From assembly GCA_016432325.1 (NCBI GenBank), contig CP066684.1:416001-480000 (forward strand): a stretch of DNA of 64,000 nucleotides, in the 5' to 3' direction. Both the position numbers and the translations under genes were made by a program. Below the pieces are notes generated by a model. That model was not told the DNA's origin, did not search any database, and saw nothing but the letters and a program-made list of their open reading frames with translations. Source of the DNA: Candidatus Aenigmatarchaeota archaeon. GTDB lineage: Archaea > Aenigmatarchaeota > Aenigmatarchaeia > PWEA01 > JACQIF01. This document shows positions 1 to 64,000 of this stretch, one piece after another (positions within the stretch are counted from its first letter, which is position 1; each line of letters begins with the position of its first letter).

Positions 1-104
1 GTACCTATCGCGGCTTGGAAAAAGAAAGACATTGACACTATTAGAAGCAGGACTCCTGCGAGCAGTATGAAGAGGGATATCGTTCCGTCGTCCCATTTTA
101 CCAT
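1..104 (-). CDS. 5' part of a membrane/secreted protein running off the window edge (MVKWDDGTISLFILLAGVLLLIVSMSFFF...)
   Basis: Manual translation; ATG at 104 preceded by GAAGGAG-like RBS; hydrophobic N-terminal helix; not in ORF track. Confidence 0.55.
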   Translation of the reverse strand, partial: MVKWDDGTISLFILLAGVLLLIVSMSFFFQAAIG

Positions 105-247
105 GGTTCTCCTTCGGAACGCCCGTATTAAAACATATCTGTCATCACCACCGCCGGTGGTGATATTTTGGAAAGAAGCCCGTCGAGGAGCTTTAACGCC
201 CATTTAACGTTTTTATTCGGGGTTTCGTTACGTACTTCGTGGGTTTG

Positions 248-3200
248 ATGGGTATTGGCACACGCGTTGCGACAGCTCTGATACTCGTTCTCGTAATAAC
301 GCCGTCGCTCGTGCTGGCCGCCGACACGAACAGCGGGCCTTTCAGGGGGGACGCGTTCCTGAAGATATCGGAGGACCTGACGCCGACGGACGCGGTCTTC
401 TACAAACTGACCACCGACCTTACAGAAGGTGCCGCCGCCGACCCCGAAAACAACGACTGGGACTTCAACGCCGCCGTGAACGTAACGGTTCACTTCCTCA
501 ACGCAACCTCTGGCACGCCTCCTCCTATACCCAACGGCGGCGCCACCGACATTTTCAGGATAGAACTCTACTACGACAACACGACAACGGCCGATCCAGT
601 TGCTTTCCTGTACAACGCACTGGTTCCGCCAGTCAACGACACGAACTTCACGTTCATGGTGTACGCCCGCGGAGCCAACATCTCAGGCACCACGGCCAAC
701 ACTCCATTCGCCCTCGTGGCGCCCAATGATACCACTCTGTACGCCAGCTTTCAAAAAAATGGCCCTTCGGTCGCCAAGAGCACGGACAGCGGGACGACGT
801 GGACTGTAGATCAGGTCAACAAAAGAGGCAACACTGGCATAACACAGATCCGGTTGGATGCCGTCAACACGACTCTCGTCTACATCGCTTACGACGATAA
901 TCCCAACAAGTCTGTCGAGGTGGCGAAGACGACGGACGGCGGGACGACGTGGGCCATAACTAACAACAGCAACCCCGTTGCGACGAGCGGCACCACGACA
1001 ACAAGGCTGTCCATGGACGCCTTCAACGACACCGTGGTCTATCTGTCGTACAAAGACGGAACGGACAACGATCTGAGAGTGATGAAGACGACGGACGGCG
1101 GGACGACGTGGGCCACGACCAACGGTAGTAGCCCAGTAGATTCTGCAGGGGATGTCGGTTCGGACAGTTCCATCATCGCAATCGATGCAAACACAGTATA
1201 CGTGGCGTATCGATATACGACAGAGGCAGATCTAAAAGTGGCGAAGACGACGGACGGCGGGACGACGTGGACGATAGCGAACAACAGCTTCCCTGTCGAT
1301 CAGATCGGCGGCCAAGAGACTTCAATCTCCGCGCTGGATGCCAACACGGTATTTGTAGCTTATCAGAGAGGGAATCCGCGCGGCTTCGGAGTGGCTAAGA
1401 CGACGGACGGCGGGACGAATTGGACCATCCTGAACGGCACAAATTCAATAGACCCCCTCGTTACCGTGCGCTGGACATCCATCCAAGCGATAAGCAACGA
1501 CACGCTCTACGTAGCGTACCAGGACAACACGCATGAAATCGTCAAGGTGGCGAAGACGACGGACGGCGGGACGAATTGGACACTGACGACCGTAGACTCT
1601 TCGTCTGCCATGGGGAGAGGCGTAGGCCTCGTCGCGAAAGACGCTAACAACCTCTATCTGGGCTACCGCGACTTCAACAACAGCCTGGCCAGATTCTCCA
1701 AGACCACGGACGGCGGCGAAGGATGGAGCGGGTACGGGTCCGGTGTCTTCCGTCTCAAGATGCGCGTCCGTTCGGTGACTGGCGCGACCACGGACTACGA
1801 CGCCGACACAGAAGCGGGGATAACCGATGCGACACAGCAGGTAACATACGACTCCACGCGTGCACAGGGCTTTGTTCGCGTAAACACGGGAGTCACGAAG
1901 TTCACCTCATACAAAGATATCAACTACACGCAGAACGAAACGCGCTTCATGCGCGGCGAAACCGTATACATGAAGGTCAATACTAACGCGGCCGCGTGGA
2001 ACGAGACCGGTGCCGAAAGCATGCGGCTTACGCTGACAGGTCCCACAACGACCCTTGTGAGTTTCCCTTTCAACCTCACGCGAAACGACAACGCCTATAG
2101 ATTTAATTGGACAATGCAGTCAGGCGTTGACCTTAATGACTACGATGTCGTGCTGAACGTTACGGGCAACACGAGCGCATTCACATCTGGCGACCTATGG
2201 ACGCAATTCAACTCCTCAAGCGTCGGCTTCGTCAACGCAAACAAAACGAACTTCTCCACGACGCTCATGACAGATCCAGACGGCGTGCTCAGCGATACGA
2301 ACGCCTCCTTCTGGGTGGAGGATGGGCTGCGCGTCGCTCAAGACTATGGCCCGCGCCTGAACGGCTCGAACTCGTCTACGATAAACGCGTACGTCCAGCG
2401 CGGTGAGGTAGTCAACGTCTCGTTCATTGTTCTCGACGAGTGGAACCGCACGTTCGCAAACCGCGAGATATTCTGGAACGCGAACACGAGCGGATATGAA
2501 CCCGCGATTGCCCGCGTGAACACGAGCCGCGCCGCGTACGTGGCGTGCGACGGCTACGATACGTCCTTGTCTGTCGTAAACACCACGACCGTTTACGTGG
2601 CCCACAGGAACAGGTGCTCGCTGGGCGTCAAGTTCACCAAGACGACAAACGGCGGCCAGTCGTGGAGCGGCGTGAACGTCTCCACTCTCGGAATTGCGCC
2701 GTCGCTGGAGGCGTTTAACTCCACGCTGATATACGTGAGCTACACAGACGACGAGGATGCCGACAAGTACAAATTCAACGTCTCCAAGAGCACGGACGGC
2801 GGGACGACGTGGACCGTGACGAACAACAGCAACCCCGTAGCCGGACCGGCGAGGCTCGTTGGCCGCTATGGAGACATGGATGTGGTGGATGCGGATACTG
2901 TGTACGTCGTCTACGCCGACAGCGCACAGAACCTCACTGTCGCAAAGACTACCAACGGCGGAACGTCTTGGACGATAACGAACAACAGCAACCCTGTAGC
3001 CGGGGATGCCCGCTCACCAACATTAAGAAATTCTATTGCGGCAGTCAACTCCACGCTGGTTTATGTGGCATACTACGCCAGTGGCAACGATCTCGCCATT
3101 GCGAAGACAGCCAACGGAGGCACATCATGGAACGTGACGACCGTGGACTCGGCAGGCGATGTCGGAGACAATCCGTCCATCGATGTTGTGGACGCCAACA

Positions 3201-4414
3201 CGCTATACGTCAGCTACTACGACAATACCAACGATGACCTGAAGTTCGCGAAGACCACGAACGGAGGGATTACGTGGTCTGTGCAGACATTGGACTCCGC
3301 GGGTAGTGTCGGCCAGTACTCGTCTCTCGACGCGCTGGACGCGAACACGATATACATAGCGTATTACGACGGCGACAACGCGGACCTGAAGGTGATAAGG
3401 AGCGTCGACGCGGGCCAGACGTGGAACATATTCCCAGACGGGACAACCGTGGACGCCGAGGCAGGCAACATACAGGTCGGTCCTGAACCATCCATCATTC
3501 TCGCCTCTGACAGGGCCGCGTGGATAAGCTATAACCGCTTCGATCCCGCGGGCTCTGCCGGGGAATATCTAAAGGTCGCGCGTCTCAACCTCACGCGGTT
3601 GCGCGTCACTGACGCCAACGGTCGCGTAACCGACAACATCACTGTCGAATCCAACTGGACAGACACGTATGCGTCGACGACGCCCGGACAGACGGAAACG
3701 CGAGACTACGCGGTCCACGCTCACTTCCCCTACAACATCACGTCCGCCGCGCAGGGCGCGTACGGCGAGAACGCGTCGCAGGCGTACGCGTTCGACGTCG
3801 ATTCGCAGTACTACGTCGACACCCACGTGCAGAACACGACGACGCTGAGCAAGGACAATCTCAACGACGACAACGAGCAAACGAGCTATGCGGTAGGCAC
3901 CGATACCGTATACGTCTGGGTCCACGCGCGCAACGTGCGCAGCGAGGAGGCGAGCGGGAAAAGCGCGACGACGTACGTATACGCATCCGGCGGCAGCCGC
4001 GGCGGCGCAGACGCCACGTATACCGGAACGACAGGCTCGGACGGCTGGACAGCCCAATTGGGCAGTTTCGCGGCCGTGTCTCCCTCAGGCACGTGGTACT
4101 TCGATTCGGACGTAACGGGCGACAACAACACGGGAACAGACGCTGAAGCGGTGACGTTCACGATAGGCGCTTTCAGCGTGTCGGGCAAGGTCTTCCACTG
4201 GGCGAACGGCACTGCTGTGAACAGCGTCACTGTTACGGCAGTGCTCATAGATGCAGGCGTTTCCATAGAGACCAAGACCGACACGACAGACACGAACGGC
4301 GCTTTCGACGTCGCCTTCGGCACCACGCCGACAGCTGATAAAGAGTACACAATAAACATCACAGTCGCCAAAGGCTCTCTCGTGTCGTATCTAATCCAGA
4401 GGGTGAGAGCGTGA
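248..4414 (+). CDS. Giant secreted adhesin-like glycoprotein with two BNR/Asp-box beta-propeller regions
   Basis: Sec-type signal peptide; ~13 KT(T/S)(D/N)GGxxW Asp-box repeats in two blocks; very dense N-x-S/T sequons; scaffold paralogous to 10008..13247. Confidence 0.85.
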   Translation: MGIGTRVATALILVLVITPSLVLAADTNSGPFRGDAFLKISEDLTPTDAVFYKLTTDLTEGAAADPENNDWDFNAAVNVTVHFLNATSGTPPPIPNGGATDIFRIELYYDNTTTADPVAFLYNALVPPVNDTNFTFMVYARGANISGTTANTPFALVAPNDTTLYASFQKNGPSVAKSTDSGTTWTVDQVNKRGNTGITQIRLDAVNTTLVYIAYDDNPNKSVEVAKTTDGGTTWAITNNSNPVATSGTTTTRLSMDAFNDTVVYLSYKDGTDNDLRVMKTTDGGTTWATTNGSSPVDSAGDVGSDSSIIAIDANTVYVAYRYTTEADLKVAKTTDGGTTWTIANNSFPVDQIGGQETSISALDANTVFVAYQRGNPRGFGVAKTTDGGTNWTILNGTNSIDPLVTVRWTSIQAISNDTLYVAYQDNTHEIVKVAKTTDGGTNWTLTTVDSSSAMGRGVGLVAKDANNLYLGYRDFNNSLARFSKTTDGGEGWSGYGSGVFRLKMRVRSVTGATTDYDADTEAGITDATQQVTYDSTRAQGFVRVNTGVTKFTSYKDINYTQNETRFMRGETVYMKVNTNAAAWNETGAESMRLTLTGPTTTLVSFPFNLTRNDNAYRFNWTMQSGVDLNDYDVVLNVTGNTSAFTSGDLWTQFNSSSVGFVNANKTNFSTTLMTDPDGVLSDTNASFWVEDGLRVAQDYGPRLNGSNSSTINAYVQRGEVVNVSFIVLDEWNRTFANREIFWNANTSGYEPAIARVNTSRAAYVACDGYDTSLSVVNTTTVYVAHRNRCSLGVKFTKTTNGGQSWSGVNVSTLGIAPSLEAFNSTLIYVSYTDDEDADKYKFNVSKSTDGGTTWTVTNNSNPVAGPARLVGRYGDMDVVDADTVYVVYADSAQNLTVAKTTNGGTSWTITNNSNPVAGDARSPTLRNSIAAVNSTLVYVAYYASGNDLAIAKTANGGTSWNVTTVDSAGDVGDNPSIDVVDANTLYVSYYDNTNDDLKFAKTTNGGITWSVQTLDSAGSVGQYSSLDALDANTIYIAYYDGDNADLKVIRSVDAGQTWNIFPDGTTVDAEAGNIQVGPEPSIILASDRAAWISYNRFDPAGSAGEYLKVARLNLTRLRVTDANGRVTDNITVESNWTDTYASTTPGQTETRDYAVHAHFPYNITSAAQGAYGENASQAYAFDVDSQYYVDTHVQNTTTLSKDNLNDDNEQTSYAVGTDTVYVWVHARNVRSEEASGKSATTYVYASGGSRGGADATYTGTTGSDGWTAQLGSFAAVSPSGTWYFDSDVTGDNNTGTDAEAVTFTIGAFSVSGKVFHWANGTAVNSVTVTAVLIDAGVSIETKTDTTDTNGAFDVAFGTTPTADKEYTINITVAKGSLVSYLIQRVRA
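926..1579 (+). repeat. Five near-identical 27-bp Asp-box cores (AAGACGACGGACGGCGGGACGA(CG/AT)TGG) at 926, 1085, 1244, 1397, 1553
   Basis: Direct reading; spacing 159/159/153/156 bp. Confidence 0.9.
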
Positions 4415-5037
4415 GGGCGGCAGCCGGACTTTTCATAGACGTTTTTGCGCGGAAGAGCGCAAAAAGGTCTGAGCACGTGAACTCCAAAGGGTTGTCGATG
4501 ATAATATCGCATGTGCTGGGACTGGCCCTCATGATAGCCGCCTTTGCCGTCGTGTCCGTCGGAATGCTGGGGTATTTCACCACCGTCTCCCATGAAACGC
4601 AGGAAGCTCAGGCGTCGCTAGTGGCTCGCGCCGTCGCAGAAGAGATAGTCAAGATGGAGACGCTCTACAGAGATTCCGACACTCGACCCACTCAGAACAA
4701 TACGAACGTGACTCTCGCGGACGTTTACATGGACGTCCCTCTGAGAATAAGTGGTCACGCGTACTCGATAGAGTTCTTTCCAAGATCAGACCTATGGGTG
4801 GTGAGCAACGCAACAATAAACGGATTGGTGGAGACGCCGCTGAGCGAGGACAGGCCGTACAGCAAGATGCGCATACAAACCGAAGGGTCGGCGGCGATAA
4901 CCCTCGACTACGACATCTACAACATTTTCGCCAAGACCGAAGGTTCTGCAGGGCATACGGACCGCATAAGGCTGCGTTACACGCGCTCGCTCCTGCAAGG
5001 CGCGCTGACGGACAGCATAATATTATCGGGTGCATGA
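4411..5037 (+). CDS. Type IV pilin-like protein (class III signal peptide), leader extended by a hairpin insert
   Basis: KG/LSMIISHVLGLALMI hydrophobic helix; hairpin AGACGTTTTTGCGC-GGAAGA-GCGCAAAAAGGTCT in leader. Confidence 0.75.
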   Translation: MRAAAGLFIDVFARKSAKRSEHVNSKGLSMIISHVLGLALMIAAFAVVSVGMLGYFTTVSHETQEAQASLVARAVAEEIVKMETLYRDSDTRPTQNNTNVTLADVYMDVPLRISGHAYSIEFFPRSDLWVVSNATINGLVETPLSEDRPYSKMRIQTEGSAAITLDYDIYNIFAKTEGSAGHTDRIRLRYTRSLLQGALTDSIILSGA

Positions 5038-5863
5038 CATGCTAAGTAAGAAAGGGTTCAACCAGGTTGATTTGGCAGTAGGCCTGTCTCTGATGCTGGC
5101 CGTGATGACCTTCGCGATAATCTACACGAATACTGCTATCGCGCCTCAGGTTAGCAGCGTGCAGTCCTTCGAGCTGCGGGCCACGGCAAAGGCCCTCGGG
5201 GACATGATATTCGAAGACCGAGGCGTCCCGACAGACTGGCCCTATCAGGAGCCCGTTCGGCCGTCGCTCATGGAGTACATCTACGCTGTCCCGCTCTCCG
5301 TGCGCGAAACGAACGGCACCGGATTGTCCAACGGAGTAATCAGCGTAAACCTGACGACGGGCGAACGCGCGTACAACGGCAGCATAAAGGTCTACGACGG
5401 GAACACGAGCCTCGCCACGAACGTTGTGGCCAGCGGCGATACGGACAGCGACGGCCTGCTCGAATGGGCCAACATTTCGTTCAGGTTCAGCATAGGCCCG
5501 CGGGAGAAGAAGCTGCTCAACGTTTATTACTCCGCGGACAACACGACCGCGGCAGCGTACACGTCACTCACGCAGACCGCGAACACGACGTTCAACGTCA
5601 CGATATTCGGCGAGCAGAGCCTCAAGGGGCTGACGCCGCTGAAGCTCGGACGGATAAACAACAAAACGTCAGCCTACCTGCGCCCCCTCTTCGGCATCAA
5701 GCGCGACTTCAGGATAGAGATCGCAAACGTCACAGGCACCGCGTACGCCGCCGGCGACGACCTTCCGAAGACCACCAACGTCGTTGTCAACGAACGTCTC
5801 ATTCCTTCCCAGAACAGGACTGCTCACATAAATCTGGTAAAAGCAACTCTGTGGATATGGTGA
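5030..5863 (+). CDS. Minor pilin-like protein (class III signal peptide)
   Basis: KKG/FNQVDLAVGLSLML; GVPxDW motif; DTDSDG Ca-binding-like loop; operonic overlap. Confidence 0.75.
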   Translation: MHDMLSKKGFNQVDLAVGLSLMLAVMTFAIIYTNTAIAPQVSSVQSFELRATAKALGDMIFEDRGVPTDWPYQEPVRPSLMEYIYAVPLSVRETNGTGLSNGVISVNLTTGERAYNGSIKVYDGNTSLATNVVASGDTDSDGLLEWANISFRFSIGPREKKLLNVYYSADNTTAAAYTSLTQTANTTFNVTIFGEQSLKGLTPLKLGRINNKTSAYLRPLFGIKRDFRIEIANVTGTAYAAGDDLPKTTNVVVNERLIPSQNRTAHINLVKATLWIW

Positions 5864-5895
5864 TTCAATGAATTTACCGCTCAGAAGGCCAAGAG

Positions 5896-5945
5896 GCGCA
5901 CGAAAAGATTCGCTTTTCGGCGCACCGAAAACCGACGTTTTCGGA
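5896..5945. repeat. Two-hairpin palindromic element (variant of the 8118/25667/51537 family)
   Basis: GCGCA-CGAAAAG-ATTCG-CTTTTCG-GCGCA-CCGAAAAC-CGAC-GTTTTCGG. Confidence 0.7.
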
Positions 5946-5957
5946 GGTGACCAGTAA

Positions 5958-6353
5958 ATGTACGGGAAAGGACTGACTTACACGCTCGAAGCAGTCATAG
6001 CGCTCTCGCTCGTCGCGGTTTCCATGATAGCGGTCTTCAACGGACTGACCGTTCCGCAGGGAGCCCAGTTGCGTTTCGGTGAAGAGAACGCCTTCTCGTG
6101 CCTTAAGAGCCTGGACAGCGACGGCAAGCTGCGGGCCGACGCGGTGGCGCGCAACGCAGGGGCGATATCCAACAACCTGATAGGGTGCATTCGCGGCTCG
6201 TTCAATCATACTGTGCAGGTCTGCCAGGGCACGTGCACAAGCGTGACTCTTGACAGGGACGAGGACGTCGCATCAGTGGAGTATTACATCGCCGGGCACA
6301 ACACGACAAACCCGACGCTTGTGGTGGTATACGCATGGTCTTCCCTAACGTGA
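5958..6353 (+). CDS. Minor pilin-like protein (class III signal peptide)
   Basis: KG/LTYTLEAVIALSLV; GGAGGTGA RBS; four Cys. Confidence 0.78.
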   Translation: MYGKGLTYTLEAVIALSLVAVSMIAVFNGLTVPQGAQLRFGEENAFSCLKSLDSDGKLRADAVARNAGAISNNLIGCIRGSFNHTVQVCQGTCTSVTLDRDEDVASVEYYIAGHNTTNPTLVVVYAWSSLT

Positions 6354-7078
6354 AAGGACAGATGATGCTGATGATGGCAATCATCATAGTGCTCGTCGTC
6401 ATAGCCATACGCATCGAGGCGGACAGCGTCTCAACCATCGAGAGCTTCGACTTCCAGAGGGGAGGCGAACACGAAGCCTTCGACAACGTGCTGCGCGAGT
6501 TGGCGACCAGCGGCCGTCTCGCGTTCACTGAGAATCCGGACGGCGCCTACGTGGACGCGCGCCTGTCGAACTTCACGGCCTTCGTCAGAAAGAAGAAAGA
6601 CGTTTCCGTAATCTACGCCGTCGTCTCCTACAAGCCATCGAACAGGTTCAACGTCACCGTGCGCAACTACCTCGGCGACGAGATGGTCGGCGTGCTAGTT
6701 GAGCACAACGTCTCCGGTTCCGCGACGTCAGCGTCCCTCGGAAGCCTCGCAATCGGCGCTTTCAACAACACGACCGCGACCAGCGCCGTCGCGTCAGAAA
6801 GACCTGTGGAAGTGAACGTCTCTTACACGACGCGCGGCAGCGGGGAGAATTTCAAGCACACGTTCACGGCCATAGTGGGCCCAGCCTACAACTACACGAC
6901 TGTCTACGCCCAGATGACGCTCAAGAGCGGCGATTCATCCCTATCTGACGCGTTCGCATACACGCTCGTCGCGAACTCGAGCTCGGCTGCCGCTTACGCG
7001 ACGCCCTACGGAACGCCTTACGCGTATCCCTATCCGGACCCGATTCCGTACTTGACGCCTTACGGGTCGCCTGCATAG
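6335..7078 (+). CDS. Pilin-like protein with Tyr/Pro-rich C-terminal tail
   Basis: KG/QMMLMMAIIIVLVVI; tail YATPYGTPYAYPYPDPIPYLTPYGSPA. Confidence 0.75.
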   Translation: MVFPNVKGQMMLMMAIIIVLVVIAIRIEADSVSTIESFDFQRGGEHEAFDNVLRELATSGRLAFTENPDGAYVDARLSNFTAFVRKKKDVSVIYAVVSYKPSNRFNVTVRNYLGDEMVGVLVEHNVSGSATSASLGSLAIGAFNNTTATSAVASERPVEVNVSYTTRGSGENFKHTFTAIVGPAYNYTTVYAQMTLKSGDSSLSDAFAYTLVANSSSAAAYATPYGTPYAYPYPDPIPYLTPYGSPA

Positions 7079-7125
7079 TCCCTGATAGCGTCACTAGTGC
7101 CCGCGGGCTGCCTACTCGGATAGAA

Positions 7126-7590
7126 TCAGCAGACGTAGCCGCCGCCGGAAAGCGCGCAGGTGTAGATGGCTTCGCGTGGGCACGTCTTGCTCTGTATCTG
7201 CACGCGGGAAGGCTGTGTCGTTATGCCTGTGACCGCAAAGGTCTGCAGGTCTCCTGAACCCATGGCGACATTCGAGTTTGGAGGAGTGCTTTCCAAAAAG
7301 TCGACCTCGCTCGTGAATGTGACTATCCTGAAGTTGGTCAGGTTCTGCGTGCCCCTGTTGCGCGCCAGAACTGAAATCTTGCCTGCCGACGCGTCGTAGG
7401 TGGCTGCCGTGATCTCCAGTATCGCGCGCTGGCAGCCGCTGCTGAACTCTTCCGCCGCCTGTCCGGATTCGGTTATCTGTTCGCTCGTGAACGTGCGCGC
7501 GAAGACTGCGATGAAGGTCGCGACAGTTATCGTGAAGGCGATGAGCAAGACGGTTGCGATAAGAGGGCTGAGACCCTTCACGTTCCTCAT
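7126..7590 (-). CDS. Archaeal type IV pilin (major-pilin-like, Pilin_N/DUF1628-type N-terminus)
   Basis: KG/LSPLIATVLLIAFTI canonical archaeal pilin N-terminus. Confidence 0.9.
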   Translation of the reverse strand: MRNVKGLSPLIATVLLIAFTITVATFIAVFARTFTSEQITESGQAAEEFSSGCQRAILEITAATYDASAGKISVLARNRGTQNLTNFRIVTFTSEVDFLESTPPNSNVAMGSGDLQTFAVTGITTQPSRVQIQSKTCPREAIYTCALSGGGYVC

Positions 7591-7610
7591 GCGGTTAATG
7601 CATTTCCTTG

Positions 7611-7620
7611 ATTTATAAAT
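7611..7620. promoter_or_regulatory. Palindromic TATA box (ATTTATAAAT) shared by divergent pilin genes
   Basis: Perfect palindrome exactly 20 nt from the ATG on each side (7590 and 7641). Confidence 0.75.
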
Positions 7621-7640
7621 GCCGTGCGCGTACTAGGCCC

Positions 7641-8114
7641 ATGCGGCCCCAGAAGGGAATATCCCCGATTATAGCCGTGGTTCTGCTCATCGGCCTCACT
7701 GTGGCCTCCGCGGCCGTGCTGGTCAATTTCTACGCGCCCTTCCAGCAGGCCCGGCAGTCGGAGATAGAGCAGAAGGGTTCAACAGAAGCGGAATGCGCGT
7801 TCGCCTCCATAGAGTTCACGGACGACGACGTCGCGTCCAACCTCACGGCAAGCACGGACACCGTAAACGTCACCGTCGACAACACTGGAAGCGTGGACCT
7901 ATACGACTTCCAGATAACGGTAACGATAAGCAATATAGCCTACAGTTACGAACCCGACAACGTGACCAAGAGGACGGCCGCTGTGCCCATGAAACCGGGG
8001 GACAAGGTTGTGTTCGTGACTAACGTAACGGACAACCTGTCCGGAACGATAACGTCCGTGGAGGTCGTTGGCCGCAACTGCCCCAGAGCGGCGAGAAAGA
8101 AGGTTGACTTATGA
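7641..8114 (+). CDS. Archaeal type IV pilin
   Basis: MRPQKG/ISPIIAVVLLIGLTV; start moved to ATG 7641 downstream of TATA. Confidence 0.9.
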   Translation: MRPQKGISPIIAVVLLIGLTVASAAVLVNFYAPFQQARQSEIEQKGSTEAECAFASIEFTDDDVASNLTASTDTVNVTVDNTGSVDLYDFQITVTISNIAYSYEPDNVTKRTAAVPMKPGDKVVFVTNVTDNLSGTITSVEVVGRNCPRAARKKVDL

Positions 8115-8668
8115 GCATGTACGAAATATGCGATTTCGACATTTTCAAATGTCGTTTGAAAAGTTCGTACGGCGGGCGTACGAACATACCGAAAGGCCGC
8201 GGCCTTTCGTGCAAAGGAGTGAGCCCGCTGATCGCGACCGTACTGCTGATAGCGTTCGCCATAGCCGCGGCCGGCATACTCGCCAACTTCGTCCTGCCGT
8301 TCACGCAGTCCACTGTGTCAGAAAGCACTTCGCGGGGCAGCAGCGACATCAGCTGTTCGTACGCCAACATCATCATAGACGAGGCCTCATGGAACTCCAC
8401 TTCGAACACGCTCTCTCTTACAATCGAAAACAACGGCCGTGAAACCCTGAAGAACTTCAAAGCCTCCATCGTCAGAACGAACAACACCGTATCGACCCTG
8501 ATACTCGCGCCGACAGGCGCGGAGATGCAGCCCGGAGACATAGAGACGTTCACAAACGCGACAAACGTGGCGCCCTGCAGCGACATCAGCTCGGTCACGG
8601 TGCGTTCGGACACGTGCCCGACAGACGCCCGCCACGAAATACAGAAGGCATCCATAACAAGCTGTTAG
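8111..8668 (+). CDS. Archaeal type IV pilin; leader contains in-frame four-hairpin element
   Basis: KG/VSPLIATVLLIAFAI after a 34-aa atypical leader. Confidence 0.88.
   Translation: MSMYEICDFDIFKCRLKSSYGGRTNIPKGRGLSCKGVSPLIATVLLIAFAIAAAGILANFVLPFTQSTVSESTSRGSSDISCSYANIIIDEASWNSTSNTLSLTIENNGRETLKNFKASIVRTNNTVSTLILAPTGAEMQPGDIETFTNATNVAPCSDISSVTVRSDTCPTDARHEIQKASITSC
8118..8213 (+). mobile_element. 96-bp four-hairpin palindromic element (putative non-autonomous MITE/REP-like), in frame
   Basis: TGTACG[hp]CGACATTTTC[hp]GAAAAGTTCG[hp]CGAACATACCGA[hp]TCGTGCA; same scaffold at 25667..25759; mobility is inferred. Confidence 0.75.
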
Positions 8669-8675
8669 TGATAAG

Positions 8676-9407
8676 ATGAAAGGACTCTCCCCTGTCATAG
8701 CCGCGGTCTTCGTACTGGCCATTTCGCTCGCCGCGATAGTCATAGTCCTCAAGGTCGGCATCCCCTCCTTCACCGAGGCCCGCGAGTTTGCGACCCTTAC
8801 GGAAGCTAAAGGGGTCCTGCTTGCCATAGACAGCGCGATACGGGAGGTCGCTTCAGAAGGGGAGGGCAGCACGCGGCGCCTGCAGCTGCGCATCACCGAC
8901 GGGACGTACGTGATAGACAACAAGAGCCAAGAGGTGCGTTTCGAGCTGCAAACGGAGTCTGAAATCGTCGCGCCCTGCGTCGGCGTCCGCGAGGGCCCGA
9001 TACTGATTAATTCCGGCGGCGACGTCACCGGCGCCGAACGGGACGAGAACAACGACGGCATCACCGATCTCATTCTGGAGAACTCCAAGATGATGCTGGT
9101 GATAAACAAGACAGGCACGTCCGCCAGCCTCGCCGCGGTCGACACAGGCAAATTGATTTTGAAGATGTGGATAAAGGGCCCCAACGTCAACGTCACGCCG
9201 AGCGACTCCACGATACGGCTCGATAACGTAGCCAACTCCAACCGCGGTTCGGGATACACGGAACTTCTCGACTCCGGAACGAAGATGGGACGCGGCCGCA
9301 TACGCGCGCATCTCGAGAACGCGGGCGGCATAGACTACGACGTAATCTACAACCTGTTTTGCGGCGACTACGTGCGCATAGACGTGCAGAACGCGGTCTA
9401 CAGGTGA
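8676..9407 (+). CDS. Minor pilin-like protein (class III signal peptide)
   Basis: MKG/LSPVIAAVFVLAISL; AIREVASEGEGS motif; DENNDG loop. Confidence 0.8.
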   Translation: MKGLSPVIAAVFVLAISLAAIVIVLKVGIPSFTEAREFATLTEAKGVLLAIDSAIREVASEGEGSTRRLQLRITDGTYVIDNKSQEVRFELQTESEIVAPCVGVREGPILINSGGDVTGAERDENNDGITDLILENSKMMLVINKTGTSASLAAVDTGKLILKMWIKGPNVNVTPSDSTIRLDNVANSNRGSGYTELLDSGTKMGRGRIRAHLENAGGIDYDVIYNLFCGDYVRIDVQNAVYR

Positions 9408-9411
9408 TTGC

Positions 9412-10002
9412 GTGCGCGCCCTCTTCTTCGCCGCGCTTGTCCTGTGTCTAATTGCCCTGCTTCCGGCGCAAGCCTTGGCAGGAGGGGTATTCCAGACAAA
9501 GCTCGTCCTGAACTACAGTATAAGCGTGAACGACACCGTATACATCGGAGAGAACCGAAGCCCGGCCACGAACGTCTGGTATCCGAACAACCTGACCAAA
9601 CGGTTCGCGTGCACGCAGAACGCCACCATAGCATCGAGCCCGGTTGCAGTCGTGCTCGCTTCAGGAGGTGGCTTCCGCAACCTCAACTACACGAACAGCA
9701 CGCACAACCGCACCGTCGAAATAACCCAAGACTACGGCTCGCCGTTCTACATCTTCGCGGCTGACACGAACTGCACGCGCATCATCAAGAACTACCCGGC
9801 GATAGAGGATGGCCGCGTGGCTGTCATGGGCAGCGTGCCTGACGTGTCAACCACGGGCATCGTTGCGTGGATTCCGTACGCGCGCATCAACATCACCCTG
9901 CCGCTCAGCATGCCAAAAGGCACGTGGGACCTCATTGTGCAGAACAACGGAACGGCGCGCAACATCAGCAGCGTATGGTTCAGGCTGCTGGGACATGAGT
10001 AG
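9412..10002 (+). CDS. Secreted pilus-associated protein; paralogous to the C-terminal domain of 10008..13247
   Basis: Signal peptide (AQALA); shared LNxS..C.Q..GG..ITQ..CT..Y..G...I..NN pattern. Confidence 0.7.
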   Translation: MRALFFAALVLCLIALLPAQALAGGVFQTKLVLNYSISVNDTVYIGENRSPATNVWYPNNLTKRFACTQNATIASSPVAVVLASGGGFRNLNYTNSTHNRTVEITQDYGSPFYIFAADTNCTRIIKNYPAIEDGRVAVMGSVPDVSTTGIVAWIPYARINITLPLSMPKGTWDLIVQNNGTARNISSVWFRLLGHE

Positions 10003-10007
10003 GAGGC

Positions 10008-13000
10008 GTGAAGATGCGGTTTAAGCTGATCGCCATGTTTCTCGTTCTCCTGATAGCGCCGTCGCTCGTGCTGGCGGCCAACACGGCATCCGGCCCGTAC
10101 AAGGGGGACGTCTATCTGAAGATATCGAAGGACGTGGGCGGTGATTCCCTGACGTACAAGCTCACGACCTCGTCCACGGAAGGCGCGGCCGCGAGCCCGC
10201 AGAACAACCCGTGGGAACTGGAAGCCGGCGGGAACATCACGTTCAGGCTGCTCACGGCCACGGCAGGAACCGTCCCTACGTGCAACAACGTCGGCCCGGA
10301 CAACCCTTGCGTATACTCGATAGTCATGTACTATGACAACGCCACGAGCGACAACAACATCATACGTGTCATCAGCAACAGCACGTCGGCGTTCGCCAAC
10401 AACACTCTGATTAACGTCTACGCCACGAGCGACGGCACGTCAACCGGCGCGCCCCGTGCCGGAGTGTTTCGCCTGCGCATGCGCGCCAAGTCCGTTGCGG
10501 ACACTGAAGTTACGGACTACGACGCGTCGTCGGACGTGGGAATAACAGACACGACGCAACAGCTCACCTACGATGCGGCGTTCGCGAAGGGCTTCGCCCG
10601 CGCGCGTTTCAACGTGACGAACTTCACCGCTTACAAGGACTCGGCGTACGCAACAAACGACACGCGCTTCATGCGCGGGGAAACGGTCTATTTGGAATTC
10701 AAGACGGATGCGTCAGCATGGAACACCACAGGCGTGGAGACCGTAGTTCTGACCATCGAGGGAACCGGTTCTACGCTGGCGTCGTTCGCGTCGAACGCAA
10801 CGTACGCGAACAACACGTACCGCGCGACATGGGCGATGCCTGTGGACGCCGACCTGAACCAGTACAGGACGACGCTGAGTATAACAGGGACATCCAAAGC
10901 ATTCGTGGGCACGTACACGGACCAGTTCTCCGGGCAGACCGAGGATCTGGTGCTGAACAACGGCTCTACGGTGACGCTTAGCGGAACTCTAACGTACAGA
11001 GAGATAGTGATAAGCAACGGCAAGATAGCGGTTGACGGTTCCCTGACGCTCCGCGCGGACAAAGGAATCATCGTTCAGGCAGGCACATTCATCAACGCCA
11101 CAGGACGCGGGGATTCTGGCGGAGTGGGCGGGGTTGGCAGCGAGGACTGCGCTCTCGGAAACCACGCAGATGACGGCGTAGGAGACGGTAAGGGAACGGC
11201 AGGCGTTTCGACTCCTAGCGCGCAGGGCGGAGCTGCGGGAGGTGCAGGAGGTCACGGAGGAGCTGGGTCAGGCGGCATATCGGTTCCCGCCACGGCAGGA
11301 ACCGGCGGCGGAACGCATGGCAGCCAAACAGACAGAACCAGCAAGAAGGGGTCAGGAGGAGGAGGAGGAGATTATGGATGCAGCGTGGAGTCGCCGGGCG
11401 TGGGTACGTCTGTCGTCAGTGGGGGAAATGGGGGGGGAGGTGGAGGCATAGTCGTTCTTGAAGCCGACGACAACATTACAATATCAGGAACCGTGGAAGC
11501 TAACGGCGGCGCAGGCCAAGCAGGTAATGTAAGACTCGTCAGTCCTACCCCTGCAGCAGGAGGCGGAGGAGGTGGTGGAGCCGGAGGCACGATAATACTC
11601 AATTCTTCCAAGATAATAATCAACAGCGGGGGAATTGTCACAGCCACGGGAGGCGATGGAGGCCAAGGCAAGAGATTCCAGAATTCACCAGGAAACCCCG
11701 ACATCATAACAGATTGCTCTGGCAGCGGTGGAGGCGGAGGCGGAGGAAGGATAAAGATATTCGCCGTTGAACTGACCAACGGAGGAAGCGTACTCGTTAC
11801 ACAGGGATTTATGTTAAATACAGAATGCGGCTTCAATAGCGCCGACGGCGTGACGGGCACAAAATACACCGAAGCCGGCGAGCAGTGGACCAACTTCAGC
11901 GCCAAGAGCTTCGGACGTTCGACAGACACTCTTTCAGATTTCTCCGTCAACAACATGACAGATCCTGACGCGTTCGCGACGACGGCGAACGCATCCTTCT
12001 GGGTTGAAGAAGAACTCCGCGTAACGCACGACTACGGGCCGCGCCTGAACTTCTCGAACAGCTCTGCGATAAACGCGTACGTCCAGCGCGGCGAGAACCT
12101 CAACTATTCGTTTGTCGTTCTCGACGAATGGAACCGGACGTTCGCGTCGCGCGAAATCAACGTCAGCGTCAACGCCACGGCCTTCGAGAGGAACTTCTCC
12201 ACGGCGACCACGAGCGCCGCCGCACGCGTGACGAGCAACATCACTGTCGGCACGGACTGGCTCGATTCGTACACGAACACGACGCCCGGCGCGCTCGAGA
12301 ACAGGAACTACACGTTCCGCGTGCGCTACCCGTCGAACGTCACGTCGGACGCTCAAGGTTCCGTTGGTTTCAATACGTCGCAGGACTACATGTTCGATGT
12401 GGATGACGAGCTGTACGTCGACACCCACGTGCAGAACACGACGACGCTGAGCAAGGATCCTCTGGACGACGGCACGGAACAGAGTTCATATGGCGTCGCG
12501 AAAGAAACCGCCTACGTATGGGTTCACGTCTGGAACGTGCGCAGCGAGGAGCAAAATGACAAGAACGTCACGACATGGGTATACCACAACAGCAAGAGTC
12601 GCAGCGACCCAACGTCCACGTTCACAGGCACGACAGGTTCGGATGGCTGGACCGCACAGCTAGGAAGCGTTGCGGCGCAGGTGCCGACAGGCGTCTGGTA
12701 CTTCGACTCTGATGTAGGCGCGGACGCATACAACAATTCCGGCACGGACAATGAAGGCGTCTCGTTCTTCTCGGTGCCGCCGGTGAACGTGACGTTCCGC
12801 CTCAATTTCAGCGTGGGCGCGATAAACAACGGGAACCTTGCGAACCGGTGGTCGTGCGTGCAGGACACGGGCAACAGAACGTTCGTGGCGTTCGTCTTTG
12901 CCGGCGGCGAACCCCTCGCGACCGGACAGTACAACACCACCCCGACGGGCTGGAACGTAAACATCACGCAGAAAGTGGCCGAATCCACGTATCTCGCGTA

Positions 13001-13247
13001 CGCCAACGGCACGTGCACGAACGTGCAAAACAACGAGGAGGATATTAGCAAAGGTCTGTTCAAGAACAGGAACTTCCCCGCGTTCGCGACAGGCGACATC
13101 GCGCGCTACACGGTAAAGCTCGCGCTCGAATACGCCAACGTCCGTTTCAACAACAATTTGACGTGGGCGGAGGGTTCGCACAGGATTATACTCACCAACA
13201 ACAAGACCACGTCCACTACCGTCAACATCACGTCTAGCCGCCAGTGA
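10008..13247 (+). CDS. Giant secreted adhesin-like protein with glycine-rich passenger domain
   Basis: Signal peptide; scaffold shared with 248..4414; GGGGG/GxGG-rich insert at ~10911..11877. Confidence 0.85.
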   Translation: MKMRFKLIAMFLVLLIAPSLVLAANTASGPYKGDVYLKISKDVGGDSLTYKLTTSSTEGAAASPQNNPWELEAGGNITFRLLTATAGTVPTCNNVGPDNPCVYSIVMYYDNATSDNNIIRVISNSTSAFANNTLINVYATSDGTSTGAPRAGVFRLRMRAKSVADTEVTDYDASSDVGITDTTQQLTYDAAFAKGFARARFNVTNFTAYKDSAYATNDTRFMRGETVYLEFKTDASAWNTTGVETVVLTIEGTGSTLASFASNATYANNTYRATWAMPVDADLNQYRTTLSITGTSKAFVGTYTDQFSGQTEDLVLNNGSTVTLSGTLTYREIVISNGKIAVDGSLTLRADKGIIVQAGTFINATGRGDSGGVGGVGSEDCALGNHADDGVGDGKGTAGVSTPSAQGGAAGGAGGHGGAGSGGISVPATAGTGGGTHGSQTDRTSKKGSGGGGGDYGCSVESPGVGTSVVSGGNGGGGGGIVVLEADDNITISGTVEANGGAGQAGNVRLVSPTPAAGGGGGGGAGGTIILNSSKIIINSGGIVTATGGDGGQGKRFQNSPGNPDIITDCSGSGGGGGGGRIKIFAVELTNGGSVLVTQGFMLNTECGFNSADGVTGTKYTEAGEQWTNFSAKSFGRSTDTLSDFSVNNMTDPDAFATTANASFWVEEELRVTHDYGPRLNFSNSSAINAYVQRGENLNYSFVVLDEWNRTFASREINVSVNATAFERNFSTATTSAAARVTSNITVGTDWLDSYTNTTPGALENRNYTFRVRYPSNVTSDAQGSVGFNTSQDYMFDVDDELYVDTHVQNTTTLSKDPLDDGTEQSSYGVAKETAYVWVHVWNVRSEEQNDKNVTTWVYHNSKSRSDPTSTFTGTTGSDGWTAQLGSVAAQVPTGVWYFDSDVGADAYNNSGTDNEGVSFFSVPPVNVTFRLNFSVGAINNGNLANRWSCVQDTGNRTFVAFVFAGGEPLATGQYNTTPTGWNVNITQKVAESTYLAYANGTCTNVQNNEEDISKGLFKNRNFPAFATGDIARYTVKLALEYANVRFNNNLTWAEGSHRIILTNNKTTSTTVNITSSRQ

Positions 13248-13302
13248 GAGCCTAAAAGGAGCCTCGTCAAGGTTTATCAAGCCGTTCCTGTTAAAGGTCA
13301 CT

Positions 13303-14655
13303 ATGTACTCGCAGCGTCTGCTCAAGATTTTCGGGGGCGCGGGCATAAAGATAGGCGACCGCATACGCGTTACGCGGGGGGGTCGTATATACGAAGGTCT
13401 GCTGATGCCCAGACCGGGCGCCGGCTCTCCGGATTGCATTATTCTGAAACTCGACAGCGGCTACAACGTCGGTCTGGCCTACGAAACCGGCGCAAATCTA
13501 ACGAAGTCGGCAACGGCGGAGCCAAAAGCCGTGGAACGTGAAGCGAAATACGAACTTGGAAAGGGGAGTCATAGGGACGCATTCAATTTTGACTCTTCCA
13601 AACCCCCCGTGTCTTTCATAACCACAGGAGGCACGATATCTTCAAAGGTTGACTACCGCACAGGCGGCGTCACAGCGCTGGTCGAACCGAAAGAACTGCT
13701 CCATCTCGCGCCCGAAATGTCCAAGTTCGTCAACGTACGCACTTTCGCGAGCCCGTTCACGCGCATGAGCGAGAACATGGGCTTCGACGATTACGCGGCT
13801 CTCGCTTCCGCTGTGTTCAAGGCGATGAAAAAGGACGAAGGCGTCATAGTAACGCATGGAACCGATACTCTGCACTACACTGCCGCGGCCCTCTCGTTCG
13901 CGATTCGGGACCCCGCCAAACCCGTGGTGCTCACGGGCTCGCAACGTTCGTCAGACCGCGGCTCCACAGACGCTTCGATGAACCTTTTATGCTCGGCCAT
14001 CGCAGCGGCATCGGATATGGCAGAAGTGGGCGTCTGCATGCACGGCACGAGCGACGACGCGTACGCGCTGTTCAACCGCGGCACGAAGGTGCGCAAGCTC
14101 CACGCGTCAAGGCGCGACGCGTTTCGTCCTGTGAACGCGCTGCCTCTGGCGCGCGTCTATCCGGACGGTAAAATCGAGCGTCTTTCCCCGTACAGAAAAC
14201 GCGGGGAGGGTGTCACGCGTTTGGATGCGGAATTTTACCCAAAGGTCGCGCTGCTCAAGGCGTATCCGGGCTGCAAGCCGGACATCGTAGACTACTACGT
14301 TTCCAAGGGCTACAAGGGAATCGTTGTCGAGGCTCTGGGTCTCGGCCAGGTTCCGACAGAAACAGGCCGCTCGTGGCTCAACGCGATTCGCAAAGCGATA
14401 GACGGCGGCGTCACGGTCGTCTTCGCGCCGCAGACTATATACGGCCGCCTGAATCCGTACGTTTATGCGGAGGCGCGTCTCGCACACGACGCAGGCGTCG
14501 TATACGCTGAAGACATGCTGCCGGAGGTTGCGTACGTGAAGCTCGCATGGGTTCTGGGCCACACAAAAATAGCAGAACGCGTGCGCGAGATGTTCCTGAC
14601 GAATATCGCGGGAGAGATGTCGTCGCGCACGACGCCTGAGACGTTCCTCTATTAG
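13303..14655 (+). CDS. gatD: Glu-tRNA(Gln) amidotransferase subunit D
   Basis: LKLDSGYNVG N-domain, TGGTISSKVDY, HGTDT, GSQRSSDRG motifs; adjacent to gatE. Confidence 0.97.
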   Translation: MYSQRLLKIFGGAGIKIGDRIRVTRGGRIYEGLLMPRPGAGSPDCIILKLDSGYNVGLAYETGANLTKSATAEPKAVEREAKYELGKGSHRDAFNFDSSKPPVSFITTGGTISSKVDYRTGGVTALVEPKELLHLAPEMSKFVNVRTFASPFTRMSENMGFDDYAALASAVFKAMKKDEGVIVTHGTDTLHYTAAALSFAIRDPAKPVVLTGSQRSSDRGSTDASMNLLCSAIAAASDMAEVGVCMHGTSDDAYALFNRGTKVRKLHASRRDAFRPVNALPLARVYPDGKIERLSPYRKRGEGVTRLDAEFYPKVALLKAYPGCKPDIVDYYVSKGYKGIVVEALGLGQVPTETGRSWLNAIRKAIDGGVTVVFAPQTIYGRLNPYVYAEARLAHDAGVVYAEDMLPEVAYVKLAWVLGHTKIAERVREMFLTNIAGEMSSRTTPETFLY

Positions 14656-16506
14656 GTGCATTTGATGGACGCATACGATTACGAGAAACTCGGCCTCAAG
14701 GTCGGCATAGAGATACACCAGCGCCTGCGGACGCGCAAGCTGTTCTGCGATTGCACACCAACAAATGGCGAACCGTTGGCGAATATACACAGAAAACTGC
14801 GCGCCTCGGCCGGCGAGTTGGGAATGATAGACCCGGCGGCGCTATATGAACAGATGCGCGGACGCGAGTTTAACTATTCTACGTACAAGGACGCGTCGTG
14901 TCTGGTCGAGATGGACGAGGAGCCGCCGCATGCCGTGAACGCGGACGCGCTGCGCGCGGCCCTGCAGGTCGCGAAGATGCTCGCGTGCGAAATCCCGGAC
15001 GAACTGCACGTCATGCGCAAGACCGTGGTGGACGGTTCAAACACATCCGGCTTCCAGAGGACGATGGTCGTCGGCCTCGGCGGTTCCTTAAAGACGTCGT
15101 TTGGAGACGTGCGCATAGAAGGCCTTTCGCTGGAAGAAGAGTCGTCCCAGATACTGGAACGCACAGAACGCGGAGTAAAATACGGGCTGGACAGGCTCGG
15201 CATCCCGCTCGTAGAGATAGGCACCGCGCCTGACGCGCACACGCCCGCGCAGGCAAAGGAGGTTGCGGAAGCGCTGGGCATGCTTTTGAGAAGCACGGGA
15301 CTCGTGCAGAGGGGTATCGGAACGATACGGCAAGACGTGAACGTATCAATACGCGGAGGGGCGCGCGTGGAGATAAAGGGCTTCCAGGATTTGTCTATGC
15401 TTGACGCGCTCGTACGAAACGAGGCTGAGCGCCAGTACTCGCTTCTTGGCATGGCCGAAGACCTGCGCAACAGAGCCGCCAGCGCTTCGTCAGCCAAGGA
15501 CGTCACGCGCGTCTTCTCGGCCACTCAGAACAGGATAATATCGCAAGCCGTTGCGAACAACAAGCGCGTCTATGCGTTTGTGCTCAAAGGATTCGGCGGC
15601 CTTCTGAAGCGCAAGATATCGTGGGACCGAACATTCGGACGGGAGCTGGCGTCGTATGCCATGGTGCAAGGCGTCAAAGGAATGATACACACGGACGAGG
15701 ACATGGAAGGCTACGGCCTTACGCGGGAGTTCGGCGCGCTGCGCAACGAGCTGGGCGCGTCAGAGAAAGACGCCATATGCATAATCGCAGAAGACGATGA
15801 AACCGCAAAGCGCGCGTGCGCAGCTGTCATAGAAAGGGCGCTGTTCGCGCTGAGCGGCGTGCCGGAGGAGACCCGCGCGCCCAACGCGGACGCCACGTCG
15901 TCCTACGCGCGACCGCTTCCCGGAGGCGCGCGGCTGTATCCCGAAACCGACGTGCCGCCGATAGTCGTGGACAGGAAGGCTCTGAAAGCGATGGAGATGC
16001 CCGAAAGCCTAGACGCCAAACAGAAGCGGCTCGTGAAGATGGGCGTCCCCGAACAGGCGGCCCGGGAACTCGTGCGGTCGGAAATGATATCCATATTCGA
16101 GGAGGCCGGCAAGATAAACGCCAAGAGGGCAGCCGAACTCCTAACGTCCACAATCACGTCCCTGAGGAGGGAAGGAGTCAGAGTAGACCGCATAGCGAGC
16201 GCGGATATGGTGAAGCTTCTGCGTGAGCTGGAAGGAATCCCAAAGGAGGCCGTTCTGGACGGTTTGAAGGCTCTGGCAGAAGGCAAGCCATACGCGACGG
16301 CCATGAAAACGGCCCGAATGAGCGCCCAGGAGCTGGCCGACGCCGTAGACGAGGTAATACGTACGGACATCGAACTTGTCAACAGGGAAGGAGAGGCCGC
16401 ATTCAAGAAGCTTATGGGCCCCCTGATGGATCGCGTGCGCGGACGCGTTCCAGGCGAGGCCGCGGCCGAAGCTCTGAAGAGGCGGCTGAAGAGTTTTCTG
16501 AAGTGA
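14656..16506 (+). CDS. gatE: Glu-tRNA(Gln) amidotransferase subunit E
   Basis: GLKVGIEIHQ, KLFC, RKTVVDGSNTSGFQRT, LDRLGIPLVEI, RPLPGGARLYPETD. Confidence 0.97.
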   Translation: MHLMDAYDYEKLGLKVGIEIHQRLRTRKLFCDCTPTNGEPLANIHRKLRASAGELGMIDPAALYEQMRGREFNYSTYKDASCLVEMDEEPPHAVNADALRAALQVAKMLACEIPDELHVMRKTVVDGSNTSGFQRTMVVGLGGSLKTSFGDVRIEGLSLEEESSQILERTERGVKYGLDRLGIPLVEIGTAPDAHTPAQAKEVAEALGMLLRSTGLVQRGIGTIRQDVNVSIRGGARVEIKGFQDLSMLDALVRNEAERQYSLLGMAEDLRNRAASASSAKDVTRVFSATQNRIISQAVANNKRVYAFVLKGFGGLLKRKISWDRTFGRELASYAMVQGVKGMIHTDEDMEGYGLTREFGALRNELGASEKDAICIIAEDDETAKRACAAVIERALFALSGVPEETRAPNADATSSYARPLPGGARLYPETDVPPIVVDRKALKAMEMPESLDAKQKRLVKMGVPEQAARELVRSEMISIFEEAGKINAKRAAELLTSTITSLRREGVRVDRIASADMVKLLRELEGIPKEAVLDGLKALAEGKPYATAMKTARMSAQELADAVDEVIRTDIELVNREGEAAFKKLMGPLMDRVRGRVPGEAAAEALKRRLKSFLK

Positions 16507-16605
16507 GACACGCAGTGCGACAAACGCACGACCCCTTATTAGAGACTCTGTTTTAAATACAGACTTTGCCAACTTTGAGTGAGACATAGTGCGACAAGAG
16601 TGACA
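16502..16605 (+). promoter_or_regulatory. Direct-repeat array AGTG(A/C)GACA x4 (+1 partial) flanking a TTTAAATA box
   Basis: Copies at 16502, 16514, 16578, 16588, partial 16599. Confidence 0.6.
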
Positions 16606-16607
16606 TT

Positions 16608-17711
16608 ATGAGCGAGGCCTGGTTTTCGCAGTTCGGATGGAACGAGAATCCATTTAAAATACAGCCCGATCCTGAGCATGTCGTTGGTTTCGTCGACCTG
16701 CGCGCGCGAATAATGGCTTACGTCGAGTCTCATGACCCGTTCCTCATAGTAGGCCCCACAGGCGCCGGCAAAACGACGCTCCTGTTATGGACGGCCACGC
16801 AGACAAACGCGCGATACGTATACCACAACTTCCTCGACGAGCGCAGCGACGCGTCCTTGAGACGCAAGGTACGCGGCGGGTTGCTGGGATTCTTCGACCG
16901 ACGCCCTATCATAGCACTTCTGGACGAAGTACAGGAGATGGCGCCCGAAACAGCACGCTACCTTAGAGGTATCTTCGACCAACACGGCATACAGTCAGTG
17001 GTAATGGCCGCGATGACAGACAAGCTCCCCAACCTTGAAGAACCTTTACTCTCGCGCATAGGCGAGAGGAAAATATACGTGCGCAACGTGGATGAGCGCG
17101 AGTCCATGCAGATTATCAGGCAACGCGTCTTCGCGAAGGGCAAGGACAATCCGTTTGACGAGGATGCGCTGCGCATCGCGTTCGCATACGCGGAGTATTC
17201 TCCCAGAAAGATACTGGAGACCTGCGAAAAGCTATGCATCGACGGCGCGTCGAAGGGAAAGACCCGCATAGACGCGGACTTCGCGTCGCTCGTCCTGAAA
17301 CCGAAGGAGCCGACGCTCGCCGCGGTCAAGAACGCCATCGTGACTCCTCCCTCCGGCGAGATAAAGCGTCTCGTGCGCGAGAAGCTCAGGAAGATAATGG
17401 AGTCCGATGCCGGAACGGAGATAAGGAAGACACCTCCCGCAACGCCGATAGTCCAGACCGTCAAGCCTGCGACCGTCGTGGACGCCCTTTCGCCGACACA
17501 AAGAAAAATATACGAGGCGTTGCGCGCCAAGGACATGACGACCGATGAACTGGCCCGCGCCGTAGGCATCACGCGCGCCTCGGCTGCCAAGCAGTTGTCG
17601 CGTCTCGCCCTGAACACGGATGCAGAGCTTCTGACGTCCAGGGGAATAACAAAACCTCTGGTGGTCCAGAAAGGCAGCGGCCGCCCTGTCGTTTACGGAG
17701 TGAACAGCTAA
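16608..17711 (+). CDS. AAA-family (ExeA/AAA_22-like) ATPase with C-terminal HTH
   Basis: FGWNENPF N-terminus, Walker A GPTGAGKT, Walker B LLDE, LSPTQRKIYEAL...ELARAVGITRASAAKQL HTH. Confidence 0.8.
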   Translation: MSEAWFSQFGWNENPFKIQPDPEHVVGFVDLRARIMAYVESHDPFLIVGPTGAGKTTLLLWTATQTNARYVYHNFLDERSDASLRRKVRGGLLGFFDRRPIIALLDEVQEMAPETARYLRGIFDQHGIQSVVMAAMTDKLPNLEEPLLSRIGERKIYVRNVDERESMQIIRQRVFAKGKDNPFDEDALRIAFAYAEYSPRKILETCEKLCIDGASKGKTRIDADFASLVLKPKEPTLAAVKNAIVTPPSGEIKRLVREKLRKIMESDAGTEIRKTPPATPIVQTVKPATVVDALSPTQRKIYEALRAKDMTTDELARAVGITRASAAKQLSRLALNTDAELLTSRGITKPLVVQKGSGRPVVYGVNS

Positions 17712-18232
17712 ACAAGCGACTTGAGTATGACCTTCAGGATGGCCGAGTCGCTGATGACCCCAAGAACACGTCCCGCCTCGTCTATGACAGCAACTATCTC
17801 CACGTTGTTCTCATCCATGACCGTCATCGTGTCGAACAGGCTCGTGTGGGGGAACGCCGCCGCTTTCTTGCGCATTATCTCCGCGATTCTCTTGTTTCCC
17901 AGAGAGAGGAACTCTTTCTCGTAACTGACGGCGCCATGACGGTGCTGGCTCAATTCGAGAGATTTTTCCTCGAACGCCTTAAGCATGTCGTGGTGGGTGA
18001 CGACTCCTTTGAGAATTCCCTCCTGCGCCACAGGAGCCCCTTCTATCCCCTTTTCCACGAAAATGTTGGCGGCTTCGCGGATCGTCGCCTGCGGGCTAAG
18101 CACAACAAAACGCTTCTCCATGATGTCGCGCGCTGTCAGGGTTTCGAGCGCGTGAAGGGCCTCCGGCCTGGGTCCGGCTCCCATGGCGCCGAAGATGCTT
18201 TCCATGACTTCCTTTGACGAACGGACTGACAT
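17708..18232 (-). CDS. CBS-domain pair protein
   Basis: TARDIM, GAPV...LKGVVT..D, VID..GRVLGVIS..D. Confidence 0.9.
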   Translation of the reverse strand: MSVRSSKEVMESIFGAMGAGPRPEALHALETLTARDIMEKRFVVLSPQATIREAANIFVEKGIEGAPVAQEGILKGVVTHHDMLKAFEEKSLELSQHRHGAVSYEKEFLSLGNKRIAEIMRKKAAAFPHTSLFDTMTVMDENNVEIVAVIDEAGRVLGVISDSAILKVILKSLV

Positions 18233-18274
18233 CGTTAATCCACAGAGAGCTTAGTCGGGCCTCTTATAAAAGGC

Positions 18275-21200
18275 TTACCCATCGGCGAGGGGGATGTCGC
18301 CTGTACGGGCCCGGCGGCCGGAGCCTATGCGCAGCGTGTGCGGCACCGAACCGCCGGCTTCCACGCCCACATTGCGGAAGCTGAACACCTCGAAAACGGC
18401 CTGAGCCGTGTCTGTCAGGGCATCCGTCGAGTTCACGAAGACGTCCATTATCCAGTCGCCTTCGTCAGGACCTTCGGGTATCGTGTAGTTGTATTCGTAC
18501 AGATAGCCATCTTCTCCTGACACGCTCACCTGCGAAATGTTCGTCATCTGGGATATGTTAACGAACTTCGTGCCGTTCACGGACGTTATGTTCAGGAACG
18601 CGCGGTCGATGAGGTTGCGCGTCGACGAATGCGTTATCTGGCTGCGTATCGTCACGACCTCCTGCTCTTCGAAGCTGACCTGGCCGACGAGCTGGTCGTT
18701 GTAGGTGTTCAGCGACTGGATGGTCAGCGTTACAGAGACGGCGCCCACAGTGAATGTTACTGTCGCGTTGCCTGAATTGCCGTCAAACGTAACCGTTGCG
18801 TTGGTTCTCCACGTTCCCGTGTCCGTCGTATCTGTGAAACGGAAGTCCGTCTCGTTGAAATAGCCTGTTGAGTTAGTGGTCGTGAAGACATGGTCGTGTT
18901 TGACGTACGAAGGCGTGGCGTTCTGCAGGCTCAACGTGATGTTGCGCGTTGAATTCTCCGCCTGCTCTGCGCCCAGAGCGAACGTCGGATCAGGGAACGT
19001 GTACGAACGCACGACGTAATCGTCGACCCATCCGTTGTAGAAGTTCGTGCCTGCGGCGCTGCCTATCGTGCGGTACTCTATCTTGTTCCAGGCATTCTCT
19101 ATGTCGCTGGCTGTCGCGCCCACAGAGGCGTTCTTCGTCGCCAGAAGGTCTCCCGTGTCGTTGTAGACGTAGAGCATTACATGCGTGGCGTTGAGCGAGG
19201 CTTCCAGATAGCCCTGGAAAGGCGAGTCGCGCGTGTCCGTCCCTGACACGGCTGACGCGCCCACGACGTCGTCATCATCCACCCTGCCTTCTACGTCGAC
19301 ATCAAGCGCGGCCTGCCTGCCCGTCGCGTGCGCGCGCAGCTTGTCCGGTACCGCATCCACGGACTCGACGAGACCGAAGAACGCTTCAATGTCCGCTGGA
19401 GTGAGGCCGCCGTTCGTTATGGTGCCGTTGAAGTGGAATCTTGTCGAGTTGCCGCTTACCGACGAGGACAGCGTCTGCTCGCGCACGAGCGGGGTCGCGA
19501 CAGGACATTCGTTTCCGGTCTGATTGAACTCTATCCGTTTGTCTGTGGAATTCCACCTTATGTACGAGTTGGTCGGGCTGCACGTGGCGGCCGGCGTCGC
19601 CAGCGAAGGGTCTGCGTCGTACGCGTCGTAGAACGCGAAGACGTTCGTGCCGTTGCTCTTCGATTCGGCGGCCGGATAACCGTAGTACATCGTCATCACG
19701 CGCGTAGAGGACGCGGGTATCGTAGGCATCTTGACCCAGATTTTCGTCGTCGTGCGGTTGGTCGTCGTTTCTATCCAGTACGACAGCTCTGCGCCGTCGG
19801 CATCCACGAACCTGACGTCAGAAGCGTTCGCGTTGAGCTTTCCGGCGCTCGTCAAACTCTGTGTGTTTATCGTCAGCTGTACGGGATGGTTCGTGCGCGC
19901 GACGGTGCTCCGGGCGTTCGATACGGTGATGTTTTGCCTGTACTCGAAACTGTGGTTCCACCAGAATGGGAACGTGAGGCTCGAAGCCGACGTGCCGTTG
20001 GCGAAGCGGACGCGAACGTCCATGCTTGTATTGGAAGGTACGCTGTATGGATCCACGTTGTTTGATATCGTTATCGTCAGTTCGTCCGTATACTTGAACG
20101 CGTTAGACGTCGTTTCGTCGAACGTGTTGCCTCCTGACCCCGTGGAGTTGATGGCCACGGTGCTCCAGTTGCCAAGCTGGTCGTCTGCGGCGAGAGTGTA
20201 CGACGTATGGTTCAGCCATCCGTTGTTGAACCCGACGAGCAGGTCGCTCTTCACTGTCGCCGAGGGGTCGCGTATGCGCACGCGGCCCGTTCCGGCGTTC
20301 ACGTACTGTCCCCGGCCGCCTGTCAGGCGGTAGTCTATCTGCGGACTGGGGCCGCCGCGATTGAAGACGTCCACGGGTATCGTGGTCGCGTTGACATAGT
20401 ACTGGCTGTCGATGTCCAGCACGTTCGTGGCGTTCGCGTCGTTGCCGTTCACGGCGCTGCTCGTGGTGCCTCCGTCATAGAAACGCGCGTCATACTGCCA
20501 GCTCTCGTTCAGGCCTGGCGTGTTGTTCGTGTATGTGTCGTTCGGGGCGCTTCCTGTGTTCACGTTCATAACGGCGCTGAAGCGGCCTGTCGTGGCGCTG
20601 ACAGAAGAAGTGTTCTCGAAGGCGCCGTTGCCGTAAGTGAAATTGAACAGCTGCACCGTCAGCGTTCTGGACGCATCGCCCGTCGGACTCTTGATTCTGT
20701 AGGTCCCGCCGTCCGAATGGAAGAGGATTGCCGTGATGTTTATGGTCTCGTTCTTGTTGTATATTTTCAGCGGCGTCCCGGTGGTCTCGCCGTAGATGTT
20801 GTTCTCCACGTTGGACGTGGCATTAAGGATTATCGTGTTGTTGACGACGAAGGTGGAGCCCGTCGCCTCTGCCATTGTATTGTTGAAATTGAAGGTCAGG
20901 TTTGCCGCTACCACGATGTGCTTGGCGGTCCATGTGCCCACGGCGTCTCCGTTGGGCGTTGTCCTGTCCCAGTTGATTGTCACGCCCGTATCGTTTCCCG
21001 TCGTCAGGTTCGTATTGTATTGCTCGGCGTTTGAAGGGTCATAGAGACGGACTGTCACGGAGGCGTTGATGCGCGGGGCATCATTGCGCGCGCCGACTAT
21101 CGTGGCGTTGATGCGATTGATGTCGCCCCTCATCACATCGCCAAAGAGCCTCGCGTCCGTGGAGTAGTACAGGGTGCTGTCGACGTCTACGTACGTGAAT

Positions 21201-22702
21201 GATGTCTGGTTTTCAATGTAGGCCCCCAACGCAGGATCCGTGGTGGTGTTCGGATAGTGTATGTGGAAAGCGTACTCTTTGCTCTCGTCCGTTCCGGGCG
21301 ATGCGCTTGCGTACGAATCCCCGCAGTCGTTTGCGATGCGGTCCGACCTGACGCCTGTGCCGCCGCTCGAGTTCAGGGCGACCGACGCGTTCAGCGTGCA
21401 GTGGCTCGTTGTAGTGTTCATCTCAACGCGCACGCTCCGCGCGCCAAGGCCCCTTCCCCAGGCGTCGCCGAGAATGAAGCTGTATTCCAGCGGCTCTCCC
21501 CTGTTGAGGGTCTTGTTGAGAACCGTAACCACATTTCTTGCCCTCGGCATTCCGGCGTCCATCACGAGCGTCAGGGTCTTCTCTACCCAGAAAGCGGCGG
21601 CCCTGACAGGCGAGCCGCCGGGCGCCAGGTCGGTCTGTATCGGCACCTCGCTCGCCGTCTGATTGACGAATCCCACGCCTGTGGAGGAGAAGTTCGTCCA
21701 CGACTCCCCGAGAAGCCTCGAGTTCGTCGAAAGATTCAGCGTCACGTTGTAGTCCTGCAGCGCCGCCGATTCAGGCATCGCCCAGAACACGCGGAACGAC
21801 TTGTTCGTGGAGTTTACGGCCAACGGCGACCTGAAGACCTCATGACTCGTCCTGTTGTAAACCAGAAGCGTCATGTTGGCCGGCGCGGCGGACCAGTTGG
21901 CGTTGCCTGTCGGAATGCTCGCGTTGGCGCTCAGGTTGAACTCCATATACACCCTGTCGCCGAGGACGAACTTCTTTTCCGCGGCCAGAAACGTGCTGTT
22001 GGCTGTCAGCAATGACGTCACATTGGCCCTTGCCTTTATCCAACCGACCGTCTGTTTGGACTTCTCAAACTGGCAGTCCGCACCCGGCACCAGACCGAAC
22101 GACGTGTCTGTCTGGTCCGAATCGCCGTGCCAGTCTTCGGCTTCTATGGCGCCGCTGGTGGAGACGACCATCACTGCCATGCGGAACGTGCCCGTATGGT
22201 TCAGGCCCGTTATCCACGCGCTTGTGGAACCCGTCCTGTTCCATGCGTTTATTTTGCCGAGGTCCGCCGTCCCGCTCACAAAATCCGTTCCCGTCCCGAC
22301 AGTAATCTGGGTCCTGTTGTACGCGTAGAAGGTGCCTGTCTTGGGGACTCGCCACCACGTACCGACCGTATCCTTCCACTGACTGCTCATGTTTACGTCG
22401 TCCCACAGGAGGGCAGACGTCACGTAAAGGTTTCTCGTCGTCGCGGACTGTTCAATGTTGTAGGACAGGTTGAAATCCGGATTGTCGTTAGCGTTCCAGT
22501 CGCTCTGTCCGTCGTCCTGTATGAACCTTACCTGAGCCTCGAAACCGCAGGCTGCCAGTATGTTCGAGACGTTCGCTGTCGCGTTCGCGGGCACCGCCGT
22601 GACTCCGTTATACGTAGCGGCCGACACGTCATGCGCAAGCATGATAAAAACGAAAGAAACGACGACGACCGCCAAGATAGAACGTCCGGAACCCATTTCC
22701 AC
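18275..22702 (-). CDS. Giant secreted surface protein with DUF2341-like domain and Ig-like repeats; distant paralog of the two other adhesins
   Basis: Signal peptide; WWN.SFEYRQNITV...DVRFVD..G.ELSYWIE...KIWVK.P.I...MYYG (DUF2341-like); shared GTFRM, GDRVY, GESWTNFS, FWVE, NRGE, DVDS.YY motifs. Confidence 0.82.
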   Translation of the reverse strand: MEMGSGRSILAVVVVSFVFIMLAHDVSAATYNGVTAVPANATANVSNILAACGFEAQVRFIQDDGQSDWNANDNPDFNLSYNIEQSATTRNLYVTSALLWDDVNMSSQWKDTVGTWWRVPKTGTFYAYNRTQITVGTGTDFVSGTADLGKINAWNRTGSTSAWITGLNHTGTFRMAVMVVSTSGAIEAEDWHGDSDQTDTSFGLVPGADCQFEKSKQTVGWIKARANVTSLLTANSTFLAAEKKFVLGDRVYMEFNLSANASIPTGNANWSAAPANMTLLVYNRTSHEVFRSPLAVNSTNKSFRVFWAMPESAALQDYNVTLNLSTNSRLLGESWTNFSSTGVGFVNQTASEVPIQTDLAPGGSPVRAAAFWVEKTLTLVMDAGMPRARNVVTVLNKTLNRGEPLEYSFILGDAWGRGLGARSVRVEMNTTTSHCTLNASVALNSSGGTGVRSDRIANDCGDSYASASPGTDESKEYAFHIHYPNTTTDPALGAYIENQTSFTYVDVDSTLYYSTDARLFGDVMRGDINRINATIVGARNDAPRINASVTVRLYDPSNAEQYNTNLTTGNDTGVTINWDRTTPNGDAVGTWTAKHIVVAANLTFNFNNTMAEATGSTFVVNNTIILNATSNVENNIYGETTGTPLKIYNKNETINITAILFHSDGGTYRIKSPTGDASRTLTVQLFNFTYGNGAFENTSSVSATTGRFSAVMNVNTGSAPNDTYTNNTPGLNESWQYDARFYDGGTTSSAVNGNDANATNVLDIDSQYYVNATTIPVDVFNRGGPSPQIDYRLTGGRGQYVNAGTGRVRIRDPSATVKSDLLVGFNNGWLNHTSYTLAADDQLGNWSTVAINSTGSGGNTFDETTSNAFKYTDELTITISNNVDPYSVPSNTSMDVRVRFANGTSASSLTFPFWWNHSFEYRQNITVSNARSTVARTNHPVQLTINTQSLTSAGKLNANASDVRFVDADGAELSYWIETTTNRTTTKIWVKMPTIPASSTRVMTMYYGYPAAESKSNGTNVFAFYDAYDADPSLATPAATCSPTNSYIRWNSTDKRIEFNQTGNECPVATPLVREQTLSSSVSGNSTRFHFNGTITNGGLTPADIEAFFGLVESVDAVPDKLRAHATGRQAALDVDVEGRVDDDDVVGASAVSGTDTRDSPFQGYLEASLNATHVMLYVYNDTGDLLATKNASVGATASDIENAWNKIEYRTIGSAAGTNFYNGWVDDYVVRSYTFPDPTFALGAEQAENSTRNITLSLQNATPSYVKHDHVFTTTNSTGYFNETDFRFTDTTDTGTWRTNATVTFDGNSGNATVTFTVGAVSVTLTIQSLNTYNDQLVGQVSFEEQEVVTIRSQITHSSTRNLIDRAFLNITSVNGTKFVNISQMTNISQVSVSGEDGYLYEYNYTIPEGPDEGDWIMDVFVNSTDALTDTAQAVFEVFSFRNVGVEAGGSVPHTLRIGSGRRARTGDIPLADG

Positions 22703-22787
22703 ACCGCTAGAAAACGGATAGGGAGAGACCCATTATTAAACGCGTCAAACAGCGAAATGTTTTATACTGAAACCAAGCACTTCTCGT

Positions 22788-23273
22788 ATGCTCGGCTTCG
22801 TGGAACGATATCTTGGATTCAGGGTAAACTGGACGAGGGTGGCGTTCCTCGCGGCGGCCGTTGTCGCGATAGCCGTCGCCGTTCTCGGCCTGCTTCCCGC
22901 GTCTCCTGCAGGCATTCCATTTGCGCCAAGCCAGACGGAATTCCAACGCCAGGAACAGCAGTTTCTGGAAAAGGTGGAGAGCGGCGAAGTGGAACCTGTT
23001 CTCACGCAGGAGGTCCGCGTGACGAGCGCCGGCTTTGACCCGCAGTTCGCACTGATAGAGTTCGTGCAGGCAACGCAACCCGGAGAGCGCGGGGTCGCGC
23101 GGGTGCTGATAAGGAACGCGGACTCGCGCGTACGGACTATCGTATTGGGACAGAACGACGTTCGCACGCTCACGCCTGGATATCAATTCACGTTAACGTT
23201 CAACGCACCGACAGAAATCGAGATATGGGACAAGGACGCGCCTTCTGTAAGAGGAAAGATTTTCGTCAGATAG
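22788..23273 (+). CDS. Membrane-anchored cupredoxin-fold-like protein lacking copper ligands
   Basis: TM helix; VRVTSAGFDP...IRNAD...LTPG.QFTLTF...P.VRGKIFV pattern; no Cys or His. Confidence 0.6.
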   Translation: MLGFVERYLGFRVNWTRVAFLAAAVVAIAVAVLGLLPASPAGIPFAPSQTEFQRQEQQFLEKVESGEVEPVLTQEVRVTSAGFDPQFALIEFVQATQPGERGVARVLIRNADSRVRTIVLGQNDVRTLTPGYQFTLTFNAPTEIEIWDKDAPSVRGKIFVR

Positions 23274-23323
23274 GCCGACGAAAACCCGAGAGGCATCTCA
23301 AGATCTTTGTAAGGCGAGCGGGC

Positions 23324-24133
23324 TCAGCTCTTGGGAATATCCTTGGTCTTCGCCATGACGGTCGTGTTCACCCAGATTTTCTCCACGGGGTCCACGCGCA
23401 GCGACGAATTGAAGCCGAAGACGCGGCCAACCGTTATGTTCACCGTGTTAGCCGAGCCTGTGAAGTTTATCATGTAGACGCTCGTTCCGGTGCGGGAAAC
23501 GGAGCTTGTGAATGTGCGGTTCAGGACCGATATGTGCAGGGTCATGTTTCCGGACGTTTCGGATATCGTGGATATGTTGGCCGCGGAAACGCCTGACGTG
23601 AGCGGCACCACAAAGACCTCATAACGGGTGATGAAGTTCGCGCTCGTATCCTTCTGGAGAACGCTTATGTTGTTCTTCGCAAAGTCCGAATAGTTGTAGG
23701 CGGCGTTCATGCCTGTTATCGTGAAAAACGACTGGTTGGCCGGAACGCTCGCATTGAAATCCAGCGCGTATGAAAGGTTCATCTGGTCGGCCAGGAAATC
23801 GCGGTAGGCCTTGAACGACACGTTATAAGGCTGGACGCGCGGCGCCTTGTCGGTGAAGTTCACGAACGTATGGGTTCGATTGGCCGTGACGCGAACGCCG
23901 ACATCCGCGAGCTTTTGCACGTGCGAGCCCGCGTAGAGGAACGCCTGCGGGATGCCGATGTCCTCGCTTGTGGCGAGTTCGAGGTCGCTGGCAAAGACCC
24001 TGTAGTTGGTCAGAAGCGAAACAAGCGAGACGGCTATGAGGACGGACATCAATGTGAAAACGATTCCCTTTGCGACGTTTTCAGTCTTCCCTCTTCTTCG
24101 GGAAGGCGTAAAGACTATTCCGCGCCGGCTCAC
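23324..24133 (-). CDS. Pilin-like protein (class III signal peptide, duplicated GIVFT motif)
   Basis: RRGIVFT-13aa-GIVFTLMSVLIAVSLV. Confidence 0.75.
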   Translation of the reverse strand: MSRRGIVFTPSRRRGKTENVAKGIVFTLMSVLIAVSLVSLLTNYRVFASDLELATSEDIGIPQAFLYAGSHVQKLADVGVRVTANRTHTFVNFTDKAPRVQPYNVSFKAYRDFLADQMNLSYALDFNASVPANQSFFTITGMNAAYNYSDFAKNNISVLQKDTSANFITRYEVFVVPLTSGVSAANISTISETSGNMTLHISVLNRTFTSSVSRTGTSVYMINFTGSANTVNITVGRVFGFNSSLRVDPVEKIWVNTTVMAKTKDIPKS

Positions 24134-24621
24134 AAGGACACCCCGAGACGGACCTTGGCTATGGCCGTCATGTTCTTCACCTGCGACGACGCGGATTCGT
24201 TGACCATTATGGGAACGGGCCTGGACGCGTATACCGCGTCCCTTTCCTCCGGTATCATATTGACCGTCAACGTGCGGTCGAACGTGAGCCCGCCGGTGGG
24301 CGTTACGTTGAAATAGTCCACGATGAACGCATAGCGGACAAACGACGGCAGCGTCTGGTTCACAGTGGCGTTTATCGCGTCCGCGTTCCTCGAGTCGAAC
24401 GCGCCTCTCTCCTCCATCACGGCCAGCGTGTCGATGGACATGCGTTCGAGGACGGCCTCGCTTCTCGACGGCTGTTCGACGGTGAAGGAGAACGACAGGA
24501 TTGCAAAGGCTATTATGGCCGCGCCGATGAGCGAATCGACTGTGAAGACAAAGCCCTTTGTGCTGTTTTCAAGCTTCCCGCGCTGCGCTTGTGAAGCAGT
24601 AAAAACAAAGTTTTTGTCCAT
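24130..24621 (-). CDS. Pilin-like protein (class III signal peptide, duplicated FVFT motif)
   Basis: KNFVFT-13aa-KGFVFTVDSLIGAAII. Confidence 0.78.
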   Translation of the reverse strand: MDKNFVFTASQAQRGKLENSTKGFVFTVDSLIGAAIIAFAILSFSFTVEQPSRSEAVLERMSIDTLAVMEERGAFDSRNADAINATVNQTLPSFVRYAFIVDYFNVTPTGGLTFDRTLTVNMIPEERDAVYASRPVPIMVNESASSQVKNMTAIAKVRLGVSL

Positions 24622-24622
24622 G

Positions 24623-25249
24623 TCATGGCCTCCACAGCGTCACGCGCAGAGTGCAGTTGCGCGAATTCTCCGTCATCACGTAGCGGTCTATTGAAATCTG
24701 TTCCTTGGCGCCCGCCGGCTGGGCGCCTACTGTCAGGTTCGTGGACTGGACCGTGCAGTTGGAGCCGCCGCTTGTCAGCAGCTGCACGTAAAGGCTGTTT
24801 GGTCCTGTCGAGAGGTTGCCGCGCAGGTCTTTGGCCGTCATCCGCGTCAGCGCGATGAGCTTGTCATCCGCAAGGCGATGGTCTCCGTATGCCAATCCCA
24901 CGCTCTTGATATTCGTCGAGTTGTACCAGCCGTCGGGCTCTCCTGACGTAAGAACGAGCTGGTCGCTAAGCCCGATGAGCCTGTCCTGCGTTCTCCTGAA
25001 CTCCTCGGAGTCTGCCACGGAATGGGATATGGAAGACTCCGCGTGCAGGACGCCCGCTATCGATATCGTGAATATGACAAGCGCCAACACGACGTCCAGA
25101 GAGACGGCCTGTCCCTTTCCCGACAGAAGGAGGGAAAACTGAAACCGCGTTTCAGATTTTCCTGCCCCAAGGGCGGGAAAATCGTTCGCACGCGGCGAGG
25201 CCGCGGCCCCGCCGTCTTCAGCACGTCTGCACATTCGTACCGTCCGCAT
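24623..25249 (-). CDS. Pilin-like protein; start uncertain, leader filled with hairpins
   Basis: KG/QAVSLDVVLALVIF; TSGEPDGW motif. Confidence 0.72.
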   Translation of the reverse strand: MRTVRMCRRAEDGGAAASPRANDFPALGAGKSETRFQFSLLLSGKGQAVSLDVVLALVIFTISIAGVLHAESSISHSVADSEEFRRTQDRLIGLSDQLVLTSGEPDGWYNSTNIKSVGLAYGDHRLADDKLIALTRMTAKDLRGNLSTGPNSLYVQLLTSGGSNCTVQSTNLTVGAQPAGAKEQISIDRYVMTENSRNCTLRVTLWRP

Positions 25250-25796
25250 TCCAGCACTTCACCTCTATATTGTCACCCGTGTTGTTGACGTTCACGAGCG
25301 CCGTTCTCAGATCCGCGTCCTTTACCTTCGCCGTTATCAGTCTCGCCGATATTATAAGGGTCTCGTTCCTCGGCCCCGGCCACGTCATCTCCACCTTGCG
25401 ATATTTGCCGAGAACCTTGAACGTGGTCGCGTTCTGCACTCCCGCCCGGGCGGCTACCGTGATGTTCGTCTGGAAGCCCTTGCCGCCTATGGCCGCGGCG
25501 TCGATGGCGCCGGACACCTTCTCCACCTCGCGCTGCGCCGCAAACTGCTGGCGCGCCTTTTCGACGTTCAGGTTGCGTTCGTTGAGGGAAAATAATATGA
25601 TTGAAGCGAGAACAAGGACGATGCCTGCCACGACCATGAACTCGATCCCTGTTTGCGCCTTTCCCGTGCACGAGAAGCTTCGCTTCTCGGCATGTTCGGC
25701 CTTCGGGCCGAACTTTTCGGACCGAGTCCGAAAATGTCGGGACCTGTGGGTCCCGTACACCCGCAGGAGGGAAACCGTTTTCACATTCAATACCAT
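25218..25796 (-). CDS. Pilin-like protein (Q+1/E+5 class III signal); leader contains four-hairpin element
   Basis: KA/QTGIEFMVVAGIVL; start placed at ATG 25796. Confidence 0.78.
   Translation of the reverse strand: MVLNVKTVSLLRVYGTHRSRHFRTRSEKFGPKAEHAEKRSFSCTGKAQTGIEFMVVAGIVLVLASIILFSLNERNLNVEKARQQFAAQREVEKVSGAIDAAAIGGKGFQTNITVAARAGVQNATTFKVLGKYRKVEMTWPGPRNETLIISARLITAKVKDADLRTALVNVNNTGDNIEVKCWNADGTNVQTC
25667..25759 (-). mobile_element. 93-bp four-hairpin palindromic element, in frame
   Basis: Same scaffold as 8118..8213 with different stem sequences; flanked by CGGG on both sides (coding strand). Confidence 0.75.
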
Positions 25797-25800
25797 TAAA

Positions 25801-26262
25801 TTACCCCGCAGACGGCCTGAGGCTCTGCACCTCAAGCGTATAGTTCATGGCAACAGAGCCTCCCGAACCGCCCTGGCTGACTCCCCTGAAAACGTACGTG
25901 CCTGCCGCGCCGGGCAGCGTCCCCGTAACGTTGCAGGCAGTCGTCGCCGTCACCGCGCTTTCCGCGTCCTTCGACGTCAGTATCAGCTTTATCGTCCTGT
26001 TGCCTATAGAGCTGGCCATCAGGTTAACCTCCCGCGGAATGTAGACGTCCCTGCGCGACGTCGTGTTTTTCGGCGCCGTGCACAGGAAATTCGCCATGTC
26101 CGCAAGCTCGTTCGCGGCCACGCGCGCCTCTGCGACGCGCAGCGAGGCTGTCTGGTTCGCGAATAGGTTCAGGGAAGTCGCGAGCACCACGACCAGCGCC
26201 GCCGTCAGGAAGACCGCTAGCATCATATACTCTACGGACGTCTGGCCGGCGCGCGACTCCAT
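25801..26262 (-). CDS. Pilin-like protein (Q+1/E+5 class III signal)
   Basis: RAG/QTSVEYMMLAVFL; own TTTTATA box ~21 nt upstream. Confidence 0.82.
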   Translation of the reverse strand: MESRAGQTSVEYMMLAVFLTAALVVVLATSLNLFANQTASLRVAEARVAANELADMANFLCTAPKNTTSRRDVYIPREVNLMASSIGNRTIKLILTSKDAESAVTATTACNVTGTLPGAAGTYVFRGVSQGGSGGSVAMNYTLEVQSLRPSAG

Positions 26263-26300
26263 GTGCTAGATTGGAGGGCCTCATATAAAACCGCCCGGCC

Positions 26301-26711
26301 TCATTTGGCCGTTATGTTCACGGCCGTCGCTTCACGTTCGACCTCGAACGCGTAAGTACCGCCTACCGACGGCAGGCTGCCGTTGAGTTCGCATCTCGAC
26401 GTGGCCGACACGAACTCGAGCCTGTCCTTGTAGCGCAGGGCGAACGCGACTGTCCTGTTGGCGACGGAACTGTTCATTGGGTCAATGTGAAGCGGTACGG
26501 GAAGCAGTACCTCTGTCTTCGAACCTTGCGGCTGAAGGCATATCTCGTTGGCCGCGTCAGTGAGCGACGTAACGGTAAGCCGGGCCTGGCTCAGCGAGCC
26601 CTCAAAGGAGCGGCCGCCCATGAAGTCTGCGGATATGAAGAACAGCACCGTGAAGAGCAGCGCGCCGATGAGGGAGATGGAAATATATTCTATCGCGGCT
26701 TGCGCTTTCAT
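26301..26711 (-). CDS. Pilin-like protein (Q+1/E+5 class III signal), paralog of 25801..26262
   Basis: MKA/QAAIEYISISLI; shared AN..C..P...C...G.LP...GTY.F pattern. Confidence 0.82.
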   Translation of the reverse strand: MKAQAAIEYISISLIGALLFTVLFFISADFMGGRSFEGSLSQARLTVTSLTDAANEICLQPQGSKTEVLLPVPLHIDPMNSSVANRTVAFALRYKDRLEFVSATSRCELNGSLPSVGGTYAFEVEREATAVNITAK

Positions 26712-26750
26712 GACCAATCTAAGGCCGTCCCCGTATAAAACGGCCCGTCA

Positions 26751-27371
26751 TCAGTCCGTCTGGGCTCTGGCCTTGAGTGTCGTCGACGGCGCATAGATGA
26801 CGTTCGTCTCGGTATCGGTGTAGTTGAATGTCAGCTTTACGGAGTAGATGCCTCCTATGCTCTTGGTTATGCCGTGAAGCGTCGTGTTTATGGGCAGGAC
26901 CCGCGTCGCCGTCTCTCCGGGGAACAGTGTTGCAGGCGTAACGTTCGTCACCAGTTGCGTCAGCGTGGACTTGTCTATTTCTGTTACGTTAATCGAATTG
27001 AGCGTTATCTTGTTGGCGCCGTTGTTTTGGACCACCACGGTGAACGTATCGTTGACGTTGTCCCCGCCCGTAACGCCCCATTTGTGGCCGATGACTGCCA
27101 GCTGTTCGAACTGTTGCGAAAGCGACGAACCCGAGCTTGACAAGGAGAATCCTATATCGCCTATGTTGAGGCTGAAGATGGCCACGCCCACGATAACCAC
27201 TATGGCGATGGCCCACGCGTAGTTCATGAGATACTCGATGGCGGCCTGTCCGCGCCTGTTCCCCGACGGTATCTCAACACCACGCCTGCTGGCGCGGTTC
27301 ATTAGATACTCGATGGCGGCCTGTCCGCGCCTTTGCATTTGCCGTATTGGTTTTCCTGCCGTCCTTTTCAT
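26751..27371 (-). CDS. Type IV pilin (GQxAIEYLMNYAWAI family) with duplicated cleavage motif
   Basis: RRGQAAIEYLMN occurs twice; start placed at ATG 27371. Confidence 0.85.
   Translation of the reverse strand: MKRTAGKPIRQMQRRGQAAIEYLMNRASRRGVEIPSGNRRGQAAIEYLMNYAWAIAIVVIVGVAIFSLNIGDIGFSLSSSGSSLSQQFEQLAVIGHKWGVTGGDNVNDTFTVVVQNNGANKITLNSINVTEIDKSTLTQLVTNVTPATLFPGETATRVLPINTTLHGITKSIGGIYSVKLTFNYTDTETNVIYAPSTTLKARAQTD
27222..27332. repeat. 36-bp direct repeat (1 mismatch) with 39-bp spacer
   Basis: 27222..27257 and 27297..27332. Confidence 0.95.
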
Positions 27372-27412
27372 AGTAGCCGTCAACATTTCAGAAGAACAGA
27401 ATAAAAAGACGC

Positions 27413-27943
27413 TCAGCCTGCCTGCACCGTGCCCGTGAAGTTCCTCGAAGGTTTGAATGTCAGGCCGCTCACGTCGTCTATGTACGATACGGTTACTTGT
27501 ATCTCGTACGACTGGCCTACGTTTCCGCATCTGATGCCCCTGCCGCCTGTGGACGTGTTCCTGCATATCTGAGTCTGCCCTGGGAATATGTCAGGCGTAC
27601 CTGTGCAGTCCGTGAGGACCGTCGAGCTCTCGTTGCTGGCGTTAAGGTAGATGTCCTTTATCTGCCCGGCGCCGTTGTTCTGCACGGAAACGGAGAAACG
27701 ACCTTCGCTGTCGCACAGGTAGCCCACGACCGCGAGCTGTTCGCCTGCCTGCGTTATCTGGGAAGACTGCGACGTCAGGGAGTTGCGGATGCCTCCTATA
27801 TTGAGCTGGAAGATGGCGATGCCGACGATGATTATGAGAGCTATGGCCCACGCGTAGTTCATTAGGTATTCGATGGCAGACTGTCCCTTCGGGGAGGGAC
27901 GCCTGTTGTCGTGGGGTTTGTTGGCAGAACGCATACTCTTCAT
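27413..27943 (-). CDS. Type IV pilin (GQSAIEYLMNYAWAI family)
   Basis: KG/QSAIEYLMNYAWAIALIIIVGI; paralog of 26751..27371. Confidence 0.88.
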   Translation of the reverse strand: MKSMRSANKPHDNRRPSPKGQSAIEYLMNYAWAIALIIIVGIAIFQLNIGGIRNSLTSQSSQITQAGEQLAVVGYLCDSEGRFSVSVQNNGAGQIKDIYLNASNESSTVLTDCTGTPDIFPGQTQICRNTSTGGRGIRCGNVGQSYEIQVTVSYIDDVSGLTFKPSRNFTGTVQAG

Positions 27944-27994
27944 GCCTTAAAGTAAGGGCTCTGTATATAAATGTGGATGAGTCCTAGGGAACTT

Positions 27995-28336
27995 ATGCCC
28001 CCGTACGTGACTGCCGCATTCGCCATCCTTCTGGGCTTCGAGATTCTGGCCGCGTACGCAACTGCCGCTACCGCGCTGCGTGCTGGAGGCGTCTACGGCA
28101 GGAGTCTCCAGTCTATTCTGGCCGCCGTTCTGTTCCTCGCCTGCGCGACTGCCGTGCGTCTGGGCTTTTACACCGGAATCCTGCCCCGCGCAGACGCGCT
28201 GGCCGTGGAGTCCTGCTTCTACACCTTCGCGTTCCTGAACTTCCTGCCCGCGACGCTGATGTGGAGAGGACTTGGAAGGGAGCGCGTCTCGTCCATCTCG
28301 GCCAACATAAAGGAGTTCTACGGTGAGATTACATGA
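27995..28336 (+). CDS. Small integral membrane protein (3 TM)
   Basis: Hydrophobic helices; start placed downstream of TATATAAA at 27964. Confidence 0.65.
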   Translation: MPPYVTAAFAILLGFEILAAYATAATALRAGGVYGRSLQSILAAVLFLACATAVRLGFYTGILPRADALAVESCFYTFAFLNFLPATLMWRGLGRERVSSISANIKEFYGEIT

Positions 28337-29007
28337 CGTTCACTGAAATCCTGTATACGGGAAAGGCCGTCCCCATGTTCGCCTATGTGACGCTGACGCT
28401 CCTCGCGTTTTTCGTCCTTATGCGCAATCCGCGGGCGCCTCTCAACCGCATCTTCTTCTTTCTGGCGATGGTCTCCTCGTTCTGGAACGTGGCGATGTTT
28501 CTAGTTCTCGGCTCGCAGACGCCTGAAGAGGCCGCGACGAACTGGAAGCTGTACGAACTGGCCGTCCTGCTGCTCGTTCCAACGTGGGTCAGTTTCGCCC
28601 TGCGTTTTGCCGGCAAGAGCGTCGCGCCGTCTCTCGTGTACGCGCCCAGCATGGCATTCGTTCCGCTGCTTTTTTTCACGGACCTGCTCTTCAAGGGAGT
28701 GACGCACGACGGCGCGTTCTACTATGAAGTGAACGGAGGAACGATGTTCGCCGTGTACAGCCTGTATATCCTCTCGTACATCCTTTACGGCCTCTACAAG
28801 TTGGTCGGCGCATACTTCTATTCCGCGGCAGAGGACAGGATGCGCATAAAGTGGGTGACCGGAGGGATAGGTGTCGTCGTTCTGACAGGCTCCATCGATA
28901 CGCTGCTCTCGTTGAGCGGCGCGACCGTACTGCCCATCGCCCCTGCAACCTCATTGATCGCCGTGGCGGCGATTGCCTATTCGTTCACTGTGGGTGAAAG
29001 CGCATGA
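28333..29007 (+). CDS. Stand-alone HisKA_7TM-like membrane sensor domain
   Basis: FVLMRNPRAPLNRIFF...P.WVSFA..F...EDRMRIKWV; 7 predicted TM; no kinase domain. Confidence 0.7.
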   Translation: MTFTEILYTGKAVPMFAYVTLTLLAFFVLMRNPRAPLNRIFFFLAMVSSFWNVAMFLVLGSQTPEEAATNWKLYELAVLLLVPTWVSFALRFAGKSVAPSLVYAPSMAFVPLLFFTDLLFKGVTHDGAFYYEVNGGTMFAVYSLYILSYILYGLYKLVGAYFYSAAEDRMRIKWVTGGIGVVVLTGSIDTLLSLSGATVLPIAPATSLIAVAAIAYSFTVGESA

Positions 29008-29282
29008 GCGACATCGGCCTGCTTCTGGGTCTTTTCGGGATTGCCGTGGGCCTCGGAGCCATAGCGGTGCTTTTCTTCAACGCCGACCGTGCCCTGCCCG
29101 CGTACAGGAGGATTAACGAACTGTTTTCCATCGTACTTCTGTCGATGCTTGTTGGCGCGTCTAGCCTTCTCCTTGGATTCCTGCTCTCTATTGAAACCTA
29201 CCCGGATGCGATAGCCGTCGTCTCGCAGATGGCCGGCGCTGCCGTCATCATATACGCCGTCAGGAACGCGGAGGCGCGCTAA
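29004..29282 (+). CDS. Small integral membrane protein (3 TM)
   Basis: Hydrophobic, ATGA-coupled to upstream gene. Confidence 0.65.
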   Translation: MSDIGLLLGLFGIAVGLGAIAVLFFNADRALPAYRRINELFSIVLLSMLVGASSLLLGFLLSIETYPDAIAVVSQMAGAAVIIYAVRNAEAR

Positions 29283-30223
29283 GCGCTGAGTCCAACCAGC
29301 CCGGCGATGAGGCCTTTCGCCACGAAAAAGACCGCGAAAGACGTGGCCAGGAAAAAGGGCACGAACTTCAGCCCGACGCGCATGCTGCCGTCCTTGACTA
29401 TCCCTATTCCGAGAGACGTGAAGAAGCTCGTTATCGCTATGGCGGCGAGGAAGAAGTTTCTGAGCATATCTGCCGGAGGAACCGATGTGGAAAAAGACAG
29501 CAGGCCGAGAGGCGAGCCCCCTGTTCCCTGCGCAGAGGCGACGGCGAATATCTCGCCGCTTGCCTCGACAAGATAAGACGAAAGAGCGAACAGCAGAGGA
29601 GACGCCACGAGAGCCGCGAAGCCCAGGAAAAGCGTGTATGTTGTTGTCGATGCGCGTATGTCGCGCGTTATGTTCCGCATGTCGTTGATGTTGCGCGCCA
29701 TTGCCGTGCATACTGTGTCGACGTTGACCCCGCTTTCGACGCTGCGGCACAGCGTTTCGATCGTCTTCGCATAGAGCTGCGATTCCACACGCGCGCGCGT
29801 GGCGCGCAACGCGTCCACCATCGAGACGCCGGTGTTCATCTCTATGACGGCCGTCGACATCTCGACACCGAGCTGCCCGAACTCGTCTGTCATCAGGAGC
29901 TGCATGGAGTCTTTTATCGGCAGTCCGGCCTTCACGTTGGACGCCAGCAGTTCGAGCGCGTCTGTCAGCGAATCCTCTACCTCCCGCGCCTTTGCGTAAG
30001 CCATGTAATCGAGAGCGAACACCGTGCCAACGAATATTATCACAAACGCCAAAACGGCGCCCGCGGCTGTCACCAGCACGCTCTGCGTTATGAAGAACAG
30101 CGACAGCGCCGCGGCGGCGCTCAGGGGCAGGGCCATCTTGACCTGCAGTTTCATCCACTCCGCGGGCTTAATGCGGAGAGACGTCTTCTCCAGCCTGCTC
30201 CTGACATAACTCTCGTAACTCAA
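29279..30223 (-). CDS. Type II/IV secretion F-family (TadC-like) pilus platform protein
   Basis: VEDSLTDALELLASNVKAG...EFGQL..E; TM pattern; next to ATPase. Confidence 0.9.
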   Translation of the reverse strand: MSYESYVRSRLEKTSLRIKPAEWMKLQVKMALPLSAAAALSLFFITQSVLVTAAGAVLAFVIIFVGTVFALDYMAYAKAREVEDSLTDALELLASNVKAGLPIKDSMQLLMTDEFGQLGVEMSTAVIEMNTGVSMVDALRATRARVESQLYAKTIETLCRSVESGVNVDTVCTAMARNINDMRNITRDIRASTTTYTLFLGFAALVASPLLFALSSYLVEASGEIFAVASAQGTGGSPLGLLSFSTSVPPADMLRNFFLAAIAITSFFTSLGIGIVKDGSMRVGLKFVPFFLATSFAVFFVAKGLIAGLVGLSA

Positions 30224-30226
30224 GCG

Positions 30227-31099
30227 CTACACCTCCACAAGCGGCCTCCTGCTCCTCAGGAAGCCGATGGCCGACGCGTGGAACATCAGAAGGAAGAACG
30301 TCAGCATGTAGACGAGCGACTCCGTTATCGCCAGCCCTGTGAAAGTGGACAGCATGACCATGAGCGTCAGCCCCATCGAAGGAAGAACGATTCCCACCAT
30401 CAGGTAGAGCGTGGCCCAGAGATTTATCTCCTGGCCGTACGCCTTTACCTGGGCCTTCGTCTCTTCTGTCAGGTTCTCTATGACGACGGAGAGAAGCGTC
30501 GGTATGTCAGCGCCGCTCCTTATTCCGTTGAAGATTCTCAGCATCGCCGACTTGTATAGCTTGCTCGTGTTCTTGCGCATGCTGCGTTCCATGGCGTCCT
30601 CCAGCGGCGTGCCGATTCTTATGTCCTTGACGATTTCATTCATCTCTTCAGAAAGGTGGCCGTAGCCTTCCGTGAGGAGATCGAGGGAGTCGACGAACGA
30701 CATTCCCGCGTCGAGTTCGACCGATATGTCGCGAAGCGCGAAGAGCAGTTCGCGGTCGATGAGTTGCGCGCGCTTGTGCGCCTGTACCTTCGGGAAGCTC
30801 ATCCAGTACAGCAGCGTCACCGCGCCCATCGACAGGCCTGCGATGAGGGAGAACCCGAAAAACTGCAGGGCCTGGCCGGCAAAAATGGCCAGGGAAAATA
30901 CGGTCAGGAACGCCAGGGAGCCCATAAGGACCGCGTTGGCCAGTCCCAGCGTCGCATACTCATCGGCCGTTTCTTCGGCGTGTATCGCGTCGAGATAATA
31001 TTTCAGGGAGGGGCTGAGCTGAACCATCGCCGCCGCAGGTCCCCTGAAAAACCGCCGTGTGAACGGCAGCGTCTTGCGTATCGGAAACGGAGGGATCAT
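30227..31099 (-). CDS. Type II/IV secretion F-family (TadB/C-like) pilus platform protein
   Basis: IDRELLFALRDISVELDAG...YGHLSEE...GTPLEDA. Confidence 0.9.
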   Translation of the reverse strand: MIPPFPIRKTLPFTRRFFRGPAAAMVQLSPSLKYYLDAIHAEETADEYATLGLANAVLMGSLAFLTVFSLAIFAGQALQFFGFSLIAGLSMGAVTLLYWMSFPKVQAHKRAQLIDRELLFALRDISVELDAGMSFVDSLDLLTEGYGHLSEEMNEIVKDIRIGTPLEDAMERSMRKNTSKLYKSAMLRIFNGIRSGADIPTLLSVVIENLTEETKAQVKAYGQEINLWATLYLMVGIVLPSMGLTLMVMLSTFTGLAITESLVYMLTFFLLMFHASAIGFLRSRRPLVEV

Positions 31100-31145
31100 T
31101 TACCAACCTCGTTCAAAACAAGTAAAATTGCCGCGCGTTTTCATG

Positions 31146-32744
31146 TCAGACACCTTCAGCGCCGCGGTCTCCTTCAGGAGGCTTGCCCCTGCTCATCGCC
31201 CCGAGCAGGTCCTCCTTGTCCGTGTAGTACGCGTTTATGACCTTCGACACCTCTTCGATGCTCCTGACATTCTCCGCGAGCATCCAGTTGAGTATGCGCG
31301 TCTTCTCTTCAAGGTCCTGATCCATCTCCTGCCTGGTCATGCCGCTGAAGAAGAGCAGCTCTTCGACGAGGCGGGCGCTCTCTCCCACCCGTTCAAGAGC
31401 GTCCTTGCGCGCGTTCCACCTGAAGAGGGTGTTTGCCTTGACGTCGACGCGTTCAAACGAGTCGCCGGTGGATGTGATCTCGGCCACCTCAAGGGTGCGC
31501 CTGAAGCCCAGCCGCTTCTGCCTGTACTGGACGAGCGCCAGATGCATGGAAGCCATCATCGTCTTCGGCACGTTGATTGGCGGGTTCAGGAGACGGCGGA
31601 AGATGCCGTCGATGCGCGTGGCGTGGAGCGTTGAGTACGTCGAATGTCCTGTGTCCGAAGCCTCGAACAGGGTCTGCGCCTCCTGCGAGGTGCGGACTTC
31701 TCCCAGAACGATGCGATCCGGGCGCATGCGCATGGCGCTCAGCATCAGGTCGAGCACGGTTATCTGGTCCGCCTTTTCCCCGACCGACGCGCGCGTCGTA
31801 AGCGGTATCCAGTGCAGCGTCTCCGGAAGGTTCAATTCGCGCGCGTCCTCTATGGATATTATCCGCTGCTCCGGAGGGACGAACAGGAGAACGGCGTTGA
31901 GAAGCGACGTCTTCCCCGAGGCCGTGCCGCCTGCTATGAGCATGTTGAGCTCGTACTGCACAGACGTCCACAGAAGCGCGGCCACCTCGGGCGAGAGCGT
32001 CTTTATGTCCGGCGATATGAAGTCCACGATGGTCCACGGGTTTCGCCTGAACTTGCGTATGGTAAGCGTGTTGCCTTTGGTCGATATGGGATAGAGCGTC
32101 GCAGTGACGCGGTCTCCTGTGACGAGCATGGCGTCGTCCAGAAGGGGCCGCGCGATGTTTATCTCCTTGCCGAACCGGCTGGCTATCTTCTCGGCCAAAT
32201 CGTCTATCGCCTTTTCCGTGGCTATCACTACGTTCGTAGTCAGCCAGCCGTACTTCCTGTGGTAAACCATCGCAGGCACGCCCGAAGAGTTCACGCAGAT
32301 TTCCTCAAGGCTGTCGTCGTGCAGGAGCGGTTCCAGTTTGTCGAGCCCTATCATCTCCATGAGCAGCCGCACCGCGAGCATCTTCTTCTCGCGCGCGCCG
32401 AGATTGGGCATCATAGTTTCGAGGATGTCGTAGGTCGTCGATTCGAAGCGCTCTTCCACGTTCCTGTATTCGTCTACGGTCGTGAACTTCAGGCTCGTGG
32501 GCTTGAACCTCTTTATGAGCTGGGAGCGTATCTCGGCCTCTGTTCCGGGTCCCGTAGGCGTCAACGCCGGGTACTTCAGGATGTAGGAAGGGGTTGCGCG
32601 CCCCTCCGTGCGGCTTATCTCGATTTCCATCGGCACGCCGCGAACGGCTATTGTATAGTTCTCGAAGACCTTTCCCGCGTGCGTCGTCCGTTCGTGCACG
32701 TCTTCAAGCAGCCTGCCGATGATTTCCTGAGGAGCCTCGACCAT
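31146..32744 (-). CDS. Type IV pilus assembly ATPase (VirB11/CpaF/FlaI family)
   Basis: Walker A GGTASGKT, SIED..EL, MRMRPDRIVLGEVR, TGH...T.HA; start placed at ATG 32744. Confidence 0.95.
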   Translation of the reverse strand: MVEAPQEIIGRLLEDVHERTTHAGKVFENYTIAVRGVPMEIEISRTEGRATPSYILKYPALTPTGPGTEAEIRSQLIKRFKPTSLKFTTVDEYRNVEERFESTTYDILETMMPNLGAREKKMLAVRLLMEMIGLDKLEPLLHDDSLEEICVNSSGVPAMVYHRKYGWLTTNVVIATEKAIDDLAEKIASRFGKEINIARPLLDDAMLVTGDRVTATLYPISTKGNTLTIRKFRRNPWTIVDFISPDIKTLSPEVAALLWTSVQYELNMLIAGGTASGKTSLLNAVLLFVPPEQRIISIEDARELNLPETLHWIPLTTRASVGEKADQITVLDLMLSAMRMRPDRIVLGEVRTSQEAQTLFEASDTGHSTYSTLHATRIDGIFRRLLNPPINVPKTMMASMHLALVQYRQKRLGFRRTLEVAEITSTGDSFERVDVKANTLFRWNARKDALERVGESARLVEELLFFSGMTRQEMDQDLEEKTRILNWMLAENVRSIEEVSKVINAYYTDKEDLLGAMSRGKPPEGDRGAEGV

Positions 32745-32786
32745 AAGGGACCAAAAACACTTTATATTGGGCATTATATAAAACTA

Positions 32787-32853
32787 CTTGAAACAGCGGT
32801 TTTAGAGTTCTTACGAACAGCGGTTCGTAAGTTTGCGAATGCACGTTCGCAAA
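32787..32853. repeat. Three tandem hairpins in divergent promoter region
   Basis: CTTGAAAC-AGCG-GTTTTAG; CTTACGAAC-AGCG-GTTCGTAAG; TTTGCGAA-TGCACG-TTCGCAAA. Confidence 0.75.
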
Positions 32854-32895
32854 TACCTCGTCCGCTCGTTAACTAGTAAGGACACGGTGATCACG

Positions 32896-33516
32896 ATGGT
32901 ATTGGGGTCTCAGAGTCTCGAACCGGAGAGTCGCTTCAGGCTGGCCCTGAAAAGGCTCATTGGGGCCACGACAGAAGAGGAGACCAAAGAGGCCATCATG
33001 GACCTCGAGGAGTCGCTGCGGCTGATTCTGGAGAAACGGGACCGCGAGTGGAGCGCTCTTCTGCAGGAGAAGGGCGCCGGGGCGCCGTCGTACCCGCAAG
33101 ACATGAAAGGGTTCGCTGCCGAGCTGGCCCGCGAGGCGGCGGCCGCCGTCGAGGCCAAGATAGACTCCAAGATATCTCAGATACGACTGCCTGCGACTGA
33201 GGGACCTCCGCAGATAATCCCCTCTTCTTCAGAAAGCGGTCAAAGACTTGACACGATCGAAGAAAAGATAGAACACTTGCGCGAAATCGTCAAGGGCGAA
33301 CTGCAACCAGAAACCAAGGAGACGCTGAAGAAAGAGATCCGCACAAGCATCGAGGGCCACATGTCCGCGGACGACGAGCTCGCACGCATGATAGCGGAAC
33401 TTGTCCAAGAGCTGCGCGGCCAACTGCTCGCCGAGCTGAAGACCGAGCTTACCGAAGAGGTCAAGGCCGCAATAAAGGACGAGATAAAAAACGAGTTGCG
33501 AAAGGAACTTCTGTGA
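32896..33516 (+). CDS. Acidic coiled-coil hypothetical protein
   Basis: GGTGA RBS before ATG 32896; E/K/L heptad-like repeats. Confidence 0.7.
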   Translation: MVLGSQSLEPESRFRLALKRLIGATTEEETKEAIMDLEESLRLILEKRDREWSALLQEKGAGAPSYPQDMKGFAAELAREAAAAVEAKIDSKISQIRLPATEGPPQIIPSSSESGQRLDTIEEKIEHLREIVKGELQPETKETLKKEIRTSIEGHMSADDELARMIAELVQELRGQLLAELKTELTEEVKAAIKDEIKNELRKELL

Positions 33517-33531
33517 CGTCTTGGACGTTTC

Positions 33532-34206
33532 CTAGACCCACTCCATTCTTCTTATTTCGTATACGCCCGAATCGCCGAACCATTTCTTTTCCGCTTCGAG
33601 CACGCGTATTCTCTTCCCGTTGTATAGAGGGCATGCTATCACAAGCGACTCGGCTTCCCCTCCTTCGAACCCCATATGTATGCCTGTTCGTTCCTTTATC
33701 GCTTTCAACTCTTCCACCGCGCGCCCGTCCACGACGCGCCCGAGCCACTTCTGCGTAAGGCCTTCGGCCGCGACAGCCGTGACCATCACCTCGAAGCCGT
33801 CCCTGAGCAGCAGCGGCCAGTACTCTTTCTCGTCGACCTTCCACAACGGGTTGTAGCCCTTGAGTCCCAGACGCCCGCAGATTTCCACTATGCGCGTATA
33901 TTGGTAGTTGGACGCCAACGCGCCCGTGACGATGCCGTCAACCTTGCCTGCCACGCGCTTGAGAAGCTCCTCCAAATCCGCGAGCTCCTCTTCCTTGACG
34001 CCCTTCGTGTGCGCCACCAGAATCGGAATCCCAAGAACTTTCGCGATCTCCTCTGTTATCCAGACGTTGACGTGCTGGAACATGTAGCTGTGCTCGTTCG
34101 CCGAACGCACGTTCAGCAGATAGTCTATCGTATGCCCCTCCTTCTTGGCGAGATATGCCGCATACATCGAATCTTTTCCGCCTGAGACGAGAGCCGCGAG
34201 ACGCAT
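33532..34206 (-). CDS. dph6: Diphthine--ammonia ligase
   Basis: SGGKDS PP-loop, SYMFQ, GA.AS.YQ, PLW, GFEGGEAES. Confidence 0.9.
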   Translation of the reverse strand: MRLAALVSGGKDSMYAAYLAKKEGHTIDYLLNVRSANEHSYMFQHVNVWITEEIAKVLGIPILVAHTKGVKEEELADLEELLKRVAGKVDGIVTGALASNYQYTRIVEICGRLGLKGYNPLWKVDEKEYWPLLLRDGFEVMVTAVAAEGLTQKWLGRVVDGRAVEELKAIKERTGIHMGFEGGEAESLVIACPLYNGKRIRVLEAEKKWFGDSGVYEIRRMEWV

Positions 34207-34467
34207 GCCCCACATAACGCAGAAAGGCATAAAAACGTACGGCCGTCGATGTTTACGCGCGCCGCTGTGCAAAGGTTTTTATCTTTATGCGTGTATAGCA
34301 CTGTGTGGAGTGTGTGGAATGAACCATCCCGCAGGGGATGATGCAGTCCCAATACATCATTGGATACGTGTTCTGCAGACCGGCGAGCGTTAGCTTTCGG
34401 GCCGGCTTTCCGGCGAGAGTTAACCCACCGATTTGCGCTGTAAGAGCGGGATGCAGTCGTACGAAGA

Positions 34468-35391
34468 ATGTGGGGGTGTATCAGTATGGTATTGATGGCA
34501 GTGCCATTTAGCTGGGACGAGGACGAGAGCGGAGAAAACGGACCGCCTGCCGGTCCTTATGTTGGGCCTTTCCAACTTAGGGAACAGATCCTGCGCGAGA
34601 AGAAGATGGAAGACGCGCACAGGCTGCATTTCGCGATACAGAATATCCGCGCGTCGCCCGGCTACAAGTTGTTGGACGACCAGTACGACGGCTTTAAGTG
34701 GCGTCTCGATAGCGCATCGCAGTCATACGGCCATGTAGAACTCGAACAGTGGCTCGAACCGACTCTGGACGTCGTGCAGGACGGCTTCAAACGGCTCAAG
34801 GAACGCGGCGTCGACCCTGTGGCAGGCCTGAACATGATGGGCGTCGATCCTGACACGCTCAGGGAACTCGAGGAGCTGATGCGCAGGCACGACAAGAAAA
34901 TCGAGAGAGTGGTCACGCGGAAGAGCGAGGAACTCATGGAAGAGATTGACGAACTGAAGGAGTACGAGGAACGGCGCGACGCAACTGCCCGCGACGACGG
35001 GCTTAACGCAGCCATTCTCGGCGGTTGGGGACTCGCGGGCACGACCCTCGCAGTGCTGGGCGGCCAGATAGCCGAAAAGATAGCCGGTATCGGCGAAGGC
35101 GTGAACTCCAATACCCTCAGAGCCATAGGCTACGGCATGACAGGCAGCTCGGCCGCGACGCTGCTTGCGCTGGCCGCGTACGAATGGAAGAAGAATGAGA
35201 TAGACGCGGGCATAGAGGATACCAAAGAACTCATGATCGACGGCGCCGCTTATGCGGCAGACGGGTTCCGCGCCGCCCGAAAGAAGGTTGCCGGCGCGTT
35301 CGCAACGCCTCCGGGCGTTCTCGACTGGTTCATAGGCTCGCCGTCAGGCGAAAGAAGAAAGCACGGCAAGAACGGCCGCGGCTCGGACTGA
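34468..35391 (+). CDS. Hypothetical protein: coiled coil plus Gly/Ala-rich hydrophobic hairpin
   Basis: ORF with host-like codon usage; start uncertain. Confidence 0.65.
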   Translation: MWGCISMVLMAVPFSWDEDESGENGPPAGPYVGPFQLREQILREKKMEDAHRLHFAIQNIRASPGYKLLDDQYDGFKWRLDSASQSYGHVELEQWLEPTLDVVQDGFKRLKERGVDPVAGLNMMGVDPDTLRELEELMRRHDKKIERVVTRKSEELMEEIDELKEYEERRDATARDDGLNAAILGGWGLAGTTLAVLGGQIAEKIAGIGEGVNSNTLRAIGYGMTGSSAATLLALAAYEWKKNEIDAGIEDTKELMIDGAAYAADGFRAARKKVAGAFATPPGVLDWFIGSPSGERRKHGKNGRGSD

Positions 35392-35587
35392 AACGGGAAA
35401 CGTCGCAACCCCATAAACCCTGTAAACAAATGTTATACGGCGATTGGCGATGGGGTATATAAATAGGCGTAGTCCGCTTTGGGTGGTTAAAACCGACGAT
35501 AGCTTTATATACCACCCGTGGCAATATAATCCCAGCGTATAGGGGTGTCACTATCCATCGATGGTGATGCTTCAAGGGGTGTGTGAT

Positions 35588-35788
35588 ATGGCGAATAAAC
35601 CGATGATGGCAAGGCTGAAGGCCGACGTCAAGGACGGCAAGGGCGGGTTCATACCTTTCGAGGCTCTGGACTCCGGCATGGTAGTCTTCCTCAAGAGGAA
35701 CAACTACGCGATACAGGCCGTGCGCGAACAGAACACGTACTGGTACAAACCAAACCGTCCGAGAGGCCTGCGCGCGGCGGCGTCCTAG
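35588..35788 (+). CDS. Small basic hypothetical protein co-transcribed with tfb
   Basis: GTGA RBS, ends 2 nt before tfb. Confidence 0.6.
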   Translation: MANKPMMARLKADVKDGKGGFIPFEALDSGMVVFLKRNNYAIQAVREQNTYWYKPNRPRGLRAAAS

Positions 35789-35790
35789 TT

Positions 35791-36807
35791 ATGGTCAAAC
35801 GTTCACAGAGGCCGAAAACCGTGAAAGTCAAGGAGAAGGCGAATCAGATGGTTGGCCGCGCCAAGACTGCCTCGAAAGTGATGCACGGCAAGTTCAAGTG
35901 CCCGGACTGCGGCTCTTCTCACATGCTCGAAGACTCAAGCCGCGGCGAGGTTTCTTGCGGCAACTGCGGACTGATTCTCGAAGAGAACATAATCGATCTC
36001 ACCCAGGAATGGCGCGCGTTCGACCAGGAGCAGCGCTCCAAGCGCGCGCGCACGGGCGCCCCGCTGACGCACACGAAGCACGACAAAGGCATGATAACCG
36101 AGATAGGCCGAGGCTCTGGAGAGCTTTTCAAGGTCTCCGCACGCAAACGCGCGCAATATTACAGGCTCCGCAAGTGGCAGAAGCGTCTCATCGAAAGCAA
36201 AGACCGCAACCTGTCGTTCGCTCTCTCAGAACTGCAGCGTCTCGTTTCGTTCCTCGGACTGCCGAAGAACGTCCACGAGGAAGTTGCAAAACAGTACGAG
36301 AAGGCCGTTGACAAGGGGCTCGTGCGCGGCCGCTCGATGGAGAGCGTCGTCGCGGCTCTCCTATACGCGATATGCCGCGAGTACAAGACGCCCCGAACGC
36401 TGGACGAAATCACGGATGCTTCTGGCGTGGACAAGCGCGAGATCGGGCGCACGTACCGTTATGTGTGCAGAGAGCTTGAGATACGCATACTTCCCTCGCA
36501 GCCCGAAGACTACATACCGCGCTTCGCCACGATGCTCGGCTTGTCTGACAAGGTGCAGGCCGGCGCGATGGAAGTTCTCAGGAAGGCGAAGAAATACGAT
36601 CTCGCCTCTGGTAAGGGTCCGACCGGCGTGGCCGCGGCCGCTTTGTACATCGCCGCCGTGCTCGCAGACGAGAAGCGCACGCAACGCGAGGTCGCCGACG
36701 TCGTCGGCGTCACAGAAGTCACGATACGCAACCGCTACAAGGAGATAGTGGACAAGCTCGGCATCGAAGAGGAGGTCGAGAAAAAAATCAAAGAGGATGA
36801 AGATTGA
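35791..36807 (+). CDS. tfb: Transcription initiation factor IIB
   Basis: CPDC..CGNCG zinc ribbon, EWRAF, R.G.P, two cyclin repeats (GRS, GK.P.G.AAA, VTEVTIRNRYKE). Confidence 0.98.
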   Translation: MVKRSQRPKTVKVKEKANQMVGRAKTASKVMHGKFKCPDCGSSHMLEDSSRGEVSCGNCGLILEENIIDLTQEWRAFDQEQRSKRARTGAPLTHTKHDKGMITEIGRGSGELFKVSARKRAQYYRLRKWQKRLIESKDRNLSFALSELQRLVSFLGLPKNVHEEVAKQYEKAVDKGLVRGRSMESVVAALLYAICREYKTPRTLDEITDASGVDKREIGRTYRYVCRELEIRILPSQPEDYIPRFATMLGLSDKVQAGAMEVLRKAKKYDLASGKGPTGVAAAALYIAAVLADEKRTQREVADVVGVTEVTIRNRYKEIVDKLGIEEEVEKKIKEDED

Positions 36808-36869
36808 TTTTTTTCACATTTTCCGCCATGCGTAAAATCGAGAAGAAGATTAAGGAAGATGAAGATTAG
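36775..36869 (+). repeat. Synonymously recoded duplication of the last 10 tfb codons plus stop
   Basis: 36775..36807 VEKKIKEDED-TGA versus 36837..36869 IEKKIKEDED-TAG. Confidence 0.9.
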
Positions 36870-37083
36870 GAAGGAGTTTCCATCCGTGGGGATAAACATG
36901 ACTGGACATGTCTTTAATCTGGACGAGGAAGTGAAAATCGCCAAGAAGGTCGGACTTGGAGAACTAGAAGGTATGATTCAATCGATGATAAATGACAATA
37001 CAGTCGAAGCGGCATGGGACCTATACAGGGCGCGCAGTATCGCTTTCCAAGAACTTTCTGGCAAGGCTTACGTTCCTCAGTGA
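36859..37083 (+). CDS. Small hypothetical protein (AT-richer; start may be 36898)
   Basis: ORF track; GGAG RBS-like sequence upstream of second ATG. Confidence 0.5.
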   Translation: MKIRKEFPSVGINMTGHVFNLDEEVKIAKKVGLGELEGMIQSMINDNTVEAAWDLYRARSIAFQELSGKAYVPQ

Positions 37084-37124
37084 ATCAGTTACGTCTCCAT
37101 AACAAGAAGAAGGTGGGTAATCGA

Positions 37125-37376
37125 ATGACGCGCTCTGACTTTGAAGGATTGGGTCCCGAAGAGATAAAGAAATTCGACGCCGTTCTTGACAGACATCGAA
37201 TACCAGAAGACTGGGGCAATCCATTCGTCGTACACAAGATAGGAGAAGACGTCTACCTCGTAGGCAAACTTTCTTACTACGCAGGAAGCGGGCCCTCTAC
37301 GTGCAGAGGCATCGACAAAGCGATAGACACATTGGATAGCATAGCCGCGCCCGTCGGAACTAAACAGAAAGCTTAA
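37125..37376 (+). CDS. Small hypothetical protein
   Basis: AGGTGG RBS before ATG 37125. Confidence 0.55.
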   Translation: MTRSDFEGLGPEEIKKFDAVLDRHRIPEDWGNPFVVHKIGEDVYLVGKLSYYAGSGPSTCRGIDKAIDTLDSIAAPVGTKQKA

Positions 37377-38472
37377 CCGCCTTCACGACCTCGTCGAAAG
37401 GCGCGTTCGTCTTTATCGCGGTTCTCAGGAAGTGAGTGCTGCCGCACTTGTAGCCTTCTTCAGCGAGCGCGCTGCAGACGGCCTCGATGGAAGGCGCTGA
37501 TATTTTGAATTTTTCTGAGATGTAGTGCGTGTCGTAGTAGAACGGGAACTGCGGCTCGTGGCCCGTTTCCGTGACGAAGTGAGCCTCGTTCGAAAAGCCG
37601 CGCTTCCAAAGCTCGTCGGCCGCGAGCGTGCAGAACTCCTGCGCGTGCAGATCGCCGAGATATATCTCGCCGATGAATTCTGTCTTGCTTTTGCAGGCCT
37701 CGCACGCCGTGTGCAGCCCAAGACTTCTCCACCCGCACGCGAAGCAGTGGCTCACGTAACCGAAGTCGCGAAGCGCGGCGTTCACGTTCTTGTTGCCGTA
37801 GCGCACCTTCGAGTAGACGCGGAAATAATGCCGCCGCGCGTACGCGAACAGCGGAACGATCGTCTTCTCCGCCTCGAAAAACTTGCGCATGACAGCCGTT
37901 ATCAGTATCCGTAAACCAAGCTCGCGATTGTAATCGGTATAAAGCGAACGCAGACCGTACCGGCGTCTGCACACGTCCGGATAGCTGCCTACAAGAGGTC
38001 CCAGATCCGTGGCCGTGAACGCCAGAAAGCCGCGGAAAGAGAACGAACGCACGGCGTTGCTTACGAATTCGATCGGCGAGCCGAAGGGATCGATGTCTAT
38101 GAAATCGAAATGCTCCTTGGCGAGCAAAAGCTTTCCGTCCGTGTTCGTCACGTTAAGCGCGACGCCGTTCTGCTTGGCGTTTTCGCGCATGACGGCGGCG
38201 GCCTTTTCGTGTGAGTCGTTGGCCGTTACGTCAGCGAATCCCGATTCTTTCGCATAGCGCAACGCCCGCACGCCCGTGGCCGCGAGCAGGTCGCACACGC
38301 GCATCTTGCTCTTGGGCAGCTCGGTGAACGCGTCCGCCACGGACGCAGCCGCGACTGAAATGTTGCGGTCGAAAGCCATCTCCGGGTTGTAGAAGACTTC
38401 CCCTTCTTCAGGTCTGGCCACTTTCGGAGTTAGTATGTTTACGGAACCTTCCTGAATGTGTGTGTAAGGCAT
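37360..38472 (-). CDS. trm1: tRNA (guanine26-N2)-dimethyltransferase
   Basis: VFYNPEM..DR, D.LAATGVRALRY, DIDPFGSP, TATD, HY.RVY, CxxC..CxxC. Confidence 0.95.
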   Translation of the reverse strand: MPYTHIQEGSVNILTPKVARPEEGEVFYNPEMAFDRNISVAAASVADAFTELPKSKMRVCDLLAATGVRALRYAKESGFADVTANDSHEKAAAVMRENAKQNGVALNVTNTDGKLLLAKEHFDFIDIDPFGSPIEFVSNAVRSFSFRGFLAFTATDLGPLVGSYPDVCRRRYGLRSLYTDYNRELGLRILITAVMRKFFEAEKTIVPLFAYARRHYFRVYSKVRYGNKNVNAALRDFGYVSHCFACGWRSLGLHTACEACKSKTEFIGEIYLGDLHAQEFCTLAADELWKRGFSNEAHFVTETGHEPQFPFYYDTHYISEKFKISAPSIEAVCSALAEEGYKCGSTHFLRTAIKTNAPFDEVVKAVKLSV

Positions 38473-38501
38473 GCAATAAAGTTCGGAGCCTAGAATAAAA
38501 G

Positions 38502-39914
38502 CTATCGCGCGCTCGTGTGCTCCTTGACTTCTTCCTTCTTGATTTCCTTGTCCTTGGACTGTCCGGCAGCGGCCAGCTTGCGCTGCATCTCTTCCTCCTC
38601 TTCCTTGTCGCCTTTCTTGGCCGAGGCCTTGTAGGCGAGCGCCTCCTTCTTCTCGGCTATCTTCACGTTCACGTCGGGGACCTGCTCCTGGTCCACGCGC
38701 TTCGTGGCTTCCTCGAAGTTCACGCCGAGGTCGTTGTACAGCCTGCGGACCTCGCCCACGAAGCGTCGCACGTATTCTGTCGTAAGCGCGATGTAACGTT
38801 CGGAGACGTCCTCGACCTTCTTCTCGTTCATCTTCTGCCTCATGAACAGCACGCCGTCCAGAACGTCCTCGTAGAACGGGTTCACGAGCTTCGGCTCGGT
38901 GAGATGCTTCTTGAACGCGCGCGGCAGTTCCTTCGGATCCTGCGGCAGCTTGTTCACGGCCTTCAAAGCCGCGACAGAGGCCTTTATCATCACTTCATAT
39001 GCGCGCTGGATGTCCGAACGCTTCCTGCGCACCTCGAGTTCGCGGAGTATCTTCTCCATCTCCGCGACGAACGCCTCCGCCTTCTCTATGTAAGGATCGA
39101 TCTTCGAACTCTCGACGTCCTTTATCTCGCGGTGCTCCACGGCCTTGCGGAACTTCACGACGTCGTCGAGATAGTCAGCGTACTTGGAGTCTATCAGGCC
39201 CGGCTCGACCAGATATTTCTTCATGTCGCCTGCCGCATGCATCGGGTGCGGAATGTCGCGACCCATGTACATCAGAACGGCCTCTTCCGCGCCTATCATG
39301 GCGAGATACAAATCTTCCGCGATGAGCCACAGTTTGGCGCTCTTGGCGCGCGAGATGCGCCTCGGAACGTCGCCCCATCTCCTCTGCGAGGCTTCGGGCG
39401 TGGCCGCTATCTCTCCCATCTCGAGAAGGCGCTTGTGCGTGAGGAAGAAGCCCGTATCGTACGTCGGCATGCCGTCCTTCATGAGCTCGTAAGCGAGAGG
39501 CGTGAACGCGCGGACCATCTTGACGAACTCCGTTATGGTCCACACGGGCTGCGACGCGATGCGCTCGTCCAGCTTGCGGCCCGTGTCGTATATCCAGTCG
39601 TCCATCTCCACGCGCTGCGCGTCCGTGAGCTTGTCGCGCGTGTCGTCGACGAGTATGACGAAGTCGAGATCGCTCTTCTTCTTGAACTCCCCGCGGACCG
39701 TCGAGCCCCAGACGATGACGGACTTTATCCACGGACCGTACTTGTCGAGAATCTTCTTGGTGAACTTCTTTGCCAGTTCGATGCGCTCCTGTCGCTGCCT
39801 CTCAAATTCGCGCTCGGCCTTGGTCATCTTCTTCTTGGCCTTGCCGCTCTCCGGAGATATGGGTTTCAGAGTCTCCTTCTTTGCGGACCGTTTAGAACCC
39901 TTCTTTGCCACCAT
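38502..39914 (-). CDS. Minimal nucleotidyltransferase fused to two HEPN-like domains
   Basis: WGSTVRG...SDLD (Pol-beta NTase); first HEPN with RKAVEH (Rx4H); second degenerate; GGTGA RBS before ATG 39914. Confidence 0.85.
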   Translation of the reverse strand: MVAKKGSKRSAKKETLKPISPESGKAKKKMTKAEREFERQRQERIELAKKFTKKILDKYGPWIKSVIVWGSTVRGEFKKKSDLDFVILVDDTRDKLTDAQRVEMDDWIYDTGRKLDERIASQPVWTITEFVKMVRAFTPLAYELMKDGMPTYDTGFFLTHKRLLEMGEIAATPEASQRRWGDVPRRISRAKSAKLWLIAEDLYLAMIGAEEAVLMYMGRDIPHPMHAAGDMKKYLVEPGLIDSKYADYLDDVVKFRKAVEHREIKDVESSKIDPYIEKAEAFVAEMEKILRELEVRRKRSDIQRAYEVMIKASVAALKAVNKLPQDPKELPRAFKKHLTEPKLVNPFYEDVLDGVLFMRQKMNEKKVEDVSERYIALTTEYVRRFVGEVRRLYNDLGVNFEEATKRVDQEQVPDVNVKIAEKKEALAYKASAKKGDKEEEEEMQRKLAAAGQSKDKEIKKEEVKEHTSAR

Positions 39915-39978
39915 AATCACCGTGTCCTGCCTATCGTCAGAACGGTATCTATAAAAAGACCACTTCTGCGCGCCCAAC

Positions 39979-41832
39979 TTATCTAAATTCCTCTCTGGCC
40001 CACGTCTCAAGCTTCCTGGGACTCTTCTTCACCAGTTCGCCGGACATCCAGCCGTGCGCCAGTTCAGGGAACTCGAGAGTGCCCTCTATCGGCTTGAACA
40101 TGTTCCTCTCCATTATTCTCTTTTCCAGCTCGACCTCTGCGGGACCGAGGCCGAAAAACTCCGGAGGCAGTTCCTCGGGCGGTATCCTGGCGTCGAGCAT
40201 CTTGGCCATCGATTTGAGGGCTATGATAGTTTCTCCCCACCGCTGTTCCGGAGCGCGGCCGCCGCCCCACTCGTATGTCAGGTATCCTTTCTTGAAGCCG
40301 CGCTTGCGGAGCTCCCACAGAAGCTTGTACAGGTTCACGTCTCCCCGTTCGACAGGATGCATCAGGTGATTGACTCCGGGATGCGAATTGACGTCCGTGT
40401 TCACCACGAACTCTCCTATATCCAGAGGGAAGCTCTTGGCTTCGTCCCAGGGATCGTAGCCGTGCATGGCTATGTGCTCCCAGTCGATGGAAAGCCGTAT
40501 GTTCGGGTGGCCTATTACCTTTATCACGTGGTAGATGTGCGTCGGGCGCATGAGCCTGAACCTTCTCTGCCCCCTTCCTTCGCCCCCGCGGGCGTCAGGA
40601 TTTTCAAAGAGAATCATCACGCCTTCGCTGGAGAGCTTGTTCAGATACTTCTCGAAGTGGCCGCGTATGTAGGCGCCTGCGACAGCGTCCACCATTTTAA
40701 TCTGGTCGTCGCGGTGGCCTTCAATCAGCTTGTCCGGACTTGCGCTTCCGCATATCGTAGTCCACATCGGGTCCCCGCGGTCATACAGCCACCACGCCAC
40801 TATGCAATAGGCCATCCATTCGGTGATGTCTTCGTTGAAGTGGCCCTCTTCCAAGAGTTCGCCGTGCAGAAGCTCGTGGAACTTCTTGCGTATCTCTTCC
40901 TTGTCGTCCTTCTCGAGCCCTATCTTCTTCATCACGGCCTCGAGCGTGGGCTCCTTGTTCCCCGCGTACTGCAGTTCCCTTTGCGCCCTTCCGGAGAGCG
41001 TGCGCCACATGTCTTCAAGGTTGTAGTTGCGCGCGAACTCCGTGATGTAGTGTTTTTTGGCGCCGGCGCTTTTTTTCAGCGTCTCGTATATTCCTTTGCC
41101 GTCGGGGCCCAGATACCTCCGGTTTGACTTGTAGACTCCTTCGTGAATCTGCGGCTGAGGATAGACGGCTGCGTGGAAGTTGACGTAGAGGGCTTTCAGG
41201 TCCTTCACCATCTTTATGTATTCCTTCAGAGAGAGGTCCGCGTGTTCCCATATCTCCTTGTCCGCCTGCGTGAAATCGACAGTGACGTCTCCGTGTATCG
41301 CCCATTTCATTCCCTGCGCTTCTGAAAGGTGCTTCAAATCGTCCTTGTCCTTGGGCGTCAGGTGGTTGTAGCTCTCTATGTCTATGCGCATCACGTCGCA
41401 ACCCTTGCCGAGGTTGCTCGCGACTTCTTCTATGACTGTCGCGCGGTCGGCCGTGGGCAGGCCGGACGTGACGCCGACAAGGAAGTTCTTCGATTCTAAG
41501 CCATCCCACGCCTTCTTGCGCTCGATCGCAGGGATTGACGATTTTATCTGTTCGCGCACCTCGAAGAACTTGGAGACGTACTTCTCCAGCTTGCCCTTGA
41601 CTTTGAACTCCCGCTTCAGTTCGCTCACGGTCTTCTTGCCGAATATTACCTTGCCGTCCACGAGCACCACAGGAAACGCGTCCACCCCTTTCGTAAGCGC
41701 CATTGCTTCCTGACGCATCGACGGATACTTGTCAACGTCGTACTCTGTGAAGGAGACTCCGTTCTCTCTGAGAAAGTTCTTGACCTCTATCGAAAGACTG
41801 TCATCCTTGACGTATACGCGTACGACAGCCAT
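39979..41832 (-). CDS. Glutaredoxin-like domain (no CxxC) fused to xylose-isomerase/AP-endonuclease-2-like TIM barrel
   Basis: KNFL...GVSFTEYDVD...FPVVLVDGKVIFG; metal-ligand pattern HGD, NFH, FEN, DWEH, H..H, YE. Confidence 0.75.
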   Translation of the reverse strand: MAVVRVYVKDDSLSIEVKNFLRENGVSFTEYDVDKYPSMRQEAMALTKGVDAFPVVLVDGKVIFGKKTVSELKREFKVKGKLEKYVSKFFEVREQIKSSIPAIERKKAWDGLESKNFLVGVTSGLPTADRATVIEEVASNLGKGCDVMRIDIESYNHLTPKDKDDLKHLSEAQGMKWAIHGDVTVDFTQADKEIWEHADLSLKEYIKMVKDLKALYVNFHAAVYPQPQIHEGVYKSNRRYLGPDGKGIYETLKKSAGAKKHYITEFARNYNLEDMWRTLSGRAQRELQYAGNKEPTLEAVMKKIGLEKDDKEEIRKKFHELLHGELLEEGHFNEDITEWMAYCIVAWWLYDRGDPMWTTICGSASPDKLIEGHRDDQIKMVDAVAGAYIRGHFEKYLNKLSSEGVMILFENPDARGGEGRGQRRFRLMRPTHIYHVIKVIGHPNIRLSIDWEHIAMHGYDPWDEAKSFPLDIGEFVVNTDVNSHPGVNHLMHPVERGDVNLYKLLWELRKRGFKKGYLTYEWGGGRAPEQRWGETIIALKSMAKMLDARIPPEELPPEFFGLGPAEVELEKRIMERNMFKPIEGTLEFPELAHGWMSGELVKKSPRKLETWAREEFR

Positions 41833-41864
41833 TCGTCAATCTCCCCCATATCCAGCCATGCGCA

Positions 41865-43094
41865 TCACTCGCGTTCGAGCGGGTATCTCTGCAGCTTCAT
41901 CCCGCCGGTCATCTCCTTTATCGCGTCGTAGAGCGCTATCGTCTCCTCTTTGACGGTCTTCTCAAGGACGTCTTTGACAGTCGAACCTCCTGCCAACGAA
42001 CCTCTCAGATAGGTCTCTGCGGTTTTCGCCGATTCGGACGCGGCCTTGTGAAGCTTCCTGACGACCGTCTCTTCCTCCTCGGCCTCTTCCTTCGGCGCCT
42101 CCATCTCGCGCTCGCCGCGGAACTCCTCGAGGCTCTTCATCAGCGCGTCCTCCTTATCCTTTATCTCCTTCTTCTTCGCGATTATCTCGTCTGCGCTCTT
42201 CAGCGAACTGTCTATCGTTATCCGCATCCCCTCTATCTCCTTGCCGCGGTTGACGACCTGGTCCCTGCGTATCGATATTTCGATGTAGATGTAGAAGGGG
42301 TACGCCTCCTCGCCTTCCATGAAAGTGCGCGACTCCTGAATCATCTGCCTGCCTGGTATGAGAGCGCCCCTCCACGCCGCAAGATCGACGCCTGCGACGC
42401 TCGTCATGTAACCCTCTATCAGCATCGGGTTTGAAAGAAGATCCGCCGGAGCGTGCTCCGAAACCTTCATCTTGTGCATGGCGTCTATGTACGGCCTCAA
42501 CGATGCCTTGTAGTTCTCGAGAGACGCGTTTCGCGCGTTCAGTTCCTCCCGCAGGACGCGCACGCGTTCTTCGACGGCCTTGCTGAACGTATCGCGCCAC
42601 TGCTGGAACTGCTTCCACTTGATTTGCAGGATGCTCTTCTCGGACTTAGATATCTTCAGGTCGTCGATGTCGCGCTCGCTCTTTATCTTGAAGAAGTCGG
42701 CGACGATCGACGGGAACCTTCCCGCGCGCGCGAGCTGGAACATGCTGTTCGGGGACTGCATGTCTATGAAGTCCATGTAATCGGACTTGAGAACGTCGAG
42801 ATTGTTCTTCCTGTGGTGTTCCAGCGCGTTCTCGAACTTCCTCAGGTCGTGCTTCAGCAGCTCGAGCGCGTGCCTCTGCTCGCCTATGTAAATCATTATC
42901 TGCGCGAGGCGCCCTTCTGTCGCCTGACGGCGCTGCATCACTTCGGCGTGGTGCGCGGTCTTGGGGTTGATGTAGAGCCAGTCGTCGGTCTTTTTGACAG
43001 TATACCCGCGCTTCACCAGCCAGTCGAGCATCCCGAAGTAGGCCTGCTGCGTCGGTATGCCCAGCTCTGCCGTTACCTTGAGTTCCTTTTTCAT
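41865..43094 (-). CDS. Alpha-helical/coiled-coil hypothetical protein
   Basis: Long ORF, GGAGG RBS, heptad patterns. Confidence 0.8.
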   Translation of the reverse strand: MKKELKVTAELGIPTQQAYFGMLDWLVKRGYTVKKTDDWLYINPKTAHHAEVMQRRQATEGRLAQIMIYIGEQRHALELLKHDLRKFENALEHHRKNNLDVLKSDYMDFIDMQSPNSMFQLARAGRFPSIVADFFKIKSERDIDDLKISKSEKSILQIKWKQFQQWRDTFSKAVEERVRVLREELNARNASLENYKASLRPYIDAMHKMKVSEHAPADLLSNPMLIEGYMTSVAGVDLAAWRGALIPGRQMIQESRTFMEGEEAYPFYIYIEISIRRDQVVNRGKEIEGMRITIDSSLKSADEIIAKKKEIKDKEDALMKSLEEFRGEREMEAPKEEAEEEETVVRKLHKAASESAKTAETYLRGSLAGGSTVKDVLEKTVKEETIALYDAIKEMTGGMKLQRYPLERE

Positions 43095-43146
43095 CGTTCG
43101 GCCTCCTGTCCAATTGGGTTCAGAACGATTTAAACGTTGGAGAGAA

Positions 43147-43641
43147 CTAATCCTTCTTGCCGCCGGCTATCCACCAGACTCCCAGCGCGATTATGACCAG
43201 GAAAAACGCCAGTCCGAGGCCTCCGCCGATACGGATGTTGTTCAGGCCTATCAGTTCAGGGCCTCCTGCTGCTATGAAGATTACGAGCGCTATCATTATG
43301 AAGACCGCGCCTGTCCATTTCGGGTGGGATTCCCAGATATGCTTGCCGCCGCCCTGCTTGATACCTGTCGCCTCGGCCATGATGAGTAGCGTCAGGACGG
43401 TCGCCACTATTACCATGAAGCCCAGCACGACTCCCTCCAAAAATGGGAAGAGCGTGCCGCCCAGAGGCAGCGCCAGGAAGCCCGCGAGCAGCGCGATCAT
43501 GCCTCGGATGGACTTGTCCTTGGGAACGCTCACGTGGTCGAGGATTCCGTAGACTATGGCAATGGCCAGGAGAAATGGGATTATGTAAGCGAATATGCCC
43601 GCGTCCGACAGAGCCTGCACGCCGCGTTCAACCAAAGCCAT
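43147..43641 (-). CDS. Integral membrane protein (~5 TM)
   Basis: IIPFLLAIAIVYGIL...IALL; paralog of 43721..44242. Confidence 0.8.
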   Translation of the reverse strand: MALVERGVQALSDAGIFAYIIPFLLAIAIVYGILDHVSVPKDKSIRGMIALLAGFLALPLGGTLFPFLEGVVLGFMVIVATVLTLLIMAEATGIKQGGGKHIWESHPKWTGAVFIMIALVIFIAAGGPELIGLNNIRIGGGLGLAFFLVIIALGVWWIAGGKKD

Positions 43642-43720
43642 GGTATCACTTGACCCGGAATCTATATAAAACGCTATGTGTTTTGAAGTTCCCTCGCCGC
43701 TGGCGAAGGGAACTATATGC

Positions 43721-44242
43721 CTACTTGCCGCCCTTGCCGCTCCCCATGTACGCGTAATAGAGCATCTGGAAGATGAACAGGAGCGTCAGCAAAGTGATTG
43801 CGTTTCTCGTGCCTATCAGAGGCACCTCGAAGTCTCCCAGAAGACCGAAGCCGAAGGTCACCAGCATCAGAAGTATGATTCCGGCGCCGATTATAGTGAA
43901 GTGCGGATGCTCCTTGAGGTTCTCCGCGCCCTTGCCCCTCAGGCCGAATACTTCAAGCAGGAAGGTGAGTATGAACAGACCCACGAAAACCCATACCAAG
44001 GAGATGAAGTTCGCTTCGAAGAAGGCAACGAACGCGCGGTTGGCCGCGGCGAAGAACGCGAAGACCAGGGCGAGCAGGACGTTCACGCCGTTGTTCTGGA
44101 AGAGCGCGAAACTCTTGTTCTGCTTGCCGACCGTGGCGAGTATGCCGTAAACCGTCGCGAACGTGAAGAAGAGCGCGAGCCATTCGACAGGGACGCTTGG
44201 TATTCCAGTCGCGCTTCCAAAGAAGCCTGAAGTGTGGGACAT
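43721..44242 (-). CDS. Integral membrane protein (~5 TM)
   Basis: FFTFATVYGIL...NVLLALVFAF; shared E..G.....EHP motif with neighbour. Confidence 0.8.
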   Translation of the reverse strand: MSHTSGFFGSATGIPSVPVEWLALFFTFATVYGILATVGKQNKSFALFQNNGVNVLLALVFAFFAAANRAFVAFFEANFISLVWVFVGLFILTFLLEVFGLRGKGAENLKEHPHFTIIGAGIILLMLVTFGFGLLGDFEVPLIGTRNAITLLTLLFIFQMLYYAYMGSGKGGK

Positions 44243-44244
44243 TG

Positions 44245-44886
44245 TCAGGCCTCCAGGTCGTCTATCTGGCGCTGAATATCGCGGACGAGCCGTTCCTGTT
44301 CGTCCAGCTGTCTTTCGAGGCTCCTCTTCCTTCTCGGATCAGTCGCCGCGTCATAGTCCCGACGCACTTCCACCGTCTTTTTCTGCTCTCTCTCCAGCCT
44401 CTTCTTCAGCTTCTCTACGTCCTTGCTCCTGTCCCTCTCCTCTTCCTGGTCCTCATGGCGCGACTTCAGCTTCTCCCCGAATTTCTGGCCGAGCTTGAAG
44501 CGGGCGCCGACATCGGCCGGATGCCAAATCCTCGTAAGGAAGAAGTACCCGAGACCGAAGGCTATCGTAGCCCACAGCCAGACGATGAGCCAGGACGCAA
44601 GGATTCCGTACCATCCCGAATAGACGAGCATGATGTAGACGGCCAGGCCGAAGAGCGTGCCCAGCGCCTTGTTCTCCTGGAATGTATGCATCCCCCGGCT
44701 TATGATATAGATGTAGATTAGCAGCACTATGTGCGGCACGAAGAACGCGAAGAGCAGGTCGTGCTGCGGGACGCCTGTTATGCAGCCGTACGTGTTCGTT
44801 CCGACACAGTCCGGTACCTTCAGCACTTGACGGAGAAGGATGTCTGCGATGTCGTTGCTTCCTGTTCCGAGGTTGTGGAAAGACAT
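44245..44886 (-). CDS. Membrane protein (3 TM) with charged C-terminal coiled coil
   Basis: Hydrophobic N-half; E/K/R-rich tail. Confidence 0.8.
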   Translation of the reverse strand: MSFHNLGTGSNDIADILLRQVLKVPDCVGTNTYGCITGVPQHDLLFAFFVPHIVLLIYIYIISRGMHTFQENKALGTLFGLAVYIMLVYSGWYGILASWLIVWLWATIAFGLGYFFLTRIWHPADVGARFKLGQKFGEKLKSRHEDQEEERDRSKDVEKLKKRLEREQKKTVEVRRDYDAATDPRRKRSLERQLDEQERLVRDIQRQIDDLEA

Positions 44887-44914
44887 TGGACCACTTTTAA
44901 GACTGTTTTAATTG

Positions 44915-44973
44915 AAAAGAACAGAATATAAAAAGATAAAGGGAGGGAACCGGGTTTAAAAAACGGTTCTCCT
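44915..44973 (-). terminator. Possible hairpin + T-rich terminator after 44974..45318
   Basis: GAGGGAACCG...CGGTTCTCCTC followed by T-tracts on the minus strand. Confidence 0.4.
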
Positions 44974-45318
44974 CTAGGCGGGCGGCGGACGCAGAGCCGC
45001 AGGCCACCTTACGTGATAGTTGTCCACTACCGTGTTTGTGGCCGCGTTTCTTTCAAGTCCATCGTACACGAGTTGCGCATCCGGCAGTCGCTGAGCCAGC
45101 TGCTCCTCGAATCTCCTGCCGCTGTTGCCGGGATTGCGACTCGCCCATTCCCGAACAGCCGTTCTCTTCTCTTCTGGAGTCTGCACTCTTTGCAGAGCCT
45201 CCACGTAGAAAGGCTCGCGATTCTCTCTCGGCTGATCCGGAGGCAAATCTATCAAGTCCGTTTCCGCGTCAAACCGGCGCTCTGTGCGCGCTCTCCAATA
45301 CTGCAATACAGTTGTCAT
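44974..45318 (-). CDS. Hypothetical protein
   Basis: GGAGGAG RBS; coupled to upstream ORF. Confidence 0.65.
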   Translation of the reverse strand: MTTVLQYWRARTERRFDAETDLIDLPPDQPRENREPFYVEALQRVQTPEEKRTAVREWASRNPGNSGRRFEEQLAQRLPDAQLVYDGLERNAATNTVVDNYHVRWPAALRPPPA

Positions 45319-45320
45319 AT

Positions 45321-45569
45321 CTAGTGCTCCTCCTCTCCTTCGATCACGGAATCGCCTCGTGTTCCTCTGCTTCCGTAGCTGACTGTCCTGTGTCTGAAGG
45401 CATCGAATGCCCTGTTCGAATCCAACATCTCGCCAAGCCTTCTTCCTTCCTCAAGTCTTGCGCGGTCTGTTTGGTTTCTCGCTTGCCATGTCTGATAGGC
45501 AGTATAACCGAGCGCCAATACGCCTATTGTTATGGCGCCTCCGGCTACCGCACTTTCTACGTCTACCAT
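45321..45569 (-). CDS. Small single-TM protein with FDAFRHRTVSYGSRGTRG motif
   Basis: GGGGTG RBS; TM helix; motif shared with upstream ORF. Confidence 0.7.
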   Translation of the reverse strand: MVDVESAVAGGAITIGVLALGYTAYQTWQARNQTDRARLEEGRRLGEMLDSNRAFDAFRHRTVSYGSRGTRGDSVIEGEEEH

Positions 45570-45605
45570 TTTATTACACCCCCTCGAGTCTCCTCAAGAT
45601 CATGA

Positions 45606-46133
45606 CTAGTTCGTGCTCGGTCCGCGCACGCCGCGGCTCCCGTAGCTCACGTGCCTGTGCCTGTATGCGTCGAATTGCGTCGCGTACTCGGCGAATTCCG
45701 CCGCGAGAGTTTGGTACTGCTTCTCCATCGCGGCGAATCTCTTGTTCATCTTGTCAACATCCGGCGAGTCCTTGCCCATCGGCTTGCCCTCGGCGGCGAA
45801 TATGCCCGCGAGTTCCGCAACGCCCGGCACCAACGCGATTGTGTTGAAGAAGTTCGTGTTCAGGGACTGGCCTATGGCGAATTCGACAGGCATCCTCCCC
45901 TTGTCGATGAACTGCATCTGATTCCATGAGGTCGGTATCGCATCGTTCCTCTGTAGAATATCCAGGTACGGGTTGTCCTCTTCGGCTGGTTTAAGCTTCT
46001 GCATGACGGTCCTGTAATTGCTCAGTTCTGTTTTCATCGACTCTACAATCTTTCCCAGATGACCAATCTGCCTGCTGTTATCTGCCCCAAGCTGTATCAT
46101 CACTTCTATCGGATCCTGCTGTACATGCACCAT
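45606..46133 (-). CDS. Coiled-coil protein ending in FDAYRHRHVSYGSRGVRG motif
   Basis: ORF track; GGGGTGA RBS. Confidence 0.72.
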   Translation of the reverse strand: MVHVQQDPIEVMIQLGADNSRQIGHLGKIVESMKTELSNYRTVMQKLKPAEEDNPYLDILQRNDAIPTSWNQMQFIDKGRMPVEFAIGQSLNTNFFNTIALVPGVAELAGIFAAEGKPMGKDSPDVDKMNKRFAAMEKQYQTLAAEFAEYATQFDAYRHRHVSYGSRGVRGPSTN

Positions 46134-46134
46134 A

Positions 46135-46221
46135 TCACTTCACCCCTGCAATGCGTCTGGCGGCCTTTGTGAGGCCGCGCAGCGCCTTTGAAACCGTCCT
46201 TGCGAATTTTATTGCAACCAT
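46135..46221 (-). CDS. 28-aa cationic amphipathic peptide (MVAIKFARTVSKALRGLTKAARRIAGVK)
   Basis: Manual translation; TATAAAG ~20 nt upstream; stop 1 nt before next ATG. Confidence 0.5.
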   Translation of the reverse strand: MVAIKFARTVSKALRGLTKAARRIAGVK

Positions 46222-46252
46222 TTGCCACACCACTGTCACTTTATAGTAGCTA

Positions 46253-46657
46253 CTAGTATATATAGCTTATTTCGTCCTCGGAAACGCTTTTAACGGGCTT
46301 ATCGGAGCGTATTGAGCCTGTTCCTACGTTTAAGGCGCCCACGGGGTCGGTCTTGCCACTATACGCCAAGGCCCCATAACACGCCAGATCTATGACTTCC
46401 TTGGCCTCCGGAAGGCCGTATCCGGACATGTCGCGCCTGTGGAGCTGCGTGGTGAACATTACAGTCTTCAGAATGTTGTCGCCTGTAACGGCTTTGTTTG
46501 AAAGGTCCTTGAGGCCGTTGACAACCGCAGTCACATCGTTCTGGCTCCTGTGAACGTTAGTCGCCACCATGATCGCGACAGGCGAAAAGAGCCCTTCCTT
46601 GCAGGGGCGCGACCCGCGCAATTCCCTTACCATCTGTTCCACAGGATCTATGGCCAT
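46253..46657 (-). CDS. Hypothetical protein
   Basis: ORF track; TTAAATA box upstream. Confidence 0.65.
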   Translation of the reverse strand: MAIDPVEQMVRELRGSRPCKEGLFSPVAIMVATNVHRSQNDVTAVVNGLKDLSNKAVTGDNILKTVMFTTQLHRRDMSGYGLPEAKEVIDLACYGALAYSGKTDPVGALNVGTGSIRSDKPVKSVSEDEISYIY

Positions 46658-46722
46658 ACGCGTAGAACGAACGTAAGCTATTTAACCACCACTTGGTAGA
46701 TAGTTTAAATATGGCTTTCCTG

Positions 46723-47796
46723 TCACCCGTAAACAATCTTCTGCGCTATCTTCCGCGCCGCAGGCAGCCTCCTGTGGTGGCGCGCGAAGAACTTCTTCAT
46801 CAGTTCGATTGTTACGGCCTTTAGCTCGCCTGTAAGGAGCTTCCCGGACGCGTACGACTCGCGCACGCGCTCGACCTTACTGTCCGAAGGCTCGAAATAC
46901 TTCAGGAGCTGGAACGCAACGTCGACGTCCGGATTGCCCCCGTGCTTCCTGTGTTCGTCGACCGTATCACGTCCTCCTGAAAAGGCGTATTTCTTTATCT
47001 TCTGCTCCACGACCTCCGGAGTGTCGTCCAGATAGATTGCCGAGTTGGGGTCAGAAGAGGACATCTTCGAACTGGGCCCGCCGAGGGCCGGCACGTGTTT
47101 TACGTAAAGAGACGCGGGAGGCACGAAACCGTACGGAAGCCTCGCCGCAACGTCGCGCGTCGCGCGGATGTGCGGGTCCTGGTCCAGAGCCACAGGAACG
47201 ATGCCTATTCGCGGCCCGTCGAGCTGAGGATATAGTATGTCAGCGAGTTGCAAAAAGACCGCGGCCATTTTTCCGGGGTTCAAGTGACCATAAATGGCAC
47301 GGAACGCATTTTCCGTGAACTTCTTGCTTATCTCGAACGCCAGCTCGTAATAGCGCGCGGGCATGCGCGACTGCACGTAGACGCATTTCTTCGGCACGCC
47401 AAGGGCAAGCACGTGCGCGGCGTTTTCCAGCGCGTAACGCTTAGCCTCTTCCATCGTTTGTATGCGCTCGCGCGACACGTACGCGTCTATGTCCGCGACG
47501 GCAAAATACGTATCAGCGCCCTGCTTCTGGAAGAAACGGACGAAGTCGATTATGCTCATGTGGCCTATGTGCATGCGCCCTGAGGAGGCGATGCCTGTCA
47601 TGCAGTACGTGCGTTTTCGCGTACGCAGCGCGTTCACAAATGCGTCAAAATCCCTGTGGGCCACTGCGATTCCGCGGCGGAAGTAGACGTGGTCCAGACG
47701 CTCGCGCGCGGACAGCGTCTTGATGCCGAACTCTGCGAAGAGATGTTCGTAGTCGCTCACGGCGTCGTTGCTCCACGGGTCCAGACGTTCTGCCAT
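46723..47796 (-). CDS. trpS: Tryptophanyl-tRNA synthetase (archaeal type)
   Basis: HRDF, MHIGH, DQDPHIR.TRD, KMSSS, YAFSGGR, GGNP. Confidence 0.96.
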   Translation of the reverse strand: MAERLDPWSNDAVSDYEHLFAEFGIKTLSARERLDHVYFRRGIAVAHRDFDAFVNALRTRKRTYCMTGIASSGRMHIGHMSIIDFVRFFQKQGADTYFAVADIDAYVSRERIQTMEEAKRYALENAAHVLALGVPKKCVYVQSRMPARYYELAFEISKKFTENAFRAIYGHLNPGKMAAVFLQLADILYPQLDGPRIGIVPVALDQDPHIRATRDVAARLPYGFVPPASLYVKHVPALGGPSSKMSSSDPNSAIYLDDTPEVVEQKIKKYAFSGGRDTVDEHRKHGGNPDVDVAFQLLKYFEPSDSKVERVRESYASGKLLTGELKAVTIELMKKFFARHHRRLPAARKIAQKIVYG

Positions 47797-47843
47797 GGGT
47801 TAAGATGGGTTGTAGAGAGTATAAAAAGTGGGATGGGACGATG

Positions 47844-48362
47844 TCACTTCAGCACCTTCACTTCGATCGTGCAGGGCGTGGGCAGCTTGGCCGCGGCGCG
47901 CCACAGGGCTTCTCTGGCGACGGCTTCCTTATCCTTTGCAACGCGCGCGATTATCAGCGTCTGTCCGGCGCGCACGCGGGCCGCGAAACCGACAGGAGAA
48001 CCGAACGAGCGCCGCATGCCTTCCTGCAGGCGGTCAGCTCCTGCGCCTGTGGCCATGCTGTTTTCGCGCATCACGTGATAGGGGTAGGGGACTATTTTGA
48101 AGAAGTATGTGAGAGCGTTGTCGGCCAGATATTTGTTGGCGTTCGTGCGCGCGGCCTCAAGGGCGTTGTGGCGTATCTGGACGCTGCGCGAAGCGACGAG
48201 TGCGACCTCCATGTCGAACGCGGCCTTCGAATCGCCGAACTGGAACTGCCTTATCTTCGGCTCCGGGACGCCCACGACGTACGATTTCTTCGGCACGCGC
48301 CTAGAGATGCGCGTGTAAGGGCGCTTCGGCTGCGTATAACATTTGGCCGGCCTGAGTGACAT
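47844..48362 (-). CDS. rpl10e: 50S ribosomal protein L10e (uL16)
   Basis: MSLRPAKCY, QIRHNALEAAR, REN.MATGAGADR...GMR.SFG.P, KLP. Confidence 0.97.
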   Translation of the reverse strand: MSLRPAKCYTQPKRPYTRISRRVPKKSYVVGVPEPKIRQFQFGDSKAAFDMEVALVASRSVQIRHNALEAARTNANKYLADNALTYFFKIVPYPYHVMRENSMATGAGADRLQEGMRRSFGSPVGFAARVRAGQTLIIARVAKDKEAVAREALWRAAAKLPTPCTIEVKVLK

Positions 48363-48514
48363 CAAAACACCTGCAGGGTTTGCGTGAGCCAACGTATTTA
48401 AGGCTTCCCAACCCGAGGACGGACGCCTAAAACGGGAGTTTTGAGGACGGAGCGCGGGAAACCGAAGCGCGCCCCGGAAGAGAACCATATAAACTTTGCC
48501 GCCTATACAATTCT

Positions 48515-49564
48515 ATGGCCATCGCATCGGCGCCCGGGAAAGCAATCTTGTTCGGCGAGCACTCCGTGGTATATCCGTCGCCATGGATGGATTCGCAGCC
48601 CCACAAGGCGCTGGCAGGCGCCATACAGGAACGGGTCTATGTCGAAGTCGTTCGGACAGATGACGGCGTGCTCAACGTCGGCACATCAATAGGCCTGCGC
48701 TGCACATCCCAGAAAAAAGAGCTCTACGAACTGGCTGTGAAGTTCAGAGAGGCGTTCGGAAGGCAGCCGCGAGACATTGCGGCCCTCAAGGCTCTTCACG
48801 AAAACGACGCGGATGGTCTGGCGCCGATAAAACTCATAGCGGCTCTGTCAGACATAGACGGCGCGCGCGTTTACGTGGGCAAGCCTCCAACAGCCGTCCC
48901 GGCCGGCGCGCACCTCGGCAGCAGCAGCGCGGCCTTCGCGGCTCTGGCCGGCGCTCTTCTCGAAACCAAGACCGCGTTCGATACGGGCAGTGTCAACGAG
49001 CTGACGCACGCCGGGGATGCGCTCGTTCTAGGAGCGCCTTCTGGCATCGACAACACCGTCGTCTCGTACGGCGGAGCGGTCCTGTATACGAAATCAGACC
49101 CTTCAGTGGCCGGACGCATCGACCGACTCAAAATAAACGGGCTGGAAATGGCCGTCGCGAACACAGGCATCGTGTCAAAAACAGGAGACATGGTTGCGAA
49201 GGTTCGCATGCGCCTGGAAGAGGACGCGAGCAAGATGGCCCTGATGGACCGGATAAACCAGATCGTGGCCGAAGGCTTTGACGCCCTGAACGGCGGGAAC
49301 CTGACGAAGATAGGACAGCTCATGAACCAGAACCACGATATCCTCTCGAAGTTCGGACTTTCGATACCGCAGATTGAGACGGCGCGCGCGGTAGCACTGA
49401 ACGCCGGCGCTTACGGAGCGAAAGGCACGGGCGCGTACGGAGGCGGCTGCGTCATCGCGGTGGCGGAGAATCCGCAGAAAATCGTCGACGCGTGGCGGGC
49501 GAAAGGACTGGACGCGTGGGTCACGAAATGGGGAGAAGCCGAAGGTGCGCGTGTCGAGGCCTGA
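48515..49564 (+). CDS. mvk: Mevalonate kinase (GHMP family)
   Basis: SAPGKAILFGEHSVVY, P.GA.LGSSSA, SGIDN, GAK.TGA.GGGC. Confidence 0.9.
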   Translation: MAIASAPGKAILFGEHSVVYPSPWMDSQPHKALAGAIQERVYVEVVRTDDGVLNVGTSIGLRCTSQKKELYELAVKFREAFGRQPRDIAALKALHENDADGLAPIKLIAALSDIDGARVYVGKPPTAVPAGAHLGSSSAAFAALAGALLETKTAFDTGSVNELTHAGDALVLGAPSGIDNTVVSYGGAVLYTKSDPSVAGRIDRLKINGLEMAVANTGIVSKTGDMVAKVRMRLEEDASKMALMDRINQIVAEGFDALNGGNLTKIGQLMNQNHDILSKFGLSIPQIETARAVALNAGAYGAKGTGAYGGGCVIAVAENPQKIVDAWRAKGLDAWVTKWGEAEGARVEA

Positions 49565-49600
49565 CCTTAATCTTAAATCCTTTCTTTTCTAACAACGCAT

Positions 49601-50632
49601 ATGAAAGCCACGGCCGTCGCTCCGTCGAATATCGCGTGGGTCAAGTACTGGGGACGCAGAAATGACGCGCTCGTCCTGCCGACGAACTCCAACTTCTCAA
49701 TGACATTCGGCCCGACAAAAACCAATCCGGAGGGTATGCACACGACAACGACAGTCGAATTCTCAGACGCGTTTGATATGGACACCGTAATCATAGACGG
49801 GAAGGAAGCGGACAGAAACGCATACGACCGCACTGTCGCGCACCTCAACATCATAAGAGGTTTGGCAGGCGTCAACTACAGATTCAAGATGGAATCACGA
49901 AACAACTTCCCATACGGAGCCGGCTTCGCTTCCAGCGCGTCCGGAGGCGCGGCCGAGGCGTACGCCGCGTCCGAAGCCCTGGGACTCAGGCTGAGCAAGG
50001 AGAAACTCTCCGTTCTCGCCAGACTATCGGGCTCCGGTTCTGCCGCACGCTCCGTGCACGGCGGATGGGTCATGTGGCAAAAGGGTGAACGCGAGGACGG
50101 CGAGGATTCTCACGCGATTCGGGTGTTCGATGAGAACCACTGGCCAGACGTGCGTGTGCTGGCGACTGTCCTCGACGACAAAGTGAAGGGAGTCCGCTCG
50201 GCAGAAGGAATGAAGGAGAGCGTCGAGAGTTGCCCGTTGTACGCGCTATGGCCGTCAACGGCCGAAAGCGACCTGAAGAGGCTCATACCGGCCATAGAGA
50301 GGCGCGACTTCAGCACGGCTGGACTTATAGCCGAATATAACTGCAGGGCGCTCCACGCCATAATGCTGGCGACGCGGGAAGGCCCGAAGGACAGGCCTCT
50401 GATATACTTTGCCCCCGAGACCATAGCGTTGATGAAGCAAGTCCACGCATGGCGCGCGGAAGGGCTCGAGGCGTACTACACCATCGACGCCGGGCCTAAC
50501 GTCAAGGTAATCTGCATGAAAGAAGACGAAGCGACCCTGACAGATAGGCTCAAGTCTCTTCCCTTCGTGAAGAACGTTATTCCGACTCAACCAGGGCCAG
50601 GAGCGAGGCTCGCGGATGAGCATCTGTTCTAG
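49601..50632 (+). CDS. mvaD: (Di)phosphomevalonate decarboxylase family; likely mevalonate-5-phosphate decarboxylase given IPK nearby
   Basis: NIAWVKYWG, NNFP.GAG.ASSASG, SGSAARS, YTIDAGPNV. Confidence 0.9.
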   Translation: MKATAVAPSNIAWVKYWGRRNDALVLPTNSNFSMTFGPTKTNPEGMHTTTTVEFSDAFDMDTVIIDGKEADRNAYDRTVAHLNIIRGLAGVNYRFKMESRNNFPYGAGFASSASGGAAEAYAASEALGLRLSKEKLSVLARLSGSGSAARSVHGGWVMWQKGEREDGEDSHAIRVFDENHWPDVRVLATVLDDKVKGVRSAEGMKESVESCPLYALWPSTAESDLKRLIPAIERRDFSTAGLIAEYNCRALHAIMLATREGPKDRPLIYFAPETIALMKQVHAWRAEGLEAYYTIDAGPNVKVICMKEDEATLTDRLKSLPFVKNVIPTQPGPGARLADEHLF

Positions 50633-50742
50633 CTCCCGGTCGATGTGTAGACGCGCGCCGCGACAAATCCGGGTTTCTTCTTCTCCACTTGGAATTTCTT
50701 CCCAAGATTCCGCACATCGATAACGACGTTCGACGTAGCCAT
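50629..50742 (-). pseudogene. Truncated N-terminus of an ABC-transporter ATPase
   Basis: MATSNVVIDVRNLGKKFQVEKKKPGF then stops before any Walker A. Confidence 0.5.
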
Positions 50743-50767
50743 CTTTTTATTCGCCCTGTCGAAATGT

Positions 50768-50935
50768 GTGGGCGTGGGCTCATTTAAAGTTGTTGAAGAG
50801 GCTGGCGGAGTCGCGTGCGCATCGTGCACAAGCAACGATGTCGTTCTTCTGACAGTAATGCCCATTTCTCCGAAGCACGCCAAAGAACGCTACGAATACG
50901 GCTGCACGTCCTGCGGAGATACGTTCACGGTTTAG
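50768..50935 (+). CDS. 55-aa zinc-ribbon protein (CASC...CTSC)
   Basis: Manual translation; two CxxC knuckles; below ORF-track cutoff. Confidence 0.6.
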   Translation: MGVGSFKVVEEAGGVACASCTSNDVVLLTVMPISPKHAKERYEYGCTSCGDTFTV

Positions 50936-51437
50936 ACACTCTGTAATGCAGTTGTATCAAGTTCTGGCCGAGTTTCTTCACGCCGAGCAATCTAAGCTTG
51001 GCCTCGAAGTTGTCGTCGGCGAACAATTTTACGCCGCGTCCGAAAACCAGAGGCTCCACGTCCAGTATTATTTCATATATCAACCCGGCCTTCATGAACG
51101 CGGCGTTCGCCACGCCTCCGCCTCCGATGAGCGCCGTTTTGAAACCCTTCTTTTTCAGAAGCGCGACTGCGGCCTTCGGGGTTTTGGCGTATGAAACACT
51201 ACGTTCGTCTTTTCTGTGCCTGCGCGTCAGGACGACGATGAAGGGGTTGCCGATTTTTTTGAGCAGGCGTTCATCGCTTTTCATTAGTTCGTAGGTTCTC
51301 CTGCCGATAATCAGGTTCCCGAATCTTTTAACTATCCTTGCGTAACTGTTCCATTCTTCTTTCGACCACGGCGTCTCGCCGTCGGGCTTGGCCACGTAGC
51401 CGTTGGCCGTCATGGCCATGTAGAGGATGAGCTTCAT
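50925..51437 (-). CDS. Dihydrofolate reductase/RibD C-terminal domain protein
   Basis: MKLILYMAMTANGYVA, IIGRRTYE, IGGG, DE-like IILDVEPLVFG.G.KLF. Confidence 0.9.
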   Translation of the reverse strand: MKLILYMAMTANGYVAKPDGETPWSKEEWNSYARIVKRFGNLIIGRRTYELMKSDERLLKKIGNPFIVVLTRRHRKDERSVSYAKTPKAAVALLKKKGFKTALIGGGGVANAAFMKAGLIYEIILDVEPLVFGRGVKLFADDNFEAKLRLLGVKKLGQNLIQLHYRVSKP

Positions 51438-51516
51438 ACGTCTATTTCGCTACCCCGATATAAACACCCGCCTGTTATTTAGATTAACCACTCTCGGTGG
51501 TAGTACAGGCCGCGGT

Positions 51517-51637
51517 CCTTTCCACGCTTACCACCGTGTACGAGAACCAAAGGTTCTCGGCATGTCGGAAACGTTTGCGTTTCCGTACACGGTGCATGAA
51601 ACTGCCGTTTCATACCGCCTTTTCCACGCTTACCACC
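51517..51637. repeat. 20-bp perfect direct repeat enclosing a two-hairpin element (51537..51589) and a third hairpin
   Basis: CCTTTCCACGCTTACCACCG at 51517 and 51618. Confidence 0.92.
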
Positions 51638-51682
51638 GCGGTGGTCGAAAAAGCTTGACATTCCCGGCGCACCATAAACGGC

Positions 51683-51907
51683 ATGGATGCGACGCAACGA
51701 CGCAGGAAGGTCCTTCTCAAGGCGTACGAGATGAACAACGGGCCGCAAAGCGGGGCGGCCCAGCTTACTCTGGACTACTACGCAGCGCTGAGCGCGCGAC
51801 CGCACGGCTACCACGGCCCTCCGGAATGCCTGCTGTTTGACGTCCATCCGACGATATACTATCCGGCTTTCGTGGCACAACACGCGAAGGCAAATCTTAT
51901 ATACTAG
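51683..51907 (+). CDS. Small hypothetical protein
   Basis: ORF track only. Confidence 0.45.
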   Translation: MDATQRRRKVLLKAYEMNNGPQSGAAQLTLDYYAALSARPHGYHGPPECLLFDVHPTIYYPAFVAQHAKANLIY

Positions 51908-51937
51908 ATGTGATAAAATATGATACGTGATATAACT

Positions 51938-52138
51938 ATGGACGGTCTGGCGAGGACGCGAAAGGTCGGGGGATCGCTTGTCGTGACCATACCCAAGGAG
52001 ATAGTAAAGGAGGAAGGCCTGCGCGAGGGCGAACTCGTCAGGATAGACGTCAAGAGGCCTGTGACATCCGGTTTCGGCATCTTCAAAGGCGCGAAGCCTT
52101 TTTCCCAAAAGGAGGAGATGAAGTGGCATGACGTCTAA
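51938..52138 (+). CDS. vapB: AbrB/MazE-type antitoxin
   Basis: RKVGGSLVVTIPKEIV...GL.EG..V; overlaps PIN gene; TGATA repeats upstream. Confidence 0.88.
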   Translation: MDGLARTRKVGGSLVVTIPKEIVKEEGLREGELVRIDVKRPVTSGFGIFKGAKPFSQKEEMKWHDV

Positions 52139-52520
52139 GCTTGTCGTGGACACTCACGCGTGGATTGAGTACTTTCTCGGTTCCGAAGCGGGCGGTAAAG
52201 TGGCCGGTCTCGTCGAAAACGGCGGCCACGAGATTAGCACAAGCGTCATGACTATCGCCGAGATTACAAGCACGCTTAAGAGGCGCAACCTCGACGCGGA
52301 CAGGGCGCTGCGCACCGTCTTGAGCCTTTCCGGCGTCTTCCAGATAGACACCGAGTTTGCCGCAGAAGCCGGCGTTCTGCACGCGGATGTCAGAAAGGAC
52401 GTAAAAGATATTGGCCTCGCGGACATCTTCGTTCTGCTCACAGCGCGCAAGCTCGGCGCCAAGGTCGTGACAGGCGACCCTCATTTCAAGGGATTCAAGG
52501 AAGCGATGATGATAAGGTGA
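52128..52520 (+). CDS. vapC: PIN-domain toxin
   Basis: VVDT.AWIEY, TIAE, LAD, VTGDPHF. Confidence 0.92.
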   Translation: MTSKLVVDTHAWIEYFLGSEAGGKVAGLVENGGHEISTSVMTIAEITSTLKRRNLDADRALRTVLSLSGVFQIDTEFAAEAGVLHADVRKDVKDIGLADIFVLLTARKLGAKVVTGDPHFKGFKEAMMIR

Positions 52521-52527
52521 ATTCGCC

Positions 52528-53223
52528 TCAGCCGCGGGCTTCCAGCCGTTCCATCCTGTCAATCAACAGCTGTGACCAGCTCTCGAACTTCTCCTTCTCC
52601 CCTGTTAACTCGTGCGGCTGCATGAATCTCAGTTCCCCTATTCCGGCTTCCCGGCGCAGGGCGACCTTCGGCTCGTCTACTTCAAGTATCCAGACGGTTC
52701 CGAAATGCACCTTCCCCACCTCGTTTGAATCGTCGTTTATGAAGCAAACCAGTATCGGAGGCTTAAGCGGCCTGGCCTCGAGGCTTATTTCTTCCTCTAT
52801 CTCGCGCCATACGGCCTTGAGAAGGAATTCCGGTTTGTCCTTGGAACCCACCAGCGCCCTCTGTTCCAGGTCGCGGGCATTGACGTGGCCGCCTATGCCT
52901 ATGGAATGCTTGCTCTTGAGCCGCTCCTCCTGTCCGCGCGGCGTTCGCCTGTAGGCGAGGTAGCTTTTGCCGCACTTCACTATTGCGTACACGACTATCT
53001 GCTTCAGGCTGGCGTCTGTTTCGGCCTGGCTCCTCGGCACGAAACGGGTGCTTTCCTGGACCTGTTGCCAAAGGTCGCTGTCGTAGAATACGCTATCGTT
53101 GCGTCGCCCGATAAGGGAACTCGCGAAACACGCCACCATCTCTTCCAAATGCCCCACCATCGAAACGTTGAACAATCTGTTATATAATCTTACCTTCAGG
53201 ATTTGCTTGTCGCGGGCGACCAC
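52528..53223 (-). CDS. Predicted NUDIX-family phosphoesterase (COG4112-like)
   Basis: AE.D.SLKQIVVY, E.RL..K.SIGIGGH, REIEEE, INDD...VG.VHFG, ESWS. Confidence 0.85.
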   Translation of the reverse strand: MVARDKQILKVRLYNRLFNVSMVGHLEEMVACFASSLIGRRNDSVFYDSDLWQQVQESTRFVPRSQAETDASLKQIVVYAIVKCGKSYLAYRRTPRGQEERLKSKHSIGIGGHVNARDLEQRALVGSKDKPEFLLKAVWREIEEEISLEARPLKPPILVCFINDDSNEVGKVHFGTVWILEVDEPKVALRREAGIGELRFMQPHELTGEKEKFESWSQLLIDRMERLEARG

Positions 53224-53283
53224 CGGCTTATATTAAACGGTGCCTTTATGGTAGCCGCTCTTGGGCGACTCGGTGTGGTATGG

Positions 53284-54075
53284 ATGAAAGGCCTTTACGT
53301 TCTCAAACTCGGCGGCTCGCTCGTTACTGACAAATCCTCGGCAGAACCGAAGCTGGCTCCTGACGCGCTGTTGAAGAGACTCTCGGCCGAGATACGCGAC
53401 TTCTGCGCGGACGGAGCGAGCCTTATCGTCGTGCACGGCGCGGGCTCTTACGGCCATCCTCTGGCGAAAAGCAGCGGCATACACGAAGGCATCAGGACCA
53501 AGGACCAGCTCGTGGCGTTCGCCGAAACCCAGAAGCAGGTGAACGAGCTTGCAGTCAACGTCGCCGGTTACCTCATCAGAGCCGGCGTTCCTGCGATGCC
53601 TGTTCAGGCGTCGGCCTCGGCCGTGATGAACTCGGGGAAGCTCGAAAAGATGGACGTTGACGTAATAAGAGATCTTCTCGACATCGGCATGGTCCCGCTT
53701 CTATACGGAGTACCTGCTTACGACAGAACGAACGGTTGTTCGATATTGTCAGGAGACGAGATAGCGCCTTACCTTGCCCGCGCGCTTCAGGCAAAACTCA
53801 TCGTCCACGCGTCCGATACAGACGGCATCTTCACCGCGGACCCGAGAAAGGACAAGAGCGCGACGCTCATAGAGCTTGTAACGCGCGACAACCTCGGCGA
53901 AGTGCGCAAGTCTCTTTCAGGCTCGTCGCACGTTGACGTGAGCGGCGGCGCGGAGCGCAAGGTCATGGAGCTCTTCAACTTCGGCGTCGAGTCGTGCATA
54001 GTCAACGGCTTCACCGAGGGCAACATATTGCGAGCACTGAGAGGCGAGCGCGTCGGGACGCGGATAGTTCCGTGA
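53284..54075 (+). CDS. ipk: Isopentenyl phosphate kinase
   Basis: LKLGGSLVTDK, VHGAGSYGH, ILSGD, DG.F..DP, DVSGG...K; near MVA genes. Confidence 0.9.
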   Translation: MKGLYVLKLGGSLVTDKSSAEPKLAPDALLKRLSAEIRDFCADGASLIVVHGAGSYGHPLAKSSGIHEGIRTKDQLVAFAETQKQVNELAVNVAGYLIRAGVPAMPVQASASAVMNSGKLEKMDVDVIRDLLDIGMVPLLYGVPAYDRTNGCSILSGDEIAPYLARALQAKLIVHASDTDGIFTADPRKDKSATLIELVTRDNLGEVRKSLSGSSHVDVSGGAERKVMELFNFGVESCIVNGFTEGNILRALRGERVGTRIVP

Positions 54076-54168
54076 GGTCGACGACGCAACGTTTCTGAAG
54101 ATTCTTATACTGTTTCCGCCCAATAGGCGCAGGCGAGCCTTTGCCCGACGGCGCCGCTCGTCCCGTTT

Positions 54169-54957
54169 GTGATACGCATGTCCGGCGACATCATAGAGTT
54201 CATTTCCGAACACGGCGTGGAAATCGCTCTCGTATTGATAGGCCTCTGGGTCGTTTACTCCATATTCCAGCCCATAGACGTGTTCAACGAGGAACGTTCG
54301 GTCGAAGGGGCGGCGACGAACTTGACGAATGCGATTAACGAGGTTTACCTGTGCGGAACTGGACAGGGGAAGGAAGGGTGCGCGACGACAAAAGAGTTTA
54401 TCGTTTCGATGCCGCAGAAGAATGCTTTTGAAGGGGGTTCTAGGGATCCGAGATGGGTTGTTTATTGGAAGAGGGACCCTGCAAACGTACACGAACCGGG
54501 TGATACTAACCGAGTCGGCGGACCAGACGATGAATTCATTCGTGTAAGTACTCTTGCCTGTCAGGTTCAATTCCCGCCCGTTGCGGCCCAATGCGGTCCT
54601 GGGGGGACAAAGGGCGCATGTTACGGCGCATACGAAAGAGAGAATCTCGAACAGAAGCCTCTCGCCGCCGCCAAGGAGGAAAACTGGGACGGTGTCAGAA
54701 ACTTCTGGTTGGCCAGCCCTTGTTGGGCAAAGATGGAGGCCTACTGGGATGAAGGAAGGGAACAGGTCGGGTTAAGATTCGTTGAAAATCTGCGCCCCGA
54801 TGGAAAGTACAGCTACTGCTGTGACGAGAATCCTGAAGCCATTGCGGCGTTCTGTAAATTGGAGACATTTGAAAGCAACTGGCCAGAGAAAGGAAAAGCA
54901 TTCCAAGACGGCGGTAGGAGCAAAGAGCCGCTGAATGGCTGCGATTACACGGATTAG
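54169..54957 (+). CDS. Membrane-anchored Cys-rich (10 Cys) extracellular protein with pilin-like helix
   Basis: N-terminal TM; AATNLTNAINEVYLC. Confidence 0.65.
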   Translation: MIRMSGDIIEFISEHGVEIALVLIGLWVVYSIFQPIDVFNEERSVEGAATNLTNAINEVYLCGTGQGKEGCATTKEFIVSMPQKNAFEGGSRDPRWVVYWKRDPANVHEPGDTNRVGGPDDEFIRVSTLACQVQFPPVAAQCGPGGTKGACYGAYERENLEQKPLAAAKEENWDGVRNFWLASPCWAKMEAYWDEGREQVGLRFVENLRPDGKYSYCCDENPEAIAAFCKLETFESNWPEKGKAFQDGGRSKEPLNGCDYTD

Positions 54958-55940
54958 CTATGGTCTTCGCATCCGTTGCTTTTTGCCCAAGCCTCACCTT
55001 GTCCAGAAGCAACATCGATAATTCTATTGACGTGCATAATGTCAACTCCCCTTCCACCCGGCTCTGGATATTTTTCATATGGATATTCGTCGGATATCAT
55101 AGACCTATCGACAATTACCTTCAGTAAATCCCCGTCGTGAAATGGTAGCGGCGAGCGTCTTTCGAGATTTTCTACCACGATCTGGGTATCGTAGCATTTG
55201 GATGGGGGGACGCCATGTCTCAAAACCATGTCCGAGTAACCTGCCCAGCCACAGTCCCATTTATCCGTGCTGCCTTCGTGGGGACCACAGTTCCCATCGC
55301 TGCGATAAATCGCAAACGTCATTATCTTCTCTCCAGTGATCGGCGCGAGCGCGCTCCCCAAGTCAGGCGCCTTCACTTCTCCGTGCCCTCCAAACGCACT
55401 GTACACGGCCGTCCCGCCTGCAGCCAGCAGCAACGTCGCCGCTCCGGCAAACAGCCCCTTGGTCATGTGCACCTGCGCGCTGTCGTTCATCAGGAAAGCG
55501 GGCTTGCGCGCGCGCTCCTCCTCGGTAAGCTCGATGTCCCAGATACGGCCAAGCGGGTCTTCGACGCCGTCGCCGTTGAGAACGCCCGGCTTCGCGCCGA
55601 ACTCTTCGCGCAGGTCTTCCATCATTTCGAGATGACTTAGCGTGTCTACGAGTCTATAGTAGATGTCAGGAAGTCCTCTTACGTCAGGCGACTCGTAGGC
55701 TTCGCGACCGAGTTCGTATTGTTTTACTCGGTTTCTCAGAGTTTCAGAACTTCGGATAACCGAACGGGCCTCTGCCCTCACGGCTTGGGAACGTTCTATG
55801 ACATCATCGATATATCCGTGATCGCCGAGAGTCGGATGAGAACGGACAATGTAGAGAGGCGACGCTCTCTTCGACAGCGGCACGTGGGGCCTTACGAACC
55901 TCGCCTCGTGCTGTATCCGCTTTGTCTGGTACTGTTGCAT
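54954..55940 (-). CDS. Single-TM hypothetical protein
   Basis: Central TM; AGGTGG RBS. Confidence 0.65.
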   Translation of the reverse strand: MQQYQTKRIQHEARFVRPHVPLSKRASPLYIVRSHPTLGDHGYIDDVIERSQAVRAEARSVIRSSETLRNRVKQYELGREAYESPDVRGLPDIYYRLVDTLSHLEMMEDLREEFGAKPGVLNGDGVEDPLGRIWDIELTEEERARKPAFLMNDSAQVHMTKGLFAGAATLLLAAGGTAVYSAFGGHGEVKAPDLGSALAPITGEKIMTFAIYRSDGNCGPHEGSTDKWDCGWAGYSDMVLRHGVPPSKCYDTQIVVENLERRSPLPFHDGDLLKVIVDRSMISDEYPYEKYPEPGGRGVDIMHVNRIIDVASGQGEAWAKSNGCEDHS

Positions 55941-56183
55941 AACGCCACCTTTACTACCGTTTGGTCGTCACCACCCACAGGGGACGCATATCCTACCTTA
56001 CTATGGGTGTAGGGGTATATATACGTTACCGACAGCGTCAATGACGTACGCGTCAACGGCGAACGACGTACACGGCTTTTTAAGGCCTCTTGAACAAAGT
56101 TGTCTGTACAGGGGGGTTGGAAATCTACGACTTAGCCGAAGCCCTCCAAAGCTTATAAGCGTGAGTGCGGAATAGGGTCTGGT

Positions 56184-56786
56184 ATGAAAGGGGACGTCGA
56201 ACTGGTGGTATTGATGAACAAGACGTTGATGACGTTTTTGGCTGTGTTGACGGTTGGACTATTGGTGAGCGGAGCCCGGGTTGCCGCAGACACCACGACA
56301 ATCTCGACCCCTCAGACTATATGGGACGATACTGTATACTTGATAGGGCCGAACGCGGACCCCGCGCCCATCCAAGCAAGCGCCGGTTCTGTGGCCGTAG
56401 CCACGCAAAAGGTCTACAATGGGATTACGATTCCAAGCCCCGCGACTACCGTGACGTACGATCCTGGTTCCAACACAACAAATACGACAACGGTCAGCTA
56501 TTTGGTGGAATTCGACGTAGAGTACCACGATGTTCCCGGACCCGCGATTGGAGGGCTTCCATGGACTAACCGGTTTGACATAATCGGCACCGTCAACGAT
56601 GTTGTAACATTCAACCCCGGTCCGCCAGCCGGGATAAGCGGATCCGCGAGCATTAGCGTCGCCCCGTTCACAACTGCCGGCACATACAAATTTACTTTCA
56701 CAGGCGAGCAGGGCATAACAAACTACCATGTTATAGTCCAGGTATGGAGAACCGTCACGACCGCAATTACGCCAGGACCGCCCTAG
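56184..56786 (+). CDS. Secreted Thr-rich beta-sandwich-like protein
   Basis: Signal peptide; start may be 56214. Confidence 0.65.
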   Translation: MKGDVELVVLMNKTLMTFLAVLTVGLLVSGARVAADTTTISTPQTIWDDTVYLIGPNADPAPIQASAGSVAVATQKVYNGITIPSPATTVTYDPGSNTTNTTTVSYLVEFDVEYHDVPGPAIGGLPWTNRFDIIGTVNDVVTFNPGPPAGISGSASISVAPFTTAGTYKFTFTGEQGITNYHVIVQVWRTVTTAITPGPP

Positions 56787-56821
56787 ACGGTAATATTAAG
56801 AAGGCCATTCTTCTGTAGACC

Positions 56822-59800
56822 ATGGGGTCCAATTACCCAAGGATAGCAATTGCGCTCTTGCTCCTATTTGCATTCGTCGGCATCTATGTACTGGCAGCGC
56901 CTCTTGTTCTCGATGAACAAAGAAGATGCACAGAGGCTTTCGGCAGTGCCTGCTCGGACACAGATTTCAACGACGCGAAGAACATTCCCACAGGCTGCAG
57001 AGGCGATAGAAGCCTCACCGAATCTCAAGACGCGCACGTCCAGGATGCATACATCAATATATCACGAACAGGGAGCACACGAGTTCAGGCAGGAACTATA
57101 TTAAACGCCACATGCGATTTCCGTTTGGTCACCGGGGGAGCTGTGGGCGGCGATTTCGTCAACATATACTACTACAATGGAACCGACTTTGCAACCATAG
57201 CAAGCAGGCGGGGTTCTGATTTCGGTCTAGACGCCGACATTGCCAGAAACTTTTCTGCAGACTTCACCTCGAATTATACGGACGGAGAGCATTTCATCAG
57301 ATGTACGGTCAACCAAATAGCAACGACAAACTTCTGTGCGTCAACGACCGACGGCAGCTACTCGGACAACGACGACGTCAACTTCACCGTATTCGTGCCG
57401 ATAAACAACACGCGCTTCGGGGCGAACGTGACGAACGGCACGAGCCTGACGCGTTTCGTCAGCGCGGCGCCTGAAATCTTCTCCGACTGGAGCAAACGAC
57501 CGGGCACGCTGGCCGTGCTGGAGCACAACGGAACCGGAACGAGGATAAACTACACGGCCACGACGTACGCCAACAACTTCTGGGCCAACCGCACGTTGAA
57601 TGTGACGAACGGCACTGAATTCAGCAACCTTGGCAGAATCGTCTTCAGAATCTTCGTGCAGAATACAACTAACGGGGTGTTGGTAGAGAACAGCACAGAC
57701 ACGTTCGCATACACCCTCTTCGGCCGCTCCAACCTCACGACGATAAGCACGCCTACATATGCGTACGTCAACGGCCCGCAGAATACCGCGTGCCGCGCCA
57801 TCGACAACGACAACTCGACAGCGATTCCGGACTTGACATTCTTTTTCTGGGACAACCGAACGGGCGTCCACACCGCGCAGGGAACGGCGCAGACGAACAG
57901 CACAGGCTGGGCATCGCGCTCGATAAACATGCCGACGACTCCGGGAGTCGTGTCCATCAGGTGCAACGTCACAGACGACGCGGACGTCTTCTATAACGCA
58001 ACGGCGAGCAACGAGCTGAGCCAGGACGTGACTCTCGTGAACCTGACTCTCAACGCTTCGACCGTAACGGGCAACGTCAACTTCGGCTCTGTCGAGACGT
58101 TCCGTTTCGACGTGAGCGGCAACGCCACGACGATAAGCGCGACAGCGAACGTAACGTTCAACAACATAACGGACGCCGGCCCGCGGGAAAAGGTAACGAC
58201 GACAGAAAACATGGTGCTTGTGTCGAGCCCGAACGCAACGTACCACAAGTACGAACTCAACTACACGCCGCCGAGGTCCGGCAATTATACGGTCCTCTTC
58301 TCGGCCACGGCAGGCGCGAGCGACCAGAACAGCACGGCGAACGCGACGCAGACGTTCAACGTCACGTTCGGTTCCGTGGCCGTAGAGTTCGAGAATCCGT
58401 TCCGCGTACTGACGAACCAGACGTTGAACATAACGCTGCGCGTGCGCTCGTTCAACGGCGACGTTTGGAACGTCTCCATAGACACGAATATAACGAACCA
58501 GACGAGGATGAATATAATAGGCAACGGTTCCTTCATCAACGCAAAGTTCAACGTCTCGACTGCCGTGTCGCGTACCCAGAACTACACGGTGATCGTGAAC
58601 TACACGGGCCTCACAAAGATCGTGCTCAACGCAACGCCGACGAACGGAACTGCGAACAACTCCATAATGGGCGCGTTCGAAATAGTCCAGCCGAAGATAG
58701 AGTTCTCCTCCAATCCGATAAACGTCAGCGATTTCATAACCATAAACGCCACAGTGGCGGGCAACGCGTCTCAGGTAACGGCCCTTTACCTCAACATCAG
58801 CAAGGCGTTCGATTCTGGAATAAATGCGAGTGCGCTGGGCGTTTCGATTACGCGCGCGGAGAACGCGACCGCCCTCGGGTTGAGAGGATCGAATGTCTCG
58901 TCGAGCGCCAACGGCGGCTCTGTCTCGTGTTCGCAAGCGGCAACTGAAGGCTCTTGTAACGGCCTCATAGACGGCTCCACGACCACCAACCAATTCCCAG
59001 ACGGAACTGAAATAAACATTACACTCAACTCGTCCGCTGTCGTTGACAAAATCACCATAAGAGGGTTCACCTCCGGCAGGGTCGCGAACTTCTACTATCT
59101 GGATGGAGCCACCTTCAGGAACATATCGGCGATTTCCCTGACAGGCGACGTGGCGACGCACAACGTGACGGCGTTCGACCCGTTCCGCACCAGCACGATA
59201 AAGGTGAACTTTACCGGACCTTCAGGCACGATACCGGTGGCGGAGATAGCGGCGTTCTCGCCGCCGGCCTCGCGTACAGGCACGGAATACGTCTATTCGC
59301 TCGCGTTCCAGAATGCGAATGTCTCGGGCTTCTACAACACGACTGTATACGCCACAGTAGGCGGAGTGAACGTAACGAACACCACAAACTTCACGGTCCG
59401 TTTCGGAACGCCGACGTTTGCGTTCGTTCTTGACCCTTCGGCAAGCGTGGACGAAGGGGACACCATAATTTACAACGTCACCGTCACTGCCGTGAGCGGA
59501 GACGTGCGCGACGTGAACTTAACTCTCAACATACCGAACCTCACCGTCGTGAACCGCTCTTCCACGCAGGACGCCCTCTACAGCAACATCAGCGTGATAT
59601 TCAGCGGAGGCACGAATACGACGTCGTGGAACCTGACCGCGAACAAGTCGGGCTCGACAGTAACGTACGTGACGGCCAACTCGACAACAGGCAGCGGCAC
59701 CCTCACCAACCAGTCCGTGACCGTTACTGTAACGGGACCCGACACGACCCTCCCGATAATCCAGGACTTCAATTTCAACGCGACCTCCAACATCACGAGC

Positions 59801-62800
59801 AATCGCACGAACGTGCGCTCTTCCCTGATAATCTGGGCCAATATCACGGACGACAGGAGCTTGCCTTCCGGCACGTCGGCAACGGCCGGAGGCATTGTCG
59901 AAATCGAATATCCGAACGGAACGCTGACGAACCGAACGATGCAGTGTCACGCCTGCCCGTCGCCGACAAACACAGGCGGCGTCTACAACCTCACTGCCAA
60001 TCTCACCACAGCCGCGGCAAACAGGATAGAACTCGACATAACAGGCAACTACTCGGTTCGCGTCTTCGCGATAGACGTAAGCGGCAACCAGAACGCCACC
60101 TCGACGAAGAATTTCACGGTCGGCACGAACTATACCGTCCGTCTCGTAACGAACCTCCCCACTTACAACAGAGGCGACAACGTGACGTTCCGCGCGTTTG
60201 ACACGAACGGCGTCCGCGTCTCTAACTTCAACATGACCGTGAACGTAACGCGCTACAACAGCACTCTGGAAACGGTTCTGGGAATAACAAACGCCAGCGT
60301 GTCAGAGTTCGCGTACGTGTTTGCGAACAACGACACAGTCGGCAACTGGACGGTCGTCGCGCGCGCAGACAGGCTCAGCAACGAGGGAAACGTGACGTTC
60401 ACGTTCGACCTTTCAAACGAGCTTAATGTGTCAATAATAGATCCGGCAGAGAACACGCAGTACAACACGCAGGCCAAGGTCGTGCCCATAGAGGCCTATG
60501 TGCAGGACAAGAACAGCAACAACCGCACGGACGCGACGACGAACGTAACGGCGAACTGCTTCGGTTCGGACGGTTCCACCAGACGAGACTTCTCCATCGC
60601 GTACGCGGCGGCGCGCCTGAGCTACAGGGCCGCGGATGTCGACAACGCGCCTTGCTTCGCTTCGAGCACCGCAGGCGCCACATTCTCCGTGACCCTGACG
60701 GCCAACGACACGTACAACAACTCCAAGACTGCCACGCTTTCTCTAAAGACCGCGGCGGCGGCCAGCTCTTCGCCTGACAGCACAGGCGGAGGAGGGAGCG
60801 GAGGCACGACAAGCGGAGGCGGCGGAGGGGGCGGAGGTGGTGGCGTAGAAGAGAAAATAATCAAGATAGGCGAGGAGGTACACGAATTTGACTTCGCCGT
60901 AAGTGAAGCTTCTGTAACTTTGAAACAGGGAGAAGAAACGCCACTGACAGCCAACATAGCCAACAAGGGCAACGTGCCGCTCAAGGTTTCAATAAGCATA
61001 GACAAAGAGTGCTGCCAGATAAGCGCGATAGACTATGCGGAGGTAGGCGCAGGAGAGGCCGTTCCGTTCAGGATAGACGTTCGCGTTCCCTTGAACACCG
61101 ACATGGGGGCGTATCTGGTCACTCTGACCGCAACTGACGCAGAAACCGATAAGAAGAACGCTCAGTCGTTCAAGATAATCGTCGAAAAGAGCGATCTGGT
61201 GCTGAAGATAGAACAGCTGAACCAGGCGGTCGGAGAGCTGAACGACGAGGTGCGAAGATATAGGACGCTCGGCCTCGACCCGTCTGCTCTCGAACAGAAA
61301 CTGGCAGGCGCGCAGGACAGCCTCAACAGCGCGTTGCAAGCCGTGCAGAACGACGACGAAGCGTCTCTGGAAGCCAGCGTTCGGCTTGCGTCCGAACAGG
61401 TCGGCGACGTCGGCATCAGCATAATCGGCCTGCGCATCCAGGCATTCCTCGAAGAAAACAAGGAAGCGATTGCCGGCGGAGCCGTGTTCGTGCTCCTCAT
61501 GTGGTATGTCGTGTCGCAGATAGCGCTCCCTTACAGGCAGCTCAACGTTACGCTCAAGGAACTGAAGAAGCAGGAGTCTTCGTTCGTAGAAGCGCGCGTG
61601 CAGGCCGAGCACCAGTACTTCAAGAGAATGATAGACGAGGCTACGTTCCGCCAGATAATGTTCCGCGAGCAGGACAAGGTCGTGTCGTCGCGCGCCAAGA
61701 TAAAGAGGGCCGAGGAAGAGCTGCATTCGCTGGTGCGGCAGAAGCTTAGTCCGACAGTATTCGTGATGTTCTACGTTGGCGTGGCGCGCAGCCTCCCTTC
61801 GAATGTCCGTACGTTCACAACGAACATGCAAGCCAGACTTTCTGGGAAGCAAGTGAAGCCTCAATCCAAACCTGTTGCGAAGCCCGCTTTCTTGCCCAGA
61901 CCGATTGTCGCACCTAAACCCATCGTGCCGGCGAAGCTTGCGATACCGGTCAGGACAGGCTGGCTGTCAACATTGTTGAAATCAAAGCCGTCTGCTCCTG
62001 CAGTCTCAAAACCTGCGACGCCTCTTGTAGCCGTGCCTAAACCAATCGCGCCGGCTAAACCCGTCGCGCCTGCAAAACCGGGTTGGCTGTCCGCGATGTT
62101 TAAAGCAAAGCCCGCTCCAATGGCTCCGAAGCCGACGGTACTTATCAAAGCGCCCGTTTCTTCCAAGCCCGGATTGCTTGCAGGGCTGCTGAAGCCGAGG
62201 CCAGTGACGCCTAAACCAATTCCCTCAGCGCCGAAGCCTGCGGCGCCTGCCCGGCAGACCGAGCCTTTCAGGCTGTTCAAGCCGAGACCTCTGGTAGCCA
62301 AACCGTTGACACAGCCTAAGCCGCTGTTTGACATGTCAAGGGTCATCGCCGCAATGCACGTGCGCGCCGCGAAACCGGCACCAAGGCCCGCGATTCCCGT
62401 AATCAAACCTGTGACCAAACCGCTGATCGTTCCGACGCGATTCGTCTTCAAGCTTCCGGCGCTCGAACTGTTCGCCAAGCGTCCCTCAAAACCGCAGGTT
62501 TTTGTACCTAAGCCCGCAGTCAAACCGTTACTGAAACCGTTGTTGGGCAAGCCGTTGTTCACATTCGCGGGTAAAGCGCCTGCTCCGGTTAAGCCGCCTG
62601 TTGTGACGCTGAAACCGACCTATGCCTTACCGAAACCAGCCGCAACGCCGCTAGTGAAGTTAAGCCGCACGTCGGTTTTGCAGAAACTGGGTCCCTTCGG
62701 CAGATGGCTCGACGATGCGAGACGCAGAGCAGAGATGCGCGCACTTGAAGGCCGCACGAAAAGAACGCTCCAAAAGCTGGACAAGATGAAGAAACCCGAA

Positions 62801-62827
62801 CCCGAGGAGGACTCGGGAGCGCTATGA
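56822..62827 (+). CDS. 2001-aa membrane-anchored surface glycoprotein with Ig-like domains, poly-Gly linker, coiled coils and Pro/Lys-rich cytoplasmic tail
   Basis: Signal peptide, dense sequons, discoidin-like segment (LIDGSTTT...AEIAAF), GGGG linker, CARDB-like domain, TM near 61465..61528. Confidence 0.85.
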   Translation: MGSNYPRIAIALLLLFAFVGIYVLAAPLVLDEQRRCTEAFGSACSDTDFNDAKNIPTGCRGDRSLTESQDAHVQDAYINISRTGSTRVQAGTILNATCDFRLVTGGAVGGDFVNIYYYNGTDFATIASRRGSDFGLDADIARNFSADFTSNYTDGEHFIRCTVNQIATTNFCASTTDGSYSDNDDVNFTVFVPINNTRFGANVTNGTSLTRFVSAAPEIFSDWSKRPGTLAVLEHNGTGTRINYTATTYANNFWANRTLNVTNGTEFSNLGRIVFRIFVQNTTNGVLVENSTDTFAYTLFGRSNLTTISTPTYAYVNGPQNTACRAIDNDNSTAIPDLTFFFWDNRTGVHTAQGTAQTNSTGWASRSINMPTTPGVVSIRCNVTDDADVFYNATASNELSQDVTLVNLTLNASTVTGNVNFGSVETFRFDVSGNATTISATANVTFNNITDAGPREKVTTTENMVLVSSPNATYHKYELNYTPPRSGNYTVLFSATAGASDQNSTANATQTFNVTFGSVAVEFENPFRVLTNQTLNITLRVRSFNGDVWNVSIDTNITNQTRMNIIGNGSFINAKFNVSTAVSRTQNYTVIVNYTGLTKIVLNATPTNGTANNSIMGAFEIVQPKIEFSSNPINVSDFITINATVAGNASQVTALYLNISKAFDSGINASALGVSITRAENATALGLRGSNVSSSANGGSVSCSQAATEGSCNGLIDGSTTTNQFPDGTEINITLNSSAVVDKITIRGFTSGRVANFYYLDGATFRNISAISLTGDVATHNVTAFDPFRTSTIKVNFTGPSGTIPVAEIAAFSPPASRTGTEYVYSLAFQNANVSGFYNTTVYATVGGVNVTNTTNFTVRFGTPTFAFVLDPSASVDEGDTIIYNVTVTAVSGDVRDVNLTLNIPNLTVVNRSSTQDALYSNISVIFSGGTNTTSWNLTANKSGSTVTYVTANSTTGSGTLTNQSVTVTVTGPDTTLPIIQDFNFNATSNITSNRTNVRSSLIIWANITDDRSLPSGTSATAGGIVEIEYPNGTLTNRTMQCHACPSPTNTGGVYNLTANLTTAAANRIELDITGNYSVRVFAIDVSGNQNATSTKNFTVGTNYTVRLVTNLPTYNRGDNVTFRAFDTNGVRVSNFNMTVNVTRYNSTLETVLGITNASVSEFAYVFANNDTVGNWTVVARADRLSNEGNVTFTFDLSNELNVSIIDPAENTQYNTQAKVVPIEAYVQDKNSNNRTDATTNVTANCFGSDGSTRRDFSIAYAAARLSYRAADVDNAPCFASSTAGATFSVTLTANDTYNNSKTATLSLKTAAAASSSPDSTGGGGSGGTTSGGGGGGGGGGVEEKIIKIGEEVHEFDFAVSEASVTLKQGEETPLTANIANKGNVPLKVSISIDKECCQISAIDYAEVGAGEAVPFRIDVRVPLNTDMGAYLVTLTATDAETDKKNAQSFKIIVEKSDLVLKIEQLNQAVGELNDEVRRYRTLGLDPSALEQKLAGAQDSLNSALQAVQNDDEASLEASVRLASEQVGDVGISIIGLRIQAFLEENKEAIAGGAVFVLLMWYVVSQIALPYRQLNVTLKELKKQESSFVEARVQAEHQYFKRMIDEATFRQIMFREQDKVVSSRAKIKRAEEELHSLVRQKLSPTVFVMFYVGVARSLPSNVRTFTTNMQARLSGKQVKPQSKPVAKPAFLPRPIVAPKPIVPAKLAIPVRTGWLSTLLKSKPSAPAVSKPATPLVAVPKPIAPAKPVAPAKPGWLSAMFKAKPAPMAPKPTVLIKAPVSSKPGLLAGLLKPRPVTPKPIPSAPKPAAPARQTEPFRLFKPRPLVAKPLTQPKPLFDMSRVIAAMHVRAAKPAPRPAIPVIKPVTKPLIVPTRFVFKLPALELFAKRPSKPQVFVPKPAVKPLLKPLLGKPLFTFAGKAPAPVKPPVVTLKPTYALPKPAATPLVKLSRTSVLQKLGPFGRWLDDARRRAEMRALEGRTKRTLQKLDKMKKPEPEEDSGAL

Positions 62828-62910
62828 TTCGTAGACTACGCCTAAAGCGGCGATATTAAAACCTCACGGCCGGCGGGAGAGGTTTTATATTGGGCGCGCG
62901 CAAGGTAAGC

Positions 62911-63630
62911 ATGGCCGAACGAATAACTTCCGGCGTCATCGGATTGGACGAAAAGATAGGTGGCGGTTTCGTAAAGGGTTCTGTAAATCTCATAACGGGA
63001 AAAACAGGTACGGGCAAGACCGCCTTCTGCGCGGCGTTTCTCTACGCAGGAGCCCAGAACGGCGAGCCCGGCGTCTACATCACGACAGAAGAGAGCGTCG
63101 ACGACATCAGGGCCGACGTCACCGAGATGTTCGGCTGGGATCTGGAAAGCCTGGAGAAGAAGAAGGCCGTCAAGATAATTTCCCTGAAACCGATATTCCC
63201 CACAAAGGCAGCGGAGGACCTGAATCGCCTCATTCGCGCGTACATATCGAACCTTCTCGACGACATCGTGCAGGCCGTGAAGGACACGAAAGCCAAGCGG
63301 CTCATCATAGACTCCGAATCCATGATAGAGCTTTTCGTGCAGGACGAATATCTGGCGAAGGTCGCGCTTATGTCGATGATAGAAAAGATAAAGGAGACGG
63401 GGGTTACGGCAATAATAACAGGGACGATACCCGAGGAGTCCGAGGGCCTGAGCGGCTCCGGCGTGGTGGAGTTCATCGTCGACACCGTGATAAAGCTGGA
63501 CTTTGTCCCCGTGGCCGAGGAGTACAAGCGCACGCTCACCGTGCGCAAGATGAGGCGCACCGATCATTCGACGCTGATACATCCGTTCACCCTGGGCAAG
63601 CAGGGAGTGCAGGTGGTGGAGATTGAGTAG
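62911..63630 (+). CDS. KaiC-like (RecA-superfamily) single-domain ATPase
   Basis: RITSGVIGLD..IGGG, GKTGTGKT, TEE, IIDS, VRKMRRT.HS. Confidence 0.92.
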   Translation: MAERITSGVIGLDEKIGGGFVKGSVNLITGKTGTGKTAFCAAFLYAGAQNGEPGVYITTEESVDDIRADVTEMFGWDLESLEKKKAVKIISLKPIFPTKAAEDLNRLIRAYISNLLDDIVQAVKDTKAKRLIIDSESMIELFVQDEYLAKVALMSMIEKIKETGVTAIITGTIPEESEGLSGSGVVEFIVDTVIKLDFVPVAEEYKRTLTVRKMRRTDHSTLIHPFTLGKQGVQVVEIE

Positions 63631-63659
63631 GATATGAGAACGGGGAAGAGTGCGGAGTT

Positions 63660-64000
63660 CTAGAGCGCGCTCGGCTTGACGACGATCCCTTTGTCCGTAA
63701 TCTCCATGGGGAACGCGCCCTTCTTCTGGTTCGTGCGCCGCATCTTCTTCACTTCGAGTTGCCGATACGCACCATCGCCGGCCCCGATGTAGAAGAGGCG
63801 AATGACGCCGTCCGCGACGTACTCCTCAACGCCGAAGCGGGACGCTTTCACGTCCTCGGGCATCTCGCCCGTAAGTATCGCTGTGACGCCAGTGGACTTC
63901 AACGCCTGTATCAATTTGTACAACTGCTTGCGCACCTCGTGCTCGTCCTTGAAGTAGAGGCCGAGAACGCTCGTCGAATCGATAGCAACGCGCGTGACTT
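63660..64000 (-). CDS. KaiC-like ATPase, 3' part (5' end beyond window)
   Basis: RVAIDS, SRFGVEEYVADGVI.L, VKKMRRT, FPMEITDKGI. Confidence 0.9.
   Translation of the reverse strand, partial: VTRVAIDSTSVLGLYFKDEHEVRKQLYKLIQALKSTGVTAILTGEMPEDVKASRFGVEEYVADGVIRLFYIGAGDGAYRQLEVKKMRRTNQKKGAFPMEITDKGIVVKPSAL

Follow-up and report, generated by a model that had tools for sequence, protein, structure and literature searches.

The single-strand transposases of REP/RAYT systems and IS200/IS605 elements read a conserved foot, a single extrahelical base and a stem defined by its structure. At IS200/IS605 ends and in their gene-less derivatives the enzyme reads an extrahelical base in imperfect hairpins that lie subterminally, and no target duplication is made. 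The protein-coding palindromic repeats of Methanocaldococcus jannaschii are archaeal and can reportedly lie in frame within open reading frames; neither strings of hairpin modules nor a bias to leader peptides is known to us among them. REP sequences and REPINs are short imperfect palindromes, often inverted doublets and mainly extragenic, with a conserved foot beside the hairpin, no target duplication and a presumed movement as single-stranded DNA hairpins (Bertels and Rainey, 2011; PMC3116915). The Ssn (GIY-YIG) nucleases act on NTS/SRM sequences, short bacterial hairpin repeats numbering in the hundreds, which are read on single-stranded DNA by a small enzyme (Chenal et al., 2025; PMC11893778). 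Rickettsia palindromic elements (RPEs) are short palindromic repeats that encode no transposase themselves (Ogata et al., 2000, as reviewed in PMC2229807). They lie between genes, in RNA genes and, fused in frame, at tolerant places of conserved proteins, and translation of one such insert was demonstrated in gmk (PMC2229807). The hairpin family described here shares with REP/REPIN sequences their short imperfect palindromes, doublet form, mainly extragenic spread, conserved foot, lack of target duplication and presumed single-stranded movement, with NTS/SRM sequences their short hairpin repeats, and with RPEs their palindromy, the lack of a self-encoded transposase and the range of sites. It is like the M. 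jannaschii repeats in being archaeal and able to lie in frame within open reading frames, and like IS200/IS605 ends in its imperfect hairpins with an extrahelical base and lack of target duplication.

The window, meaning the whole 64,000-nt stretch of DNA that was analysed, comprised positions 416001-480000 of a single 874,869-bp contig (55.9% G+C) of Candidatus Aenigmatarchaeota, the genome of a groundwater archaeon that was 90% complete by markers. The sole congener, groundwater MAG JACQIF01, was used as the comparison genome. Copies were searched by regex and then with a covariance model (R1) trained on 14 two-hairpin copies. The following elements were mapped in the window.

8118..8213, + strand: four-hairpin element A-B-C-A', 96 nt
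Hairpins of the 8118 copy, + strand: A 8118-8141, B 8142-8162, C 8163-8185, A' 8187-8213
25667..25759, - strand: four-hairpin element of 93 nt, A-B-C-A' in the minus-strand reading
Hairpins of the 25667 copy (+ coordinates): A' 25667-25692, C 25694-25713, B 25714-25734, A 25735-25759
51537..51589, no strand given: two-hairpin A-A' element, intergenic, 53 nt, covariance model E ~1e-13
5897..5944, + strand: diverged two-hairpin element, 48 nt, covariance model E ~4e-6

Both four-hairpin sequences read as an earlier note on this DNA had given them, and the two-hairpin copy at 51537-51589 and the looser one at about 5897-5944, also reported there, were matched by a covariance model built from other copies. 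As RNA, the 8118 copy folded into four tandem hairpins (-51.3 kcal/mol, z -4.05); the 25667 copy gave -69.5 kcal/mol (z -4.88). The A' unit of the 25667 copy was identical at 28/28 positions to a unit at genome 24719, and its middle part was 94% identical to a 6-hairpin element at genome 664134. The outer stem of the 51537-51589 element is lengthened by its flanks, CACCG/CGGTG.

The hairpin base was determined with RNAalifold and explicit pair counting. It consists of 3 bp TGY:RCA, one bulged A and CG:CG, above which stand a variable stem of 4-7 bp and a loop of 3-5 nt; the Y:R pair covaries (7 U:A, 6 C:G). The basic element is a head-to-head doublet of two hairpins, about 50 nt long and joined at CA/TG, whose halves share only the base letters, differ in their stems and each fold on themselves. 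In the four-hairpin form, two extra hairpins, each with a conserved base of its own (TTTTC..GAAAA and GTTCG..CGAAC), are placed at the central CA/TG junction, and further modules at this junction give six-hairpin forms. The strings found were A-B-C-A', A-B-F-G-C-A' (genome 127203) and a palindromic A-B-C-C'-B'-A' (genome 664134). Hairpins 2 and 3 form a nested module, since B and C also occur elsewhere, away from A units, and their proposed separability was upheld by other combinations such as A-B-F-G-C-A'. The letters that had been read as the fixed junction of a cruciform scaffold are the paired bases of each hairpin, and there is no four-way junction core. Lengths vary across the family (49-56, 97 nt and others, up to 135 nt) and are not generally multiples of three.

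In the 14 two-hairpin copies 98.4% of cells were paired, with double changes in 10/18 pairs. This level was equalled in 0/500 shuffles of the doublets, and slid controls dropped to 25-55% paired. Of the earlier description of the stems as covarying and freely varying, the strong covariation stood and the free variation did not: the 5' arm follows the pattern R, R, A, A/C, S, C, or RRAA(S)C, in 48 units among which 33 different stems occur. Stem pairs comprised 247 Watson-Crick, 0 G:T, 3 A:C and 1 T:C, alike on both strands. At such divergence, structural selection on an RNA would be expected to leave wobble pairs in the transcribed strand; since none are seen, palindromy appears to be kept or made at the DNA level. 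An RNA-level element, which the earlier note had also allowed, is unlikely in view of the lack of G:U pairs and of any reverse transcriptase match.

About 30-34 loci were found in the 875-kb genome and 8-9 in the congener by regex and covariance model R1. Scanning beyond the window recovered further copies genome-wide with modules in other combinations, bearing out the dispersed, non-autonomous family of modular build that had been proposed. The left-half pattern was observed 6 times in the window (0.64 expected), and 46 hairpin units with the conserved base (24+22) were counted genome-wide, against 0-1 in shuffled genomes. Several unlinked copies were 90-96% identical across 46-79 nt, and copies at non-syntenic places in the two genomes were 87-90% identical, compared with 65-78% for genes. 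An exact-pattern scan of 596 Gb (185,579 species genomes) yielded 81 stretches. The congener was the only archaeal one, and the others were one site each in unrelated bacteria, with a chance estimate of about 40; the exact hairpin family is confined to one Aenigmatarchaeota genus among the 185,579 species genomes. A sister architecture with different base letters (TGC-T-CA..TG-GCA) was found in another taxonomic family of the class. No Rfam match was obtained at the gathering score across the whole window, and a full-text literature search gave no account of such hairpin elements in DPANN or Aenigmatarchaeota.

Both four-hairpin elements of the window lie inside prepilin genes.

8111..8668, + strand: prepilin gene, Pilin_N family, ATG 8111, KG codons 8213-8218 (pilin 1)
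25218..25796, - strand: prepilin gene, class III signal KA/QTGIEF, likely ATG 25796 (pilin 2)

As had been noted, the elements (96 and 93 nt) share one orientation and frame in these reading frames and end 0 and 2 codons before KG/KA. In pilin 1, the Pfam PF07790 (Pilin_N) match begins at window 8213, exactly at the end of the element. The leader has 34 residues, against about 1-6 in orthologues, and no alternative in-frame start is present between element and KG. All four of the closest homologues can be aligned from KG on, with 57-67% identity across the aligned part. Three of them are orthologues (63-67% identical) with M-, MKSV- and MKMRKSV- before KG; the fourth (P0005) has a different, 20-residue leader. 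The syntenic locus of the congener (L044) has this same pilin gene upstream, then AAGGT, which is ribosome-binding-like, then ATG and directly the leader; both AAGGT and ATG are conserved. Without 8118-8213, pilin 1 would have the canonical leader MSKG/VSP. The first pilin gene of this cluster (window 7126-7590, -) is inverted relative to congener L044:1922-2476 (+).

Pilin 2 has a likely leader of 47 residues, with its ATG 4 nt after the stop of the upstream gene; the 129 nt from this ATG to GKA/QTGIEF include the 93-nt element. Its congener orthologue (L127), MQKG/QSGVEL, starts 5 nt after the same upstream stop and carries no element. Pilin 3 (genome 703852) has a 33-residue leader, compared with MQHRATKG/Q in the congener, and this leader holds a 51-nt doublet with an adjoining small hairpin, a composite seen again at two unlinked loci at about 90% identity. 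The pilin 4 leader (genome 546721) contains a 48-nt copy in frame. Two KGISP codon copies, differing only at third codon positions, were observed in the pilin 4 leader (L126, genome 546652-546830), where they flank a 129-nt in-frame insert containing the 48-nt family member. The proposed in-frame insertion into prepilin leaders was confirmed by the orthologous pilins, which have 1-6-residue leaders before KG.

Five of about 34 copies are intragenic, and 4/5 of the copies within coding sequences lie in class III pilin leaders, which make up about 0.15% of coding sequence (estimated from ~38 pilin-like genes x ~10 leader codons). "Safe harbour", the term of the earlier note, is for this reason a fair one for the leaders. 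The emphasis on leaders was too strong, as they account for a minority of sites: the bulk of the family occupies intergenic spacers, 5' regions, upstream mini-ORFs and tRNA introns, and one copy is in PolB. The genome encodes a prepilin peptidase (A24, genome 151095-151436). In the frames used the coding copies encode basic peptides, which suit the positively charged part of a signal leader. The enrichment in leaders may reflect targeting of gene 5' ends or merely survival. From its modelled folding energy (-51 to -70 kcal/mol), a hairpin array that begins 7 nt past the pilin 1 start codon could lower initiation and silence the gene.

The congener was empty at three pilin leaders, at PolB and at 3/4 intergenic or 5' sites (6-hairpin site unscored). 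Copies are therefore regarded as insertions, because the orthologous congener sites are without the element; all three pilin leaders compared for empty sites were of this kind. Several outgroups were compared at pilin 1 only, and loss in the congener was excluded there only. No target-site duplication was seen at the clean filled/empty pairs (leader module, PolB), and no common target word or tetranucleotide at 26 insertion points. At genome 103685 and 653525 the leader-module sequence ..TTTACCG^CTCAGA.. carries an insertion, and at window 5870-5890 it runs on unbroken.

All eight copies in translated contexts (four pilin leaders, PolB and three upstream mini-ORFs) are multiples of 3 (54, 96, 93, 51, 48, 48, 87, 48) with open frames, against about 12/27 copies elsewhere. 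The expected 3n bias of coding copies was thus found; as a trait of the whole family it was not, being confined to translated contexts. Multiples of three and open frames are not required by splicing, which argues, at the level of sequence, that the coding copies are read through and translated and not spliced. In population contigs from four DNA runs of one study, possibly the source samples, the 8118 copy was run through unchanged. Contigs that extend into the 25667 copy agree with it, ending and overlapping within the repeat at ~25693-25720. No contig of the four runs skips either copy, contigs being assemblies that drop rare variants.

Spacer copies often lie 7-40 nt ahead of a start codon. 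A 162-nt spacer between convergent genes contains two doublets here, compared with 4 nt in the congener, and the 5' region of the histone gene and the region upstream of an AAA+/wHTH gene each carry an element here and are empty in the congener. The reverse case was also found, a congener hairpin insert in a promoter that is empty in the host genome. At congener L039:3486-3930 a multi-hairpin insert of about 135 nt was observed between two imperfect copies of the promoter-like TATTTAAACGC; the host counterpart, genome 164103-164420, has a single TATTTAAACGC copy and no insert. In PolB, a 54-nt doublet (genome 40417-40470) adds 18 residues directly before the KKRYA motif, and the congener gene (81% identical there) is exactly without the 54-nt insert. 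The congener PolB (L131) has its own in-frame 48-nt insert, composed of TTCGAA-type hairpins and absent from the host genome; it lies about 48 nt after the KKLPG codons and 40 residues upstream of the host's insert position.

Three upstream mini-ORFs of 29-42 codons contain copies and end TAA-ATG on the real start. The one in the window is as follows.

5868-5957, + strand: 29-codon upstream mini-ORF, holding the 5897..5944 element, with its TAA abutting ATG 5958

The gene that follows is pilin-like (MYGKG/LTYTLEAVIAL). A recurrent leader module was observed at window 5868-5960 and at genome ~653498-653600 and ~103658-103800. The module starts from a spare ATG in ATGAATTTACCG.. and ends ..GACCAGTAA-ATG, forming a hairpin together with a mini-ORF that stops directly against the true start codon; it harbours nested family elements at two separate positions.

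An AAA_22 and winged-helix gene resembling Orc1/Cdc6 (L137, genome 664298-665600) has a 6-hairpin and a 2-hairpin element on either side. Upstream of this gene are repeated GTGAATA(C/T) motifs that are conserved in the congener, and because they recur and are conserved this region may be a replication origin. Another repeat of about 55 nt was found at congener L043:5129-5195 and at genome 25921, 204315, 630000 and 741013, with a cross-genome identity of 88-94% that far exceeds that of genes. GATC (observed/expected 0.39) and CTAG (0.46) are strongly under-represented genome-wide.

Family members were also found inside several tRNA genes. No tRNA was detected in the window by ARAGORN; tRNAs elsewhere in the genome are heavily interrupted, and a tRNA-splicing endonuclease gene is present. 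A T-loop intron at genome 851690-851830 encloses a doublet, and the congener tRNA has no intron there. The surrounding region, genome 851624-852100 (congener counterpart L037:2164-2994), was observed to hold two adjacent tRNA genes with hairpin-filled introns: one has a T-loop intron of about 140 nt, and the other has three introns with content wholly different between the genomes.

Candidate mobilising enzymes were searched for with control genomes, which gave matches. The partner that the earlier note had suggested, a co-occurring HUH/RAYT/IS200 TnpA, was not found: the 875-kb contig had no match to Y1-HUH (RAYT, Pfam PF01797). Likewise, no TnpB, GIY-YIG or reverse transcriptase was detected in this single-contig, 90% complete genome. 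An autonomous parent was sought between element pairs 0.7-1.2 kb apart and rejected, as these flank only aIF5A, histone and AAA+/wHTH genes. The idea of a restriction site was also rejected; the junction palindromes CATG and GTAC are not avoided in the genome.

The family is like REP/RAYT and IS200/IS605 in architecture, yet it was placed in neither. Unlike REPINs, whose halves pair into one long hairpin (PMC3116915), the halves of the present doublet do not cross-pair; it is a dispersed, foot-bearing palindrome without duplication, with copies also inside genes, no RAYT or Y1 HUH gene, and an archaeal host. Unlike IS200/IS605, it is accompanied by neither TnpA (Y1) nor TnpB and has no fixed tetranucleotide at the 26 insertion points, and unlike Ssn/NTS-SRM it occurs in a genome without a GIY-YIG domain. 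Assignment to MITEs did not fit: no duplication was present at clean filled/empty pairs, no transposase among the families searched was found and the element-flanked genes are housekeeping genes. The in-frame inserts in conserved genes that are absent from orthologues, as in RPEs, were found in PolB and three pilin leaders. RPEs differ in having one long stem of 105-146 bp (PMC2229807), compared with 48-135-nt strings of small hairpins here. The present family is archaeal, has no sequence relation to RPEs, combines a conserved base and bulged nucleotide with varying stems, and is strongly biased to cleaved signal leaders and upstream mini-ORFs.

We consider it probable that the copies are mobile palindromes, non-autonomous and acting at the DNA level, of a family that only this Aenigmatarchaeota genus has. 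Three other readings were weighed against the same data. Hairpins near gene starts could be functional RNAs under selection, serving as translation attenuators or as mRNA-stabilising or processing signals. This would account for the strong covariation of the stems, the very stable folds (-51.3 and -69.5 kcal/mol) and the many copies 7-40 nt from start codons or between cistrons. It is nevertheless unlikely, given 0 G:U in 251 stem positions, rare mismatches without strand bias, doublets that are alike on both strands and asymmetric forms in both orientations relative to genes. Also counting against selected RNA signals are the copies within tRNA introns, within PolB and in the gap between converging genes, the presence and absence of sites between the congeners and the lack of an Rfam family match. 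A similarly low probability was given to the coding copies being archaeal introns that are removed by the tRNA-splicing endonuclease, leaving normal proteins. The endonuclease gene is present, family members do sit inside tRNA introns such as genome 851690-851830, which is absent from the congener tRNA, and exact removal of 8118-8213 yields the MSKG/VSP leader. All coding copies are, however, 3n with open frames, which splicing does not need; the copies in tRNAs are carried within the intron as cargo, with no part in the splice motif; and no complementarity exists between the flanks of the 8118 copy. A strict bulge-helix-bulge scan found none fitting the boundaries of the four coding copies, but it missed the control tRNA intron too, which makes its result weak evidence.

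Least credible, and put at a very low probability, is that hairpins were built in place from local sequence by template switching or fold-back repair. The stems are perfect palindromes, and the stem of the hairpin at genome 665434, GTGAAT, matches the local repeated motif. Derivation of stems from their targets was largely refuted by the flanks, as only 2/44 stems matched their own flank compared with 1.4 expected from the flanks of other copies. Construction in place also leaves the base, bulge and RRAA arm that are common to all copies, and the near-identical copies, a few of them with short flanks in common, that occur at unlinked loci and also in the congener, without an origin in local sequence.

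Under the mobile-palindrome reading, elements would be moved by a trans-acting enzyme that reads structure on single-stranded DNA hairpins. Like REP/RAYT and IS200/IS605 ends, the elements would be recognised by their bulged base and conserved foot. Palindromy may be restored at the DNA level, either because one arm templates the other or because mobility needs a perfect hairpin. Insertions would persist only where they are harmless, in spacers, tRNA introns, mini-ORFs and a polymerase loop, and class III leaders would be especially tolerant owing to their removal by prepilin peptidase. An element in a pilin gene would pass through transcription, add 31-32 basic residues to the leader on translation and be cleaved off with it.

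Selfish palindromes inside protein genes are known mainly from Rickettsia, and the present family is their archaeal counterpart, with the same modules in tRNA introns and protein genes of one 875-kb genome. Its survival rule would be that copies stay where the product is discarded or tolerated (class III leaders, tRNA introns, mini-ORFs, polymerase loop). In practice, the inserts make pilin leaders look too long in predictions and mislead both start-codon assignment and tRNA detection in DPANN genomes. The family makes it possible to test movement without a RAYT-type enzyme and the origin of non-canonical archaeal tRNA introns. A more tentative proposal, which we hold as a possibility on the doubtful side, is that an undescribed system, either a new enzyme or a host replication or repair route, moves stacking single-stranded DNA hairpin modules in Aenigmatarchaeota without target duplication, into tRNA genes (where they become or enlarge introns), mini-ORFs, pilin leaders and protein loops. 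If true, one source of archaeal tRNA introns, and of expanded leaders and loops in DPANN proteins, would have become visible.

Follow-up and report, generated by a model that had tools for sequence, protein, structure and literature searches.

The locus studied here raises the question of why two neighbouring prepilin-like genes carry the codons of their signal peptide cleavage motif twice, with a short insert between the copies. The genes are located in a window of 64,000 nucleotides, which is the whole stretch of DNA analysed (positions 416,001 to 480,000 of contig CP066684.1), in the genome, here called G000, of a tiny archaeon from groundwater. This genome is a single contig of 875 kb, 90% complete, and its nearest named relative is a Ca. 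Aenigmarchaeota MAG. Both genes belong to a cluster of prepilin-like genes, with putative pilus assembly genes upstream of the cluster. The window also encodes two very large surface-type proteins, at 18275–22702 (1475 aa, with DUF2341 and MG2 domains) and 248–4414 (1389 aa), and both of their genes adjoin a pilin cluster. A 25-nt repeat with a TATA-like core, 80% identical between its copies at window positions 26279–26303 and 26729–26753, lies just upstream of two successive prepilin genes.

Gene A (23324–24133, minus strand) encodes a prepilin-like protein of 269 aa, with the class III site KG/IVFT, a 22-residue leader bearing the insert, and orthologues P0004–P0007. Gene B (24130–24621, minus strand) encodes 163 aa, matches DUF7262 weakly and belongs to a widespread family of archaeal prepilin-like proteins. 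Class III signal peptides are recognised by a [KR][GA] processing site, after which comes a hydrophobic H-domain (PMC4371748). By motif and hydropathy, both genes present this site with the hydrophobic stretch behind it at the downstream copy only, and a peptidase A24 gene is present in G000. The downstream copy is the predicted working cleavage site in both genes. Since the insert lies in the cut-off leader and doubles the cleavage code behind itself, the mature pilus protein should be unaltered by it.

In gene A, all features being on the minus strand, the upstream target copy (RGIVFT, 24107–24124) is without an H-domain behind it. It is followed by an insert of 36 nt (24071–24106), which corresponds to a 39-nt unit less one codon, and by the downstream copy (KGIVFT, 24053–24070). 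The insert contains an inner hairpin, CTTCCC..GGGAAG (24086–24105), whose family also occurs at genome positions 27955, 525235 and 657786, and an inverted copy of the target end, TGAAAAC (24077–24083), able to pair with either target copy. Over the GIVFT codons the arrangement is GGA ATA GTC TTT ACG, 39 nt, GGA ATC GTT TTC ACA; the four differences are all synonymous and at third positions, and the period is 54 nt with 18-nt copies. In gene B, also on the minus strand, the upstream copy (KNFVFT, 24598–24615) has lost the Gly at -1, the insert has 39 nt (24559–24597, with the hairpin at 24573–24597 and the inverted target copy at 24565–24571), and the downstream copy is KGFVFT (24541–24558). 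The period is 57 nt, and the copies differ by four synonymous changes and one non-synonymous codon (AAC/GGC).

Both inserts are in frame, and repeat finding placed them in one family (D5, 77% over 39 nt). The doubled motifs and related inserts are exactly as the initial annotation described them, including the CTTC..GAAG stem followed by TGAAAAC in both. By themselves the inserts fold modestly (z of -1.4 and -1.8), and an Rfam search of the window gave no match. Contigs from four runs of the source study, which are not independent of the assembly, agree with 24053–24615 without differences.

That the inserts are insertions of a related mobile sequence, as had been proposed, is borne out by orthologues with empty sites. 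Related Aenigmarchaeota lineages cover all four filled and empty combinations: both genes are filled in G000, only gene A in G001, only gene B in L010 and L011, and neither in L012/L165 or in the outgroup G026. At the empty sites no pre-existing hairpins were found. Five orthologous inserts align as one 39-nt unit, with one codon missing in gene A of G000 and a nested 21-nt hairpin in gene A of G001; each of the five starts directly behind the Thr codon and keeps TGAAAAC. Their stems covary (ACTTC/GAAGT, GCTTC/GAAGC and GCTTT/AAAGC), with compensatory change at two pairs. As had been suggested, the inverted copy can pair with both target copies: 93% of the cells are paired with closure on copy 1 and 97% with closure on copy 2, a weak measure counted over five related sequences. 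Since the tree of the orthologues is unresolved (supports 47–62), gains could not be counted against losses. Of 371 genomes of the phylum, two contain the exact prepilin pattern, and both belong to the genus of G000.

What was inserted in genes A and B is a small, non-autonomous hairpin element, copies of which have spread in the Aenigmarchaeota genus of G000. The gene B inserts are 25–28/39 (64–72%) identical, with four-fold sites near saturation (0.28–0.52), which indicates that the inserts are constrained or younger than the split of the species. The exchange of pilin cassettes through such insertions, also proposed initially, left no sign: the mature parts are plain orthologues, and the motif is doubled in none of the 116 other gene B family representatives with a recognisable motif.

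Other prepilin genes present comparable insertions. A third event in the pilin cluster of the window (27222–27332, minus strand) consists of 36-nt copies (RRGQAAIEYLMN, 35/36 identical) around a 39-nt insert with a hairpin and the inverted copy TGAGATAC. The G001 orthologue of window gene 26751–27566 is filled with a hairpin of the gene A/B insert family, placed on IEY codons. A loose end at 27254 is not an empty allele but the filled allele of the G001 type. In the leader region of prepilin 24623–25249 there are stacked hairpins (25110–25235, minus strand, z -2.8), and the leader of prepilin 25218–25835 bears an in-frame nested double-hairpin array (25655–25800, minus strand, z -7.2); each of the two is missing in three orthologues. 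Outside the window, the prepilin at genome position 711816 carries, at 711862, a gene A/B-type hairpin between 22-nt identical copies of the SGQFF codons, with a matching inverted copy. The G001 orthologue of this gene (L032) has one GQFF motif and a leader, MKGIGKTENH, resembling the 3' half of the insert peptide, which may be a remnant. A further prepilin, at 546690–546815, has KGISP doubled, with three synonymous differences, around nested hairpins.

Within the gene A/B hairpin family the inverted copy changes with the target, being TGAAAAC on VFT codons, TGAAAAACT on QFF codons (711862) and TGAGATAT on EYL codons (G001). In the four prepilin cases the sequence just before the insertion is YTCAYN or differs from it by one base, and the inverted copy begins with TGA. 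This suggests that the inverted copy is composed of a short constant seed and a remainder matched to the target. The subfamily occupies seven sites, in four prepilin genes and three non-pilin places, two of the latter directly behind TATA-like boxes.

A targeting of prepilin cleavage codons had been proposed initially, and for this subfamily it holds, since the codons are enriched among its sites (4/7). It does not hold for the process, which has left the same footprint at start codons, at TATA boxes and at the ends of tRNAs. Strong hairpins in general are found near 8 of 41 prepilin sites and 106 of 859 other gene starts, with no significant enrichment (p=0.22), and in mid-gene at 21 of 501.

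Genome-wide, the insertions leave a common footprint. Its order is the target (10–29 nt), a bulge of 1–2 nt, a shared hairpin, 5–9 nt of the target's reverse complement, a spacer and the target again; the inverted part is the reverse complement of the 3' end of the target, and the period is mostly 45–64 nt. The full architecture was found 17 times (15 loci) in G000, against 0, 1 and 0 times in three Markov nulls. Among 87 family hairpins, 20 have the footprint, and none of 600 planted controls has it. Nine of these 20 cases are at most 20 nt from a start codon, which is re-created in the second copy, and seven are at tRNA or tRNA-like ends. Among the latter, the events at tRNA-Pro 25037 (ARAGORN) and at 683126 and 830059 (Rfam) were confirmed by tools, and a fourth weakly by relaxed ARAGORN; the remaining tRNA-like ends were called by reading of the sequence. 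Further cases double a TATA box, and nine loci are flanked by exact repeats of 14–22 nt. A non-pilin example in the window (51517–51637, plus strand) has exact 18-nt repeats, with a period of 102, around hairpins and an inverted target copy.

A near-constant hairpin is found on many different targets, with its own matched inverted copy at each. In the cases at start codons, tRNA ends and TATA boxes the hairpin closes on the non-working copy, in sense at 5' ends and in antisense at 3' ends. Two thirds of the strong hairpins of G000 are intergenic, and tandem hairpin clusters number 68, compared with 6 in a Markov null. For the commonest hairpin 26 strand matches were counted in G000, and none of 370 other genomes has more than three; the burst is therefore specific to this lineage. 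Our literature searches found no description of a footprint of target, hairpin, inverted copy and target.

Other observations were made in the same scans. A separate class of double hairpins inserts without a long repeat. A 50-nt double hairpin at genome positions 649173–649222 (L179) lies in the region of the archaeal RNase P RNA (Rfam, E 7e-4), is missing at that place in G001 and has no long target repeat. At 321247–321340 a start-codon region is present three times in series, with an inverted copy each time, and G001 has there one unit without the inner hairpin. With default settings ARAGORN called merely 12 tRNAs in G000, several of them doubtful, and missed many tRNA-like ends, possibly owing to extra or non-canonical introns.

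An enzyme for these insertions was searched for in several ways. Family searches of G000 gave no match for Y1 transposase (PF01797), reverse transcriptase, IS110, resolvase, GIY-YIG, Cas1 (PF01867), TnpB zinc ribbon or HNH, and neither G000 nor G001 has a GIY-YIG gene. The two tyrosine recombinases of G000 (289344 and 783238) are unlinked and far from the inserts, and a FEN1-family gene is present. Scans with hairpin patterns, which are exact and for that reason insensitive, gave one unrelated match in a metagenome collection and none in a genome collection; in a viral collection the 45 matches are about the number expected by chance in a rough estimate, and by eye none has the architecture. 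No larger element with the same ends was found by these scans in the three collections, and a search for related loci returned nothing. Contigs of the four source-study runs, which drop rare forms, contained neither joints nor an empty allele. A larger cognate element or recombinase, which the first reading of the locus led one to expect, thus did not appear in the family searches and pattern scans.

In the region 782962–784149 of G000, a tyrosine recombinase lies beside a tRNA-like 5' end that bears a hairpin insertion, and small hypothetical genes come after it; the region is possibly an integrated island. Locus L106, on a 1-kb contig (C108 of G013) from another family of the same order, has a small GIY-YIG gene with related hairpins on both sides, whose core is GAGCGAAG; it is a candidate autonomous element of the Ssn type.

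The explanation that we consider probable is a non-autonomous hairpin element that inserts by fold-back synthesis, survives where it rebuilds a gene end and is lost by slippage. A single strand would likely be cut behind the target, and the short tail of the donor hairpin, TGA in the prepilin copies, would pair with TCA at the target end. The complement would then be extended by fold-back synthesis, and the new strand would re-anneal 10–30 nt upstream, so copying the target once more. Insertions would survive where the second copy rebuilds the end of a gene: the start codon with its ribosome binding site, the TATA box, the tRNA end or the class III cleavage codons. In the prepilins, the in-frame insert would sit in the leader taken off by the prepilin peptidase. 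Loss of the element by slippage between the repeats would produce the patchwork of filled and empty sites, and such a precise loss of repeat/inverted/repeat structures has been demonstrated in E. coli (PMC13334657). Against this explanation stand the following points: no mobilising gene was found in a single-contig genome that is 90% complete; older copies differ mainly at third positions; the gene B inserts are less diverged than the near-saturated four-fold sites; and the poorly supported species tree allows no count of gains and losses.

The third-position bias was the basis of an initial claim that recoded copies mark the insertions from their birth. The bias itself stood. It amounts to 19 of 24 differences over eight pairs, a figure inflated by peptide-based detection and by the shared ancestry of the pairs, and to 12 of 14 in the pairs identified through orthologues (p=0.006 against 50%). 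Such a bias is not expected if copy 1 decays neutrally. In the G001 IEY pair there are seven third-position differences, even though copy 1 is out of frame with a period of 77 nt. The claim about birth did not stand: three events have copies that are identical or 35/36 identical, and the youngest are identical over 18–22 nt, so recoding is not required when the insertion is made. One of them is gene B of L010, with identical copies over 18–19 nt. In addition, the residues typical of a gene are always present in both of its copies (I for gene A, F for gene B, SGQFF at 711862 and QAS in G001), which indicates that the duplication is local.

The same data bear on the alternative that hairpin, inverted copy, spacer and second copy travel as one unit, which brings in a diverged replacement of the motif. 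Sites would then be chosen by base pairing, in homing between strains or paralogues, and the synonymous differences would date from birth. The inverted copy does fit copy 2 better than copy 1 in every diverged prepilin pair except that of G000 gene B. In the G001 IEY pair, copy 1 resembles the G001 paralogues (25/30) and copy 2 the copies of G000 (26/30), with 20/30 between the two. The same units are re-used at targets of like motif (TATA 757306/850343 and 526976/852917; 314644/515923; 178691/802653), and the four prepilin sites among the seven of the subfamily also fit. However, the copies are identical at gene B of L010 and, over 22 nt, at 711862, where the motif is quite different; residues specific to the gene are common to both copies, including a derived Ala-to-Ser change present in both G001 copies; and the process is not pilin-specific, with no recombinase-bearing form found. 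We regard a travelling unit as unlikely. The third-position bias, the re-use of units and the identity of the inserts nevertheless keep alive either a carried replacement copy or a use of both copies.

Such a use is the core of another alternative, in which the insert is a functional switch or removable unit, by DNA excision, removal at the RNA level or ribosome bypass, and both copies are selected as peptide. The motif [KRS][GA]-x is kept in copy 1 in all cases except one, the amino acids of the out-of-frame G001 copy are kept, the two hairpins are mutually exclusive and covary, and conservation is higher in the insert than at four-fold sites. On the other hand, TATA boxes and other sites that are not translated have this footprint too, orthologues manage without the insert, and no joint is present in the contigs of the four runs, which would drop rare forms; as most prepilin inserts are in frame and without a stop, removal is not needed. 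We judge this alternative quite improbable. A bulge-helix-bulge intron was rejected, since the two copies could not be cut at corresponding points and the TATA cases are untranscribed.

A small inverted triplication by template switching at replication, with no element at all, would fit the repeat/inverted/repeat outline (PMC13334657) and the failure to find a transposase, but it is very improbable, and the sharing of hairpin families already speaks largely against it: the inverted local sequence is only 5–9 nt, the inner hairpin does not come from the site and recurs at unrelated loci (72 GAAAC hairpins in G000 against 7 in a shuffle), the period is narrow and a FEN1-family gene is present.

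The fold-back hairpin element can be set beside known systems. Integrative elements with a replacement gene fragment insert by tyrosine or serine integrases at tRNA or protein genes, and they resemble the present case in that the gene end is rebuilt upon insertion and empty sites exist. Here, in contrast, the insert has about 40 nt, no recombinase lies within or beside it, the targets are many and unrelated, and young copies are identical. Elements of IS200/IS605 and their palindromic non-autonomous derivatives use a hairpin in single-stranded DNA as substrate and are not known to make a target duplication; their choice of target by short base pairing is a plausible parallel. Unlike these and the REP/RAYT elements, the insertions studied here have flanking repeats of 10–29 nt, and no Y1 transposase or TnpB domain was found in G000.

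The double-hairpin elements and GC clusters of fungal mitochondria are small, nested hairpins, conserved in structure and variable in sequence, sometimes in frame. They are organellar, and we know of no enzyme and no target-matched inverted copy for them. A MITE of a DDE insertion sequence would have terminal inverted repeats and a short target duplication of fixed length, whereas here the repeat length varies (10–29 nt) and the target itself takes part in the outer stem. Off-target integration by Cas1, or a casposon, would need a cas1 gene, for which G000 gave no match (PF01867).

A close resemblance is with Rickettsia palindromic elements and codogenic REPs, short dispersed hairpins located mostly between genes and sometimes in frame at N-termini, which are mobilised in trans or by an unidentified enzyme (PMC3733652). 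A dispersed palindrome family with copies apparently read in frame within genes, as in RPEs, is also what we found. By inspection there is no GTAG/CGTC tag as in REPs, and no RAYT/Y1 gene; the target repeat of 10–29 nt and the inverted copy matched to each target also set the present insertions apart from RPEs and REPs, and the terms 'target site' and 'duplication' do not appear in the text of Di Nocera et al. 2013 (PMC3733652). The small GIY-YIG single-stranded DNA nucleases Ssn, with their NTS/SRM hairpins, are similar in that short hairpin repeats would be recognised as single-stranded DNA and an IS-like spread has been suggested; duplication is not mentioned in that text (PMC11893778). The SRM pattern is not enriched in G000 (2 against 4–9 in shuffles) and is missing from inserts A and B, by a strict regular expression that also missed the hairpins of the L106 GIY-YIG gene. 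One small GIY-YIG gene with flanking hairpins was found, in G013 of another family, and none in G000 or G001. Small inverted triplications share the direct repeat, inverted copy and direct repeat, fold-back priming and precise loss by slippage, but their whole insert is local with a median of about 150 nt, whereas here a foreign shared hairpin is present and the period is about 45–64 nt (PMC13334657). The insertions are best read as those of an element of the REP, RPE or MITE type whose inverted copy is, unusually, matched to the target.

A bolder proposition, which we hold as tentative and rather doubtful, is an undescribed class of minimal mobile DNA of about 40 nt that picks or rewrites its own short guide by base pairing and rebuilds its target, sometimes with a synonymous replacement. 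Subfamilies would specialise on prepilin codons, TATA boxes and tRNA ends, and the enzyme would be outside the known recombinase and transposase families.

The insertion process described here is real, mobile and polymorphic, and it is not a pilin-specific recombination system. The insertions explain the long, odd leaders of prepilins and the doubled starts of genes, which would mislead annotation. The footprint is clean and quantifiable and fits no mobilising enzyme found in G000, and it suggests that DPANN archaea have an undescribed insertion chemistry or a partner that acts in trans. Should the matched inverted copy serve as a guide, this would be a very small insertion system targeted by base pairing.

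Follow-up and report, generated by a model that had tools for sequence, protein, structure and literature searches.

Why does a pilin gene of a tiny aenigmatarchaeon from groundwater carry its own start twice, and why does the stretch between the two starts hold a complement of the repeated sequence? The gene lies on the minus strand of the window, the whole 64,000-nt stretch of DNA that was analysed (G000:C1:416001-480000). The genome, referred to here as G000, has a length of 874,869 bp and a GC content of 55.9%. Relatives of G000 are named Candidatus Aenigmatarchaeota and Micrarchaeota.

A pilin gene that encodes its cut-site motif twice

The features at and around the gene are as follows.

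26751..27371, minus strand: Epd/Flp-like type IV pilin gene with a predicted class III signal peptide (open reading frame; homologues with KGQxAxEYLMxYxWA)
27297..27332, minus strand: R1, upstream copy of the 12 codons RRGQAAIEYLMN (cut-site motif and first 9 mature residues), with CTA and no helix after it
27279..27298, minus strand: hp1, small hairpin ACCGCGCC-AGCA-GGCGUGGU (coding strand) at the R1/S junction
27258..27296, minus strand: spacer S, 39 nt, encoding RASRRGVEIPSGN, single-copy in the genome
27269..27276, minus strand: anti-R, UGAGAUAC on the coding strand, inside S
27222..27257, minus strand: R2, downstream copy of RRGQAAIEYLMN, with CTC, running into the hydrophobic helix YAWAIAIVVIVGVAIF
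27413..27943, minus strand: adjacent paralogous pilin with a 20-aa leader
29279-30223 and 30227-31099, minus strand: two T2SSF platform proteins (profile match)
31146-32774, minus strand: T2SSE ATPase (profile match), completing the pilus assembly block 29279..32774

The direct repeat (27222-27257 and 27297-27332) is 36 nt long, and its copies are identical at 35/36 positions. The sole mismatch, G27228 against T27303, reads CTC and CTA on the coding strand, both leucine. The repeat can be extended to 41 nt at 38/41. Direct comparison bore out what a sequence-only reading of this DNA had described, namely an in-frame 36-bp repeat with one synonymous mismatch and a period of 75 nt in the minus-strand pilin ORF.

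The ORF is open from ATG 27371 (M1). A second candidate start, ATG 27338 (M12, MQRRG...), is the choice of an independent gene call and aligns with the start of an upstream ORF in the sister species G001. The predicted N-terminus of the G000 pilin is MKRTAGKPIRQ-MQRRG-QAAIEYLMN-RASRRGVEIPSGN-RRG-QAAIEYLMN-YAWAIAIVVIVGVAIF. The translated ORF confirmed the earlier observation of two candidate peptidase sites with a helix after the second only. At R2 a complete class III leader is found, RRG/QAAIEYLMNYAWAIAIVVIVGVAIF (the slash marks the cut), with a basic leader, G at −1, Q at +1, E at +5 and then the helix. The R1 copy has the cut-site motif, and the hydrophobic helix is absent after it. R2 is predicted to be the real prepilin-peptidase site (G/Q).

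The G/XXXXEY pattern is typical of EppA-dependent archaeal pilins and of bacterial Flp pilins. An exhaustive phmmer search returned 179 homologous representatives at E ≤ 1e-3, nearly all of which align to the R2 copy, beginning at their own residue 2-8. These homologues have the common motif KGQxAxEYLMxYxWA and short single leaders. The full-length G000 pilin gave no significant match in Pfam or NCBIfam, and PF04021 (Class_IIIsignal) scored E 0.61 and 10.6 bits against a gathering cut-off of 23.7. The surroundings consist of five to seven small genes with a similar N-terminus, the two T2SSF genes and the T2SSE ATPase gene, and a Peptidase_A24 (prepilin peptidase) is encoded elsewhere in the genome (G000:151095-151436, 57 bits). 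The gene is thus assigned as a class-III-signal pilin by motif, homology and context, and Pfam membership is not the basis of the assignment.

The adjacent paralog 27413..27943 carries TGGCAGA twice at a period of 48 (27874-27880 and 27922-27928) and a GTCCCT/AGGGAC hairpin at 27883-27900. Its leader may be an older, decayed form of the R1-S-R2 layout.

Recombination between the two repeats would, as had been proposed, yield a clean gene, with the product MQRRG/QAAIEYLMNYAW... It is possible that the G000 form loses the 75 bp at measurable frequency and so restores a short-leader gene. Such a deletion would be expected of copies that are 35/36 identical and lie 39 nt apart with a hairpin between them.

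The spacer and its complement to the repeat

Within the spacer, GTATCTCA (27269-27276) can pair with TGAGATAC (27227-27234) of the repeat as an exact 8-nt complement. On the coding strand, anti-R (UGAGAUAC) is a perfect complement to GUAUCUCA in R2 and a 7/8 complement to GUAUCUAA in R1. The single difference between R1 and R2 falls within this 8-nt segment, and the R1:S pairing is weaker than S:R2. When the spacer was shuffled, or 39-mers were drawn at random from the genome, 1-2.5% of the sequences had a complement of at least 8 nt by chance, and a local-alignment test gave P 0.037. Comparison with shuffled controls had been named as the test on which the complementarity should stand or fall. 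It lies above the shuffles (P 0.01-0.04), modestly and in a post hoc comparison.

The CGCGCC/GGCGTG hairpin noticed in the earlier reading is present, but the spacer alone folds no better than its shuffles (z −0.28). No excess folding was seen for the 121-211-nt region around the repeat either (z −0.3 to −0.6 against shuffles). The RNA from R1 to R2 gave z −1.6, and a composite hairpin of the 3' part of R1 with S was matched by 11/200 shuffles. In the MFE folds the spacer complement pairs with the nearer copy, R1, to form one long composite hairpin.

S is flanked on both sides by GAAC. When templating was scored by 6-mers, 20/39 nt of S were covered by the repeat and its 20-nt flanks (P 0.02-0.03). 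Patchwork templating within ±150 nt covered 27/39 and was not significant (P 0.08-0.18). The insert looks like a palindromic completion of the repeat end, as made by fold-back template switching. Fold-back completion also gives a three-segment arrangement capable of switching partners.

The same layout in a sister species

The genus has one other genome, G001, a Ca. Aenigmatarchaeota groundwater MAG that is 73% complete. Among 41 related genomes, 26 species-representative loci and 15 JGI metagenome loci, only G001 showed the motif a second time before the homologue, and neither the JGI metagenomes nor the GTDB species representatives yielded further orthologues for covariation.

The G001 orthologue begins MLGNNRG/QASIEYLMNYAW and has the copy-spacer-copy layout with a period of 77. 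Its first copy is held in a 26-codon upstream ORF, MDSLKGQASIEYFMTSRATRGRFEIC followed by a stop, in a different frame from the pilin. The TAG stop of this upstream ORF overlaps the pilin ATG (ATATGCTAG), a leader-ORF overlap seen in G001 only; in G000 the counterpart upstream ORF is fused in frame with the pilin.

The DNA alignment of the two species spans the entire unit (upstream ATG, R1, spacer and R2), and the repeat boundaries fall at identical codons. The 60 nt before the G001 cut-site codons align with the G000 sequence before R2 (0/2000 shuffles scored as high), and no such alignment exists to the G000 sequence before R1 (P 0.70). Compared with each other, the two spacers are similar at P about 0.003. 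The 8-nt complement supplies most of this signal, and the similarity outside it is not significant alone (P 0.12 and 0.19). The order of elements is shared: a hairpin with an AGCA loop, the complement, and G-N codons.

RNAalifold predicted the anti-R:R2 helix for G000 and G001 alike, and one pair has changed on both strands from C-G to U-A (UGAGAUAC:GUAUCUCA in G000, UGAGAUAU:AUAUCUCA in G001). The two species also share the position of the junction hairpin and its AGCA(A) loop, with two double changes and one broken pair when the pairs were compared by eye. The covariation consists of one pair in anti-R:R2 and two in hp1, from the two genomes of the genus.

Both G001 copies encode GQASIEY, but they differ from each other in the third base of six codons in a row. 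They are saturated at synonymous sites, so the doubling in G001 is old. A third lineage (P0002/P0014/P0015, 60-65% identity) has MPKGQASVEFKMD-RRGQAAIEYLMN-Y, a 12-codon tandem with no spacer. The GAAC on both flanks of S makes an exact loss of S in the P0002 lineage plausible. Residue +3 in R1/R2 is A/A in G000, S/S in G001 and S/A in P0002, a pattern that conversion within each species would produce. An empty site was not found in close relatives; G001 is filled, and more distant families have a single motif. The duplication had been called recent, a claim that these comparisons contradict: G001 has the same layout and boundaries with copies that have diverged at every synonymous site, and the third lineage has the unit in tandem.

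Other doubled pilin leaders

Of all parts of a pilin, only the leader is discarded. Among the representatives with a recognisable motif, about 90 of about 110 have a leader of 3-12 aa. In most of the few long leaders, part of the motif occurs again, with differing boundaries:

P0018: KKGQS - 11 aa - RKGQAS
P0138: GQAAIE - 10 aa - GQAAID
P0043: MEYLM twice
P0062: MEYMMTYG twice
P0007: RSSQKG / RSSRKG

In addition, one JGI contig has the tandem KKGQ-RKGQ-KKGQ. Cut-site doubling has thus arisen several times: the roughly 110 representatives include about 6 independent lineages with it. This recurrence is partly explained by survivorship; a hot spot or a function is also possible.

Two further doubled genes lie in the window itself.

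23324..24621, minus strand: two minor-pilin-like genes with doubled motifs, one with GIVFT twice around a 39-nt spacer and one with FVFT twice around a 42-nt spacer

In both genes the motif copies differ at synonymous sites only. The sequence-only reading had pointed to the 39-nt spacer at 24068-24106 as a second case of the same length. This spacer is real, but its counterpart in G001 has 63 nt, so the length is not fixed, and here the copies do differ, synonymously. Each copy in the GIVFT gene keeps its own codon spelling across G000 and G001, and a stem is again predicted. Across the doubled leaders the spacer lengths are 0, 38, 39, 42, about 41-44 and 63 nt.

The related claim, that each spacer contains a complement matched to its own, differing repeat, was upheld, as the complement recurs in other doubled pilin leaders. 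Complements of 8-9 nt were found in 5/6 of the doubled pilin leaders tested (P 0.002-0.02 each), and the combined P for four independent loci was about 1e-4 (Fisher calculation on the per-leader P values). The further leaders gave the following matches.

GIVFT gene, G000: TGAAAACG : CGTTTTCA, 8 nt, P 0.015
GIVFT gene, G001: GTGAAAAC : GTTTTCAC, 8 nt, P 0.02
Pilin #4 at G000:711838: TGAAAAACT : AGTTTTTCA, 9 nt, P 0.002
FVFT gene, G000: best match only, 6 nt, P 0.34

In pilin #4 (G000:711838) the repeat copies match at 22/22 positions and enclose a composite palindrome that folds very strongly (z −4.35), and the spacer of this pilin showed no DNA-level orthology with G001 (P 0.9).

Origin of the doubled start

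The observations to be accounted for are the layout, its presence in G001, the conserved complement and the single-copy spacer. We favour an old gene-start duplication with a fold-back spacer that was inherited, is translated as an extra leader segment and is removed at the second site, and we regard this account as probable. As parts of it, the layout probably predates the split of G000 from its sister species and would not be a fresh duplication, and the spacer complement is, on balance, better taken as the mark of a stem kept in both species than as a targeting guide.

R1 would be the original gene start, in which a short basic leader is followed by the cut site and by the codons of the first 9 mature residues. 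S would consist of the small hairpin and the 8-nt complement of the repeat, and R2 would be the copy that runs on into the protein. The origin was probably a 12-codon duplication with fold-back (template-switch) filler, before the species split. In G001, R1 and S would then stand apart as the upstream ORF of 26 codons, which terminates at the start codon of the pilin, while in G000 a frame difference would join them to the pilin as a leader extension of 25 residues. Translation in G000 would begin at M12 or M1 and pass through R1-S. The A24 prepilin peptidase is expected to cut only at the R2 site beside the membrane helix, and this cleavage would discard R1 and S with the leader and give a normal mature pilin. 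The mature protein should be unchanged by the doubling.

The near-identity of R1 and R2 points to later homogenisation in G000, because the layout is old in G001 and the third lineage has the unit in tandem. It is best read as recent homogenisation by gene conversion, and comparison of the lineages suggests that gene conversion or copy-choice made the copies alike. A single old doubling, with R1 and R2 later homogenised in G000, makes the simplest history. Against conversion, a tract of 36 nt would have to be assumed, and conversion would be hard to start if the copies were once as diverged as those in G001. Other findings count against the account as a whole. The spacer similarity outside the complement is not significant, so that independent events at one site are conceivable, and the folds do not rise clearly above shuffles (z −0.3 to −1.6). 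Moreover, the 2-nt frame difference of G001 could be an assembly error of the 73%-complete MAG.

Several other origins were tried and rejected. A mobile repeat (MITE- or RPE-like) was dropped since S in G000 and S' in G001 give self matches only; a search of the G000 genome for a spacer donor gave only chance matches of 10-13 nt. A plain 75-bp tandem duplication with later divergence was rejected on finding no similarity outside the repeat at offset 75, and S shows no likeness to the sequence before R1 or after R2. An archaeal BHB intron that removes the 75 nt does not fit either: of the 4 motifs in the region none spans R1-S-R2, and the background is 2.4 per window. Loss of the flap endonuclease as a cause is excluded by the presence of FEN1, with XPG_N and XPG_I in one 350-aa ORF. 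Nor is the phenomenon unique to G000. Short-range repeat-spacer-repeat sites number 16 in 800 kb of G000 (8 per 400 kb), close to the 6 per 400 kb in a control genome from a different family, and one of the control sites has a G000 homologue at the start of a gene.

Alternative explanations

In a young insertion, a hairpin micro-insertion of about 39 nt would have duplicated 36 bp of its target in one step, and G001 would have acquired its layout independently at the same preferred site. We consider this unlikely. It would fit the 35/36 identity of the repeats, the about 16 comparable sites in the genome, several of them with strong hairpins, the 22/22 repeat of pilin #4 with its palindrome and non-orthologous spacer, and the lack of significant between-species spacer similarity outside the complement. 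Nevertheless, G001 shares the boundaries, the element order and nearly the same period, its copies are old by their saturated synonymous sites, and the 12-codon unit is doubled in the third lineage too. The spacer is unique in each genome, its hairpin is weak, and the comparable site density of the control genome speaks against the young insertion as well. Guide-directed integration is far less credible (the sequence-only reading had suggested a programmable or target-adapted mechanism), whether as off-target action of Cas1-Cas2 or as the work of an element that pairs with its target. The geometry fits (repeat of 36, spacer of 39), and several pilin leaders have a complement matched to each target. 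However, a search with Cas1 PF01867 gave no match while controls were positive, and a genome-wide repeat scan found no CRISPR-like array, on which grounds a neo-CRISPR origin was rejected. Other sites vary in their repeats (15 to 36 nt) and spacers (24 to 85 nt), and the layout is inherited. The claim of a programmable mechanism is not supported, given a spacer that is single-copy in both genomes and of variable length among leaders, and no Cas1, CRISPR array or spanning BHB motif; the complement is explained by fold-back synthesis at the origin or by a conserved stem as well as by a guide. Mis-assembly, in which the extra 75 bp would come from a collapsed or expanded repeat, is the least probable of all. 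Short repeats can suffer from it, and the genome record ends in a run of 100 N. On the other side, the 75-nt period is below the typical read length, the copies differ at one base, the ORF is open, a protein identical from M12 onward is encoded by the NCBI genome and by 3 Logan contigs that are independent of it, and the layout is shared by the sister species.

The layout may also be regulatory, acting as a leader ORF or RNA switch, and a specific form of this role can be offered tentatively. R1 and S would make up a leader ORF combined with an RNA switch in which S pairs with R1 or R2. In G001 the S:R2 stem would cover the pilin ATG and could give rise to termination-reinitiation coupling, in which translation of the pilin would depend on ribosomes that have read the upstream ORF; the fused G000 form would keep the stem within the ORF. 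The G001 upstream ORF possibly brings ribosomes to the start codon within the stem. The overlap of the upstream stop with the pilin ATG in G001 is in line with such a module, as are the anti-R:R2 helix predicted in both species with its compensatory pair, the position of the sole R1/R2 difference in the 8-nt segment where it leaves R1:S weaker than S:R2, and an R1 that is readable as protein in three lineages. The neighbouring GIVFT copies, with codon spellings kept across species and a predicted stem, also agree with it. Working against it, the AU-rich stem has only 8 bp and closes a loop of about 34 nt, R1:S is favoured in the MFE folds, none of them clearly beats its shuffles, the P0002 lineage has no spacer, and the synonymous excess between R1' and R2 is expected if R2 alone is constrained (our own estimate, P about 0.16). 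A broader conjecture, which we hold equally loosely, is that the pilin genes of this genus carry an undescribed gene-start module composed of a spare translated copy of the first codons, a hairpin and a short antisense to the true copy. It would have been made by self-templating fold-back duplication and would be kept and periodically homogenised for its control of pilin translation or for phase variation through 75-bp deletion, and the doublings in at least 5 other DPANN pilin lineages would come from the same process.

Implications

Pili are thought to be the means by which tiny episymbiotic archaea hold their hosts, and changes to pilin leaders or to pilin translation bear on this lifestyle. 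The favoured reading, an old duplication with later homogenisation, implies that a near-perfect short repeat can be old and kept alike by conversion, which calls for caution in dating 'young' insertions here. The same DNA is an upstream ORF in G001 and an in-frame leader extension in G000, a natural example of the interconversion of uORFs and N-terminal extensions. The recurrent doubling of the cut site points either to a hot spot of mutation or to a decoy under selection. Annotation is affected too, in that the G000 pilin and its neighbours can easily be given a wrong start codon or signal peptide.

Comparison with known systems

The locus draws on familiar themes, namely the leaders of pilins, duplicated gene starts and leader ORFs. 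Off-target Cas1-Cas2 integration ('neo-CRISPR') gives a repeat-length duplication around a spacer-length insert, and the G000 layout is similar in this respect. It differs in lacking both Cas1 and an array, in the varying duplication lengths at other sites and in being inherited. As with Rickettsia palindromic elements and other palindromic insertions that keep the frame, short hairpin-forming DNA is tolerated in frame in a protein gene. Those elements form multi-copy families, whereas the spacer here is single-copy and is accompanied by a 36-nt duplication of the host gene.

Leader ORFs of the ermC/cat type act by translational coupling or attenuation. Like these, the short upstream ORF of G001 ends at the main start, and the middle segment can pair with either outer one. 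Unlike them, the upstream ORF copies the gene's own start, and in G000 the ORFs are fused in frame. We know of no stalling signal or inducer for the leader ORF here.

Template-switch and fold-back events are known from quasi-palindrome correction and from palindrome elongation in rad27 yeast (PMC5677150). As in such mutations, a direct duplication flanks a partly inverted copy of the flank, which forms a hairpin with the flank. Only 8 nt can be traced to the flank here (20/39 by 6-mers, P about 0.02), unlike in the template-switch cases. In contrast to the rad27 case, FEN1 is present and the structure is kept across a species split rather than being transient.

The Epd pilins of Methanococcus, which are EppA-dependent, and the bacterial Flp/Tad pilins carry the G/XXXXEY motif. 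The G000 pilin is like the Epd/Flp pilins in its basic leader ending in G, with Q at +1, E-Y at +5/+6 and then a hydrophobic helix. It is also like them in its operon, with a T2SSE ATPase and T2SSF, and in the A24 peptidase in the genome; an overview of archaeal T4F is available (PMC13705601). It departs from them in a PF04021 match below threshold and in a leader of 30-41 aa compared with the usual 3-12 aa, and the leader is long because the cut-site motif is encoded twice.

Doubled pilin leaders in the two species

Doubled leaders and related features in the genome under study (G000; C1, CP066684.1) and its sister species (G001) are as follows.

Window 24047-24133 (G000) and extracted locus L027:2095-2205: GIVFT-doubled pilin
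G000:C1:711838-711919 (L053:838-919), outside the window: pilin-like gene with doubled leader, MLKSKNTNKSGQFF-MTYRPRRGKFEKLH-KSGQFFIISTII
L002:1122-1202, G001 contig C32 (JACQIF010000075): upstream ORF of 26 codons, MDSLKGQASIEYFMTSRATRGRFEIC*
Window 27874-27928: TGGCAGA repeat, period 48, in the paralogous pilin 27413-27943

In the GIVFT pilin, each copy has kept its own codons across the two species: the upstream one is spelled ATAGTCTTTACG and the downstream one ATCGTTTTCAC. Spacer length differs, at 39 nt in one species and 63 nt in the other, as do the spacer's inner hairpins. The neighboring FVFT gene is doubled in G000 only; G001 reads MDRG|FVFTIDAM (the bar marks the predicted prepilin-peptidase cut).

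In the gene at G000:C1:711838, a 38-nt spacer separates exact 22-nt repeats. Folding predicts a long composite hairpin from the 3' part of the upstream repeat copy together with the spacer (-24.3 kcal/mol; z = -4.35 relative to shuffled sequences). The leader of the G001 orthologue is MKGIGKTENHG|QFF, and the spacer has no DNA-level match in that orthologue.

The 26-codon upstream ORF of G001 is a copy of the start of the downstream pilin, whose ATG is overlapped by the TAG of the ORF (ATATGCTAG). The paralogous pilin 27413-27943 has a 20-residue leader and a GTCCCT/AGGGAC hairpin between the TGGCAGA copies. It may be a decayed form of the repeat-spacer-repeat leader layout.

Other repeats

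Window 51519-51638: 84-nt insert between exact 18-nt direct repeats
Window 782-1425 and 2819-3004: recurrent 21-35 nt repeats, period 150-159 nt

For the 84-nt insert, the predicted fold (-26.6 kcal/mol, z = -8) consists of three strong hairpins. Several related copies of one of these hairpins occur in the genome. The 21-35 nt repeats probably belong to a repetitive protein-coding region. The single-contig genome record ends in about 100 N (G000:C1:874770-874869).

Doubled cut-site motifs and a possible doubled gene start

G000:C1:546653-547831 (L054:653-1831): large pilin-like protein
G000:C1:31771-31851 and G019:C1:85189-85270: unit of 25-nt repeat, spacer and repeat

The large pilin-like protein carries two KGISP motifs 43 residues apart in a single ORF. 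An 8-bp hairpin, TCGGGAAC/GTTCCCGA, ends 1 nt upstream of the internal ATG of MKTFMKNPLPHKG|ISPVIAS. Separately, a distant homologue on JGI contig Ga0180301_10109272 (L071, about 150-260) has tandem cut sites, KKSQ-KKGQ-RKGQ-KKGQ-AAIEYLMTYGW.

The 25-nt unit is kept in two families of the order, represented by G000 and G019. On the minus strand, the repeat reads GGTGA, 5 nt and ATG, resembling a ribosome-binding site plus start, and the G019 spacer contains the complement of CTCCCAT. The unit thus resembles a gene start present twice, together with an antisense segment.

Follow-up and report, generated by a model that had tools for sequence, protein, structure and literature searches.

The gene for transcription factor B (tfb) of this archaeon, a DPANN member of the Aenigmatarchaeota type, has its end written twice. 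The last ten codons and the stop codon are followed, after a gap of 29 nt, by a second version of the same ten-residue tail that uses other codons and another stop, and a hairpin begins in the first version and reaches into the gap. The same layout recurs at the genes for ribosomal protein L15e (rpl15e) and for an archaeal histone. Three essential genes (TFB, L15e, and histone) of a minimal-genome archaeon carry differently spelled spare last codons behind a hairpin. Our preferred explanation, held with modest confidence, is that a hairpin-forming unit of ~62 nt occupies the 3' end of tfb, that the gene end was duplicated with it, that the unit is one member of a class, and that its spare copy is exposed to selection through deletions. 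The tfb gene and its duplicated end lie in the window, by which we mean the whole 64,000-nt stretch of DNA that was analyzed.

35791-36807, plus strand: tfb (transcription factor B), 338 aa (open reading frame list; Pfam TFIIB repeats and zinc ribbon)
36775-36807, plus strand: copy 1, the working tail, VEKKIKEDED followed by TGA
36808-36836, plus strand: the 29-nt gap between the two tfb copies
36837-36869, plus strand: copy 2, the spare tail, IEKKIKEDED followed by TAG, in the -1 frame relative to tfb

In the tfb product, Pfam recognizes a zinc ribbon of the TFIIB type and two cyclin repeats, the latter ending at residue 321. It is 72-86% identical to the TFB proteins of order-level relatives, and its closest homologue, P0001, is 95% identical and begins at the equivalent of residue 20; a second in-frame start in tfb, at 35848, corresponds to that start. 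The gene is located at 452 kb of the genome.

Copy 1 (GTC GAG AAA AAA ATC AAA GAG GAT GAA GAT TGA) is contiguous with tfb and is presumably the end that is translated. Copy 2 (ATC GAG AAG AAG ATT AAG GAA GAT GAA GAT TAG) lies within a 13-codon mini-ORF that starts from ATG 36828 and would be beyond the reach of ordinary translation. The copies follow each other with a period of 62 nt and share 25 of 33 nt. The other eight positions differ by transitions only: five are synonymous third positions, one is the first position of the V/I codon, and two are in the stop codon (TGA/TAG). The repeat begins at the V/I codon and stops exactly at the stop codon, with unrelated flanks on both sides, and the tail occurs in exactly two copies genome-wide. 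A preliminary description of this DNA had reported a tfb C terminus encoded twice, 29 nt apart, with differences that are synonymous apart from V/I and extend to the stop codons, and the codon comparison bears this out in full. The ratio of five synonymous changes to one conservative change speaks weakly against a decaying relic (P about 0.1, an estimate).

That description also took the AAA-rich copy 1 to be the incoming one, copy 2 having the AAG codons that the genome prefers. The contrast itself is real: AAG makes up 68% of lysine codons genome-wide, the body of tfb has 22 AAG and 9 AAA, and the three lysine codons that differ are AAA in copy 1 and AAG in copy 2. As evidence of origin, however, it is weak because the A-run of copy 1 forms a stem against a run of seven T residues behind the stop codon, and this pairing explains the three AAA codons equally well. 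Both copies end in the rare series GAT-GAA-GAT (GAT is 28% of aspartate codons).

Several controls address how often such a resemblance would arise by accident. When the last ten residues of 3917 ORFs were searched for in all frames of the next 150 nt, tfb scored 9/10, rpl15e 8/10, and one ORF 7/10, and the remaining ORFs scored at most 6. A stop-anchored scan, in which identical residues are counted backwards from two nearby stops, gave counts that fall roughly as 17000, 1200, 100, and 5, with only three outliers: tfb with 9 residues and rpl15e and the histone gene with 7 each. It is through these genome-wide searches for tail duplications, of a kind already suggested in the preliminary description, that the other two genes stood out. 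That description had also considered that recoded matches might be common in shuffled K/E/D-rich purine tracts, but the best of 20000 shuffles of the 200 nt 3' of tfb reached 7/11, compared with the observed 10. Random peptides drawn from the K/E/D/I/V composition of the tail itself reach 9/10 with a probability of 1.1e-5 per search window.

The stretch that joins the two copies is structured, and two short ORFs follow it.

36780-36815, plus strand: tfb hairpin 1 (RNA fold; also found in a scan for perfect-stem hairpins)
36808-36814, plus strand: T7 run, immediately 3' of the tfb stop codon
36818-36838, plus strand: second, weak tfb hairpin, 5+3 bp, -3.1 kcal/mol (energy evaluation)
36898-37083, plus strand: small ORF A, 61 aa, no Pfam family
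37125-37376, plus strand: small orphan ORF B, 83 aa, no Pfam family

The junction had been described as the reverse complement of part of the first copy, and it is: GAAAAAAATC (36780-36789) is the reverse complement of GATTTTTTTC (36806-36815). The stem extends further, to 12 bp, in which GAAAAAAATCAA (36780-36791, in copy 1) pairs with TTGATTTTTTTC (36804-36815). Hairpin 1 is therefore composed of a 5' arm at 36780-36791, a loop at 36792-36803 that holds the remaining tail codons, and a 3' arm at 36804-36815 that repeats the target in inverted orientation and includes both the TGA and the T7 run. Its predicted energy is -9.4 kcal/mol, with a stability z of -1.2 against dinucleotide shuffles, which does not rise above A/T-rich shuffles. 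Transcription termination at oligo-T is established in Archaea, and the T7 run is likely to be such a termination signal for tfb. In the minimum-free-energy fold, 36817-36824 pairs instead with 36854-36861 inside copy 2. No Rfam family matched the hairpin region, and a blastn-short search of the gap against the genome returned only chance-level matches of 10-12 nt, so that the gap is unique and belongs to no dispersed repeat.

Two genes outside the window show this three-part layout as well, with an inverted piece between two copies.

Genome 394896-395474, minus strand: rpl15e (Pfam Ribosomal_L15e)
Genome 653294-653497, minus strand: histone gene (Pfam archaeal histone)

rpl15e ends in SQNRHYG-TGA, and SQNRHYG-TAG appears 64 nt later with five of the seven codons spelled differently. 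The histone gene ends in IKLVAKR-TGA, and IKLVAKR-TGA appears again 51 nt later with two synonymous changes, the duplicated segments being identical at 22 of 24 nt. Neither of these tails is repetitive. At both genes, the bases directly 3' of the first stop codon repeat the beginning of the duplicated tail in inverted form, and the first stop codon sits in a hairpin. Across tfb, rpl15e, and the histone gene, the gap measures 27-31 nt and opens with the inverted target copy. The frame of copy 2 differs among them (-1 at tfb, +1 at rpl15e, and 0 at the histone gene), and therefore no single frameshift or readthrough route fits all three loci. rpl15e and the histone gene lie between ancestral neighbors (rnp3, aIF5A), with no island. 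The earlier proposal that a recoded-duplication architecture seen at other gene ends extends to an essential gene holds, and the duplication is associated with an insertion.

The tfb tail is single in 20 order- and class-level relatives, in the form VEKK(V/I)(K/R)E(E/D)(E/D), and the tail of P0001 reads EKKIKEEEPI. In a pattern scan of 371 class-level genomes, the twin tfb tail was found only in this genome; the other matches stayed at the level of a reversed-pattern control, and the matched strings show a different layout. Two metagenome pattern scans yielded no closer relatives, and a scan of a genome collection yielded one, G001, the only same-genus genome, in which neither tfb nor trm1 was found. 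The rpl15e gene of G001, however, has the whole layout, with an offset of 62 nt. In the two-species alignment, hairpin 1 of rpl15e shows three compensatory pair changes, and hairpin 2 shows one, with a diverged loop. Because the gap is homologous and co-varies in the two species, vertical inheritance is indicated. The rpl15e unit is thus old and has been passed down vertically, with its hairpins maintained. Copy 2 of rpl15e differs between the species only at six third positions and the stop codon; with 7 third positions among the 21 sense positions, all six would land on third positions with a probability of about 1.3e-4 (hand calculation). In G001, this copy lacks a start codon and is closely preceded by an in-frame TGA. 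The spare copy of rpl15e has thus evolved as if it were read.

The region behind tfb also differs from that of relatives. Same-order relatives have a small, conserved gene rich in Cys behind tfb; a search of this genome did not find it, and ORF A occupies its place. Homologues of ORF B (37125-37376) were not found in 40 relatives, and among 5.8 billion proteins only ORF B itself was recovered. Both ORFs are AT-richer, as had been pointed out (GC 0.44-0.50 versus 0.57-0.60), and both sit past the two tail copies, unbounded by them. The comparison of tfb 3' ends that the preliminary description had in mind showed that order-level relatives have only one tail, with another gene behind it.

The hairpin units are not restricted to these three genes. 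The rpl15e unit contains a hairpin tip of the form GAAAC-N3-6-GTTTC, and 54 such tips are present in the genome, whereas control palindromes number 6-13. Direct repeats that match at 12/15 or better and are spaced 39-64 nt apart flank 11 of these 54 tips, as opposed to 4 of 300 random sites. The clearest of the flanked cases are duplicated gene starts that include ribosome-binding sites; a young one near 711.9 kb is identical at 23 of 24 nt. Near-identical young duplications such as this one and that of the histone gene indicate that the copies arise in place and were not diverged beforehand. A census of perfect-stem hairpins (128 hairpins, 2 with a downstream copy) was too strict to inform. 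The tfb unit has class features, namely the 62-nt period and a hairpin derived from its target, and the GAAAC-N3-6-GTTTC tip is absent from its gap (36808-36836). On the best reading, it belongs to the 50-64-nt hairpin inserts of this genome that are flanked by duplicated target at gene starts and ends.

In the explanation that we prefer, a small hairpin would have inserted at the end of tfb with duplication of its target. The order seen in the sequence is copy 1 with TGA, the inverted first 12 nt of the tail with the T7 run, a short second hairpin, and copy 2 with TAG. A probable function of the hairpin and the T7 run is to end or stabilize the tfb transcript. Copy 2 is, or recently was, presumably exposed to selection for the same peptide, and we favor deletion between the two copies, stimulated by the intervening hairpin, as the route of that exposure. 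Each deletion would turn copy 2 with its stop into the working end of an essential gene, and a lineage with a damaged copy 2 would lose its deletion descendants. The selection coefficient would then equal the deletion rate and could be effective in large populations; selection of this kind would require deletion rates above 1/Ne. It is well known that deletions occur between direct repeats on either side of a hairpin and that the hairpin stimulates them. The units themselves would be made by an enzyme or by a replication error; no such enzyme is known. A deletion route would fit several features of the loci: the frame of copy 2 would be irrelevant, the repeat would be expected to end at the stop codon, no start would be needed, and all three genes are essential. 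Against a hairpin unit at tfb stand the lack of the family's GAAAC tip in a gap that is unique in the genome, the z of -1.2 for hairpin 1, and the weakness of the second hairpin.

There is an outside chance that copy 2 is instead decoded. Some ribosomes could hop the hairpin, from a codon of copy 1 to its counterpart in copy 2, or the 51-64-nt unit could be removed from some mRNAs or genome copies, in which case purifying selection would act directly on both copies, each giving the same protein. The codon conservation of the rpl15e spare copy in two species, despite the upstream TGA and missing start in G001, is what decoding would predict, and excision of a segment equal to the offset would restore the frame at every locus. 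The layout, with a hairpin where take-off would occur, also resembles that of T4 gene 60 and of the mitochondrial byp elements treated in the review PMC8211752; in the passages found in that review, bypassing is mentioned in the general introduction only, with examples from phage T4 and yeast mitochondria and no archaeal case among them. However, copy 1 already stops and yields a full protein, so that hopping would bring no gain, and at rpl15e and the histone gene the two copies have unlike last sense codons. A scan of four loci with a strict motif (two 3-nt bulges and a 4-bp helix) found no bulge-helix-bulge intron of the offset lengths, which are 62, 64, 62, and 51 nt.

Other ways of reading copy 2 were considered and rejected. 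Frameshifting or readthrough from tfb into copy 2 fails because the frames differ by locus and G001 has a stop codon in between. An independent mini-ORF (from ATG 36828, giving MRKIEKKIKEDED) has no counterpart with a start codon at the rpl15e copy of G001 or at the histone copy. A 14-bp bulge-helix-bulge candidate at 36862-36913 was judged to be a chance occurrence because it would destroy the start of ORF A. Transcriptional slippage on an A7 run would not reach copy 2, since the products of A6 and A8 alike terminate short of it. Constraint from an antisense ORF at 36735-36944 was dismissed, because the codons of this ORF are exact reverse complements and the wobble positions therefore do not coincide.

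We regard it as unlikely that the tfb duplication is the scar of a homeologous replacement, in which a foreign tfb allele, or a foreign 3' end with a terminator hairpin, replaced the resident one. The left side of such an exchange would have been anchored by homology, and an illegitimate or short-homology junction on the right would have left the resident last ten codons behind. Both copies would look coding, each having been the working end in a different lineage. This account sits well with the synonymous-only differences and unlike stop codons, with the atypical AAA codons of copy 1 beside the preferred AAG codons of copy 2, and with a downstream region unlike that of relatives, where orphan ORFs are found instead of the Cys-rich gene. 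It does not anticipate three loci with one geometry (a 27-31-nt gap opening with inverted target) or a gap at rpl15e that is homologous and co-varying in two species. The young, near-identical duplications, which show copies arising in place, and the rare GAT-GAA-GAT ending common to both tfb copies also argue against it.

A role for the inverted piece in an RNA switch is, in our estimation, quite improbable. Pairing with copy 1 or with copy 2 would alternate, and a ribosome finishing tfb would free the piece for pairing downstream, so that tfb translation would be coupled either to termination or to the expression of the ORFs that follow; copy 2 would stay like copy 1 since both need the same pairing partner. 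The piece at 36804-36815 does pair with 36842-36853 in copy 2 (-6.6 kcal/mol, compared with -9.4 kcal/mol for copy 1), and the four in-stem differences are all compatible with G-U pairing. The similarity, however, also covers the stop codon and the loop part, neither of which has a pairing partner. In addition, the differences avoid first and second codon positions, where pairing with a U-run would allow them: of 12 positions, 4 are third positions, and 3/3 differences fall on these (P about 0.02, hand calculation). The inverted piece of rpl15e, moreover, finds a partner in copy 2 for only 9/12 of its positions.

The preliminary description had interpreted the duplication as an attL/attR-like scar. 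What stands of that interpretation is a real, recoded, insertion-associated duplication; the att scar itself, left in the 3' end of tfb by an integrase-driven element with the orphan ORFs as cargo, is in our view highly improbable. In Archaea and Bacteria, an integrative element can bring along a substitute 3' end for the gene that it targets, and the AT-richer orphan ORFs do come after copy 2. Only 29 nt are enclosed, however, and there is therefore no element between the tfb copies; the tail occurs exactly twice in the genome, with no third copy anywhere, and the orphan ORFs are therefore not bounded as cargo. Searches for integrases or islands at the site found neither: the neighboring ORFs have no integrase or recombinase domain (Pfam), and tyrosine recombinases (PF00589) are encoded only at 289 kb and 783 kb, compared with 452 kb for tfb. 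Moreover, rpl15e and the histone gene show the layout without islands, and at rpl15e it is inherited in the sister species G001. Genome searches for two other kinds of enzyme gave no match either. Cas1 (PF01867), for ectopic spacer integration of the CRISPR type, was not matched in a search in which positive controls were, and the Y1 (HUH) transposase (PF01797), for a REP/RAYT or IS200/IS605-type element, was likewise not matched.

Chance resemblance in a purine-rich K/E/D tract, which the low complexity of the tfb tail might suggest, is refuted by the ORF scan, the stop-anchored scan, the shuffles, and the composition null, as well as by the non-repetitive tails of the other two genes.

The hairpin unit with a deletion-exposed spare copy, if correct, would have consequences beyond these genes. 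Should a process at the level of DNA swap gene ends, tiny inserts would have a new, harmless way of entering essential genes, and selection would act on untranslated DNA. Alternatively, decoding at these gene ends would be non-standard, and if the spare tails are used, archaeal gene ends would have their first element of the bypass or excision type. Either reading bears on gene calling in DPANN archaea, on the spread of hairpin elements and archaeal introns, and on the population genetics of weak selection.

A search of the literature on hairpin insertions in DPANN archaea and on archaeal bypassing found no description of such units; the following systems come closest. The Yersinia element YPAL/RU-2 (De Gregorio et al. 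2006, as summarized in PMC2229807) is, in that summary, a 168-bp element with a conserved family sequence and a long, variable target-site duplication of up to 26 bp beside dyad symmetry. Like the tfb unit, it is described there as a small hairpin insert that encodes no protein, lies at or beside hairpins and terminators, and can be at gene ends. Set against that account, the tfb insert is 29 nt long, unique, and partly an inverted copy of its own target, and its duplication is 33 nt long and ends exactly at a stop codon. The small palindromic repeats of archaea that overlap coding sequence, to judge by titles and citations, are also like the tfb unit.

Elements that bring a surrogate 3' end, such as islands in tRNA genes and gene ends and e14 in icd of E. 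coli, share with tfb a gene that is intact by virtue of a second version of its end and a displaced copy downstream that differs at silent positions. Their copies flank kilobases of DNA and an integrase, whereas those of tfb flank 29 nt and no integrase. Bypassing, as in T4 gene 60 and Magnusiomyces mitochondrial byp elements, involves, as described in PMC8211752, a short non-coding hairpin stretch of tens of nucleotides with a stop codon at its start and matching codons on both sides, and the byp elements are described as small and mobile. In those systems, the frame continues after landing and bypassing is needed for the protein, whereas copy 1 of tfb is already complete. The C-terminal displacement of Rhs and CdiA likewise keeps start-less gene ends behind a working gene, but these orphan ends encode different toxins and give diversity, whereas the spare end of tfb spells the same peptide.

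Overall, tfb adds a new case, one without the signature tip, to the target-duplicating hairpin inserts. The nearest parallels to such inserts in the literature are palindromic MITEs with long duplications together with elements that carry a surrogate gene end.

The twin tail of tfb (the gene for transcription factor B), in which the last codons and stop are written again downstream behind a hairpin, has counterparts at rpl15e and at a histone gene. These two loci are listed here with two others that carry repeats; none of the four lies within the window.

Genome 394834-394925, minus strand: rpl15e twin tail (locus L022), 21 kb before the window start
Genome 653245-653320, minus strand: twin tail of a histone gene upstream of aIF5A (locus L023)
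Genome 687314-687775, minus strand: ORF with a partial tail repeat (locus L024)
Genome 711838-711920, minus strand: twin gene start

The rpl15e tail, SQNRHYG-TGA, recurs 64 nt downstream as SQNRHYG-TAG with 5 of its 7 codons spelled differently, and two hairpins lie between the copies. G001, the only same-genus genome compared, keeps this layout (L154:2879-2993), with compensatory changes in the stems. The histone gene ends in IKLVAKR-TGA and is followed 51 nt downstream by an in-frame repeat with two synonymous changes; in G001 the orthologue carries just one tail, a longer one (IKLVSKPWSG).

Two further gene ends show other arrangements. The L024 ORF ends in FDLLPKMVKG-TAG, and 7 nt on the sequence FRLLPKIVSG appears with several synonymous differences and without a stop. 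At L114:160-330 of G001, a gene end (FKRYGV-TGA) sits within a perfect 10-bp hairpin that is repeated in its entirety, with identical bases, 119 nt downstream; each hairpin copy is followed by a second hairpin, different for each.

Past the TGA of tfb, the reading frame runs open into the ORF at window 36859-37083, giving 92 codons without another stop (36808-37083). We take this as a coincidence, the chance for the frame being one in three. In same-order relatives (loci L002-L020), tfb is followed by a conserved Cys-rich protein of 55-80 residues (...DLVK(I/V)RKPVV...CFG.RCFW..G.CP), which was not found in the source genome by tblastn.

A twin gene start occurs as well. At 711838-711920, MKNWPDL and a stop are followed by a hairpin and then by MKNWPDLLVFF..., which runs on into the gene. 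Because the start copies are identical at 23 of 24 nt, this looks like a young duplication. In tfb itself there are two in-frame starts (window 35791-35860), one giving MVKR... and the other, 57 nt downstream, MVGR...; the closest homologue, P0001, begins at the second. The 19 codons ahead of that second start may represent either an extension of the N-terminus or a gene start that has been duplicated.

Hairpin tips of the form GAAAC-N3-6-GTTTC number 54 genome-wide, compared with 6-13 for control palindromes, and occur inside the window at about 25141, 51568, and 51598. About one-fifth of the 54 are flanked by direct repeats with a spacing of 39-64 nt, in which the duplicated sequence is often a ribosome-binding site and start codon.
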